A stretch of DNA of 64,000 nucleotides from Eledone cirrhosa (Eukaryota), in contig OZ024754.1 in the NCBI GenBank assembly GCA_964016885.1, forward strand, positions 40,610,001 through 40,674,000, in the 5' to 3' direction. Made by a program: the position numbers and the translations under genes. This document shows positions 1 through 64,000 of the stretch, in pieces. Each line of letters begins with the position of its first letter. Position 1 is the stretch's first letter. The notes beneath the pieces were generated by a model that did no database searches, was not told the origin of the DNA, and saw nothing but the letters and a program-made list of their open reading frames with translations.

Positions 1-296
1 TGGAGGTGCTGGAAGATTTGCAACATAGTCTACCTGTCATCTGTTCATGTGTTTTCATATGGTTTACAAAACTGGCTTTAGAGAGAAGGACATGGTGAAG
101 AAATCACAATTCCAATAATCAGCATCTCACATATTCTTAGACCTGCTTTAGCTTTGTTTTTGTTTTGTTTTGTTGTTGTTTTTTGGCTTCATCCAACAGT
201 TGACTCCCTGATTTAATTGCCCTTCTCCATGTATTACAATCAAGGGCTTGTTTCTCCCATTGATTTATATCTAAATCCAGACTTTTTATATTTTCC

Positions 297-487
297 TTAA
301 CCCTTTAGCATTTAAACCGGCCATATCCGGCCAGAATTTTCTCACCTCTTTCTGTTCAAACCAGCCATAACTGGCTGTTCATACTTATGTTAAGGTATTG
401 TTCTCAAAATAAATACTATCAAAATCTTGTAGATTCAATATTATGTGAGATAATTATGTGGTAATTATGTAAATGCTAAAGGGTTAA
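297..487. mobile_element. piggyBac-like MITE (TTAA target, CCC...GGG ends). Family copies also near 10014-10198, 18540-18970, 22755-22972, 36540-36745, 37432-38205, 48257-48484, 53817-54044 and 63168-63381
   Basis: TTAA-CCCTTTAGCATTT...AAATGCTAAAGGG-TTAA terminal inverted repeats with a shared internal sequence. Confidence 0.8.
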
Positions 488-1195
488 TATAATCTCATAG
501 ATTCAATATTATGTGAGGTAAAGCCTTTACCATGAAAATACAATAGTATATATAGAGTAATGTAAATGTTATGTGAGATATTATGTGAGGTAAAGCCTTT
601 ACCATGAAAATACAATAGTATATATAGAGCAATGTGAATACTAAAGAGTTAATATAATCTTTGTACCTTTTCTGATCTTTTTCCTGGTTCAAGTTCACCA
701 TAAAAGATTCCCTTTGGAAGCCATACATCATTCATGCAAACAAGATGTCCTACTCAGTGCATTAATACCTAAGAACTGCCAAAGTCACTTAAGGTGGGAT
801 CATTCAAATATCTTGAAATACCACAGGTGAGAGAGTGTTCCATGCTTCACACCCATAAAAGAAAACTGTTGTATGGGTGTGAACATACATACATACACAT
901 ACACATACATACATTCGTACATACAGACACATATACATACACATACATGCATTCATACATATATACATGCATACATATATATATATATATAGTTTTCGAT
1001 TCAGTGAACTCTACTGGATATAATACATAAAATGACTAGGAAAAAACTAATTTCTGCATGACTAATTACGAGGGTGGGTATGGGAGGTCATACAGGTAAC
1101 CTAATAACCTAGAATTTGCATAGATTTACACAAAGGAATTTGTGATATGTATTGTAGTTAAAGTCATACCCCCCCCCCCCTCTCTCACTCTCTCT

Positions 1196-1470
1196 TTCAT
1201 CATCATCATTTTACGTCCCCTTTTCCCTGCTTGCAAGGGCGGGGTGGGTCCTATTCAGCACAGCATCTCTCCACTTGTCACAGTCCCTTGTCATCTCCTC
1301 TGTGAGCTTCAGCGATCTGAGGTCAGCTCTCACCACCTCCGCCCATGTTTTTCGTGGTCTTCCTCTACTCCGTCTCCCTTCTACTGGCATTTCTTGAACT
1401 TCTTTACCCAGCGGTCATCCTCCATGCGCATCACATGGCCATACCATCGCAGTCTTCTCTCCCGCACACT
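1196..1470 (-). mobile_element. RTE-clade LINE 3' fragment
   Basis: The reverse strand encodes a RRLRWYGHVMRMEDDR-type ORF2 C-terminus followed by a (GAT)n tail; homologous to 3051-3432. Confidence 0.85.
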
Positions 1471-1474
1471 ACAA

Positions 1475-1550
<76 letters not shown>

Positions 1551-1631
1551 TATATATATATATATATATTATATTATATATATATATATATATATAATAT
1601 AAGATCAAAAGATGGTTAAAAGAGTTCCATG

Positions 1632-1702
1632 TATTTTAATATGCGCATTTCAAAAACAAATATCATCATGCGATGACATTTGCGTTTTCGTCAAATAAAA
1701 TA
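1632..1702 (-). ncRNA. Type I hammerhead ribozyme-like motif (U at core position 3)
   Basis: Minus strand: TATTTTA-T-TTGACGA-AAACGCAAATGTCATC-GCAT-GATGATATTTGTTTTT-GAAA-TGCGCA-TA-T-TAAAATA. Palindromic stem III; the island is flanked by (TA)n on both sides. Confidence 0.6.
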
Positions 1703-1750
1703 GGGAGACATGATATGAAGGTTAAAAAACACTTGTGATTAGTGCAGTTT

Positions 1751-1844
<94 letters not shown>

Positions 1845-2103
1845 AAGAGAAAGAGAGATATATATATAGATATATAGTATGTGGTGGAGACACCACTAAT
1901 TGTGGGAGTACTCAATACATGGAGAGATACAGAGTGGGTATAGAGATATATAAAATACCAAATGTGGCACCAGGCAGTTTCGGCTTGTGACAAACAAACC
2001 AAAACCACCAGGTGCTGTGGTCAGGATTTTACACCTCTCTCTCTCTATATATATATATATACAATATATTAACAAATGGAAACTATATTTATAAAACCAT
2101 ATT

Positions 2104-2169
2104 TATTTTATTATACATATTTCAAGGGCCACCAAGGCAAATTATGGTGCGCTTTCATCAGATAAAATA
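2104..2169 (-). ncRNA. Type I hammerhead ribozyme motif (left arm of palindrome)
   Basis: TATTTTAT-CTGATGA-AAGCGCACCA..TGGTGGCCCTT-GAA-ATA(TG)TAT-A-ATAAAATA, with an 8-bp stem I. Confidence 0.7.
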
Positions 2170-2283
2170 CAATACAGATTAATTTTATAAATAAATATTG
2201 ACATACCCTGGAAAAAAGACAACCTTAACGATTGGAGCTTCCTGGGGTATGTCAATATTTATTTATAAAACTAATCTGTATTG

Positions 2284-2349
2284 TATTTTATCTGATGAAA
2301 GCGCATCATAATTTGCCTTGGTGGCCCTCGAAATATGTATAATAAAATA
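2284..2349 (+). ncRNA. Type I hammerhead ribozyme motif (right arm of palindrome)
   Basis: CTGATGA at 2292-2298 and GAAA at 2330-2333; stem I TATTTTAT/ATAAAATA; AUA triplet at 2339-2341. Confidence 0.65.
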
Positions 2350-3050
2350 AATATGGTTTTATAAATATAGTTTCCATTTGTTAATATATTGTATATTTAC
2401 TCCAATAATTTGTTGAGTGCTTTAGATCAGTTATAAAAATATTTTTAAGCTTGTTGTATCCCAACAAATTAAATATAACCTCTGTATATATATATATATG
2501 CATATACACTGTAAATGTGGTTGGTGTTAGGAAGGGCATCCAACTGTAGAAAACCTGCCAGACAGTCCTATGCGAGCAAGACAATCACTCTTGCCTCAAG
2601 TGGGACTACCCCCGTCCAAACCCATGCAAGCATGGAACACGGACGTTAAACGATGATGATGATGATGATGATATATATATTGTGGATAAATCCAGGATCG
2701 GATATATCTGCAAAAAAGGAGCGAAATTGCCGGCAGTCGGGACTAGAGGAATTTTGGTAAAGTTTATATGCATATTTTCTTCTAACTTATATTTTAGACC
2801 TAACTCCGTTTAGTTGATTATTTGTCAAGTCAATTTCTACGGGCTTAAAAGGAATGACTAAATAAATTTTATCCGGCTGTTCCTCGCGGAAAATAGTCTG
2901 TATCATTTGTCTATTATTTCTTCTAAGTACATTTTAAACTTATAGCCTCGTTTAAATGATTATTTATGTGGTTGATTTCTACGGAGAGGAAAGACTGTAT
3001 ATATTTTATCTAATAATTCTTCAAACTTGCAATTTTATATAGATATATAA

Positions 3051-3432
3051 AGGATATGCGACGGCTGGAGAGAAATGAGGCAAGCATGCTCCATTGGATG
3101 TGCGTGAACAACCCACCATGAATGTGTTGAGAGAGAAACTGTGTCTGAGAGGGATAGAATGTAGTGTACGGGAGAGGAGACTGAGGTGGTATGGACATGT
3201 GATGCGCATGGAGGATGACCGATGGGTGAAGAAGTGCCAGGAAATGCCAGTTGAAGGAAGACGTGGTAGAGGTAGACCACGAAAAACATGGGCGGAGGTG
3301 GTGAGAACAGACCTCAGATCATTGGAGATGACGAAGGACCATGACGAGTGGAGAGATGCTGTGCTGAATAAGACCCGTCCCACCCTTGCGAGCAGGGAAG
3401 TGCGGACGTAAAATGATGATGATGATGATGAT
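3051..3432 (+). mobile_element. RTE-clade LINE 3' fragment with (GAT)n tail
   Basis: ORF ...RERRLRWYGHVMRMEDDRWVKKCQEMPVEGRRGRGRPRKTWAEVV..., the typical RTE ORF2 end. Confidence 0.9.
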
Positions 3433-3528
3433 GATATATAACATGAATGGACCTGTTATTTTTCTCTAAAAACATTTTTGCTGATTCCATCTTGCCCATC
3501 CCTTCAATCTATCTACTTTCTCATTCTT

Positions 3529-3564
3529 TCTTCTGATGAAGGACTAGCGTCCGAAACGTTAAGA
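3529..3564 (+). ncRNA. Minimal type I hammerhead ribozyme (Penelope-type)
   Basis: TCTT-CTGATGA-A-GGAC(TAGC)GTCC-GAAACGTT-AAGA; loopless palindromic ACGT stem III. A second copy with the same downstream tail lies at 28069. Confidence 0.75.
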
Positions 3565-3660
3565 CCCTCTTCCTGCTATTTCAAGCGTTAACCTAATATA
3601 TTCCTTTCATATACTGTACTGATTGTGTTGTTATTTCTGTTTACCTTTTACATACATATG

Positions 3661-3691
<31 letters not shown>

Positions 3692-5619
3692 GCATATGTA
3701 TATATACATATATATATCATCACTGTTTAACATCTATTTTTCATTCTTGCATAGTTTAGACAGATTGTTTTGAGGCTAAATTAATCAGGTGACCTTGTTT
3801 TGTTTTTTAAAGTTAATTTATTCACCGTAAACAAGTCAATAGACACTAAAAGAGAATTTTATAGGTGAGATGTGTGAGGGAAGAAGCAATCAGAATAGAA
3901 TTTGTGAATCTATTTAGGAAATTCAACAGTAAACGGATGAGACCTAGCAGTTAATTTGGTGCTCCATTTAAAGTCAAAAGATGAGGAACAGAAATATTCC
4001 TTTTTCGTATCTTCCATTTTTGGCTTGGTTTCTATAGCTGGATGCCCTTCTAACACCAACCACTTTACAGCATGTACTAAGAGCATTTTATCCTGACTCT
4101 GGCACTACCACACACAATATATATCTTCATCATCATCACTGTTTTACGTCCATTCGTCCACGCTAGCATGGGTTAGACGGGTTGTCCTGTTGTGGGCATT
4201 GCCAGGTCAGGTGACCATGTCTTGCTCATACAGAACTAATTTTGGCTTTATTTCTACAGCCAGATGCCCTTCCTAACGCCAACCTCATTTACAGTGAGTA
4301 CTGGGTGCTTTTTACCGTGGCACCTACACGACCATTCTACAAAACCAGCCAAACTTATGGATGTTATCCAACTATCTTGCTTGGGGTCTACCCCTGGGTC
4401 TCCTGCCCTATGATTAAAATAATGATAAAACTGATAATTGATAAAATAAAAGATAAATAAAAACTAAATCAATACACTTCTGTATACAATAGAACTAATA
4501 TAAAATTGATAAAAATGGTGTTACGAAATTATATACTTTATAATGAGCAGATATCAACTTATCTTTTCATACTTTGGTCACACCTGATGCAGTATTTAAA
4601 GAATTAACTGAACTAGTTCAGCCCTTTTGACACCAATTCCTTGGGAAACAATCCTGGTTCTATAACACAAGCATTCTCTTGTTTTAAAGTGTATATATTT
4701 ATCCCCCTTCCATACATAAGTACACGTGTATATCACGACTCATACACTGTTCACTTCCCTGACATTTGTACATTATTCTATGTACTATACATGTACCTTT
4801 GATGAGTTGTAGTGCACCTGAGCACTGTACACAATAATTTCATTATTATTATTATTATCGGTGGATTGGCAGTATCAGTAGAGGGTCGCACACCATGCTT
4901 TGCAGCATAGAGTTACGGCCCTTTATTATCTGAGTTCAAATCCCGCCGAGGTTAACTTTGCCTTTCATCCTTACGGGGTCGATAAAATAAAGTACCAGTA
5001 ATGCACTGGGGTAATTGCTGGCCTTGTGCCAAATGTAGAATCAATTATCATTATTATAATAATGCTGCTTTTAGTCATGATGCAAAATAAGTTTAGTCAT
5101 TTAAAAAGTTATTTTATTTTATTTATAATTCATCTGAATTCTTGAATATCGTCAAAATTACTTGAAATATTAGGAAGGGCACAAAAATATGGAAACCATG
5201 TCAAAATATGGGACATATGAGTAAGACATGGTTATATGATCATATCTTGTTTTGGACTGTGATAACATGTCCAGCATAGAAAACGGATGTAAAATGATGA
5301 TGAAGATGATGGTGATGATGGTGGTGATGATGGTGATGATGGTGGTGATGATGGTGGTGATGATGGCGGTAGTGATGATGATGATGGTGGTGGTGATGGT
5401 GGTGGTGATGATGGTGATGGTGATGATGATGGTGGCGATGGCGGTAGTGATGATGATGATGGTGGTGGTGATGGTGATGATGGTGGTGGTGGTGATGACT
5501 TAACCCTTTGGTGACTGTATTTCTAATGACCTATACTCTATTTAAGTTAATTAACAAATAATTTTGAAGGTTTTTCTAAAATTATTAATCATTTCATTCG
5601 TAATATAGTAACTTAACAT

Positions 5620-5945
5620 GTAGGTGTCACGAGACAAAAAGCATCCAACCCATACTTTAGTAATGTGGTTGTGTAGGTGCCACCACAAAAAGCACCCAAC
5701 CCATACTTTAGTAAAGTGGTTGTGTAGGTGCCACAACAAAAAGCACCCAACCCATACTTTAGTAAAGTGGTTGTGTAGGTGTCACGACAAAAAGCACCCA
5801 ACCCATACTTTAGTAAAGTGGTTGTGTAGGTGCCACCACAAAAAGCACCCAACCCATACTTTAGTAATGTGGTTGTGTAGGTGTCACGACAAAAAGCACC
5901 CAACCCATACTTTAGTAATGTGGTTGTGTAGGTGTCACGACAAAA
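5620..5945. repeat. 60-bp minisatellite derived from SINE internal sequence
   Basis: Unit AAAAAGCACCCAACCCATACTTTAGTAAAGTGGTTGTGTAGGTG.., about 5 copies. Confidence 0.9.
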
Positions 5946-6755
5946 ATAACCGAGCCCACACTGTAAAGTGGTCATGTAGGTGTCATGACAAAAAAGCACT
6001 CAGTACACTCTGTATACACTGTAAGGTGGCCATGTAAGGGTCACAACAAAAAGCATCCAGCATACACAACTACGATAATGATGACCGTGATGATGATGAT
6101 TGTTTAGGTAGGGGTTTGCTAGAGAGGGTGCTATTGTACTAGCTTAGTACATTGGTCTTCTAACCCCAAAATAAAATAAAATAAATAAATAAATAAATCT
6201 ATGAACGATTAATAACTGATAACATTATTGATAATATTGATTATATTGACAGATTTCTTCGTTTACGACAGATAAACTGGGAGCATTGTTTTTTTGTGAA
6301 ACAATGAAATCATTTCATCGTAAAAATCAAAGTTGAAGTTTTTTTTTCAAACTATTTATTTTATAATGATGATGGTGGTGGTAGTGGTAGTGGTGGGTGA
6401 TTGTGGTGGTGGTAGTGGTTAGTGGTGGTAGTGGTGGGTGGTTGTGGTGGTAGTGGTGGTAGTGGTGGTGGTGGTGGTGGTGGTAGTGGTGGTAGTAGTG
6501 GGTGGTTGTGGTGGTGGTGGTCTTGATAGGGTGATTAGGATTATATATATATATAGTGACTGACATATATACATACATAAATATCTAGTGATATAAACCT
6601 AATTTTTTCTTTGAGCTTATTTTGGGAGACGACACATGTTCCAGATTATCTCAACCATGACATCTATAACTTTGAATATACATGTATAAATGTGTGTATA
6701 TATATATATATACATATATATATATAATATATTATATATATATAATATATAAATA

Positions 6756-6787
<32 letters not shown>

Positions 6788-7364
6788 ATATATTATATAT
6801 ATATAATATATAAATATATATATATATAATATATGATATATTATAATATATAATATATTATAATATATAATATATAATATATAAATATATATATATATAA
6901 TATATGATATATTATAATATATAATATATAATATATTATAATATATAATATATAATATATTATAATATATAATATATTATAATATATAATATATTATAAT
7001 ATATAACATATAATAATATATAATATATAATATATTATAATATATAATCTATAATATATTATATATATATAATATATAATATATTATGATATATAATATA
7101 TTATATATATATAATATATAATATATTATAATATATAATATATTATGATATATAATATATTATATATATAACAGGAGGCCGGACTGGTGAAATTACCAGG
7201 TCTCCTGTTATTTTAATCAAACTAATATTTAACTCCGTTCCCGCACCACCTACAGGATTAAATATTAATGATGGATGAGTTGCATAACGTAGAGTGCTTC
7301 TGCTACTATTACAGCATGGTTAACTAAACGGAATGACCAGTTCTATACGTTGGTGAATCCCTAA

Positions 7365-7397
<33 letters not shown>

Positions 7398-7899
7398 AGC
7401 ACACAAAAAAATATTGACCCCCACCCACCTCTGTGCACATTTAATGTCACTGTATATTCATTTACCATTAAATTTCAAGACACGACAAGACCCCAATGGA
7501 AGCCCCAGCACTGGGATTTCTGTGCAAGACATTTCTATAAGTGTGGTTCATACAGTTATCAAACCACATTCATTAAACTTAGACTAAATTATCTAACTGG
7601 ACTATTTTTTTTTCTATTTTTAAAAATTTATTAAAAAAATTTTTTTTTTTCCAAAATTTTCATTACAAGTTTGGTGATTCAGATGGATCAGTTAGAGACG
7701 GTTGCTTCTGACAGGACCCACTGGAAGGAGTGTTTGAGGATCTTGCCCCCACGACCCTCTCAGGAATAAGTGGGCGAAAAAGAAATTAACAGGTCCATCA
7801 AGGAAATTAATTATTTGCTTTACAAGTAATCTCCCTTTAATCACGATTTCATCATTTAGAATCAAAACCGTTCAATCTGGGAATTGGGTGCATACTGTC

Positions 7900-8430
7900 A
7901 CATCTCTTGTTCATTATCCCATGAAGAGGGTTGACATGTGCGGTTGGGCTGTAAGCGGTATCACGACTGGAATTTGCAGCCGACATGGTGTTACTTAACT
8001 TGACAGAAGGTGATCTCTGACTTGCACTCGATAGGTTTCATGCCAAGTACTGCATGGACGAAATGAAAATCAGTGCTGCCAAAACTGAGATAATTGTCCT
8101 CTCAAGGAAGCCTGCGCAGTGCACGCTACATGTGAATGGAGTTCTACTGAAGCAAGTGGAGAAGTTCAAGTACTTCACAAGTGATGGAAGGCAGGAGGCT
8201 GAATTAAGTGCAAGAATTGCAAAAACTGGTGCCGTAATGCTCCAACTTCAGCATTCAGTAATTAGAAAAAGGGAGGTAAGCGTAAAATCCAAACTCGCCA
8301 TCTTCAATTCGGTATTAGAGCCAACCCTTACTTATGGTAATGACCGAAAGAATACAAACGGCTGAAATAAGAGTCCTCTGAAGAGTCTTTGGAGTAATGT
8401 GACTCGATAAAGTATGTAGCTTGGAGATCA
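7900..8430 (+). mobile_element. Degraded LINE reverse transcriptase fragment (RTE-like)
   Basis: MKISAAKTE..LKQVEKFKY..SARIAK..KLAIFNSVLEPTLTYG resembles the post-YADD RT thumb region; stops and frameshifts surround it. Confidence 0.8.
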
Positions 8431-9084
8431 GAGTCGCTAGGAAGGACACCTAGCTACAGAGACCATACCAGGCATGGTTCACTGACTTCACTTCACTTCA
8501 CTTGAATCTCTCAAGAATTAAACCATAAAATTATATACAAATCTCAAAAAATCTGTTTAATGGTTCTAAATATATGGTGGTCTGTGGGCTGGGTCAGATT
8601 TAATAGAGGGCAGTTGTCTCAGGCCCCTGCAGTGTGTGGGGGGGTTCCACCAGTGACAACCGTAGCAATTTATTTGTGCCTCCAGCTGGGCTTTTTAGTT
8701 TTAGGGTTGTTAAAATTTTTTAATTTAATACCTGTATGTATAACTTTTCAATTCCAATTATTTGCACCAAGCTGACTTTGATATATAAAATTGGTGGGTT
8801 TGTTGTGCATGAGGGGACCCCTAAACCTGAAACATAGAAAATGTGATAAACTTACAATGTAAATGGCAATAAGGGAAGGAAAAGTAAGGGGGAAGGAACA
8901 ACAGACACTAAACCACAGTCGGAGTTTTTTTATTATTAAAAAAAAAAAGAACAAAGACAATTCGTTTTATTTTTTTAAAAAACTTTATTTGTTTCTTTAA
9001 TGTGATGATTGCAACATAGTGTTGTTAATATATCACAACACAGTGTTGATAACATGTCACACCATAGTGTTGTATCACAACAGT

Positions 9085-9510
9085 GTTGCTAACACGTCAC
9101 AACATTGTGTCGCTAATACGTCACAGTATAACGTCGCTAACATGTCACAACATAATGTCGCCAACATGTCACAACATAATGTCGCCAACATGTCACAACA
9201 TAATGTCGCCAACATGTCACAACATAATGTCGCCAACATGTCACAACATAATGTCGCCAACATGTCACAACATAATGTCGCCAACATGTCACAACATAAT
9301 GTTGCCGTGTCACAACAAAACGTCGCTAACATGTCACAACATAATGTCGCCAACGTGTCACAACATAATGTCGCCAACGTGTCACAACATAATGTTGCCA
9401 ACGTGTCACAACATAATGTCGCCAACGTGTCACAACATAATGTCGCCAACGTGTCACAACATAATGTTGCCGTGTCACAACAAAACGTCGCTAACATGTC
9501 ACAACATTAT
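9085..9510. repeat. 21-bp minisatellite
   Basis: (TGTCACAACATAATGTCGCCAACA-like)n, about 20 copies. Confidence 0.95.
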
Positions 9511-10479
9511 GTTGATAACAAAATATTTAACTGAAGAGGATAGACAAAAGCGTTTTCATCTAAAATTAATTCGTTCTCAAAATATGATTGTTGCGTATTT
9601 GTTTACTTTTATTCCTTAAGTATATAATAATATTTTATTTACAAGTAGTAAGCAGTCTGTGATTGCTTTACCTAGAAATGACAGCCAAAAACTAATTTGG
9701 CAATATTTGATGGGGTTTTGTTTTCGTTTTATATAAGAGCAGCAGTCAAAAAAATTTTTTACATTGTGTTGTTTAGTTTTCAGAATATACATCTTTGATC
9801 TGCATCTTGAAGTAATTATTGAACATGATAAGACATAAAAAAAATAAAAATAAAAAAGCCCCCAAAATCAAACCCTTTAGCTCTTGATTGATTTTGAATT
9901 TAAAACTTCCCCACCCCCATCACCATGATTACTTGTTTTATGAACAGGCTAAATATCTCGAGTAAATTTGAATACAATAACTTAACTCTTTAGTGATTTA
10001 GAAGAAAATATCTTAACCCTTTAACATTTACATTACTCAATTTATTTCACACAATATCAAATCTATGAGATTTTGATACTATTTATTTTGAGAACAATAC
10101 CTTAACATCAGTATGAGTGGCCAGTTACGGCCAGTTTGAACAGAATGAAGTGAAAGAATTCTGGCTGGATATGGCCAGTTTAAATGCTAAAGGGTTAAAA
10201 TAGGTTTCTTAATTCAAGTGAATGTCGAGACACTGCATCCTTTAAGGCCTCCATGCTTCCCGAGATCCGCCAACAGAACAGCTAACACATACACACATGT
10301 ACTTCCCTGACATTTGTGTATTATTCTATGTACTATATTGACGAGTTGTAGTGCACCTGAGCACTTTACACAATAATTTCATTATTATTATTATTATTTT
10401 AATATCATCTTTATGTGATTATAAAATCGTTGTGAAAATTTGCAATAAACTAAAGACTTCAGTTTTTTTAATACAAACA

Positions 10480-11055
10480 TAGTCATAGTGCTGTTGTGTA
10501 CTTTTCAAGAATGTCTTGCTAATGTGGCTTCATGTGGTACAGGATGTTAAGAGTTAATGTGATGTAGTCAGTGTTCTTTTGTACTTTTCAAGAATCTCTT
10601 GCTAATGTGGTTTCATGTGGTACAGGATGTTAAGAGTTAATGTGATGTAGTCAGTGTTGTTTTGTACTTTTCAAGAATGTCTTGCTAATGTGGCTTCATG
10701 TGGTACAGGTTGTTAAGAGTTAATGTGATGTAGTCATAGTGTTTTGTACTTTTCAAGAATGTCTTGCTAATGTGGCTTCATGTGGTACAGGATGTTAAGA
10801 GTTAATGTGATGTAGTCATAGTGTTATTTTGTACTTTTCAACAATGTCTTGCTCATGTGGTTTCATGTGGTACAGGATGTTAAGAGTTAATGTGATGTAG
10901 TCATAGTGTTTTGTACTTTTCAACAATGTCTTGCTACTGTGGTTTCATGTGGTACAGGATGTTAAGAGTTAATGTGATGTAGTCATAGTGTTTTGTACTT
11001 TTCAACAATGTATTGCTAATGTGACTTCATGTGGTACAGGATGTTAAGAGTTAAA
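10480..11055. repeat. About 81-bp minisatellite ending in a MITE-like terminus AAGAGTTAA
   Basis: 7 copies of ..GTACTTTTCAAGAATGTCTTGCTAATGTGGCTTCATGTGGTACAGGATGTTAAGAGTTAA; single copies near 34700 and 57220. Confidence 0.9.
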
Positions 11056-11578
11056 CCCGAGTTAAATGATTTGGAGTTTATAAAAAACTTGAAAGGGTTT
11101 GCAGTAATGTTCTACAGAAGATTGTATAGAATGTAATTTAGTAGAGAAACCAATAACATCTGTATGTAAATGTATGTATGACCTTCCAAGTTCTAAAAAC
11201 TGAGAGAGACTTATGAAACACTAACCTATTTAAATATTACAATTTATTACGATTATATAATTAAAATTATAATTTAAAAAAAAAGATATTTAAAATATGC
11301 ATATAAAGATTTAAAAAAAAAATGCATTTACAATGTGTTAGAATAAGTACACCATATCGCTGCTTGACATAAGAGGCGTAACAAACATTGCTCCCAGTAC
11401 TTGACAGGCACTTTACAGAAAGATTTAGAAAAGCAAAGAGTTGTTTCTATTGTAGGCACAAGATTAGACATTTTGAAGGAAGGGTTTGTTAAATTGACCC
11501 CCAGTACAATGAAGAAAGGCAAAGTAGATCTTGTTGGAATTTGAATTCAGAACATAAAGAGCAAGAACCACCACTACC

Positions 11579-11612
<34 letters not shown>

Positions 11613-12839
11613 TGACTACTACAAGGCATTTTGTTAGCTGCTCTACCAATTCCATGAATCCAACAAGGTAGAGTGTACTTTGATGAAACATTCAAATGAC
11701 TTTTTAATAATCAATAAAATATTGATTTATCCAGAAAGATCATTGATAATAGCTGGGATTTAAATAACTGATTTTCAAACTTATTATATAAATCAAATAC
11801 TTTATTCCATGTGGTCAAATGTTAGAATTGTTTCATTTCTTTGATAAAAAATATTTTTAAAAAGCCAGAATTATACACGTTTTCTTAGAATTTCAATAAA
11901 ATGTAAGGCAATTTAGATTTTTCCCTTTCAAAAAGGTGCATGATTAAAACAACAACAACACAAGAATGAAATCTGTATTGAATGTTTGACAGTTTGATCC
12001 TACCATTTACAGGATATGATTGAATTATTACAGCCCCCACTAATGATTGTGGAGGTGTGTGACCTAGTGGTGAGGGTGTTGGACTTACAATCGTGATGTT
12101 GTGGGTTCGATTCCTGGGCTGAGTTGTGTGTTGTATTCTGGAGCAAAACACTTCAAGTCACGTTGCTCCAGTATACTCAGCTAAAAATGAATACCAGCAA
12201 TAGCTGGGGAGTTTAACCCTGTGATGGACTGGCGTCCTGTCCAGAGAGAAGTCTTGTACTTTCAGTCGCTCCACATCATAAAACTGGGATAAGCACTGGC
12301 TTAATGAGCCTTCTGGCTTAAGACAGACTTTAGACTAACGATTGAGAATGATTTGGTAGCATACATGATGATTTCATTAATAGTTTTATGATTTATCCAG
12401 AGCAGACACTCTCTCTCTCTCAATCTTTTCATTCTTGACCCAGCAAAAAGTGCAGGATATGACAACTAGAGAGAGGTGGGGGGTCACTGCACCACCACTG
12501 AACAGATACATTTTCTATTGACCCCTGATAACGATGAAGAGCAAAGTATAACTTCAGTAGGATTTGAACACACAGTACAGATAACTGCAGCAATTTTTAT
12601 CCAATATTCAAACAATTCTACCAAATTAACTGCCATGAATAGGATTAATGCTAGCAAAACCACAAGTTTATAATTCTTTCATGTTTCGTTGCAGTCTACT
12701 AAGAGTTATATATATATATATAGAGAGAGAGAATTAGTACATCTACCAACATATGTATACAGATGTACACTCATGCTAGCAAATATATAAGTTATGTCTT
12801 AGTACCTATGTGGTTCTATGCAGGGGGACGCAGAACAAT

Positions 12840-12971
12840 TATATGAAAGACGTAAAATAAGAAAATTAAAAAAAATTAAAAATCAACTTACTTACTAAAA
12901 TTTTCACTCAGGAGTGAAAATTTTAGTAAGTAGTTGATTTTTAATTTTTAAAAATTTTCTTATTTTACGTC

Positions 12972-12980
<9 letters not shown>
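12840..12980. repeat. Palindrome with about 70-bp arms abutting (TA)n
   Basis: TATATGAAAGACGTAAAATAAG...TTTTCACTC-AG-GAGTGAAAA...CTTATTTTACGTCTTTCATATA. Confidence 0.9.
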
Positions 12981-13009
<29 letters not shown>

Positions 13010-14371
13010 GTTTAACGTCTATCTTCCATGCTAGCATGGGTTTTTATATATATATATATATACAATTAGGAGATGAAGCCAGTTAAATAGAACAGACATA
13101 GCTTCGGTCATTTCCTCACTCACTCTATGGGAAACTAAGTTTGTATTATCAAAATTTGAACTCGGATGGCCAGAGAGGACACTTTTGTTAAACAGCGAGG
13201 GAAATGGCTATATATATATGCAGGTTTTTGATTATGTGTGTCTGCCTAAAACTCAGAAAGTAGCGGACTGACCCCCTCAAAATTACAAATACATATTCAC
13301 AAGACCGTTGGGCAGGTTATGGTAACATAATTTTTACTTTGTAAAGCAAATAATTCATTTAAATTCAATTTTTCTTATTTTCTTATGAATATTGAAAGAA
13401 GGAAAGAAGTGTGCAGATGATAATTATAATAATTTGAAATATTGGAGAATATTATATAAATGGAATGATTGTAGGACAGTTTATTAGTGGTTAGTGTAGT
13501 TATGGTAGATAGAGCAAGAGTGTGTGTCGGAGTGAGTGTGTGAATGAATGTGTATGTGAGTGAATGTGTGTGTGTGAGTAAGTATGTATATTAGTGAGTA
13601 TGTATGTGAGTGAGTATGTATGTGAGTGAATGTGTGTGTGTGTGAATGAGTGTGTATGTATATGAGTGTGTGAGTGCATGTGAGAGTATGTATGTAAGTG
13701 TATATGTGAGTGTGTGAGTGAACGTGAGATTCTAAAAGTAAAAAATTTTAGGGGCCTCGTCCACAGTAGCTTTTCAAATACTATTTTTACTTAGAAAAGT
13801 TTCTCTGCTTAAAAACAGAAATTATTTTTTTGTGAAGGCACAAGTCAATAGAAAGATTTCTAAAAAGATTTAAACATTTTTTTTTTATAATAAAATTGTA
13901 ATAAAAGTTTATCTTGCATATTCATATTCAAATAGAAATGTCAATATTTTTATGTTAATGACTATGTATTAAATAGAAAAGGAAATAAGAGAATTCGATT
14001 GATGAATTAGGAAAAAAAAAAAGACGAATAGAAGTGGGCATTTTAAAATATTCTTTGTTATTATTCTTGCTAAATATAGGAAATAGTAAATGTGGAATGA
14101 AAAAAATTTCAGGGTTTTTTTTTTTTTTAATATTATCAATCAGTATAAAAATAATATAAAAAAGTTTGAGATTGAATATAAAATTTCAATATAGCTCCAG
14201 CTTGGCAAAAATGTTGGCCTTTTTAGTTTATATTTCTTTGGAAGTTGAATAATTCACAATATAGAATCATCTTCTTCCTTCGTTTCCTCCTCCCACCCCA
14301 GATTGCTATGCTCAGAACCATGTTACATTGAAAAAGATATATATAATATATATATATATATATATGGTATG

Positions 14372-14426
<55 letters not shown>

Positions 14427-14427
<1 letters not shown>

Positions 14428-14622
14428 CAAAGGAATTGTGGTAAGGAACCAGATGGACCATAACGCACCAGAGTACTCAATACTTAGGGTAGTAGAGTGG
14501 GAAATAGGAAAAAGTATGACCCCGACGGCAGAGCTCAAGCCGTTTCGACGGCTATTTCTGAACTCCAGAAATAGCCGTCAAAACGGCTTGAGCTCTGCCG
14601 TCGGGGTAATACTTTTTTCTAT
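14427..14622 (-). mobile_element. (TA)n-embedded repeat with fold-back palindrome (14504-14622) and 3' half of a hammerhead
   Basis: Arms of about 57 bp around loop AACTC; the minus strand reads GCCGTC-GAAAC-GGC..GCC-GTC-GGGG. A homologous copy lies at 49298-49432 (+). Confidence 0.75.
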
Positions 14623-14718
14623 ATATATATATATATATATATGGTATGTATATATATGGTATGTATATATATGGTATGTATATATATAGTATGTATATAT
14701 ATATATATGTATATATGG

Positions 14719-14765
<47 letters not shown>

Positions 14766-15263
14766 GGTATGTGTATATATATATATATATATATGTGGTA
14801 TGTGTGTGTGTGTGTAACTAACATTTTAAAAGATGGGAATTACAAGTTTTAGATGTTTCTGTATTAATGAGACTAATACTAAAATATAATCTTGGACAGT
14901 TTCTGAAATAAGAGAAAAGATAAATACCGCTTTACTCAAAATGTTCCGTCTCTTGTTTAGCTCTCATTTCATTTTACTTCTCTTCAAAAATATTCAAGAA
15001 AAATATCAAGCATTGCTATTTCTTATTGTAAATTGTCTCTTTTACCACAACTTTTACTTGGTTTTGTTCTCATCAGAAAACTAGATATGTAAATTATATT
15101 TGTCAGATGTGGTATAAAAATACGTTAACTTTGTTTTTGTTCATTAAATGTAATCAATCTAGAGTTGACAGAAACATCTCAACAATGAATGCATTCAAAC
15201 AAACAAAATTTAGAATTCACCATTCCTTCAGGGGTAGGTTCTAAGAAAAGCTTAATTAACTAA

Positions 15264-15425
15264 CTAACAAGGGCTGTGTCGTAAACTCCTAATTAATGGA
15301 ATCAAGCAACTAGGCTGTTCAGCAAGTTGAATGAAGGGATGCTGTAATAGTTCATATGCAGTTGCTCGTGCTGATGGGTCTCGCATAAGCATTTTTTCAA
15401 TGAAAGCCTGTAGGCGTGGAGATAC
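15264..15425 (-). CDS. PAK4: Group II PAK, last coding exon
   Basis: VSPRLQAFIEKMLMRDPSARATAYELLQHPFIQLAEQPSCLIPLIRSLRHSPC then TAG; acceptor ttcag|GTA. Confidence 0.95.
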   Translation of the reverse strand, partial: VSPRLQAFIEKMLMRDPSARATAYELLQHPFIQLAEQPSCLIPLIRSLRHSPC

Positions 15426-16727
15426 CTGAAGAGGAAGTAAAAAGAAAAAAAACATGATTAAGCACTGTCAATATAGAAATGGGAAGCAAAATATATAAAG
15501 AAAATTTTTACTTAAGTTAAAAATATCTTTCAATTCCTTATTACCATATTTCTAATGAAAAACAGATCATGATTATAAAATAATTTTGAATGTAATTAAG
15601 AATTTGGTGTGATTTAGCAAAATAATTTTAAGGAACAGAATTTAAAAGTTCTTACATAAAATTATGATGGAAGGTTTTTAGTCAAATATAAACACTTTAA
15701 AACAAACTGTTTTGTATCGTAGAACAAACGATGGTTTCATGTAGCTTGGTATTAAGAGTTAAAAACTATTCAAAGTTGTGTAAATTTATCATTTGTTGTT
15801 GCTGTTGTTACGACTCATAGCTGTATAGTTTTAGCTGGTCAGGAATGGAATTGCGCCTCATTGGAAGTCGTTTGAGTGTTTTAATGATAAGGGGTCTAGT
15901 CTTATCATGTTATTTTTCTAGTAAAAGATTCTAGGATTTGAACTCAGAGTTAAAACAAACTGGAAGGCAATCTGCCCAGTTCTCTAACAATTCTACCAAT
16001 CCACTGGTATGGACTGATACTTTATCAACAATCAAAGGATAAAAAGCAAAGTTGATGTTGGCAGAATTTTAAATGAAAACAAACACTGCATGGCACTCCA
16101 ACAACTCTGCCCATTCACTTTTTATCCTATTTTGAAATATTTAAAAAACATAAAATTAGATTATTATTTTTAATTACATCTCTGAGACCATAGATGGTCA
16201 GATGACAGATCCTTGGATTGTCTGGGAAATAAGTAGCCATTACTTCACTACTGACTTGGTCTAGGTAGACTTGTCCAACCCTTGCTAGTAGGGAACGTAA
16301 GTGAGGTGATAGATCCCTGGCTTGCCTGGGAGACCAATAGCCACTACTAACTTGGTCTAGGTAGACCTGTCCAACCCTTGCTAGTTGGGAACATAAATGA
16401 GGTGATATATCCCTGATTGTCTAGGAGATCAGTAGCCCTGCTTCAGTATTGATTGTTCTAGGTAGATCTGTCCAACCCTTGCTAGCAGGGAACATAGGTG
16501 AGACGACAAGTCCCTGGCTTGCCTGGGAGACCAATAGCCACAGCTTCAGTACTAACTTGGTCTATGAAGACCTGCCAACCCTTGCTAATAGGGAATATAG
16601 GTGAGATGACAGATCCCTGTATTATCTAGGAGATCAATAGTAATTACTTCACTACGACTTGGTCTAGGTAGTCTCGTCAAATTAATGCAATTTCTGCAGA
16701 AAGGAGATGAGGCAGAAAAAAAAATCA

Positions 16728-16892
<165 letters not shown>

Positions 16893-17661
16893 TCAACAAA
16901 GTGATTATTACATTAAATCAGAAAATAAAAAAGAATTATGACAACATCTCTAGTGATGGTACCATAATAAAATACATCCATTACACTAAATTTGTCAAAG
17001 ATATGACATCCCTAGTGATGGTACCACAATAAAATACATCCATTACATTAAGTTTTGTCAAAGATATGACATCCCTAGTGATGGTACCACAATAAAATAC
17101 ATCCATTACATTAAGTTTTGTCAAAGATATAACATCATCTCCAGTGTTGGTGCCATGATAAAATACAACCAACGATTGATGTTAGGAAGGTCATCTAAAA
17201 ATTGGAATTTACGAGTGAAACGTGGTTTTCTGACCTGTCTAGTGGGACAATAATAAGCTGTCTAACCAAAGTGGATGTAAAATGATGAAATCAAGTTAAT
17301 ATTTTCCGGATTATTAGATATAACTGTTAAAAAGAATGATGGATTGTTTAATGTAAGGTAGATAACTCTGTATCTTCTCAGTATCCAGCTAAAATGGTTA
17401 AAATTTGAAATATGTTTTGTATTTTATTGAATTTTACTGTATTTCTTGGCAATATTTTTCTTTAAAAACTCCTCACAGTATATTCCATCAAAGACGAAGC
17501 TAAATATGAAACTCATAAGCAAGATGTAGATCTCCAACCAGTCTCATCAAGCACCATAACAGCCTGTCTAACTCATGCCATCATAGAAAATAGACTTAAA
17601 ATGAAGATACCGCTACTGGGTGTCTTCTTCCATTCCTGGCCTCATATAAACTTCTATAGTT

Positions 17662-18106
<445 letters not shown>

Positions 18107-18660
18107 TCACAGTTGCATAAAAATATAATAACTGTTTCTACTTTAGGCACAAGGCCAACAATTACCCAGTGCATTACTGGTACTTTATTTTATCGACCCC
18201 GTAAGGATGAAAGGCAAAGTTAACCTCGGCGGGATTTGAACTCAGACCGCAAAGGGCCGTAACTCTTTGCTGCTAAGCATGGTGTCCAACCCTCTACCGA
18301 TACTGCCAACCCACCGTCCTTTTAAATAATATAATATTATAATATTTACAGAACGAAAACATTAACACATAAGAGAGATATAAAAACATAAAAAAGAAGG
18401 AAGGTGGGGAGCAATTGACTACCAGGTGCAACAATCGGCCGCACATCACATCTTTTTTTTACCTCTCTTTTATGTGTTTATATTTATATATATCGTTTGT
18501 GTTTGTGTTTTTGTTCTGTAAGAATTATATTATTACATTTTAACATTTTAGCATTTTAACCGGCCATAGCTGACCAGAATTCTCTCACCTCTTTCTGTTC
18601 AAACCGGCCATAACTGGCCACTTGTTCTTATGTTAAGGTATTGTTCTCAATATAAATAAT

Positions 18661-18846
18661 TGTTTCTACTTTAGGCACAAGGCCAGCAATTACCCCAGTA
18701 CATTACTGGTACTTTATTTTATCGACCCCGTAAGGATGAAAGGCAAAGCTAACCTCGGCGGGATTTGAACTCAGACTGTAAAGGGACGTAACTATGCTAG
18801 AAAGCATGGCGTCCGACTCTCTACCCATACTGCCAATTCCCCGCCC
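18661..18846 (-). mobile_element. tRNA-derived SINE family A nested in a MITE, with 17-bp TSD. Copies also near 4860-5045, 18132-18318, 21415-21790, 30925-31110, 37608-37790, 42301-42482, 42624-42805 and 48838-49200
   Basis: A box TGGCAGTATCGG-like, B box GAGTTCAAATCC, and central GCCTTTCATCCTTACGGGGTCGATAAAATAAAGTACCAG (resembles the MetaSINE-type central domain). TSD TTCTCAATATAAATAAT at 18644-18660 and 18847-18863. Confidence 0.85.
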
Positions 18847-18918
18847 TTCTCAATATAAATAATATCAAAATCTCAGATTCGATATTATGCGAGATAATTA
18901 TATAAGATAAAGCCTTTA

Positions 18919-19203
<285 letters not shown>

Positions 19204-19858
19204 TCATATTGATACAATATATCATCATCATCATCATCATCACCGTTTTACGTCCGTTCTTCCACGCTAGCATGGGTTAGACGGGTTGTCCTGTTGTGGG
19301 CAGTGTCTGGTCGGCTGACCATGCCTTGCTCATACAGGAACTGATCTGGCTTGATTTCTACAGCTGGATGCCCTTCCTAACACCAACCTCATTTACAGTG
19401 AGTGCTGGGTGCTTTTTCGTGGCGCCTACACGTCCACTTTACAGTGTTACATGTCTGTGTTTATGTGTATGTGTATATATGTGTGTGTGTATATGTGTGT
19501 GTGTATATATATATATATATATGTGTGTATATATATATGTGTGTGTGTATATTTGTGTGTGTATATGTATATATGTGTGTGTGTGTGTATACATGTATGT
19601 GTGTGTATATATGTATATTTGTGTGTATATATGTATATATGTGTGTGTGTATACATGTGTGTATATATATATATGTGTGTGTGTCAGAATTTAGCTGCCA
19701 TCTATATCATATTGATACAATATATGTCTGTGTATGTGTGTATGTGTATATGTGTATATATGTGTGTATACATGTATGTGTATATGTATATTTGTGTGTA
19801 TATATGTATGTGTGTGTATACATGTATGTGTGTGTATATATATGTGTATATATATATA

Positions 19859-19889
<31 letters not shown>

Positions 19890-20463
19890 GTGTGTGTGTG
19901 TGTATATATATATGTGTGTGTGTATATGGGTATCATCATTTTCCCATGCTAGCATGGCTGTGTCTGTATATATGTGTGTATGTACATGTGTGTGTATGCA
20001 TGTGTATGTATATGTGTGTATATGTATATATATATGTGTGTGTGGGTGCATTAATTTTACATTGCTCCAATTCTCTCTACCGAAAAAATAAACGTAGAAA
20101 CAGTCGAGGATCAACTTAGCAACAGCTGGCATTTGTTTTTAGCTGGTGGTGGTGGTGGTGATGGTGGTGGTGATGGTGGTGGTGGTGGTGGTGATGGTGA
20201 TGATGATGGTGGTGGTGATGGTGATGGTGATGGTGGTGGTGGTGGTGATTATGAAGATGGTGGTGGTGGTGATGATGATGATGATGGTGGTGGTGATGGT
20301 GATGATGATGGTGGTGATGATGATGATGAAGATGGTGGTGATGGTGATGATGGTGATGATGATGATGGCGGTGATGATGGCGGTGATGAAGATGATGACA
20401 ATAAAGACGAAGATGGTGATGATGAAGAAAAAGATGACGATGAAGATGAAGACGAAAATGATA

Positions 20464-20505
<42 letters not shown>

Positions 20506-20657
20506 AATTATTGTGTACAGTGCTCAGGTGCACTACAACTCATCAAAGGTGAATGTATAGTACAGAGAATAATGTACAAATGTCAGGAAAGTGAACAGTG
20601 TATGAGTCATGATATACATGGCTATGATGATGATGATGATATTTAAGCAATAACTCA

Positions 20658-20885
<228 letters not shown>

Positions 20886-20903
20886 TTATCGACCCCCGTA
20901 TCA

Positions 20904-21325
20904 TAATGATAATGAAATTATTGTGTACAGTGCTCAGGTGCACTACAACTCATCAAAGGTGCATGTATAGTACATAGAATAATGTAGAAATGTCAGGAAA
21001 ATGAACAGTGTATGAGTCATGATATAATAATAATAATAATAATAATGAAATATTGTGTACAGTGCCCAGGTGCACCACAACTCATCAAAAAGTGCATGTA
21101 CAGTACATAGGACAATGCACAAACATCAGGAAAATGAACAGTGCACGAGTCATGATGTGTGCATGTGTGCATGTGTATGGAAGGGGTACATCAGGTGTAG
21201 TTTTGGCGTATTTCGGGAAGCATGAGTGTCTTAAAGGATGCAGTGTCTCGGCAGCTAACAATTGACGCAGGCAGTTTGTTCCATGCTTCAGCAACTCTGA
21301 GCGTGAAAAAATGTCTACGAAAGTC
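20904..21325 (-). mobile_element. CR1-like LINE 3' end with (ATT)n tail. Other copies near 4700-4857, 10222-10397, 20461-20620, 23695-23790 and 62493-62790
   Basis: The reverse strand encodes HFFTLRVAEAWNKLPASIVSCRDTASFK (FFxxRVxxxWNxLP motif), followed by a conserved 3' UTR. Confidence 0.8.
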
Positions 21326-21791
21326 ATAATAATTGTTTCTACTTTTGGCACAAGGCCAGCAATTACCCAGTGTATTACTGGTACTTTATTTTATCGACCC
21401 TGTATAATAATAATTGATTCTACTTTTGGCACAAGGCCAGCAATTACCCAGTACATTACCGGTACTTTATTTTATTGACCCCGTAAGGATGAAAGGCAAA
21501 GCTAACCTCGGCGGGATTTGAACCAGAACGTAAAGAGCCATAACTCTATGCTGCAAAGCATGGTGTCTGAAGCTAATAATTGTTTCTTCATTTAGGCACA
21601 ATGCCAGCAATTTTGGGAGAGGGGAAAGGTCGACTAAATCGACCCCAGTGTATTACTGGTACTTTATTTTATCAACCCTGTAAGGATGAAAGGTAAATCT
21701 GACCTCGATGGGAATTGAACTCAGACCGTAAAGGACCATAACTCTATGCCGCAAAGCATGGCGTCTGACGCTCTACCGATTCTGCCAATCA

Positions 21792-22004
<213 letters not shown>

Positions 22005-23834
22005 CTAGAACCGGACGAATATTAATTAGAGAAAATTATTTTTAAAAAAACAAAAAAAAAACATTGGTTCATTTATGAAACATTGAGGAAGTTTGGAAAA
22101 GTTGCCACATTGCAGATAAACTGAGAAATAAAATTCATATAAAAATGTGTTGAGTTTTCATATTTTTATATGAATATATAATATACTCTTGCTTCGTCTT
22201 GATCAGAGACAACAATGTTTATTTACTTAGAAATAATAGTTGACTAAATCAGGTAAATACCACAGGAGATTGAGGTGCTTCTGTCTACCTTTTCCCTGTC
22301 TCTGGGAGAACTTGACCAATTTTATTCAACTAGTGTTTATAGTTGCTCTGCATTGTGGCAGCTTTTGAAAAAGCAAACATATTTTAAAAAGAATGATATT
22401 TCAAATAACTTTATAATGTAAAGGTATTTCTAATTGGTTAGTAGCCACCATTAGCTGATTGTTTCAAAGATAAACACTTATAAAACATTTTTGTACATGC
22501 AAGACATATTTCTCAGGATGAGATACAACATTTAGACAAATCCAAATAACACTTTTGTTACCATATTTGGAATGAAAAACATTCATCATAATCATGATTT
22601 TTAACCCTTTTGATACCACACACACCTCACAAACTACACCTAAATTCTAGGATTCAAAACTGTTTTAAATGTTTATATTTATTAAAAAAAAAAAAAAAAA
22701 ATTCCATCAATTTTATCAAAGAATATTTGTTAAGTTATGTTCCAAATACTACATTAACCCTTTAGCATTTAAACTAGCTGTATACAGCCAGAATTCTCTC
22801 CCCTCTTTCTGTTCTAACTGGCCACTCATACTGATGTTAAGGTATTGTTCTCAAAATAAATAATATGAAAATCTCATAGATTCGATACTATGTGAAATAA
22901 TTTTGTGAGGTAAAACCTTTACCGTGAAAATATAATAGTAAATATAGAGTAATGTAAATACTAAAGGGTTAAAAATGAAAAAGTTTGTTATACTACTAAA
23001 TACTTTTAAACTCTTTATTTTGAAAATAATATGAATCACAGTGTAATTCATTTGAAATATGGTAATGAAAGATGAATGAATTAGAATAATTTTGAAAATA
23101 ATGAAGAATCAGGTGTATTAATTATTTCAGTATTTATCTGACCATCCAGACCTTTCTAGAAAGGAGATCAAATGTTAAATGTTGTTGTTGATTTTGAGGT
23201 CTCTCAATAGAAATATGGTAACAGAAGGGTTAAAACATAATTATTTCCAGAAGATTTAAATTTTAATACAAATACTTTAAAACAATATATTTTGAATAAT
23301 AGAACCAGAGGAAGTCTTGAATAAATTAGTATTAAAATGGTTAGGATTACTTTGAGATAAAAACAAAATAAAGGTTTTATTCAAGTTGATTTTATACAAA
23401 AGCAAGAACAATGAAAGAATGTTGACGGGACGAAGCAGAGCAATTTAGCAGAATAGGAGAGATTTTGATATTTAAAATAATATCAGTTTGTAGCAAAAGT
23501 TCTGTCCATTTTTTAAAAGTAAATCTCAAGAGAAATTTAAAGATGTCTAACTTCTCAATTATATTTGGAATATGTTAAAATCATTAACATGTTGCATTTT
23601 CTTTCAGATTCTGTAAAATTTATCTTTACCAAAGCTGTAGTACTGGTGCCATCTTCACTTCAAGTAAACAACAAGTTTGTCATGTTATTCTTTATAATAA
23701 TAATACTGAAGTTATTGTGTACAGTGCTCAGGTGCACTACAACTCATCAAAGGTGTATGTATAGTACATAGAATAATGTACAAATCTCAAAAAGGTAATA
23801 GTGCTAGTACAGCAGTAAAATCACTCTAAATTAC

Positions 23835-24780
23835 TTATAGAGATGGTGTAGAGACTGAAAGAGTATACAGGAAATGGTTTTCATGATTCAGAAATGGGGA
23901 CTACAGCATGTGGGATGAATCAAGAAAAGGGCACCGAAGAGGACTGGATTCTGATGCATTGGAAGCTGCTGTTGATGTAAACTCGACCATTACAGTTCAG
24001 GAACAAAGTACGGACTTCAATGCGAGTCATACCCCCATTCAAATGTTAGAAGATGGGTTCCACATGATCTCTCTGCAGACAACTTGTTGACTGCTGTGCC
24101 TCATTGCGTTCTCCTAAGCTGTAAATGACTTGTTTGAACAGAGTCATTACAGGAGATGAGAAATGAATATTATACTAGAATGTTATGACATCAATGGCTC
24201 AGTCATGGTGAAGAGCTAGCTCAGTAGCTTAGAAGTGGATTACATTGAAGATACTTCTGAGTGTGTGGTGGTATATGCAGGGATTAATTCATCACGAGCT
24301 GCTAGGTGATAATCAAACAATAACAGCCGGAGTCTATTGTCAACAGCTGAGATATTTCAAAGCAGTTATACAGTAAAAACGCCCATCATTAACAAAGAGA
24401 ATAGGAGTCATCCTTCATCTTGATAATGCGAGACCTCACACTGCACAAAAGACCAAAGATCTCCGAGAAAAATATGCCTGCAAAATAATGCTTCACCCAC
24501 CATATTGCCTGGATCTTGCACCAAGAGATTATCATCTCTTTAGAAGTTTGCAAAATCATTTGAGTGCATTAAAACTTACTTCAAGAGAAAGAGTTGAAAA
24601 TAAGTTAATTTCCTAAAGAATTTTATGAATGTGGGATTAAAAAAGGTTATTGACAGATGGAGAGATGTCATAGAGAAGAATGGTGACTACATTAAAGATT
24701 AAATAAATTATATTGTGTTTTTTTTTATTGTTTTATTGAGCCTTAAAAAACAGACAGAACTTTCATTACAACATGATATA
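23835..24780 (+). pseudogene. Degenerate Tc1/mariner (mariner-type) transposase
   Basis: RKWF.RFRNGD HTH region, LHLDNARPHTA, and PPYCLDLAPRDYHLFRSLQNHL (YSPDLAPSDY motif). Many stops; ends in a TIR-like sequence followed by TA. Confidence 0.85.
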
Positions 24781-25712
24781 TATAATTATATAATTTCTTC
24801 TACATTTCAAAAGCGTAAACATAAATGGAAGACAAAGCTTTAAAACATCATCTTTCTTGGAAAACAACAAAATGTTTATCTTAGAAATGAAGATGTAAAT
24901 ATTAATAATAGAAATATAAAATATTCCCATCTGTTATCTGGTGAATATCAACAAGGCTATATTTCATCTTCTCAAATGTCAGACTGTTTGTTGCAGTTAT
25001 GGAGAAGATGTTAGTAAGAGTTTGACATTTTTAAACCATTTATTGCTAGGAAGTAGGGTCAAGGATAAAAGAGATATCATCCTAGATACAATATGTTGAT
25101 CAACAAGAGAAAAATGATTTAGTTTTTAATATTTGGGATGAGTCATATATTCTCAGCAGCTTACAACATTGAAAAAAACTAAAAGAAAAAACTGTTTTTT
25201 TCATTTGCATATTTTAGATAGATAGATAGGTAGACAGACAGACAGATAGGTAGATAGATAGGTAGGTAAGTAGGTAGGTAGGTAGATAGATAAATAGATA
25301 GATAGGTAGATAGATAGATAATCTTTGCTTCAGCTGTCTGAATAAACACTCATAACCCTGTCATTACCATATTTCTAATAAAATACACTGCTTATTATTC
25401 AATTAATTTTGGAAATAACCAAACATTTGATGGAATTTAATAAAATAACTAATTTTTTTTTAGTTGACCCTTGTAAATAGTCTTAATAAAAATGTTTATG
25501 ATAGAGTCTCGATAAATAATACCCTGTAGATCTAAAGCCACAGGTACAGGTAAGAACTAATTAATAATGTGGTAAAAAAGGTGATAGATTTATTTATATT
25601 ATTTGATCATTATAATAGAAAATAATTTAACAATATCATTAATGAAAGAAAAACAAGGAGGGAGAGAATATCTGAAGCAAACCTGACGGAATTCAATATG
25701 ATTTTATTATGC

Positions 25713-26110
25713 AAAATATTTAGGATTGTTTGGGGAAAGCTGGTACAATGTAAGTTAGAAATATAGGAGTGAAAACTAGTGTAAAGCAAGATAAACAAAA
25801 CAGTTTACACTTTTACCTTATATTTCATGATATTTCAGGGTTAGGAACTCTTTTTCAAAAGAAAGGAAATGGAATGTGGTGACTCTTGCAAGGTAGCTTT
25901 GGAGAAAAAAAGTTCCATTTGTCATCACCATCACACTCCATTTTCTTTCTTTTGAAAAAGGGAGTTCTAACACCGAAATATCATAAAAATATAAATTAAA
26001 AATATAAACTTGTTTTGTTTTGTTTGTCTTATTTTACTCTAGTTTTTCACTCCTGTACTTCTAACTTACATTGTACCAGCTTCCACAGACAATCCTAACC
26101 AAATATTTCA
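25713..26110. repeat. Older diverged inverted repeat, about 170-bp arms
   Basis: TAGGATTG..AAGCTGGTACAATGTAAGTTAGAA.. pairs with ..TTCTAACTTACATTGTACCAGCTT..CAATCCTA. Confidence 0.85.
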
Positions 26111-26822
26111 CAAGGCTTCACATAAAGTACACCAACTTTGTTCAAAATATTTATATTTTCTAACACGAACATAATATCAATAGACTGAGTCTTTCTGTAA
26201 TGACTCAACGAGAAATAAACAGTTTTAGTATCTTAGACTCATGCAATTGTAAAATAAATAAAATAATAACATTCACTTACCAAAACAATATTCTGTAGGG
26301 ATTTATTAGTAAACTAGAATTAGTTAGAGCTAGTGATTAGTAATTTGGTAAAAGTTGGTTTATAGTTAAAGCAATTATTAGGATTAGTTAGCAGATGTTG
26401 ACTAATGTAATTCCAGTTAAATGTTACAGCTGTTGCAGACAAGGAATTTGGTAGAAGTTTTATAACAAAGACAACTTTACAATTTATATCAAGACAGTAA
26501 TTAATTGGATTGAAATCTAAAACCGAAAAAACAAAATACACACTTACACATATATACACACATTATATATATATACACACACACACAATGTACATATATA
26601 TATACACACATACACATACATATATCATTATATATATATAATTTAGCCTGATAGTGGGGGGCTTTTTTTCCATTCCTTTGAGGATTCTAAGGCCCACTAT
26701 CAGGCTAAATTTTCTTTAGTCAAAAATACAGCGAAAGCTATTTCTAATTTCAAACTCACTCGCTGTTTCAAAACATTATATATATATATATATGTGTGTA
26801 TGTATGTGTATATATATATACA

Positions 26823-26854
<32 letters not shown>

Positions 26855-26909
26855 CATGTGTGTGTATAAATATATACATACATATGTGTGTGTATGTATA
26901 TATATATAC

Positions 26910-26940
<31 letters not shown>

Positions 26941-27059
26941 CACATGTGTGTGTATATATATATATATATGTATATATTAAAGAAGTCTATTGTGGATGTT
27001 AGCCAGCGTGTATATTAGTATGGCGAGGAAGAGGATGAGGAGATTGGATACCTAAGTAC

Positions 27060-27212
27060 CTGTTCATGAGTAAGACGCTGCTGTTCAGTGAAAGGTGGTT
27101 TGGATTGAAAGTTTCCAACAAATGAGCTTGACTGAGAAGACATGGAACTAGGTGACAAATTAGGCGGTGGTCCTGTGGCAGAAGCTCCTACATTCCTGTT
27201 GCTATAGGGATC
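27060..27212 (-). CDS. PAK4: Group II PAK, coding exon 3 (...QQRLTHEQ)
   Basis: Ends RLTHEQ, which continues into FRATLQ (PAK4 VSHEQFRAALQ). Donor CAG|GTACTT; acceptor taaag|GAT is a weaker AAG site, so the 5' edge is less sure. 153 nt, phase 0. Confidence 0.8.
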
Positions 27213-27679
27213 CTTTAGGTAAGAATACATTCACAGGAAAGGGAACACAAGGTCAGATAAAGACATGCAGCATGCATTATTACATAACATACATTGATTC
27301 AAACAAACATAAATAAATATATATTGGGTCGTCAAATATGAAATTTGTAGAAAAAAAAAAAAAAAAAATTCTTCAAATTTCATACTTGATGACCCAATAA
27401 TTAATATCATTCCAGTAAAAATTAACAAAATTCACATGCTAAGTTCTGATAAAGATGTTTCATATTTCTGCTTAAAAAGGTTATTTTAGATTTCATAATT
27501 TTTGTTAAATTCAAAATTCAGTAACATTTAAAAAAAAATACCTAACATGTGCTTACTATCTGAGATGATGAATAAAAAATGTTACAAACTTGTATTTCAA
27601 TATAGGGTAAAGGAAAGGAGAGTGCTCTATGTAAGCTACAGAGCTATTTAATTATCTAATAAACAACATAAGACAATTA

Positions 27680-27752
27680 TTCCATTTACCAAAGGTTTCA
27701 CGAAGACAGACGAGCTCAACACAGACATCTGAAATTGCTCATCAGAATGAAA
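27680..27752 (-). ncRNA. Type I hammerhead ribozyme, sense to PAK intron 2
   Basis: TTTCATT-CTGATGA-GCAA..CAGATG..CGTCTG..TCGT-GAAA-CC(TTT)GG-TA-AATGGAA. Confidence 0.75.
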
Positions 27753-27760
27753 ATTTAATC

Positions 27761-27833
27761 TTTCATTCTGATGAGCAATTTTAGATGTCTGTGTTGAGCT
27801 CGTCTGTCTTTGTGAAACCTTTGGTAAATGGAA
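27761..27833 (+). ncRNA. Type I hammerhead ribozyme (right arm of palindrome)
   Basis: Stem I TTTCATT/AATGGAA; CTGATGA at 27768-27774; stem II GCAA/TTGT; GAAA at 27814-27817; stem III ACC-TTT-GGT; GUA cleavage predicted after 27826. Confidence 0.8.
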
Positions 27834-27896
27834 TAATTGTCTTATGTTGTTTATTACATTATATATATATATATATATATACACGTATACATTATA

Positions 27897-28071
27897 CAGT
27901 GAAATTCCATTATAATGACATTCACGGGGTATAAAAAAAAATTTGTTGTACTAAATAATTCTTTATAACAAAATCGATCTAACACATCGAGTGTTTGGCC
28001 GGGGATTGAAAAAATTTCATTATCCTGAAAAATTTGTTATAATGGTATTCGTTATAACATAATTTAACCTG
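27897..28071. mobile_element. pogo/Tigger-like MITE
   Basis: TA-CAGTGAAATTCCATTATAA...TTATAACATAATTTAACCTG, an imperfect TIR pair with CAG/CTG ends. Confidence 0.5.
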
Positions 28072-28195
28072 ATGAAGGACTAGCATCCGAAACGTTAAGA
28101 CCCTCTTCCTGCTATTTCAAGCGTTCAAGCATTAACCTAATATATTCCCTTCATATACTGTACTGATTGTGTTGTTATTTCCATTTACCTTTTAC
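28069..28195 (+). mobile_element. Second copy of the hammerhead-bearing repeat seen at 3529-3650 (Penelope-like terminal fragment)
   Basis: CTGATGAAGGACTAGCATCCGAAACGTTAAGACCCTCTTCCTGCTATTTCAAGCG...TACCTTTTTAC is nearly identical to 3533-3650. The 5' strand of stem I is lost, and the copy ends in (CA)/(TA)n. Confidence 0.75.
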
Positions 28196-28205
28196 ACACA
28201 CACAC

Positions 28206-28247
<42 letters not shown>

Positions 28248-28297
28248 CTATAAGGATAAGGAACAAGGATTCAGTGTTGCATCATAACATATTTAAT

Positions 28298-28391
28298 AAC
28301 ATATTACATATGTTTCACTATCGCTCAGCTCGAGGTATGATCTATTATAGATCGAACCCGTCTCTGTAATCGAAAGATCATCAGATATGCT
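28298..28391 (-). ncRNA. Type I hammerhead ribozyme with long stem II, sense to PAK intron 2
   Basis: AGCATAT-CTGATGA-[TCTTTCG..CAG..CGGGT..GATCTAT-A-ATAGATC..ACCTCG..CTG..CGATAGT]-GAAA-CATATG-TA-ATATGTT; the island lies between two (TA)n tracts. Confidence 0.75.
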
Positions 28392-29165
28392 TGCTATATG
28401 ATCTTGTCTCCGATTCTATGCAACCATACAACTATATATATATATATATATATATATACAAGTGGAAGCTTAGTAAAATGGAAGCTTTGGCTGTGGCCAA
28501 ACTAACGACCTACAATTAGGAATGTGTGGCAAAGCACTCAATAAGGTAGGCCTTAGAGTAATAACATAGGTTTAGACAGCTTGACAAATTGAAAATTGCG
28601 GCAGGCAGACCTAGCCACACAATACCAAAACCACCGAAAAAACTAATCTATATATCTGTGCTAAGTATAAAATGATGTAAGCTATCTTCAGCACTTAATA
28701 TCATCAATGAATGTCAGAAGTATTAAAAGAGGATTAATACTATCAATAATAGTTTAGAGTGAATTAAAATACATATTTCAGCCACCATTGATAAATTTTA
28801 TCCTTAAATTATATATCCTTATTAATATTATATTTCTGTAAATCATTCTTTCCGTTTACAATAGAGTATGAAATGTCATAAATACATTTCAATTGGTATT
28901 TGAAATGTTCTAAATTACTGCTTTTCCTTTTATGAAGCCAATTAGTTCCCACGAGAAACCAGCTGTGGAAAGGTTTATAACTATCTGCTGGTTATAACTT
29001 CTGCCAGAAACATATTACTATGTTTCCGGTGGCAGGCAGCGAGATTTGAACTTGGAGTGTACAAAGCCAGAACAGATATCACATCCTGTCTGTAACACAG
29101 TACCGAATCCACTGCCCCAAGATTGGTACTTTAGTATTTTATTTGTTGACTCTAAGAGAATGAAA

Positions 29166-30415
29166 CCAGTAAGATTTGTACACACAGTACAGTGTGTTGG
29201 TAAGATTTGTACACACAGTACAGTGTGTTGGAAGGATTTGTACACACAGTACAGTGTGTTGGTAAGATTTGTACACACAGTACAGTGTGTTGGTAGGATT
29301 TGTACACACAGTACAGTGTGTTGGTAGGATTTGTACACACAGTACAGTGTGTTGGAAGGATTTGTACACACAGTACAGTGTATTGGAAGGATTTGTACAC
29401 ACAGTACAGTGTGTTGGTAGGATTTGTACACACAGTACAGTATGTTGGTAGGATTTGTACACACAGTACAGTGTGTTGGTAAGATTTGTACACACAGTAC
29501 AGTGTGTTGGAAGGATTTGTACACACAGTACAGTATGTTGGTAGGATTTGTACACACAGTACAGAGTGTTAGTAAGATTTGTACACACAGTACAGTGTGT
29601 TGGTAAGATTTGTACACACAGTACAGTGTGTTGGAAGGATTTGTACACACAGTACAGTGTGTTGGTAGGATTTGTACACACAGTACAGTGTGTTGGAAGG
29701 ATTTGTACACACAGTACAGTGTGTTGGTAAGATTTGTACACACAGTACAGTGTGTTGGTAAGATTTGTACACACAATACAGTGTGTTGGTAAGATTTGTA
29801 CACACAGTACAGTGTGTTGGTAAGATTTGTACACACAGTACAGTGTGTTGGAAGGATTTGTACACACAGTACAGTGTGTTGGTAGGATTTGTACACACAG
29901 TACAGTGTGTTGGTAGGATTTGTACACACAGTACAGTGTGTTGGAAGGATTTGTACACACAGTACAGTGTGTTGGTAGGATTTGTACACACAGTACAGTG
30001 TGTTGGAAGGATTTGTACACACAGTACAGTGTGTTGGTAAGATTTGTACACACAGTACAGTGTGTTGGTAAGATTTGTACACACAATACAGTGTGTTGGT
30101 AAGATTTGTACACACAGTACAGTGTGTTAGTAAGATTTGTACACACACTACAGTGTGTTAGTAAGATTTGTACACACAGTACAGTGTGTTGGAAGGATTT
30201 GTACACACAGTACAGTGTGTTGGTAGGATTTGTACACACAGTACAGTGTGTTGGTAACAGTAGTGTATTGATACACACGGTACAGAGTGTTGGTAACAGT
30301 ACAGTGTAGTGATACACACAATACAGTGTGTTAGTAACAGTACAGTGTATTGATACACACAGTACAGTGTAGTGGTACACACAGTACAGAGTCACACAGT
30401 ACAAGGTGTTGGTAC
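29166..30415. repeat. 31-bp minisatellite, about 35 copies plus a degenerate edge
   Basis: GATTTGTACACACAGTACAGTGTGTTGGTAA; each unit holds an ACACAC/GTGTGT hairpin. Confidence 0.97.
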
Positions 30416-31595
30416 AAATACTGAGGTATTTTATCTAATGCCAATTCGTGCCCTTTATTTAAAATATTATATCAACACATTTGAAACTGTGTAACAATAT
30501 TAATATCAGAATCAATACCAATCAGATAACAAAAGACACTTATCAATATCAATCAGATAACAAAACTTAATATCAGTATCAATACCAATCAGGTGGAGAG
30601 TTTAGCTCAATGGAATCACATCCAAAATGATATCAAAACAAATTGATATAAAAAATATCCAATGCTGAAGATAATAAATTAACAAAGAAAATAGGAAAAC
30701 AGAAAAGTATATCAAAGTATTAATAGCTAATTAACGAGGATCTAATATAGGGGAGGGGGGGGGGATCTTTAAACATATGAACATTTTGGGCATCAACTAG
30801 AAAACGATTTCACTATTTCAGAAATAATAAAACTAAAACTGTGAAACTGGTAAAATATTAAAACAGAAAATACCACGAGAATACATACAATAAGTATTTT
30901 AAGGCCATTTTTACTGTTAAATAATTGTTTCAACTTTTGGCACAAGGCCAGCAATTACCTCAGTGCATTACTGGTACTTTATTTTACCGATCCTGTAAGG
31001 ATGAAAAGCAAAGCTAACCTCGGCGGGATTTGAACTCAGAACGTAAAGGGCCATATCTCTATGCTTGCAAAACAGGGTATCTGATACTCTACCAATCTTA
31101 CTGCCAATCCTATTATGTAATCAGAACAACAATAAATATTTTAGACTACTTGATAGATAACTGCCTGAAACTGACCGTAGTTTTATGATACAAATCTATT
31201 TTTAAGTGGTTCCCCCTCTTATCATAATTTTATTTGTTATGTTCCAAATACCGGCTTACTAATTAGAGAGTTAATTATATTATAACTATATTACTGTTGA
31301 TCTGAATCAACAAGATCCCAGACTTCATTCACTTACTGAGTGGAGTGGAACTCATCAGATTGGACCAAGGAAACAATGTTTCCATTGGTCTTTCCAATTG
31401 CTAGTAATACCTACCAGTTTCAACTCCTGGCAGTTGGAGCAATGTGAAATAAAGTATCTTGCTCAAGGACGTAACACATAGCCCGGCCCAGGAATTCAAC
31501 TCACAACCTCACAATTGTGAATCCAATTCTCTAACCACTGACCCCTCCTAAGCCCTCCAAATTCTTGATTATTTTCAAAATGAGTTTAAAATCAT

Positions 31596-32765
31596 AAGAT
31601 AGTGTATTTCATTAGAAATATAGTAATGAAAGAGTTAAAGACATAGACAGTGTCTTTCATTAGAAATATGGTAATGAAAGGGTTAATGACATAGGCAGTG
31701 TCTTTCATTAGAAATATGGTAATGAAAGGGTTAAAGACATAGACAGTGTCTTTCATTAGAAATATGGTAATGAAAGGGTTAAAGACATAGACAGTGTCTT
31801 TCATTAGAAATATGGTAATGAAAGGGTTAAAGACATAGACAGTGTCTTTCATTAGAAATATGGTAATGAAAGGGTTAAAGACATAGACAGTGTCTTTCAT
31901 TAGAAATATGGTAATGAAAGAGTTAAAGACATAGACAGTGTCTTTCATTAGAAATATGGTAATGAAAGGGTTAAAGACATAGACAGTGTCTTTCATTAGA
32001 AATATGGTAATGAAAGAGTTAAAGACATAGACAGTGTCTTTCATTAGAAATATGGTAATGAAAGAGTTAAAGACATAGACAGTGTCTTTCATTAGAAATA
32101 TGGTAATGAAAGGGTTAATGACATAGGCAGTGTCTTTCATTAGAAATATGGTAATGAAAGGGTTAAAGACTTAGACAGTGTCTTTCATTAGAAATATGGT
32201 AATGAAAGGGTTAAAGACTTAGACAGTGTCTTTCATTAGAAATATGGTAATGAAAGGGTTAAAGACACAGACAGTGTCTTTCATTAGAAATATGGTAATG
32301 AAAGGGTTAAAGACAGAGACAGTGTCTTTCATTAGAAATATGGTAATGAAAGGGTTAAAGACTTAGACAGTGTCTTTCATTAGAAATATAGTAATGAAAG
32401 GGTTAAAGACTTAGACAGTGTCTTTCATTAGAAATATGGTAATGAAAGGGTTAAAGACTTAGACAGTGTCTTTCATTAGAAATATAGTAATGAGGGAGGG
32501 TTAAAGACTTAGACAGTGTCTTTCATTAGAAATATGGTAATGAAAGGGTTAAAGACTTAGACAGTGTCTTTCATTAGAAATATAGTAATGAGGGAGGGTT
32601 AAAGACTTAGACAGTGTCTTTCATTAGAAATATGGTAATGAAAGGGTTAAAGACTTAGACAGTGTCTTTCATTAGAAATATAGTAATGAGGGAGGGTTAA
32701 AGACTTAGACAGTGTCTTTCATTAGAAATATAGTAATGAGGGAGGGGTAAGGACAGTGTCTTTCA
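31596..32765. repeat. 48-bp minisatellite built from a MITE terminus
   Basis: AGACAGTGTCTTTCATTAGAAATATGGTAATGAAAGGGTTAAAGACAT, about 24 copies. Confidence 0.95.
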
Positions 32766-33376
32766 AAGAGCTATAACAAATACCGCAAAACAGCCAGTCT
32801 GACCAATTCAAACACATTCCCCCAATACATCACTGGTAATTTATTTTATCAACACTGAAATGATGAAAGGCAAAAGTGACATTGGTAGGATTTGAACTCA
32901 GAATGCACAAAACTGGAACAACTACCACCCCACTCTCTAATGTCTGCCAATTCACCTCATTTTCTTGATGTTATTCCAACCATTTACAAAGTAAGAGGGA
33001 ATTTTATCAATCATCAGTTCAGGTTCTGTTAACTACAAAATCACTGAGTAACAAATTCCTTAGTTTCACATACCATGATAAATTGCACCGAGTACTCTCT
33101 GTAATGTTGTTGATATTACAAAGATCATCCAACGAAGATAAATAAGGAACATATGAGCAAGACATGGTCCTCTGTTTAGTGAAGTCTTTAGACCACGACA
33201 TCCCGTCAACCCAAGTCAATATGGAAGACAGAAACCATGACAACCTGACAACCCATGTCACAACACAGATATAAAATGATGATGAAATACAACTAAAATG
33301 TTTGAACGCCTTTATCATTCATTAAATAAATATATGATGTGAATCTAAGGTCATATATGATCCAATAAAAGTTATT

Positions 33377-33925
33377 AAAAACTACCTAGCAAGCTACCAG
33401 TCTAGTTCGGGACTAATGTGCTACCAAACTAACCAATATTAAAACTACCTAGAAAGCTACCAATCTGGTTCAGGACTAATACCAAACTAACCAATATAAT
33501 AACTACCTAGCAAGCTACCAGTCTAGTTCGGGACTAATGTGCTACCAAACTAACCAATATAAAAACTACCTAGCAAGCTACCAATCTGGTTCAGGACTAA
33601 TACCAAACTAATCAATATAATAACTACCTAGCAAGCTACCAGTCTAGTTCGGGACTAATGTGCTACCAAACTAACCAATATTAAAACTACCTAGAAAGCT
33701 ACCAATCTGGTTCAGGACTAATACCAAACTAACCAATATAATAACTACCTAGCAAGCTACCAGTCTAGTTCGGGACTAATGTGCTACCAAACTAACCAAT
33801 ATAAAAACTACCTAGCAAGCTACCAATCTGGTTCAGGACTAATACCAAACTAATCAATATAATAACTACCTAGCAAGCTACCAGTCTAGTTCGGGACTAA
33901 TGTGCTACCAAACTAACTAATATAC
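33377..33925. repeat. Higher-order tandem repeat (about 60 / 121 / 242 bp)
   Basis: Alternating A/B monomers; TCTAGTTCGG recurs every 121 bp. Confidence 0.9.
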
Positions 33926-35661
33926 AGCTACTTGTAAGTGGCATACAGTAAAGTTAGGAAAATACTCACATACAAATCCAGCAACTAAAGTTAACAAGGC
34001 AATAATTTAGATTCAATTATTGACAAAAACAAAAAATATATTTTTTGAAAGGGAGATGATAATTTACTTTTAAACCAGAATAGAAAAAAAAATCCACTAA
34101 AGTTAATATTTTAACAAAATAGTGAAATATTTCTTATTTTTAGAAGTTCCATAGGCTCCATTTAGTTATGGCTAACCATTGGTTTGAATTTGTAAAGTTC
34201 TTCTACAAGGGTGCAAGCCTGGGCAAAAAGGATTTTGAGGAGAGTCAGCAGTCACCCATCCATTCTAATCTCCCCTCTCCACAACACCAATATTGTTCAA
34301 GGGAAAGAACAATACAGCTTAGCACCAGTGTCTTCACAAATTATATTTTGGACTGGAGTTACATGAAATAAAATGTTTTCTGAAGGACAAAATATGCTGC
34401 CCAGACGAAGAATTTAACTCATAACCATGAACCCAACACCCTAACCACTAAGCCATGTACCTTCACGTTTTACAAACAAATTAGAAAATAAATGAATTTG
34501 GACTTTTAATTATTCAGTGAATACAAATTCCCTTTAAATATATTTAGAGGCTGATGTTTGCATCTTAACATCTTTTAATGATTTAGAAAATATCTAAAAA
34601 TAGATTTGTTAATTCAAATGATTATAGTATCTTTACTAATGGATAAATATTGTGAAAATTTACAATATTAGAGTTAAGACTTTAATTTTATGTTGATGCA
34701 ATCATAGTGTTGCTTTGTACACCGAGGAATGTCTTGCTAACGTTGTTTCATGTGATAGAGGACATTAAGAGTTAAAACTAGTGACCATAAGGTTAATTTT
34801 TTCACTATGTACTAACCAAGACAAGGGGAATTATTCTCTTATTTAATTAATCTCATTTTAAAAACAGATAATGCTTCCATTTCAGAACTGAAGTATTTAG
34901 AGTTAGGTAAAACATCATGCTGCAAATCACACACAGCAGTTCATTTATTTGTTGAAATTTTAAGAACCCATGAAAGAATGGGAGCAGGGAAGCAAGAAAT
35001 ATTTTGAAAACAAAACAAAAAAAGAACAAACGACAATTTAACAGGAAAATAATTGAAATAAGCACATGGCTTTCAGTAAATGTGGAAACAAATACACTTA
35101 ATTCATTAAAAAAAACAACATTAAATTGAGAAAATACGAAACTAAAAAAAGTGATAAATATGATACACAGTCTAAATCTGAAATTTACTAGTGATAAATA
35201 ATAAATTTTAAAAAAAATTTAAAGCCTGGCAAAATCCTTGAGGTTTATCAGGGGCGAGATTGTCCCAGTTCTATTGATGTTGAGGAATTGAGAGCAGCTT
35301 CTGTTGGTGGTACTCAGTCTTAGCCAAGTTGACTGAAGTGTTTTGATCAAGGACAGTCTGGGAAGCTTGCAATATTACAGTCCTGAATCTAACACCCTAA
35401 CCACTAGGCCATGCACCTTCCCTAGTGATTTAGGACAGCCTATATTTTTAATGTCTATACTGAAATATACTAAATATGCAACAACAATAAACTATGTTTA
35501 ATTGAAGATTAAACAAAGCTCATGATAAAGGAATGGGCAGTGAATTGACAGAGTCATTAGAACATCAGATAGAATGCCTTGCAGTATTTGTTCCAACTCT
35601 CAGCTCCCTCAGTTCAAATCCCGCCGAGGTCAACTTCACCTTTTAACCATTCAAAGTTGAT

Positions 35662-35945
35662 TAAAAAAGTACCGGTCTAGAATTGTGGTCGATTAAAAAG
35701 TACCAGTCTGGTACTGAGGCCAATTAAAAAAGTACCAGTCTGGTACTGAGGCCAATTAAAAAAGTACCAGTCTAGTACTGAGGCCAATCAAAAAAGTACC
35801 AGTCTAGTACTGAGGCCAATCAAAAAAGTACCAGTCTAGTACTGAGGCCAATCAAAAAAGTACCAGTCTAGTACTGAGGCCAATCAAAAAAGTACCAGTC
35901 TAGTACTGAGGCCAATCAAAAAAGTACCAGTCTAGTACTGAGGTT
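35662..35945. repeat. About 32-bp minisatellite amplified from a SINE interior
   Basis: AAAAAAGTACCAGTCTAGTACTGAGGCCAATC units directly follow a SINE A head. Confidence 0.9.
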
Positions 35946-37804
35946 GATTCTTCCTCTATATCTCTTTCTCACTCTCTTTATCCTTCTATGGAAGAAATCT
36001 GCTGTATTCAGGCTTGGAGAGGAGATGGACTTCACCAGGTTTTAAAATGCCCTAGAAATGCCACATGTCAATAGCTACCCCTAACAACTCCACCGGGAGT
36101 TACAGGTCCATACATACATAATATAGGAATAAAAATAGGTCTTAAATTTAATGAATGAAAAAAAAAGCCAACATTTTCTCATCTAACACATACTGATGTA
36201 ATTGTATTTATATTTATGCAATATTGGCATTTCTTTCAAAGATAATACCCTAAAACTAGCAGAACTACAAATGTCAAATGTACAAAAAGAATGATAGTAA
36301 AATCATTCTGTTAAAAAAGCTAACAGTTGACATTTAAGTAGGAAATTATTGTAGTTTATAAAGTTCCGACAAAATTCATTAATACAGTTACATTTTTCTT
36401 TTCTTTTTTTATATATCAGAGTGAGATTTGTATAGTTAAGAGTTACAATCAGTTTAATTTACATTTACCCAGGCTGACACAAAGTTTAAACTGTTAAAGT
36501 CTGTCCTAAGCCCCAGAGCTTATCTCAGTTTCAGTGGTGTTAACTCTGTAGCATTTAAACTGACCAAAATTCTCTCATCTCTTTCTGTTCAAACCAGCCG
36601 TAACTGGCCACTCATATCAATGTTAACGTATTGTTCTCAAAATAAATATCAAAATCTCATAGATTCAATATTATGTGAGATATTATGTGAGAGAAAGCCT
36701 TTATAAAATAGTATATATAAAGTAATGTGAATGCTAAAGGGTTTAAACAACTGAGAGTACAAGACTGGATAGGATGCCAGTCCTTCACAGAGTTAAACCC
36801 CTAACTGCTCCTGCTGTTGGTACTCATCTTCAAATGAGTATACTGGAGCAATGTGAAATGAAATGTTTTGCTCAAGAACATGACATACCACCTTGACCAG
36901 GAATCAAACTCACAACCATGAGCCCAATTTCCTAAACACAGAGCTAAATACACTCTCTAGATTCCAATAGTCATTTCATTTCGTAAGCCTTTATCAAATC
37001 AACAGAACTTAGAATTGTATAACATTTGTATTCAAATTTGTTGTAGTGCACCTGAGCACTGTACACAATAATTTCAAACTAGAAATTCAGTTCATAATAT
37101 TTTCAAAATATTTAAATTCAGGATTTAAAATGGTTTTTAAGTTAGACATAAAGCCACTAATTTGGGAGAAGGAGAAAGTCAATTATATCAACCCCAGTAC
37201 ATAACTGGTACTTTATCTCATCAAGCCTGGAAGGATGAAAGACAAAGTTGACCTCAACAAGATTTGAACTTAGAATGCAAAAGAATTGGAATAAATACTG
37301 CAAAGTATTTTGTCTGACACTCTACCAATTCTACCAATCCACAGAACTAATTTGTGACTTTAGTTAAAAACAGAAAATATATGTCAGCATCTAAAATAGA
37401 CGATCATACTTTCATTAACCCCTACTTTCATTAACCCTTTAGCATTTAAACCAACTGCATCTGGCTAGAATTTTATCACCTCTTTTTGTTTAAACTGGCC
37501 ATAACTGGCCACTCATACTGACATTAAGGTATTGTTCTCAAAATAAATAATATCAAAATCTCAGATTCAATGTTATGTGAGATAATTATGTGATTATTAT
37601 TTACCAGTGAATTGGCAGTATCGGTAGAGGGTTGGACGCCATGCTTTGACGCATAGAGTTACGGCCCTTGCCATTCTGAGTTCAAATCCCGCCGAGGTTA
37701 ACTTTGCCTTTCATCCTTACGGGGTCGATAAAATAAAGTACCAGTAATGTACTGGATAATTGCTGGCCTTGTGCCAAAAGTAGAAACAATTATTTACCAC
37801 GACA

Positions 37805-38190
37805 ATACAATAGTATATCAGAGTAATGTAGATATTATGTGAGGTAAGGCCTTTACCATGAAAATACAATAGTATATACAGAGTAATGTAGATATTATGT
37901 GAGGTAAAGCCTTTACCATGAAAATACAATAGTATATACAGAGTAATGTAGATATTATGTGAGGTAAAGCCTTTACCATGAAAATACAATAGTATATACA
38001 GAGTAATGTAAATATTATGTGAGATAAAGCCTTTACCACGAAAATACAATAGTATATACAGAGTAATGTAGATATTATGTGAGGTAAAGCCTTTACCACG
38101 AAAATACAATAGTATATACAGAGTAATGTAGATATTATGTGAGGTAAAGCCTTTACCATGAAAATACAATAGTATATACAGAGTAATGTA
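37805..38190. repeat. 60-bp minisatellite inside a piggyBac-like MITE
   Basis: AAAATACAATAGTATATACAGAGTAATGTAGATATTATGTGAGGTAAAGCCTTTACCATG x6, then the MITE TIR. Confidence 0.92.
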
Positions 38191-38276
38191 AATGCTAAAG
38201 GGTTAAGAAACCTTTGTAATTCTTAATTAATGAATAATTATGTATTTTTTTAGCAAAGAAGCTTAATTAAACAAAC

Positions 38277-38825
38277 CTTATCATAATCCATCCTTCCATG
38301 GTGTTTTGGTATTACTCGATTTACATTGCTGAGAGGTGCTGGAAAGTTGTGTTTTGGAAGAACAGGGACCATCAACGATCCATTCATGGGGTTTGGTGGA
38401 CGGTACTCTTCTCGATTCGGTCCCCCTCCAACAGAATAAGGTGGGGGACCTTCACGAGAGCGTTCATCGTTATATCTGTGATCAGGAAATCCACCGTCTG
38501 AATATCGAGGACGAATTTGGTTGTCAATATAATTTTTCTGATGAATTGGTTCATGAGGTAAGCTTTTGAAATCTCTGTCTTTATAAGGACTGTTCATGTG
38601 ATCTCGCATGTATGAGTGATTAAGATGAGTGGAGTGTGGTCGGTTATTGTAATTAATTGGCTCATCTTCCGGTACTGATGCATAATAACTGTCAGGAACA
38701 TAGCGTTTGTGCCGCAATGATGGTGGACTTTCTTTCCGTAGAGAATTCGATCTTGCAACTGTGATTCCTTTACTGTCTGGTGCATAACCATTGATGCTTG
38801 ACGAGGAACTGCCTCGAACTACTGT
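38277..38825 (-). CDS. PAK4: Group II PAK, coding exon 2 (TVVRGS...VARSNSLRKESP plus linker)
   Basis: Acceptor ttcag|ACA and donor AAG|GTTTGT; 549 nt open frame. The TVVRGS and RSNSLRKESP motifs are conserved in PAK4/mbt. Confidence 0.9.
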
Positions 38826-39017
38826 CTGAAATAGAAATAAAAATTCAGTAGATTTCTTTTTTAAAATTACTGTAAAAAAATATATTACATTTTACAGACG
38901 AGAAAAAAATATTGGATTGTGTTTATTAATCATTTGTTTTTCTTTGACATCAATAATGAAAAATATTCTATCAAACTTTTAAAATAGATTTACTGTTCAA
39001 TAGGTAGTCATAAGTTT

Positions 39018-39281
39018 TAACCCTTTTGTTACCATATTTCAATTGAAAGACAAAACCAATGATTTTTTCTTTCAATTGATTTTTTAAAATAATCAAGAAT
39101 TTTGAAGAAATTTAGTAAAATAACTTTCTCATTACAAAGCTGGTATTTGGAACATAACTTAAAAATGTTCTTACATAAAATGATGATGGAAGATCTTTAG
39201 ATAAATATAAACATTTTAAAACAAACAGTTTTGTATCAGAACCTAGCACAATTTCAGGCAGTTTTATGACAAAAGGGTTTA
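39018..39281. mobile_element. Second TTAA/CCC-GGG MITE family (related copies near 15535-15762, 22600-23230 and 56520-56740)
   Basis: TTAACCCTTTTGTTACCATATTTC...GACAAAAGGGTTTAA. Confidence 0.6.
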
Positions 39282-40670
39282 AATAGTTGTACAGAAATAA
39301 GATATTTCACAAACAAGATCAATTTAAAAAAAAAAAAAAAAATCTGATAATATTGAATAACCATCAATAACTACAACAATGAAATATATATTCTATAAAA
39401 CTTTTAAATTTAAAACTCCAATAAAATGTTTTTTACTATTCAATATCTAATGATATGTTTTCATATTATTAAGAGGGCCTCTTCTTCCCATTAACACAGT
39501 TCTAATATTACTATTCTAACCATTCCAGTGTTGGTGTCATGTTACAACAACAGTTAAGTAACACAGTGGAATTGGTAAAGTTGTTTGAACATCAGATAAA
39601 ATGCTGTGGTATTCCTTCCAGCTCAACTCACTGTGTTCTGTGTTCAAATCCTGACAAGTTCAAATTTGTCTTACATTATTTATTTATGGGGATAAGGTCC
39701 TTTAAAAAGTATCATTTGAGGAGTTGTGGATTGGCAGAGTTGATATCAAATCCTGCTCTGTGAATTCTGGGTTCAAATTCCACTTCTTTGTGCCATGGCT
39801 AATAACTGGGTCTAATATGACAATCAGCTCCTTTTTTTTCTTTTTTTTTTGTAAACAATATAATAAATTGGTGGTAGTGTTTTGGGGGTGGATGGAGTGG
39901 TGTTGGGGTGCTCATGACCCTTGTAGGTCCTCCCAGGTAGGTGAGATTGATGCAGAAGATGTTCAACTGAACATCAATAGGTTGATACGTGGAAGACTAG
40001 GACAGGAAAACTGACAATTCCATCAGAAAGCCTAAATTTCTTTACAATATACTAAACACAACAAAGGGGATCTCAGCAGAGGGAAATCAATAAAGGTATT
40101 GAACTTTCAGTGGAGAGTAGACGGTTTACATCTCATTACCGGCACTGGGTTATATGGGTTATATCCATAGCCGAGATAGTTATACATGTAGGGTCTGTAC
40201 ATCTTTCTAGAAACGGATATCCTGTATATTTGAAGAACACTTCATCACCTTGCAGTACTAAGCTTAAATCTGACCGTAGTTGCATAGCTTGCAGTGAGGT
40301 AATTGAATAACCCAGTAGCTAATGGACCACTCATATATACATACATACACATATATATATATACATACATATATATATATATATACACCAACCAGTCCTA
40401 GTAATGGATACAAGTAACGTTTAATACATCATGTATGATTTTCCAGAACTTTCTCAAGACACAATCACTTTACCACTTTACCAGTGTATACCACAAATAC
40501 CAAGATGTCACAGTCATTACTTTTAAATAAAGGCTGGTCAGAAATAGAACTAATTAGCATTAGATACGTTTTTAAAAACATAAACATTCCAGATTGAAAA
40601 CATTAACAGATAAAACAATAATCAACATACCTCGGAGAGTTTGCCTATATATATATATATATACATGCAC

Positions 40671-40701
<31 letters not shown>

Positions 40702-40842
40702 TATATATACACATACGCAGACATATATATATACACACACACACACACACATATACACATAGACACATATATACACACACACACATATATACACACACAT
40801 ATATACACACACACATATATATACATACGCAGACATATATAT

Positions 40843-40881
<39 letters not shown>

Positions 40882-40882
40882 T

Positions 40883-41021
<139 letters not shown>

Positions 41022-41670
41022 TATACAACAATTTACTGTTGTGTTTCATTTAAAATATTTCCATCAAATTAATCTCATTACTTTAAATTACTTTCCTATT
41101 CCCGTCCTATATTGTAAACAACATCAAATGCTATGTGTTATGGTGAAACGAAAGCTATTCCCAATTGTAATTAATTTCCAGACTTATTTAGAGAAATCAA
41201 AATTAATAAAATCTCATTTCAGACTATGTAGCTAATAGCTTATATTTAATTAATTAAATTGATTCTAGTACACCAGCTGATGGAATCATTTTCTGAGTGA
41301 AAAGTAAAACAACTCTTTCTTTTCTAAGGTAGATGTACTTTGATTGATTTCTCATATACCACACACACACACACACATATACATACATACATACATGTAT
41401 TCCACACACACATACATACATACATGCACGCAAATTGATATTAATGGAAGAATGTAAAATAGGTGGAAAGGTGGTGTGACTTGGTAAGGGGAGGCCCTAA
41501 CAATGTGATGTCTGAGAACTATATATATATCATCATCATCGTTTAATGTCCATCTTCCACGCTAGCATGGGTTGGACGGTTTTGTCCCACTTGAGGAGAG
41601 ATTGGTCAGGAGACCATGTTTCGCTTGTACAGAACTGTTTCTGGCAGGTTTTCTATGGTTGGATGCCCTT

Positions 41671-41705
<35 letters not shown>

Positions 41706-41910
41706 GTCGATTGACTTTCGCCAAATTGGACTGAGGAAACAATGTTAATACTATCTATCAGTCGCAACTCCAGGTAGAAGGAGTAATGTGAAATAAAGTG
41801 TCTTGCTCAAGGACATAACGCATCGTCCAGTCCAGGAATTGAACTCACAACCTCACGATTACAAATCCAATTCTCTTACCACACAGCCACACACACACAC
41901 ACTTAATTAC

Positions 41911-42111
41911 CTTGTAAGTACCCATATCTGTAGGAGTAATATGTGCTGGATCGACAATGGGTCGCCGTCGCTCCCCTGGGCCAATAATCCCTTGCCATTG
42001 TGACGGTAAACCAATATAACGTCCTTGTTCTTGGTCAAATCCAGTATGTACACGATGTTCAAAGTTCTGGGGGCTGGAGATCTCCGGTTTTTTCTGTTTT
42101 TTTCGAAACAT
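41911..42111 (-). CDS. PAK4: Group II PAK kinase, coding exon 1 (basic N-terminus, CRIB/GBD, pseudosubstrate)
   Basis: MFRKKQKKPEISSPQNFEHRVHTGFD...LPSQWQGII...RRRPIVDPAHITP matches the group II PAK CRIB and RPKPLVDP-type motif. Donor AAG|GTAATT at 41910; acceptors tttcag| (exon start 42121) or ccag|ATG. 201 nt, phase 0. Confidence 0.95.
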
Positions 42112-44479
42112 CTGGACTTTTCTGAAAGAAAATTATTTACAAATATATAATATGCTTTCCCATCAAACAACATTATTTACAAATATATAATATGCTTTCC
42201 CATCAAACAACATTATTTACAAATATATAATATGCTTTCCCATCAAACAACATTATTTACAAATATATAATATGCTTTCCCATCAAACAACATTATTTAC
42301 ATGGATTGGCAGTATCGGTAGAGGGTCGGACGCCATGCTTTCCAGCATAGTTACGTCCCTTTACGATATGAGTTCAAATCCCGCCGAGGTTGACTTTGCC
42401 TTTCATCCTTACGGGGTCGATAAAATAAAGTACCAGTAATGCACTGGTGAATTGCTGGCCTTGTGCCAAAAGTAGAAACAATTATTTACAAATATATAAT
42501 ATGCTTTCCCATCATTAAATAAAATAAAGTAGCAGTAATGTACTGGGTAATTTGCTGGCCTTGTGCCAAAAGTAGAAACAATTATTTACAAATATATAAC
42601 ATGTTTCCCCATCAAACAACATTGTGGATTGGCAGTATCGGTAGAGGGTCAGACGCCATGCTTTACAACATAGAGTTACGGCCCTTTATGGTCTGAGTTC
42701 AAATCCCGGCGAGGTTAACTTTGCCTTTCATCCTTACGAGGTCGATAAAATAAAGTACCAGTAATGCACTGGGATAATTGCCAGCCTTGTGCCAAGAGTA
42801 GAAATAATTATTTACAAATATATAAACAAGTTTCCCATCATCAAACAATAACATTTTTTAAACTCAAATGACAAAATTATAAATACAGGTAAAAAAAAAA
42901 AAGTTTTATATAATAATTAAAATAATGAGATGTGTTATAGAATGTTGTACATAAAAGTTCTTCATGGGGTGTTAAATAATATTTTATCTTCAACCCTCCA
43001 TTATTTGAATAAATCGTAATTGACTGAGATAAGATGGTTCAGATACAATCCTTTGCGCATACATCCCATAATTTGGTCTGGTTTCTACAGCTGAATACCA
43101 TTGCCAATGCCAACCACTTTACAGAGTGTACAGGGTGTATTGATGATGATGATGATGAAGAATTTAGAAGAAGATTATCATTTTAAGTTATTGAGCATAT
43201 AACTGTCATACAAGAGAAAGGTCTGATGAAACTTTCAGAAAGAAAGGTACACACAAATTAAACAATACATAAAACATATTTAGTCTTCATTTTCCTCTAA
43301 TCAGCACCGGTTTAAAGAGAATTTCATAATGTATTTATAATATATAAAGACATGAGCATGAGGTTTTAGTGACATTGCAGTTGAAGATAAGTAATCACAA
43401 GTTTGCAATTTTGACCTATCTCCTACTTGTAGATTTGTCTTAAACTAAACATTCCTAAACAGCAAAACTAAATATGTTTTCATAAACGAAATTTAATGCT
43501 AAAGGGGTTATTTTAAACAAACATCCGTTAAAATAAAAAAAAGACTTTAAATGGCAAAGGAATTTCAACAATGTGATAGTCAATCCTGTTTTGACAGGTT
43601 TTAAACTTGAGAAATTCTATTTTAACTGTTTCCATAGCAAAACTTTAAAGACTTGCTGAGTCCAACTCAACCACCACCCACCCCACCCCACCATACACAC
43701 TTTTTTTTTGTGGTCAACCATCAGATTGGACTAAGGAAACTATATTTCCATTGCTGACGATATCTGCGACATCCATGAACTTGGCTGGTCACGCTTGGAG
43801 ATCCAGCCAGATCAGTTAGAGATGGTTGCTGTCTGACAGGACCCACTGGAGGGAGTGTTTGAGGACTCTGCCCCCTACAACCCTCTCAGGAATAAGTGGG
43901 CGAAGAAGAAGAAAAGATCTGCCAGTTGCAACTCCTGGCAGGATTTAAACTCAAAACATAACCATCCAACAATTCTATTAATCCACTATCACAGACATCA
44001 AAGGTACCCACATCAAAGGTACCCACATCACACCCATCAAATGCACCCACAACATCACAGGCACCCACATCACACCCATCAAATGTACCCACAACATGAC
44101 AGACATTAAAGGTACCCACAACATGACAGACATCAAAAGGTACCCATCAAATATACCCACAACATCACAGACATTAAAGGTACCCATGAAAGGTACCCAC
44201 AACCAGACATCAAAGTGTCTCAACATTTATCTCAGAGCAACTTACACGTCTTATCATCTTGTCAAAAATGTTGGTATTTTACATTCATTATCTTCTTTCC
44301 TCTTTGCTTCCTAGACTGTTTTTATATTTAATATTACAGTTATGTAGTTCACTGCTAGTTGAATGTACATCTCAACCCCCACCCCACCATTCCATAGAAA
44401 ACTTGGTCCATGATATGCAATAAATTGACTTACAGTCTTTTACTCAACAGCAGCAGCTTTAGGCTTCTACACATCCTAT

Positions 44480-46820
44480 TACACTTCCTGTGTTCTACCA
44501 TAAAGCCACTAGCTTCCATACATCCACCTCAAATATCTACACTTCCTTCCTGTGTTCTACCATAAAGCCACAGCTTCCATACATCCACCTCAAATATCTA
44601 CACTTCCTTCCTGTGTCCTACCATAAAGCCACAGCTTCCATACATCCACCTCAAATATCTACACTTCCTTCCTGTGTTCTACCATAAAGCCACTAGCTTC
44701 CATACATCCACCTCAAATATCTACACTTCCTTCCTATTTTCTACCATAAAGCCACTAGCTTCCATACATCCACCTCAAATATCTACACTTCCTTCCTTCC
44801 TGTGTTCTACCATAAAGCCACTAGCTTCCATACATCCACCTCAAATATCTACACTTCCTTCCTTCCTATGTTCTACCATAAAGCCACAGCTTCCATACAT
44901 CCACCTCAAATATCTACACTTCCTTCCTGTGTTCTACCATAAAGCCACTAGCTTCCATACATCCACCTCAAATATCTACACTTCCTTCCTGTGTTCTACC
45001 ATAAAGCCACTAGCTTCCATACATCCACCTCAAATATCTACACTTCCTTCCTTCCTGTGTTCTACCATAAAGCCACTAGCTTCCATACATCCACCTCAAA
45101 TATTTACACTTCCTTCCTTCCTGTGTTCTACCATAAAGCCACTAGCTTCCATACATCCACCTCAAATATCTACACTTCCTTCCTTCCTGTGTTCTACCAT
45201 AAAGCCACTAGCTTCCATACATCCACCTCAAATATCTACACTTCCTTCCTGTGTTCTACCATAAAGCCACAGCTTCCATACATCCACCTCAAATATCTAC
45301 ACTTCCTTCCTGTGTTCTACCATAAAGCCACTAGCTTCCATACATCCACCTCAAATATCTACACTTCCTTCCTTCCTGTGTTCTACCATAAAGCCACTAG
45401 CTTCCATACATCCACCTCAAATATCTACACTTCCTTCCTTCCTGTGTTCTACCATAAAGCCACTAGCTTCCATACATCCACCTCAAATATTTACACTTCC
45501 TTCCTTCCTGTGTTCTACCATAAAGCCACTAACTTCCATACATCCACCTCAAATATCTACACTTCCTTCCTTCCTGTGTTCTACCATAAAGCCACAGCTT
45601 CCATACATCCACCTCAAATATCTACACTTCCTTCCTGTGTTCTACCATAAAGCCACTAGCTTCCATACATCCACCTCAAATATCTACACTTCCTTCCTTC
45701 CTGTGTTCTACCATAAAGCCACTAGCTTCCATACATCCACCTCAAATATCTACACTTCCTTCCTTCCTGTGTTCTACCATAAAGCCACTAGCTTCCATAC
45801 ATCCACCTCAAATATTTACACTTCCTTCCTTCCTATGTTCTACCATAAAGCCACTAGCTTCCATACATCCACCTCAAATATCTACACTTCCTTCCTGTGT
45901 TCTACCATAAATCCACAGCTTCTACACATCCACCTCAAATATCTACACTTCCTTCCTTCCTGTATTCTACCATAAAGCCACTAGCTTCCATACATCCACC
46001 TCAAATATCTACACTTCCTTCCTTCCTATGTTCTACCATAAAGCCACTAGCTTCCATACATCCACCTCAAATATCTACACTTCCTTCCTTCCTATGTTCT
46101 ACCATAAAGCCACTAGCTTCCATACATCCACCTCAAATATCTACACTTCCTTCCTATGTTCTACCATAAAGCCACTAGCTTCCATACATCCACCTCAAAT
46201 ATCTACACTTCCTTCCTTCCTATGTTCTACCATAAAGCTGCTAGCTTCCATACATCCACCTCAAATATCTACACTTCCTTCCTTCCTATGTTCTACCATA
46301 AAGCTGCTAGCTTCCATACATCCACCTCAAATATCTACACTTCCTTCCTTCCTATGTTCTACCATAAAGCCACTAGCTTCCATACATCCACCTCAAATAT
46401 CTACACTTCCTTCCTTCCTATGTTCTACCATAAAGCTGCTAGCTTCCATACATCCACCTCAAATATCTACACTTCCTTCCTTCCTATGTTCTACCATAAA
46501 GCCACTAGCTTCCATACATCCACCTCAAATATCTACACTTCCTTCCTATGTTCTACCATAAAGCCACTAGCTTCCATACATCCACCTCAAATATCTACAC
46601 TTCCTTCCTTCCTATGTTCTACCATAAAGCCACTAGCTTCCATACATCCACCTCAAATATCTACACTTCCTTCCTATGTTCTACCATAAAGCTGCTAGCT
46701 TCTACACATTCCCCTCAAATATCTACACTTCCTTCCTATGTTCTACCATAAAGCTGCTAGCTTCTACACATTCCCTCAAATATCTACACTTCCTTGCTTC
46801 TGTCATAAAGCCACTAGCTA
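44480..46820. repeat. 61-66-bp minisatellite, about 36 copies
   Basis: TGTTCTACCATAAAGCCACTAGCTTCCATACATCCACCTCAAATATCTACAC(TTCC)2-3; length variation comes mostly from the TTCC count. Confidence 0.97.
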
Positions 46821-48029
46821 TCTCGATAAAGTGTACATTTTTCAACTATGTTACATATTATCTATCTGGTTTCCTGTTCTTATTTCAAATGTTAATATGA
46901 AGGAAAACTTCATTGTAACAGGAGTTTAATAATAACTACACAGAAAAGAAATATTTATGAAGTTAAGAATCTTGGAGATCTTTCAAATTATTTACTGCCT
47001 GAAAAGTTTGAGTCACCAAACCAAATTTGTTGCCAGGAACTCTTGCAGTGTTTGCTGCAACAGTCTACAAATTGTTCTCACATAAGAAAATATCTAAAGT
47101 CTTAAGTTTTCCTTCCTTTAAAGTAGTCAATATAAATAGCCCAAGATAATAATTAAAAATAGAAACAGCTTTTTCAATATATTAAGTATGTTTAAATGTA
47201 TTTCATAAAGTAATTTTCTATATTTACTTATACTAAGGTAGAAAACAAAAACTGTATTGTATTATCTTTACGATACAGATCTACAATATTATGCGAGTAT
47301 CATCACCATTTTATGTCAATGTCTCCACGCTATCATGGGTCAGACGGGTTGTCCTGTTGTGGGACTATGTCTTGCACATACAGGACTGATTTTGGCTCGG
47401 TTTCTACAACTGGATGTCTTTCCTAACACCAACCTCATTTACAGTGAGTACTGCATCCAGTTTAGAATAGATACACCATATCCCTGTGTGTTGTATGAAG
47501 CAGCTAAAAGGGTTGGCACCAGGAAGGGCACCCAGTTGTAAAGCACTGCATCATAAGGAACTTCATAGTCAATATGAAATCTGTAATGCGACCCAGATAG
47601 CTAGCTAGCCTCTGCTTTAGTAGAGAAGACAGCCATAAAATGTTTGTTTTGAGGCCATCTTTAAAAGAATATAAAGAAAGTTGAAAACCTGCAGATAATT
47701 ATAAAATATGTTTCAGTTATGTAAATAATTATGTAATGGAAACAGATTTAAATAATTGTTGAAGATATATTGTAGATATGTAGATATGTTGCTGACAAAT
47801 CTTGTCTTGAAAATAGCTACCGGTATAGCCACTGGTATTCATTTTCAGCTAAGTATACTGGAGTGACATGAAATGAAGTGTTTTGCTCAAGAACACAATA
47901 CACAACACAGTCCAGGAATCAAACCCATGACATTATGGACGTAAGTTCAACCCCAGTTTGAAATTATAGAATTACCATGATACCATATTCTATGATGGCA
48001 CCAGGGTCAGTTTCAGACAGGTTGGTATC

Positions 48030-48240
48030 AAAAGGGTTCATTTTTATAGAATTACCATTATACCATTTTGGTAGAATGATGAAGATATTTATTATAGAAT
48101 TACCATTATACCATTTTGGTAGAATGATGAAGATATTTATTATAGAATTACCATTATACCATTTTGGTAGAATGATGAAGATATTTATTATAGAATTACC
48201 ATTATACCATTTTGGTAGAATGATGAAGATATTTATTATT
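48030..48240. repeat. 48-bp minisatellite, about 4 copies
   Basis: TATAGAATTACCATTATACCATTTTGGTAGAATGATGAAGATATTTAT. Confidence 0.9.
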
Positions 48241-49463
48241 GCAAGAAACTTTGTCTAACCCTTTAATGTTCAAACCGACCAAAACCGGCCAGAATTCTCT
48301 ACCCTTTTCTGTTGAAACTGGCTGTAACTGGTCACTCAAACTGATGTTAAGGTTTTGTTCTCAAAATAAATACTTTCAAAATCTCATAGATTCGATATTA
48401 TGTGAGATATTTATGTGAGGTAATGCCTTTACCATGAAAATATAATAGTATATATATAGAGTAATGTGAATGCTAAAGGGCTAACCTAGAAAAAATAGTA
48501 TTTACTAGTAAACAAAATGGTAAACAACTAGTTCTACTTCCCCAGCAGTATGAGGCACATACTAATGTTTTGATGCCATCATATGTAATGTATCTATGAA
48601 AAGAAAACATTTTATTACGAAAAGAAAATAAGTACTTCTAACCATACTGCCACTTATACTCACCAATAAAAAGATAAATTTCAAGTAGATGGTAGCTTTT
48701 ATATCAAAATAGGATGTCTATAAATACTTTGTAATTTAATCAAAACTATTACTGTGCCAAAACAACAAATATATATATGTAAGAATTACATTTTTTAGTA
48801 ACAGGATATCAATTTTACATCATATATTATTATTATAGTCGGACACCATGCTTTGAAGCATAGAGTTACGTCCCTTTATGATCTGAGTTCAAATCCCGCC
48901 GAGGTTAACTTTGCCTTTCATCCTTACGGGGTCGATAAAATAAAGTAACAGTAATGCACTGGGTAATTGCTGGCCTTGTGCCTAAAATAGAAACAATTAT
49001 TATTATTATATGGATTGGCAGTATCGGTAGAGAGTCGGGTGCCATGCTTCGCAGCATAGAGTTACGTCCCTTTACGGTCTGAGTTCAAATCCCGCCGAGG
49101 TTAACTTCGCCTTTCATCCTTACGGGGGTCGATTAAAATAAAGTACCAGTAATACACTGGGATAATTTCTGGCCTTGTGCCAAAAGTAGACACAATTATT
49201 ATTATTATTACCATCATCATAGGGTGGTGCATAGGTAGAATCGGTAGAGCATCGGACATACATAAATGACTATGTATGTGTGTGTATGTGTGTGTGTGAG
49301 TTTGGATCTAGCTGTCGAAACAGCCAGAGCTCAGCCGTAGGGGTCCTGACTCTTTTCCTATTACCCACTCTACTACCCTAAGTATTGAATACTCTGGTGG
49401 TGGTCCACCTGGTATCTTACCACATCCTCTTTATACATGTATGTGTGTGTGTATATATATATA

Positions 49464-49806
49464 TGGAGGCACATGGCTTAGTGGTTAGAGCATTGGGCTT
49501 GCAATCGAAAGGTTGTGAGTTCAATTCTCAGACCGGGTGATGTGTTGTTTCCTTGAGCAAGACACTTTATTTCACATTGCTCCAGTTCACTCAGCTGTAG
49601 AAATGAGATGATAGGGACTGGGGTCCCTATCATTCCACTGCAAAGTGGTCGTGGAGGTGCCACGGCAAAAAAAGCACCCAGCACTCACTGTAAATGAGGT
49701 TGGTGTTAGGAAGGGCATCCAGCTGTAGAAATCAAGCCAGAATCAGTTCCCGTCCCACCCTTGCAAGCAGGGAAAAAGCAGACGTAAAATGATGATGATG
49801 ATGATG
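49464..49806 (+). mobile_element. tRNA-derived SINE family B with RTE-derived tail (near-identical copies at 52945-53283 and 59682-60025)
   Basis: A box TGGCTTAGTGG, B box GAGTTCAATTC, internal hairpin GATAGGGAC-TGGG-GTCCCTATC, and tail CCACCCTTGCAAGCAGGGAA..GACGTAAAA(TGA)n. Confidence 0.85.
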
Positions 49807-51520
49807 ATACACATATGCGTGTATATTTATATATCTTTTTAAAAAATGAATTGTAATATTTCTAACATTTAATTATTTAATTAGATATAAAAAATAAATA
49901 AACAAACTTCCATAAGAGTAAACAGCAATTAATGAAAATAAATATTTTAATTGTTTTTCAATAAAGAAATTCCATTGTGATGACAAGCTTCTAACTGTAA
50001 ATTGTTCACATTGTTCTGATAACTATTTTCTCTCCATATTTCTCATGGAAGACACTGTCTATGATTTTCAAATCATTTTTTAAATAATCAAGAATTTGGA
50101 GGGATTTAATAACAAATGTAATTCTTCGTTAAGCTGGCGTTTGGAGAATATCAAAGGTTCTCATAAAAATAGGATGGAACATTTTTAGATAATTATAGAG
50201 ATTTTTAGTTTTGTATCATAGAAACAGAGTTATTGATATTAAAAGGGGTTTATATCTTAGGAACACAGTAATTGATATTAAAAGGGTTTGTATCTTAGGA
50301 ACACAGTAATTGATATTAAAAGGGGTTTGTATCATAGGAACAGAGACATTGATTGATATTAAAAGGGGTTTGTATCTTAGAAACAGTAATTGATATTAAA
50401 AGAGGTTTTTTAATGTCATCCCAGAATAGGGGATTAGCAACAATGCCTAAGCAACGGTTTATAAATAACCCAAGAATTTTTATTAGAAAAATCTAAATTT
50501 TCAATTACATAAAAATAAAGAATTTAATATTTATTCAAACTTATAGAATAAGGATTGCAAAAGACTATAAATGAGAGGAAAGGGAGGTGAAAAAACAAAG
50601 ATTATTAAGTAACAGGGGAAGGTGAGAGGGTGACAGACTCAATACCTATGTCAGAGTGTTTAAGCTGTGCCCTGCAGACAGTGGCCAGGGTGGGGTACCT
50701 GGTTTAGTCACCGACCACTCAACCATGAAGCAGGTTGTAGTAGGTTACATGGTACCAGTAGCAGACAGAAGCCTGACCTGACCTGGCCAGGGTCTGGAGG
50801 GGGACCTGGTTTAGTCACCGACCACTCGACCATGAAGCAGGTTGTAGTAGGTTACATGGTAGCAGACAGAAGCCTGACCTGACCAATAAATTATATACCA
50901 GTTGTTAGTGTAAGGTATCACAAATATAAATAATGATTTCTACTTTAGGCACAAAGCCAGCAATTTTGGGGGACGGGGAAAGTTGATTAAATCAACCCCA
51001 GGGCATTACTGGTACTTTATTTTATTGACCCCGTAATGATGATCAAAAATATAAATAATGGTAGTGGTTTCTAGCTTGCACATCCCATTATAATTAAAAG
51101 TCTGTTTTCCCTCTTAGCAAGGATTATGAGATATTAAAAAAAGGTGATTAGCAAGCTTTGATATCTTTCGAGGAGGGGTTTGTTTGCTTACAAAAAGAGT
51201 TACATTTGAATACTGTATACACTCTATACTTGTAGATAAGTTACAGGACTTTTGGTTGTTTGTTTCTTGTTAGTTTTTTTGTTTTTTTTTAACTAAAAAG
51301 TAAAAATACATAAATGAAAACGTCAAACATGAAAAAAACACATGCAACTTATCTACTGAACATTTATCTGGGTCTCAACAGTACATGCACACAGGCAAAT
51401 GACTGACTATGTAGGGCAGACTGGTCATGTCAATATACACTATGTGGATATCAGCATTATAAACAAATTTATGTTTATGATGGTTTGTATAAGAAAATTA
51501 CTTCCATGTGTGTAAAACAT

Positions 51521-53520
51521 GTGTAGCTGTCTATAATCCTAATACCCATTAAATGTTCCATATATTGTGTCGCTGTCTATAATCCTAATACCCATTAAAT
51601 GTTCCATATATTGTGTCGCTGTCTATAATCCTAATACCCATTAAATGTTCCATATATTGTGTAGCTGTCTATAATCCTAATACCCATTAAATGTTACATA
51701 TATTGTGTAGCTGTCTATAATCCTAATACCCATTAAATGTTCCATATATTGTGTAGCTGTCTATAATCCTAATACCCATTAAATGTTCCATATATTGTGT
51801 AGCTGTCTATAATCCTAATACCCATTAAATGTTCCATATATTGTGTAGCTGTCTATAATCCTAATACCCATTAAATGTTCCATATATTGTGTAGCTGTCT
51901 ATAATCCTAATACCCATTAAATGTTAAATATATTGTGTAGCTGTCTATAATCCTAATACCCATTAAAAGTTACATATATTGTGTCGCTGTCTATAATCCT
52001 AATACCCATTAAATGTTAAATATATTGTGTAGCTGTCTATAATCCTAATACCCATTAAATGTTCCATATATTGTGTAGCTGTCTATAATCCTAATACCCA
52101 TTAAATGTTAAATATATTGTGTAGCTGTCTATAATCCTAATACCCATTAAAAGTTACATATATTGTGTCGCTGTCTATAATCCTAATACCCATTAAAAGT
52201 TACATATATTGTGTAGCTGTCTATAATCCTAATACCCATTAAATGTTCCATATATTGTGTAGCTGTCTATAATCCTAATACCCATTAAATGTTCCATATA
52301 TTGTGTAGCTGTCTATAATCCTAATACCCATTAAATGTTCCATATATTGTGTAGCTGTCTATAATCCTAATACCCATTAAATGTTCCATATATTGTGTAG
52401 CTGTCTATAATCCTAATACCCATTAAATGTTCCATATATTGTGTAGCTGTCTATAATCCTAATACCCATTAAATGTTCCATATATTGTGTAGCTGTCTAT
52501 AATCCTAATACCCATTAAATGTTACATATATTGTGTAGCTGTCTATAATCCTAATACCCATTAAATGTTACATATATTGTGTAGCTGTCTATAATCCTAA
52601 TACCCATTAAATGTTCCATATATTGTGTAGCTGTCTATAATCCTAATACCCATTAAATGTTCCATATATTGTGTAGCTGTCTATAATCCTAATACCCATT
52701 AAATGTTCCATATATTGTGTAGCTGTCTATAATCCTAATACCCATTAAATGTTCCATATATTGTGTAGCTGTCTATAATCCTAATACCCATTAAATGTTC
52801 CATATATTGTGTAGCTGTCTATAATCCTAATATCCATTAAATGTTCCATATATTGTGTAGCTGTCTATAATCCTAATACCCATTAAATGTTCCATATATT
52901 GTGTAGCTGTCTATAATCCTAATACCCATTAAATGTTACATATATGGAGGCACATGGCTTAGTGGTTAGAGCATTGGGCTTGCAATCGAAAGGTTGTGAG
53001 TTCAATTCTCAGACCGGGTGATGTGTTGTTTCCTTGAGCAAGACACTTTATTTCACATTGCTCCAGTTTACTCAGCTGTAGAAATGAGATGATAGGGACT
53101 GGGGTCCCTATCATTCCACTGTAAAGTGGTCGTGGAGGTGCCACGGCAAAAAAACATCCAGCACTCACTGTAAATGAGGTTGGTGTTAGGAAGGGCATCC
53201 AGTGTAGAAATCAAGCCAGAATCAGTTCCCATCCCACCCTTGCAAGCAGGGAAAAAGCGGACGTAAAATAAAATGATGATGATATATTGTGTAGTTGTCT
53301 GTAATTCTAATACCCATTAAATGTTAAATATAATTTGTGTAGAGGTCTGTAATCTTAATACCCATTAAATGTTACATATATTATGTGTAGAGGTCTGTAA
53401 TCTTAATACCCATTAAGTGTTATATTGTGTAGTTGTTTGTAATTCTAATACCCATTAAATGTTACATATATATTGTGTAATTGTCTAATCCTAATACCCA
53501 TTAAATGTTACATATATTGC
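51521..53520. repeat. 46-bp minisatellite interrupted by a SINE
   Basis: GTGTAGCTGTCTATAATCCTAATACCCATTAAATGTTCCATATATT, about 31 copies, then SINE B (52945-53283), then about 5 diverged copies. Confidence 0.97.
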
Positions 53521-55049
53521 TGGCAGCTACAGAAGAATGGTTTAAAAGTTCTGGTTAATCTGTTTCAGGCATAAAAACAGGCAGCTTTGATATCTCTGGT
53601 TCTTGGATGTTGCTAGATTGTATTGGTAATATTTTAGCTGAATGCTGAATGTTTTTTTATTTAAACAACTGTAAGAAAAGTTTCAAATAGTATTTACATA
53701 AAGTCAAGCCACATGCAACATGTCGAATCAAAAGCTGAAGTGAAGATATATAAATAAATACTAAAGATATGTGAATTATCCACCACTGAAACTTATACAA
53801 TACATTTAAGTCTGTCTTAACCCTTTAATGTTCAAACCGGCCAAAACCGACCAGAATTCTCTACCTCTTTCTGTTGAAACTGGCTGTAACTGGTTGCTGA
53901 CACTGATGTTATGGTATTGTTCTTAAAATAAATACTTTCAAAATCTCATAGATTCGATATTATGTGAGATAATTATGCGAGGTAAAGCATTTACCATGAA
54001 AATATAATAGTATATGTAGAGTAATGTGAATATTAAAGGGTTAAGCCAGCAGACCCATCAGGTCAGTGCTTATCCTGGTTTCATGGCGTGAAGCAACTGA
54101 GAGTACAAGACTGCCCCTCCCGACTGGACAGGATGCCAGTCCATCTCAGGGTTAAACCTCCAGCTATTACTGGTACTCATTTTCAACTGAATATACTGGA
54201 GCAACGTGAAATAAAGTGTTTGGCTCAAGAACACAACACACCACCCAGACCAAGAATCGAATCCATGACATGATGATCCTAAATCCAACACCCTTACCAC
54301 TGGGCCACACACCTCCACAAATACATACATACACATATATATACATACATATACACACAAATACATACATACATATATAGTCATTGGAGGGAAATATAGA
54401 CAGGAAAGAACTGTAAGGAAAGACACCTTGGGATGGTTTTAAACTAATAAACAACAGTAAAGTGGTAGACAAACAAAGTAACAGACTCATGGTGGGTGAA
54501 ATGATGGTGGTGGGGGTAGTGTGGTAGTTGGGGTGGGGTAGTGGGGGGGGAGGGGTAGTGGTGGAGGTGGTAGTAGTGATGGTGGCAGTAATGATGATGG
54601 AGAAGTTTTACCTATCTGAGGATTGTTGGATATGATCCAGAGTGTTATATCCATGTTTGTGTATCTGTGTGAGGTAATCTACGTCATATTTCTATCATAT
54701 ATAACATGTCATAGTTTAGCTTTGTAAGCAGATATTCTTCCATTGATGTTTACTTGAAAACACAAACCCTAAACCTTCTCGAACTGATAACAAAACACGT
54801 TCTAGCTTTTATTTTCTTCCTTTATCTAAATACAGAATGTAGAAAGGAAATCACGTCTGATGTTAAACTATTCATGAAATATAAGCTAATATCAGTCTAA
54901 TATGTTTTGCAGTAAATAAATGAAATATTGTTCATATAATTCTCCAGATTATTAAAAAAAATAATAAAAAAACGAGCCAGTAAGGAAGCCTCTTTGTGTT
55001 TCCTTGATCTGTTATAAATAGCAGTCAAATCTCCCTCAAATCGAACCCT

Positions 55050-55274
55050 AGAATATTCAAATCATAAGAAAGAGGGCTTGTTTGTTTACCTTAATTTATT
55101 CATAAGTCCTGATATTTTGAGATTAATATCTCTTCTTCCGAGGAAAATAAAGGAACTACTCCAGTGTCAGATGTGGCTTGCTATACCATGCTGGCCAGGA
55201 GTGATTTATCAAAACCACATATGAATAAATTAAGGTTAACAAACAAGCCCTGTTTCTTATGATTTAATTATTCT
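55050..55274. repeat. Inverted repeat, about 55-bp arms and 115-nt spacer
   Basis: AATCATAAGAAAGAGGGCTTGTTTGTTTACCTTAATTTATTCATA pairs with TATGAATAAATTAAGGTTAACAAACAAGCCCTGTTTCTTATGATT. Confidence 0.85.
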
Positions 55275-55699
55275 CCATCTAAACCTGCATTATTGTGGCT
55301 TTCGAACTTCGAATTCTTTATTAATGAAAGGTTTGGGGATGAATATAAACACTTTAAAACAAATTTGTATTGTAGGAGGAACGATTTCATGTAGTTTAGT
55401 ATTAAAAGGGTTAACCATACTTGGAAGAAGTGGTTTTTAACCCTTTTGCTATGAAATTGTCCCTAGTTCTATGATACAAAACTAATATATTTATAATCAT
55501 CATCATATAATGTACACTTTTCCAAAGTTATTTAACCAGCTTCCATCATAGTTTTATTAAAGAATCTTTGTTATGTTATGCTCCACACATCAGCTAAATA
55601 ATGATTTCTGATTTAGGCACAAGGCCAACAATTTTTGGGGAGAGAAAAATTGATTAAATTGACCCTGGTATTTGTTTATCTCCCTTTTCTCTGCATTGT

Positions 55700-55960
55700 A
55701 GACCACAGGACCGGGGTTTGTGGCCGAAGTATTTAAGTTGGGAGGCATCCCAGATCAGGGATCTACCACCTTCGAATGGAAAGAGGTTGATTCCATCGGG
55801 GGGGGGGGGGCTTCTCTGCCGTCAAGGCCAGCTGGCTCCAGTTGTGATGGGAAGCCAGCTGTGTCCAGACTCCTCCTCATGTCATTGACAGCATGTCAGG
55901 GGAACAGGCCTGCGCTCTGGTGGAAAGACTGTGGGTGCAGACCAAACTTGTCAACAACCG
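55700..55960 (-). mobile_element. CRE-like non-LTR retrotransposon fragment (restriction-like endonuclease domain)
   Basis: The reverse strand reads VDKFGLHPQSF..SAG..HAVND.RRSLDTAGFPSQLEPAGL..PDGINLFPFEGGRSLIWDA, the RH..EP..RPDG..WD endonuclease signature; frameshifted. Confidence 0.75.
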
Positions 55961-58040
55961 TCCTGCAATTTATTTGTAAATAGTAATGAAGTGTCTTTCA
56001 TTAGAAATATGGTAATAAAAGAGTTAAATTGAAGAAAAAAAACAACACCACCACAAATGAAAAGAGCAGTGTTAAATGGGAGTCTCATAACAATATAAGA
56101 GTCCTTGCTTTAAAATGTCAGAAATGTACAGCATAACTCTACAGACAATACAATTAATAAATGGTAGTGGTGACAGTAGTGGTGGAGAAAAAAAGAGGTG
56201 CAGTGACATTTCACATAGTTTGACAAAACAAACACATCTGAAGTTACACATATCACAATCCTTACAGCAGTTTACCTGAAATATAAGCTAGGTGACCTAA
56301 TTAGGGTTAGTAGAAGAGCCAGCCAGCCAACTACAACACAGCCATTACAGTATTAAGTGAAAATCATTTGAAAAGGTTTTACAACTGTTAAACATGTTTT
56401 TAAGCCAATGATGAGTGTGTCTATGAAAACTGTTTACCTTACTAAGTGTGACAGTCAAAACCACCACCATTACCCTGCCAAATGAATAAATGAATCCTAA
56501 AAAATTTTTTAAATAAACTACCTCGGGTTCTAAGGTAAAAAGCTGTTTATTTTTAAGTGTTTACACTTACCTAAAAACCTAAAATAATTTGATGTAAGTT
56601 ATGCTCCAGGCACCAACTAAGTTATGAGAAAATTTAGTTATATTATTACTAAATATTTCCAAATTCTTGATTGTTTTTTTAATTATTTGAAAACCACAGG
56701 CAGTATCTTTCATTAGAAATATGGTAATGAAAGAGTTATAGACATAGACATTAATTTCTATAATTAATAACTGCTGCAATTAATAGCAAAATTAGTGAGT
56801 GACAGCTGTTCCAGGTTGGATCTCATCATGGGGCACCTTTCTGCAGGAGGAGCCAAGTTATCTACGTGAAACTGGGTAGGCAAAAGCTTCCGACCAGGTC
56901 TTCTAAGTAAGGATAACTCTACAAACTCGTTTCTTCCAAACATTCCCGAAGGAGACTGTAAGCAGGCCATAGGTACTTCCCCTTCTCTTCACTAAGTCAT
57001 GACTGTAAGCAGGCCATAGGTACTTCCCCTTCTCTTCACTAAGTCATAAAAAATTTTAACTGTAATAAATTTGTAGAAAATGTCTAAAAAAAACCCCCAA
57101 AACAGGGTATTTTACTTCAAATGTCTAAAGCGTCTTTACTAATGGACAGATTGTTGTAAAAATTAGCAGTTATTAGAGTAAAGACTTTAATTTTTGACAT
57201 GATGCAGTCAGAATGCTGGTTTGTACTTTTCAAGAATGCCTTGCTAATATAGTCTTCAAACAAAACAAGACGTTAAAAGTTAACTATGAAAAGCTTGAGA
57301 TGTCAATAGTTATGAGAACATATTGTATTGAAAGACTGAACTAAATAAAGTCTATTTTATAATTTGCTATTGCTATATATATATTTTATTGTTAGCTATA
57401 AAAGCTGAGTAATGTTTCAAGATCTAGTCTGCCTTGACAAATTAACTCAACAGTGAGACTATAGCGTGAAATTGTATAGATGTTTATTTTACCAACCAAA
57501 AGGTAAACTTGACAGTTTTTGAAAATATTTTTCTCAATCAAAAAAGCTTTTGCTTTTGTCAAGTCTATGAAATCCTTAAACTAAAAGATGAAAAGGTTCT
57601 GTTCACTCAAATCTTTAGGTCCTTTTTCTACTTCTGGACTGACTTCCCCCCCCTCTCTTTCTCTCTTATTTACACTATTCTCTGTTTATTGCTTACTAAA
57701 TCATATAACCATCGTTTCAATGGTTTTTCTCAGACTACTAGTAACAATTCAGTGGCCACCACTTATTTTTGTAGTCATATAATCCATCCCCTAAACTCCA
57801 CCTCATTACCCTATTTCTAATGGAAGACACTGTCTATATTTTTTCTAATCATTTTGAAAATAATCAAGAATTTTGAGGAATATAGTAATATAAAGAACAC
57901 TCATCGTGAAGCTAATGTTTAAAACTATGAAGATGAGAGAGAGAAGTAGAAAGAAGCGTAGAAAGAGATGAAGAGAGCGTAAAAGAACGTAAGGTGTAAA
58001 AAGACAAGAGATAGAGTTACCTTGGGAGCGATTTATTGGT

Positions 58041-58075
58041 CCCTATATTTCAGATTGTACATCCATCAGCAGGGG
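58041..58075 (-). ncRNA. Minimal hammerhead-like motif, CUGCUGA core variant
   Basis: CCC-CTGCTGA-T-GGAT(GTACA)ATCT-GAAA-TA-TA-GGG, next to (TATG)n/(TA)n. Confidence 0.5.
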
Positions 58076-59244
58076 GATTTTCCAAGACGAAATGTATGTA
58101 TGTATGTATGTATGTATATATAAATATATATGGAGAGAGGGAGAGAGAGAGGGAGAGGCTTCTAAGTCATTTTAAATTGATCATTACAATACATTCAAAA
58201 CTGCTTTGTAACTGAATTCACACACACGTGTGTGTATATATGTGTGTGTCTGTGTCTGTATGTGCATTTGTCTGTTCACTTCACATATAACATTGGTTGT
58301 AGTTAGTAATATTTGTTTATGTGCCACAGTAGTTAGATGTGTGAAGATCCACATACACCTTACTTGAATTTAGGTAATGTTTGGCACCAGGAAGAGCATC
58401 TAGCCATAAAATTGTGCTAGTATGGGGGAAATGGATATCAAAACAATATGACAATGAATTAAAAGCATATATGATAGGAAAGTTAGCCTCGATTTTCATC
58501 GTGTCAGAAACTATCTGTTTTATTTTGGAATTAAACAACTGAAAGTCCATTATAATGTGAACCTGGTACAGATTTTCAGCTGAGTGAACTGGAGCAATGT
58601 GAAATGAAGTGTCTTGTTCAAGGACACAATGTACCACTTGGTCGAGGAATTGATCCCACGACCATATGATCATGAGCCCAACACGAACCACAAGGCCACA
58701 CCACCTTCATATATGATAGAATAGCTGCAGTATTCTTTAGATACAAGAATGTTTTTACAAGAAATAACAAAGCTAAAGTTGCTGATTATACCAAAAATAA
58801 AGATCTCAATAACAATACATTTAATGTTTTTATTATATAAACCATTTTATTTTAAAGAAATCTTTCCAGGAACCTGTAACTATTCCAGATAAAAGCAACA
58901 ATAGTTGCTTTTATTTTCAAAAGACAACAAATTAAGCAGCATCTGTAATTCTAAAAATTGCCATCAATAAATGCAATTGTATTTTATATTCAATAAGAAG
59001 AAAGTAATTTTAATTACAAATCAATTTGTTTTAAGGTAAAATAAAATTCAATTTTACATTTAAAAGCAGCTGGAAAACAAACAAATTAAAATTAAGCATA
59101 AGAAAACAAACTGAGATAAAATAAAGCAATCTTCATAGAAGAGATGCAGGTGGAAGAATTGGTAAAATGAGTAAATACAATCTTGCTAATGTGTGCAGGT
59201 GATTGTGATAATATTTCATTAAACAAATGGAATTCTACTCCAAG

Positions 59245-59645
59245 AGATCCCTGGTTTGCCTGGGAGGTCAGTAGTCACCACTTCAGTACTGTCTTGGTCT
59301 AAGTAGACCTATCCAACCTTTGCTAGCAGGGAACATAGGTGAGATGTCAGATCCCTGGCTTGTCTAGATCAGTAGCCACTGCTCCAGACTTGGTCTATGT
59401 AGACCTATCCAACCCTTACTAGCATGGAACATAGGTGAGATGTCAGATCCCTGGCTTGTCTAGATCAGTAGCCACTGCTCCAGACTTGGTCTATGTAGAC
59501 CTATCCAACCCTTACTAGCATGGAACATAGGTGAGATGTCAGATCCCTGGCTTGTCTAGATCAGTAGCCACTGCTCCAGACTTGGTCTATGTAGACCTAT
59601 CCAACCCTTGCTAGCAGGGAAAGCAGATATTAAAATGATGATGAT
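59245..59645 (+). repeat. 96-bp tandem repeat of a LINE/SINE-tail-like sequence (related degenerate array at 16200-16670)
   Basis: GAGATGTCAGATCCCTGGCTTG recurs at 59341, 59437 and 59533; the array ends in a (GAT)n tail. Confidence 0.85.
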
Positions 59646-62600
59646 GACAATATACATATATATATATATGTATACATATAATGGAGGCACATGGCTTAGT
59701 GGTTAGAGCATTGGCTTTGCAATCGAAAGGTTGTGAGTTCAATTCTCAGACCAGGTGATGTGTTGTTTCCTTGAGCAAGACACTTTATTTCACATTGCTC
59801 CAGTTTACTCAGCTGTAGAAATGAGATGATAGGGACTGGGGTCTTTATCATTCCATTGCAAAGTGGTCGTGGAAGTACCACGGCAAAAAAGCACCCAGCA
59901 CTCACTGTAAATGAGGTTGGTGTTAGGAATGGCATCCAGCTGTAGAAATCAAGCCGGAATCAGTTCCTGTCCCACCCTTGCAAGCAGGGAAAAGCTGACG
60001 TATGATGATGATGATGATGATGATGATAAAAAGTGCCATGAAATGTCAGTGGAAAGAAGTCGCTGTAGAGTTAGACCAAAAAAGACCAGGGCAGAGGATG
60101 TGACAGCTGATCTCAAATCACTGAGACTCAGAGGTGATGACAAAGGATCGCAACTTGTGGAGAGATGACGTGTTGAGAAGGATTCGTCTAACACATGCAA
60201 GCATGGGGAAGTGGATGTAAAAACAATGATGATAAAAAGCACCCAGCCCACACTGTAAAGTGGTCGTGTAGGTATCACGACTAAAAGCACCCACTACACA
60301 CTGGAAAGTGGTCAAATAGGTGTCACAACAAAATGCACCCAGTACACACTGTAAAGGTGGTTGGCATTAGGAAGGGCATCCAGCTGTAGAAACCTAGCCA
60401 AAATCAGTTCTGTATAAGCAAGTTACAGTCATCAGACCTGGCTTGTCTCAATGGGACAACTCATCTAACCCATGCTAGCATGGAAAAATGAACATTAAAT
60501 GATGGTGATGATGATGATACAATGTCACAGGTTTGATATCTAACTGTTGTTTCAATCCAGTTGCACTCAGCCAGTCTTTCAGCTTGTTTTTATTCTTCAT
60601 CCATAAATCTTGTTTTCATTGCTTTACATTTATGACACATTAATAAAATCCTCTCTTCATACAACCAAACAATTCCTTTATTGACAGAAAAAAAAAAAAT
60701 GTCTCCAGCCCATTCTTCTCTCTAATCTACTTTTAAGCTCTTGTTTACTTGTACTAATGGTGACACCAGTGCATATAAAATGGTTTCTGATTTAGACAAG
60801 GCCAACAATTTTAGGGGAGGAGAAAGTCGATTAAATCAACCTCAGTGCATTACTGGTACTTTATTTTATCGACCTTGTAAAGATGAAAGGCACAGCTAAC
60901 CTCAGCAGGATTTGAACTATATTGCGAAGCAGGGTGTTCAACGCTCAACTGACTCTGCCAATCCACTTCCCTGTCATATAATGAAAATATTGAATACAAA
61001 ATTTATCAGCACAATGATTTTTAAAATAATTTCTATCAATACTTTAACCCTTGCATGCCTGTATTTTTAATTAACTACACTATTTTAATTAATTAATGAA
61101 GAATTATTTTAAAATATGGTTCTGATGATGAGTGGAGCATTGTTGGGAGAGAGGAAGCCAAAGATTGAATTCCAGAAGATGATAGGAATAGAATCGGTTG
61201 ATGAATGTTAGGAAAAGAAATGGAATTATTCAGTTGTTAATACATATCTATGTGCGGATACCTGATATATCTGTCTTTAAGTTCCATTGATGCTGCTCCA
61301 AACTGTAGCAATTATGGCAATTAAAATATTCTTAAAAATTGTATTGGAAAGAAAAAAATAGAAAAACGATGAAACTTAATAGTGAAAGCTCTCAGGTGAA
61401 TTTATTCTCAGACTGGCAATGTGTCAGGAAAATAGATCACTGATACCAATTGTGCATCTGTGCATGTCTTAAGAGGTGCATTCTAAGAGAATTAGGGCTG
61501 GAGCGGAAAAAGAAATTCCGCAAAGATTTCTTTTTTAAAAAATGTTTTTCACGCACGATCAAATCATCTTATCCTATTTCTCTTCACAACATTCACCACT
61601 GGTTCTATTTCCATCATCCTTTGTAATTTGTTATATTCCTATCTCTGAACAACATTCTGCTCATTTCTATTTTTTCTTGCCTTTCTCCACTTCTCTACAT
61701 TCATCCTCCACATGTAGCAAACACTTTTTCCCTTATCCATGTCTCACTCCCATCATAAATCATGCCACTTCTCCCACATGTAGCAAACCTTTTCCCTTAT
61801 CCATGTTTCACTCCCATCATAAATCATGTCACTTCTCTCACATGTAACAAACACCTTTTCTTTCCTCCATGTCTCCCATCATAAATCATGCCACTTCTCA
61901 CATGTAGCAAACACCTTTTACTACTATCTCTGTTGCTCCATATTCACCCAGCAAAACCAACCATTTTAAACATATCCAATTCAATATAAAATCTTCCAAC
62001 ATAATTTTATATAAGAACCTTACATTAAGTTACGATCTTACTAATGAAATAATAATTTTAGTGAATCCCTCAAAATTCTTCATTAACTAATTGAAATACA
62101 GGGTTCCAATTTAAATAAAAAATCTTCCAACATAATTTTACATAAGAACCTCAGATTAAGTTACTATTTTACTAATGAAATAATTTTAGTAAATTGTTCA
62201 AAATTCTTCACTAATTAATTAAAACAGTGTATTTCATTAGAAATGTGGTCACCAAAGGGTTAACCAGCAAACTACACATCACAACAGATACTACTAGAAA
62301 CAAAAATCAAAATACTAAGAATGAAAGAGCACCAGGACATGTGAAGTGAGACAATTTGTTGCCACAGCAAGCTTCGACATCCAGTTCCTGTCACCACATG
62401 AAATATCACCTCCAAACACTCAAACATTAACCAAATATCTCCCAATATCATCAGTTGCAACAAAAGTAAAACGTATTTAAAAAAAAAAAAAATAATAACA
62501 ATGAAATTATTGTGTACAGTGCTCAGGTGCACTACAACTCATCAAAGGTGCATGTATAGTACATAGAATAATGTATAAATGTCAGGAAAGTGTATGAGTC

Positions 62601-64000
62601 ATGATATACATGTGTGCATGTGTATGACGGGGGCAGGGGGAAATATTAGGTGTAGTGTTGACGAATTTCAGGAAGCATGGAGGTTTTAAAGGATGCAGTA
62701 TTTCGGCAGCTAACAACTGATGCAGGTAGTTTGTTCGATGCTTCAGCAACTCTGAGCGTGAAAACATGTTTCCGAAAGTCATGGGAGCTGTGTTGTTTGT
62801 TTGAATAAAAGTATTAGAAAGCTTCAGTGGTACTTAAATCTATATTTTAATAACAGCACAGCTTTTTCCTGTTTGTCTGTCATACATGAACAATACAGTC
62901 GAGTAAAAACCTAGATTTTTTATGTAGAATTCATGAAACACCAATCTCTCCCTCTAACAATTATACATGCATATACATACACTCATGCACATACCATCAT
63001 CATCTTCACTGTTTAACGTCCATTTTCCATGCTAGCGCCTGAAGAAAGGCCACTATTTTGATGCCTCTTGGAGGTATGGTCAAATTTGGACCATGGAACC
63101 TTGGCTAATGCCCTTGTTCCGTGTATGAACATAAATGAATATAATACATGTGTGTGTATATACAAGTTTAACACTTTAGCATTCAAACCGGCCATATCCA
63201 GCCAGAATTCTTTCACTTCTTTCTGTTCAAATCGGCTGTAACTGGCCAGACATATTGATGTTAAGGTATTGTTCTCAAAATAAATAATATCAAAATCTCA
63301 GATTCGATATTATGTGAGATAAAGCATTTACCACTAAAATACAATAGTATATATAGACTAATGTAAATGCTAAAGAGTTAAAACAGACAATAATGAAATA
63401 GATTTAAAGCCATTACTTACTAGTAACTGTCCAACCCTTGCTATCAGGGAAGGTGGCCGTTAAAACAACAACGATGATGATGATGAACTGCTCCAGCAAG
63501 TTCCTTGGTTACAGAGGTCTACCTTATTATATAAGTGTTGGGGAATTTAATAAAATGTTATAATTATATCAATTATCTGTCACAACAGGAACCAATAAAA
63601 CTTCTGGTTCTGTTTCATAACAAAGAGTTATATGGACGACGTTCTTAAGACTGAGATGTGGAAATATTTGAAATCTATTTTGAATATTACATCTGGTTAG
63701 TAAACTGGAGTGTGGGAGGGTGAGAGATGGAATGTGAGAGGGTGAGAGGGATGAGAGAGGGGGGTGAGAATGAGAGAGGGATGAGAGAGGGAGAAAGAGG
63801 AGGGTGAGAAGGAGGCAAAGAGAGATAGAGAGACGTTGAGTGTATATGAATTGAGAGAACATATTTCAAAACAATGAGTATGTGTCTATGTATATATATA
63901 TACACACATACACACACATTTATATATATATACATACATACACATATATATATATACACCATCATCATTTAACATCTATTTTCTCTACTAACAAGGATTG

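What the first reader, a model, noticed from the sequence alone, without database searches (positions are those of the whole stretch)
28298..28391. Unshielded sense-strand intronic hammerhead with a long stem II and palindromic stem III
The CUGAUGA/GAAA/GUA core is intact, with a 7-bp stem I, a roughly 60-nt interrupted stem II capped by GATCTAT-A-ATAGATC, and ACATATGT as stem III, a shape that can favour dimeric cleavage. It is sense to the PAK pre-mRNA and has no antisense arm, so it could cut intron 2 co-transcriptionally. The first stem II position is U-U, which may reduce activity.
Basis: partly seen in the sequence, partly recalled or inferred. Interest (0 to 1): 0.7.

Follow-up and report, generated by a model that had tools for sequence, protein, structure and literature searches.

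The report
Long-armed hammerhead in octopus transposon tail
A hammerhead self-cutting RNA motif with an unusually long side arm sits in an intron of an octopus PAK kinase gene, as one copy of an abundant repeat that is likely the tail of a Penelope-like jumping gene, and it is predicted to stay folded shut rather than cut the host message.

Summary
The motif is real. It is a type I hammerhead on the minus strand with an intact core, a 7-bp stem I, a 61-nt helix II and a palindromic stem III, sense to coding intron 2 of an octopod group II PAK gene. 0 of 300 shuffled windows gave such a motif.

It lies in a 182-bp insert between (TA)n tracts and belongs to an abundant repeat family (1,229 contigs in one run, 430 in a second species). 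Across copies the core is almost invariant, while N7 and helix II vary.

Three first-reader points need correcting. U-U at 10.1/11.1 is the majority state in one run and a known active variant. 'Unshielded' fails: a family-wide downstream palindrome is predicted to bury the cut site (+8 kcal/mol). The stem II cap varies between copies.

Best reading: the truncated 3' end of a (TA)n-targeting Penelope-like element, whose ribozyme would work as a dimer or protein-assisted in the parent RNA. This solitary copy has drifted and likely does not affect PAK splicing. No RT link or cleavage was shown. What is new is modest: 31-61-nt helix II hammerheads in three families, longer than a published descriptor allows.

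The parts
28251..28432 (-). Whole insert: 182-bp 3'-terminal fragment of a repeat family, likely a 5'-truncated Penelope-like pLTR plus tail
   Evidence: Bounded by (TA)n on both sides; 1,229 contigs in X1 and 430 in X4 match it; depth falls to 0 at 28426-28432; loose ends before 28258 are TA-rich
28385..28391 (-). Stem I, 5' strand
   Evidence: Pairs with 28304-28298; 28390 changes G-U to A-U in 43% of X1 depth
28378..28384 (-). Catalytic box C3-A9 (CUGAUGA)
   Evidence: N7 (28380) varies U/C/G across copies, G8 shows only a minor variant, the other five none listed
28317..28377 (-). 61-nt interrupted helix II starting with U10.1-U11.1; tip hairpin 6 bp plus 3-nt loop
   Evidence: -15.5 kcal/mol alone; 25 of the 60 positions 28318-28377 have a listed variant, U11.1 none (counted by hand)
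28313..28316 (-). Catalytic box G12-A15.1 (GAAA)
   Evidence: no listed variant in 4 of 4 runs
28306..28313 (-). Self-complementary 8-nt stem III (2 bp plus tetraloop as monomer, 8-bp duplex as dimer)
   Evidence: no listed variant
28304..28305 (-). Predicted scissile bond after GUA (A17 = 28305)
   Evidence: position by hammerhead numbering, cleavage not tested
28298..28304 (-). Stem I, 3' strand; can also pair back on stem III, closing GUA in a loop
   Evidence: -2.3 kcal/mol hairpin 28314-28298
28286..28298 (-). Downstream arm of a 29-nt palindrome (28286-28314) predicted to sequester the cut site; could alternatively extend stem I
   Evidence: present in family copies by variant table and loose ends
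28251..28285 (-). Conserved 3' tail ending at (TA)n
   Evidence: 2 listed variant positions in 35 nt plus TA-rich loose ends
28208..28247 (.). (TA)n tract, 3' flank of the insert
   Evidence: Sequence
28433..28458 (.). (TA)n tract, 5' flank of the insert
   Evidence: Sequence
27213..38276 (-). Host intron: coding intron 2 of a group II PAK gene (exon 2 at 38825-38277, exon 3 at 27212-27060)

Best explanation
The motif is an intact type I hammerhead carried by one solitary copy of an abundant octopod repeat, likely the truncated 3' end of a (TA)n-targeting Penelope-like retroelement, and in the PAK pre-mRNA it is predicted to fold shut and rarely cut. Inferred mechanism: the parent element's endonuclease nicked a (TA)n tract, and reverse transcription from the element's fixed 3' end stopped after about 180 nt, leaving only the ribozyme and tail. 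In the parent RNA the ribozyme would be switched on when two tandem copies pair their palindromic stems III, or when the element's protein refolds the RNA. The same five-base words occur three times each (CAUAU at 28400, 28389, 28312; AUAUG at 28311, 28304, 28292), so a lone copy pairs stem III with the stem I 3' strand or with the downstream arm and hides the cut site. Shown: sequence, gene context, family abundance, core conservation, drift of this copy. Predicted: folds. Inferred: Penelope parentage, dimer or protein activation, no effect on PAK.
For: Family: 1,229 contigs laid in X1, 78 in X5, 430 in X4 (a second organism), 696 reads in X21. X1 summed depth peaks at 118,345 while listed single contigs have depth 4-14, which points to thousands of copies (the tool warns depth is no copy number). 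Core conservation: 0 of 19 positions 28299-28317 have a listed variant, against 25 of 60 in helix II; N7, the one free core position, is the variable one. One helix II pair (28373/28321) shows letters compatible with U-A to C-G in X4, X5 and X21 (unphased). Penelope-like traits: fixed 3' end in TA-rich sequence, depth falling towards the 5' end, three 'opposite strand' joints and no tandem joints. Two other hammerhead families in this window form head-to-head inverted pairs flanked by (TA)n. Craig 2021 describes HHRs near 3' ends, inverted 5'-truncated copies and (TA)n targets for PLEs. Low activity. PLE hammerheads showed none as single motifs and low as dimers (PMC4209133); the anole PLE hammerhead needed protein (PMC11167929). 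The structurally closest tested type (axolotl Amex2: U-U base, 2-bp/tetraloop helix III) cleaved 22% in an hour as monomer (PMC7229834). Pol II needs about 16-19 s to cover 1,092 nt at the mammalian 3.5-4.1 kb/min quoted in PMC10919898 (my arithmetic). Hammerhead-cut introns were still spliced in vivo, as cited in PMC2995048. Drift: three helix II sites differ from 97-99% of X1 depth, and majority letters make helix II 2.9 kcal/mol more stable.
Against: No RT or GIY-YIG sequence was linked to this family; the two ~2.1-kb contigs in X4 that run upstream of the motif could not be read. The three octopus Naiad 3' ends in Craig's supplement do not match by eye, and five window motifs gave 0 hits there (line breaks can hide hits). 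Nearest-neighbour folding gives no credit for core or tertiary contacts, so all gaps are overstated, and no known-active ribozyme was run as a control. The other five motifs cost 2.8-8.7 kcal/mol even alone. Family-majority letters barely close the gap (0-2.7 kcal/mol), so the model also calls the family form inactive, which sits badly with its conserved core unless dimer or protein help is real. The double-hammerhead form stays 13.9 kcal/mol per site above the free dimer in the full element. The 3' tail is nearly as conserved as the core (3 of 47 positions 28251-28297 vary), so conservation there is not specific to catalysis. Laid records were preselected at >=80% likeness; the CUGA half rests on far lower depth (X1 about 2,200-3,100; X4 about 20-24); one variant row was not shown. 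X1 may be the source of the assembly.
Confidence: 0.7

Rival explanations
1. The insert is a dispersed monomer of a non-LTR retrozyme, an ORF-less 170-400-nt repeat that is transcribed, self-cleaved and circularised, and borrows a Penelope RT.
For: Size, a canonical-like helix III and the U-U base resemble axolotl Amex2 and invertebrate retrozymes (PMC7229834). Retrozymes are proposed to derive from PLE pLTRs, and 42-44% of Xenopus copies overlap introns (bioRxiv 10.64898/2026.07.22.740005), so the two readings grade into each other.
Against: No joint that returns to the start of a next unit; 3' loose ends read TA-rich rather than a following monomer; inverted joints are present. Single copy in the window. 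Contigs fragment at repeats, so arrays could be missed.
Confidence: 0.14
2. One reading: this copy cuts PAK intron 2 during transcription often enough to lower or time PAK mRNA output, by accident or as a domesticated element like the amniote intronic hammerheads or CPEB3.
For: All core positions intact, sense orientation. U-U supports more activity than other mispairs (PMC3088659). A roughly 12-nt window exists before the downstream arm is made, when the gap is smallest. A CAUAU/AUAUG extension of stem I with an internal loop can be drawn. Copies from elsewhere in the genome might pair in trans.
Against: Competing folds; near-private changes that weaken helix II; 1,092 nt to the acceptor versus 9,931 nt for CPEB3; exon tethering; it is one of probably thousands of copies, and no site-specific conservation was shown.
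Confidence: 0.08
3. The repeat is the tail of another element class (SINE or non-LTR) that captured a hammerhead, and its ribozyme no longer works in any copy.
For: No ORF link; tRNA-like SINE heads and LINE-like fragments occur elsewhere in the window; the family form is also predicted to misfold.
Against: N7 varies between subfamilies while neighbouring core bases do not, as expected when successive master copies were selected for catalysis; inverted joints and (TA)n targeting fit PLEs.
Confidence: 0.07
4. Chance match to the hammerhead consensus in AT-rich DNA.
For: No Rfam hammerhead hit; fold z-score only -1.44; a bacterial gene matched a 23-base version of the pattern by chance in a very large collection.
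Against: 0 of 300 shuffles; conservation pattern across copies; six other comparable motifs in the window, five of them in repeats.
Confidence: 0.01

Closest known systems
Type I hammerheads in pLTRs of metazoan Penelope-like elements (Cervera and de la Pena 2014, PMC4209133; variants with small palindromic helix III in Drosophila, rotifers, shrimp, mosquito)
   Same: Type I topology, palindromic stem III, mostly dispersed single motifs from truncated elements, inverted pairs 100-700 bp apart, enlarged helix II, predicted dimer dependence.
   Different: Helix II insert is 61 nt here versus 6-8 bp there. The base of helix II is N-U (U-U, C-U or G-U) rather than the conserved G10.1-C11.1 with one extra 5' nucleotide. 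Stem III is 8 nt. No ORF link shown here.
Axolotl HHR_Amex2 non-LTR retrozyme hammerhead (PMC7229834 section 15)
   Same: U-U mismatch at the base of helix II, two-pair helix III with tetraloop, very high copy number, weak as monomer and better as dimer.
   Different: Amex2 sits in 350-bp tandem repeats that yield circular RNA; this family looks dispersed in (TA)n with a far longer helix II; no circles shown.
(TA)n-targeting PLE clades Neptune, Hydra and Naiad (Craig et al. 2021, PMC8557442)
   Same: Insertion into (TA)n, fixed 3' end, inverted truncated copies. Some Naiads, including two cephalopod ones, are flagged as having core halves 35-50 nt apart that fit no descriptor (spacer limit 17 nt).
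   Different: No match to the three published octopus Naiad 3' ends; clade not determined.
Domesticated intronic ribozymes: amniote RECK/CTCL/DTNB hammerheads (PMC6155905) and the CPEB3 HDV-like ribozyme (PMC10919898)
   Same: Sense orientation within an intron.
   Different: Those are few-copy and conserved across species, and CPEB3 kinetics match the distance to the next exon; this one is a drifting member of a large repeat family.

Membership tests
Type I hammerhead ribozyme | Core C3 U4 G5 A6 N7 G8 A9, G12 A13 A14 A15, U16, H17 | tested here: met
   definition from PMC3088659
Type I hammerhead ribozyme | Stem I open-ended and paired next to the core | tested here: met
   7 bp; five inner pairs without listed variants, G-U to A-U at 28390
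Type I hammerhead ribozyme | Paired 10.1-11.1 (usually G-C) | tested here: not met
   U-U here; U, C or G opposite invariant U in the family. Tolerated natural variant, though it would fail the Perreault filter
Type I hammerhead ribozyme | Match to an Rfam hammerhead model | tested here: not met
   the five other repeat-borne motifs were missed too
Type I hammerhead ribozyme | Loop 1-loop 2 tertiary contact | tested here: inconclusive
   An extended stem I with an internal loop can be drawn; no partner identified
Type I hammerhead ribozyme | Site-specific self-cleavage | not testable with these tools
   Needs an assay
Penelope-like element | ORF with telomerase-like RT and GIY-YIG endonuclease | tested here: inconclusive
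   Insert is 182 bp between (TA)n with no coding capacity; longer copies could not be read
Penelope-like element | Hammerhead near the 3' end with a short tail | tested here: met
   Cut site 53 nt from a shared 3' end
Penelope-like element | Inverted 5'-truncated copies or partial tandems | tested here: inconclusive
   This copy has none; three opposite-strand joints in single contigs of other copies
Penelope-like element (Neptune/Hydra/Naiad type) | Insertion into (TA)n | tested here: met
   43 X1 contigs with TA-rich 3' loose ends
Naiad (published octopus families) | 3' UTR homologous to Naiad_Obim, Ovul or Omin | tested here: not met
   By eye on supplement part 24 and five motif searches; not aligned by program
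Non-LTR retrozyme | Head-to-tail ORF-less repeats of 170-400 nt | tested here: not met
   No tandem copy in window, no tandem joints; contig data weak for arrays
Non-LTR retrozyme | Abundant circular RNA | not testable with these tools
   No usable RNA run; X5 library type not on record
Domesticated intronic ribozyme | Conserved at the orthologous site across species | not tested

The most novel reading that the evidence does not exclude
Octopod genomes carry thousands of copies of an undescribed hammerhead design: a 30-60-nt helix II resting on an N-U base, wrapped in triplicated five-base words that hold a lone copy shut and let it open only as a dimer or on the retroelement's protein. This built-in safety catch would explain why sense copies are tolerated in introns. 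Such long-armed motifs could be what the unexplained 'half cores' of (TA)n-targeting Penelope-like elements are, meaning standard descriptors have missed a whole class.
Probability: 0.2. Interest if true: 0.6.

Novelty: new variant of a known kind. Interest (0 to 1): 0.3.

Why it matters
For the PAK gene, probably little. For ribozyme and transposon specialists, it shows hammerheads with helix II inserts of 31, 39 and 61 nt in three repeat families within one 64-kb octopus window, all missed by Rfam and longer than the 17-nt spacer used in Craig 2021. Counts of ribozyme-bearing Penelope-like elements may therefore be too low. If the self-locking fold is real, it gives a testable answer to how genomes tolerate thousands of sense-strand intronic ribozymes. 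The family is large enough for a genome-wide sense/antisense test in introns.

Tried and rejected
Rfam: no hammerhead match. No whole genome held, so no copy alignment, orientation statistics or parent element.

Pattern scans: metagenomes 1 locus, L001, a chance match inside a bacterial coding gene with no stem I, discarded; prokaryotic genomes 0 and viral contigs 0.

Naiad origin was tested against the Craig supplement and not supported.

I first read the PAK intron as 38276-22005; a missed exon at 27212-27060 corrected this. I considered the downstream palindrome a private tandem duplication and rejected this because family copies carry it. An apparent covariation of N7 with 28367 in an inactive 5' hairpin is inconclusive: it fits the G7 subfamily but not the commoner C7 one. 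The pair 28371/28323 does not covary cleanly either.

I laid 4 of 23 listed runs, on the 182-bp insert only, so empty-site alleles were not tested.

Literature: 'hammerhead ribozyme'+'octopus' 5 papers, 'Penelope'+'Neptune'+'Octopus' 2, 'hammerhead'+'long stem II'+'retrotransposon' 0, 'ribozyme'+'cephalopod'+'transposable element' 7. By title and abstract none describes this family. The library lacks most subscription papers, Repbase was not available, and Lunse 2017 (dimeric PLE hammerhead variants) was not held and could already cover such variants. Supplementary figures of PMC4209133 and PMC3088659 were not seen. Earlier scan notes: nothing by sequence, place or the first word set.

Full report
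Observation. On the minus strand the window reads stem I 5' strand (28391-28385), CUGAUGA (28384-28378), a 61-nt insert beginning and ending with U, GAAA (28316-28313), the palindrome ending at 28306, A17 at 28305, and the stem I 3' strand (28304-28298). All core positions as defined in PMC3088659 (passages) are met. A descriptor scan found seven motifs in the window with stem I >=4 bp. In 300 dinucleotide shuffles, 41 had at least one such motif, 2 had one with stem I >=7 bp, and 0 had that plus a palindromic stem III. Rfam found no hammerhead. The tip hairpin folds as 6 bp with a 3-nt loop.

Host gene. Exons on the minus strand match the PBD and kinase domains, group II PAKs in the PDB and Octopus sinensis PAK 5 at 89% over the variable exon 2, so the genome is an octopod's. 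tblastn places nine coding exons, including one at 27212-27060, with no residues missing around the insert. The motif is sense in coding intron 2 (11,064 nt), and the cut site is 1,092 nt before the acceptor.

The insert. The motif fills a 182-bp segment, 28251-28432, between two (TA)n tracts. It has no second copy and no long inverted arm in the window. Laying 4 of the 23 listed runs on it at 80% likeness gave 1,229 contigs in X1, 78 in X5, 430 in X4 (another organism) and 696 reads in X21. X1 summed depth peaks at 118,345 over 28300-28306, against 4-14 for listed single contigs; I infer thousands of copies, though depth is not a copy number. Depth falls towards 28432 and 3' loose ends are TA-rich, the profile of 5'-truncated insertions with a shared 3' end. 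Three joints change strand; none goes back as a tandem would.

Family conservation (variants from 8%, one row not shown, counted by hand). Positions 28299-28317, which hold stem I 3' strand, GUA, the palindrome, GAAA and U11.1, have 0 of 19 listed variants. Helix II has 25 of 60. In the first box N7 varies (X1 depth 2,727: C 1,209, G 247, rest U) and G8 has a minor variant (45 of 2,878 in X1; 20 of 152 reads from two starts in X21). Position 10.1 is U in most X1 depth (C 603 and G 74 of 2,849) and G in X4 (two contigs) and X21 (148 of 154). So the family has a free base opposite a fixed U. The 39-nt family at 27745/27768 begins helix II with G-U, and one arm of the 31-nt family with A-U. Against over-reading: the 3' tail is also well conserved (3 of 47), the records were preselected for likeness, and the CUGA half has thin coverage. 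This copy differs from 97-99% of X1 depth at 28324, 28359 and 28361, each change weakening a helix II pair; with majority letters at these and 28320, helix II goes from -15.5 to -18.4 kcal/mol. That looks like drift rather than refinement.

Is it shielded? A 29-nt imperfect palindrome at 28286-28314 covers the cut site and is present in other copies. CAUAU and AUAUG each occur three times in the insert, so stem III can pair with the stem I 3' strand or the downstream arm, and a separate hairpin can bury CUGAUGA. The predicted cost of the active fold is 4.6-4.8 kcal/mol for the motif alone and 14-15 for the insert. Adding 45 nt downstream and 10 nt upstream costs this motif 8.2 kcal/mol, against -0.6 to +2.0 for five other motifs in the window. 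As the transcript grows from 28432, the gap is 7.1 when stem I is just complete and rises from about 28286. The stem III palindrome is stable only between molecules (-7.0 versus +2.4). A double hammerhead lowers the gap from 4.5 to 3.2 per site for the motif, and from 15.8 to 13.9 for the insert. These models ignore core and tertiary contacts and I had no known-active control, so only the comparisons are informative. They also call the family-majority form inactive, which I cannot explain without dimer or protein help.

Mechanism. I infer a (TA)n-targeting Penelope-like parent. Craig 2021 (PMC8557442; passages, section 11, supplement tables and part 24) describes 3'-proximal hammerheads, inverted truncated copies and (TA)n targets. 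Cervera 2014 (PMC4209133; parts 1-2 of 4) found most PLE hammerheads dispersed as single motifs, inactive as a monomer and weak as dimers. The anole PLE hammerhead cleaved only with protein (PMC11167929, passages). The review PMC6765202 (passages) gives the same dimer picture. U10.1-U11.1 is natural and the best-tolerated mispair (PMC3088659 section 8). The axolotl Amex2 motif, with U-U and a 2-bp/tetraloop helix III, cleaved 22% in an hour as monomer and much better as dimer (PMC7229834 sections 14-15). At the mammalian elongation rate quoted in PMC10919898 (passages), 1,092 nt takes under 20 s; octopus rates are unknown. Introns cut by a hammerhead were still spliced in work cited by PMC2995048 (passages). 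A lone, drifted, self-locked copy is therefore unlikely to matter to PAK. The parent link is not shown: no RT was tied to the family, and the published octopus Naiad 3' ends do not match.

Rivals. A retrozyme monomer is plausible, and the preprint 10.64898/2026.07.22.740005 (part 1 of 5 and passages) argues that retrozymes derive from pLTRs, but no tandem signal appeared. An active or domesticated intronic cutter is not excluded, since the core is intact; conserved amniote examples are reviewed in PMC6155905 (passages). Chance is excluded.

Novelty. Hammerheads in Penelope tails inside introns are known, and earlier scan notes on shark genomes reach that verdict (unchecked). What my searches did not find in print is a cephalopod family, or a helix II of 31-61 nt on an N-U base, seen here in three families. 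Lunse 2017 was not available and may cover similar variants. PMC544870 and PMC10085705 were seen as passages only. Verdict: a real motif, a new variant of a known kind, with low odds of a host role; interest 0.3.

Noticed in passing
window 27651-27862: 212-bp head-to-head inverted pair (94% alike, -157 kcal/mol hairpin) next to (TA)n, each arm with a type I hammerhead: 7-bp stem I, 39-nt helix II starting G-U, GUA site. One arm is sense to PAK, about 440-650 nt from the acceptor, and fully paired with the other.
   Followed up: partly
window 2054-2399: 346-bp inverted pair (91% alike) next to (TA)n with a third hammerhead family: 8-bp stem I, 31-nt helix II, AUA site.
   Followed up: partly
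window 3533-3651 and 28069-28195 (+): Two copies (91% alike) of a minimal hammerhead with 13-nt helix II and ACGU stem III. The 3533 copy has a 4-bp stem I; the 28069 copy starts exactly at C3 and has lost it. Both end at CA/TA repeats. Three hammerhead-bearing inserts thus cluster in the last 1.2 kb of PAK intron 2.
   Followed up: partly
PMC8557442 supplement part 24, 3' ends of Naiad_Obim and Naiad_Ovul: By eye, these ends carry a GUA site segment, then a GAAAC segment, then CUGAUGA, with plausible 6-bp stem I and 5-bp stem III but a weak stem II. That order resembles the non-circular 'type SGC' hammerhead of PMC10085705, although Naiads are reported to lack canonical hammerheads. Not folded or tested.
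   Followed up: no
window 27060-27212 (-): PAK coding exon 3 (51 codons, ending RLTHEQ), easy to miss; 76% identical to O. sinensis over the aligned stretch, lower than most other exons.
   Followed up: yes
window 49474-49531 and 52955-53012 (+): Two identical tRNA-like matches lacking the acceptor stem, probably SINE heads.
   Followed up: no
window 29045-30400, 31450-32780, 51380-53000, 44500-46800: Long minisatellite arrays with 31-, 48-, 46- and about 66-bp units; the first two lie inside PAK intron 2.
   Followed up: no
window 24377-24613 (+), 3079-3408 (+), 8021-8362 (+): DDE_3 transposase fragment (Pfam E 4e-5, below cutoff); two ORF fragments that look LINE-derived by recall but had no supporting Pfam match.
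   Followed up: partly
window 29004-29029: 26-nt imperfect palindrome containing a GAAAC...GUA-like stretch similar to the 3' half of the finding's motif, with no CUGANGA box upstream.
   Followed up: no
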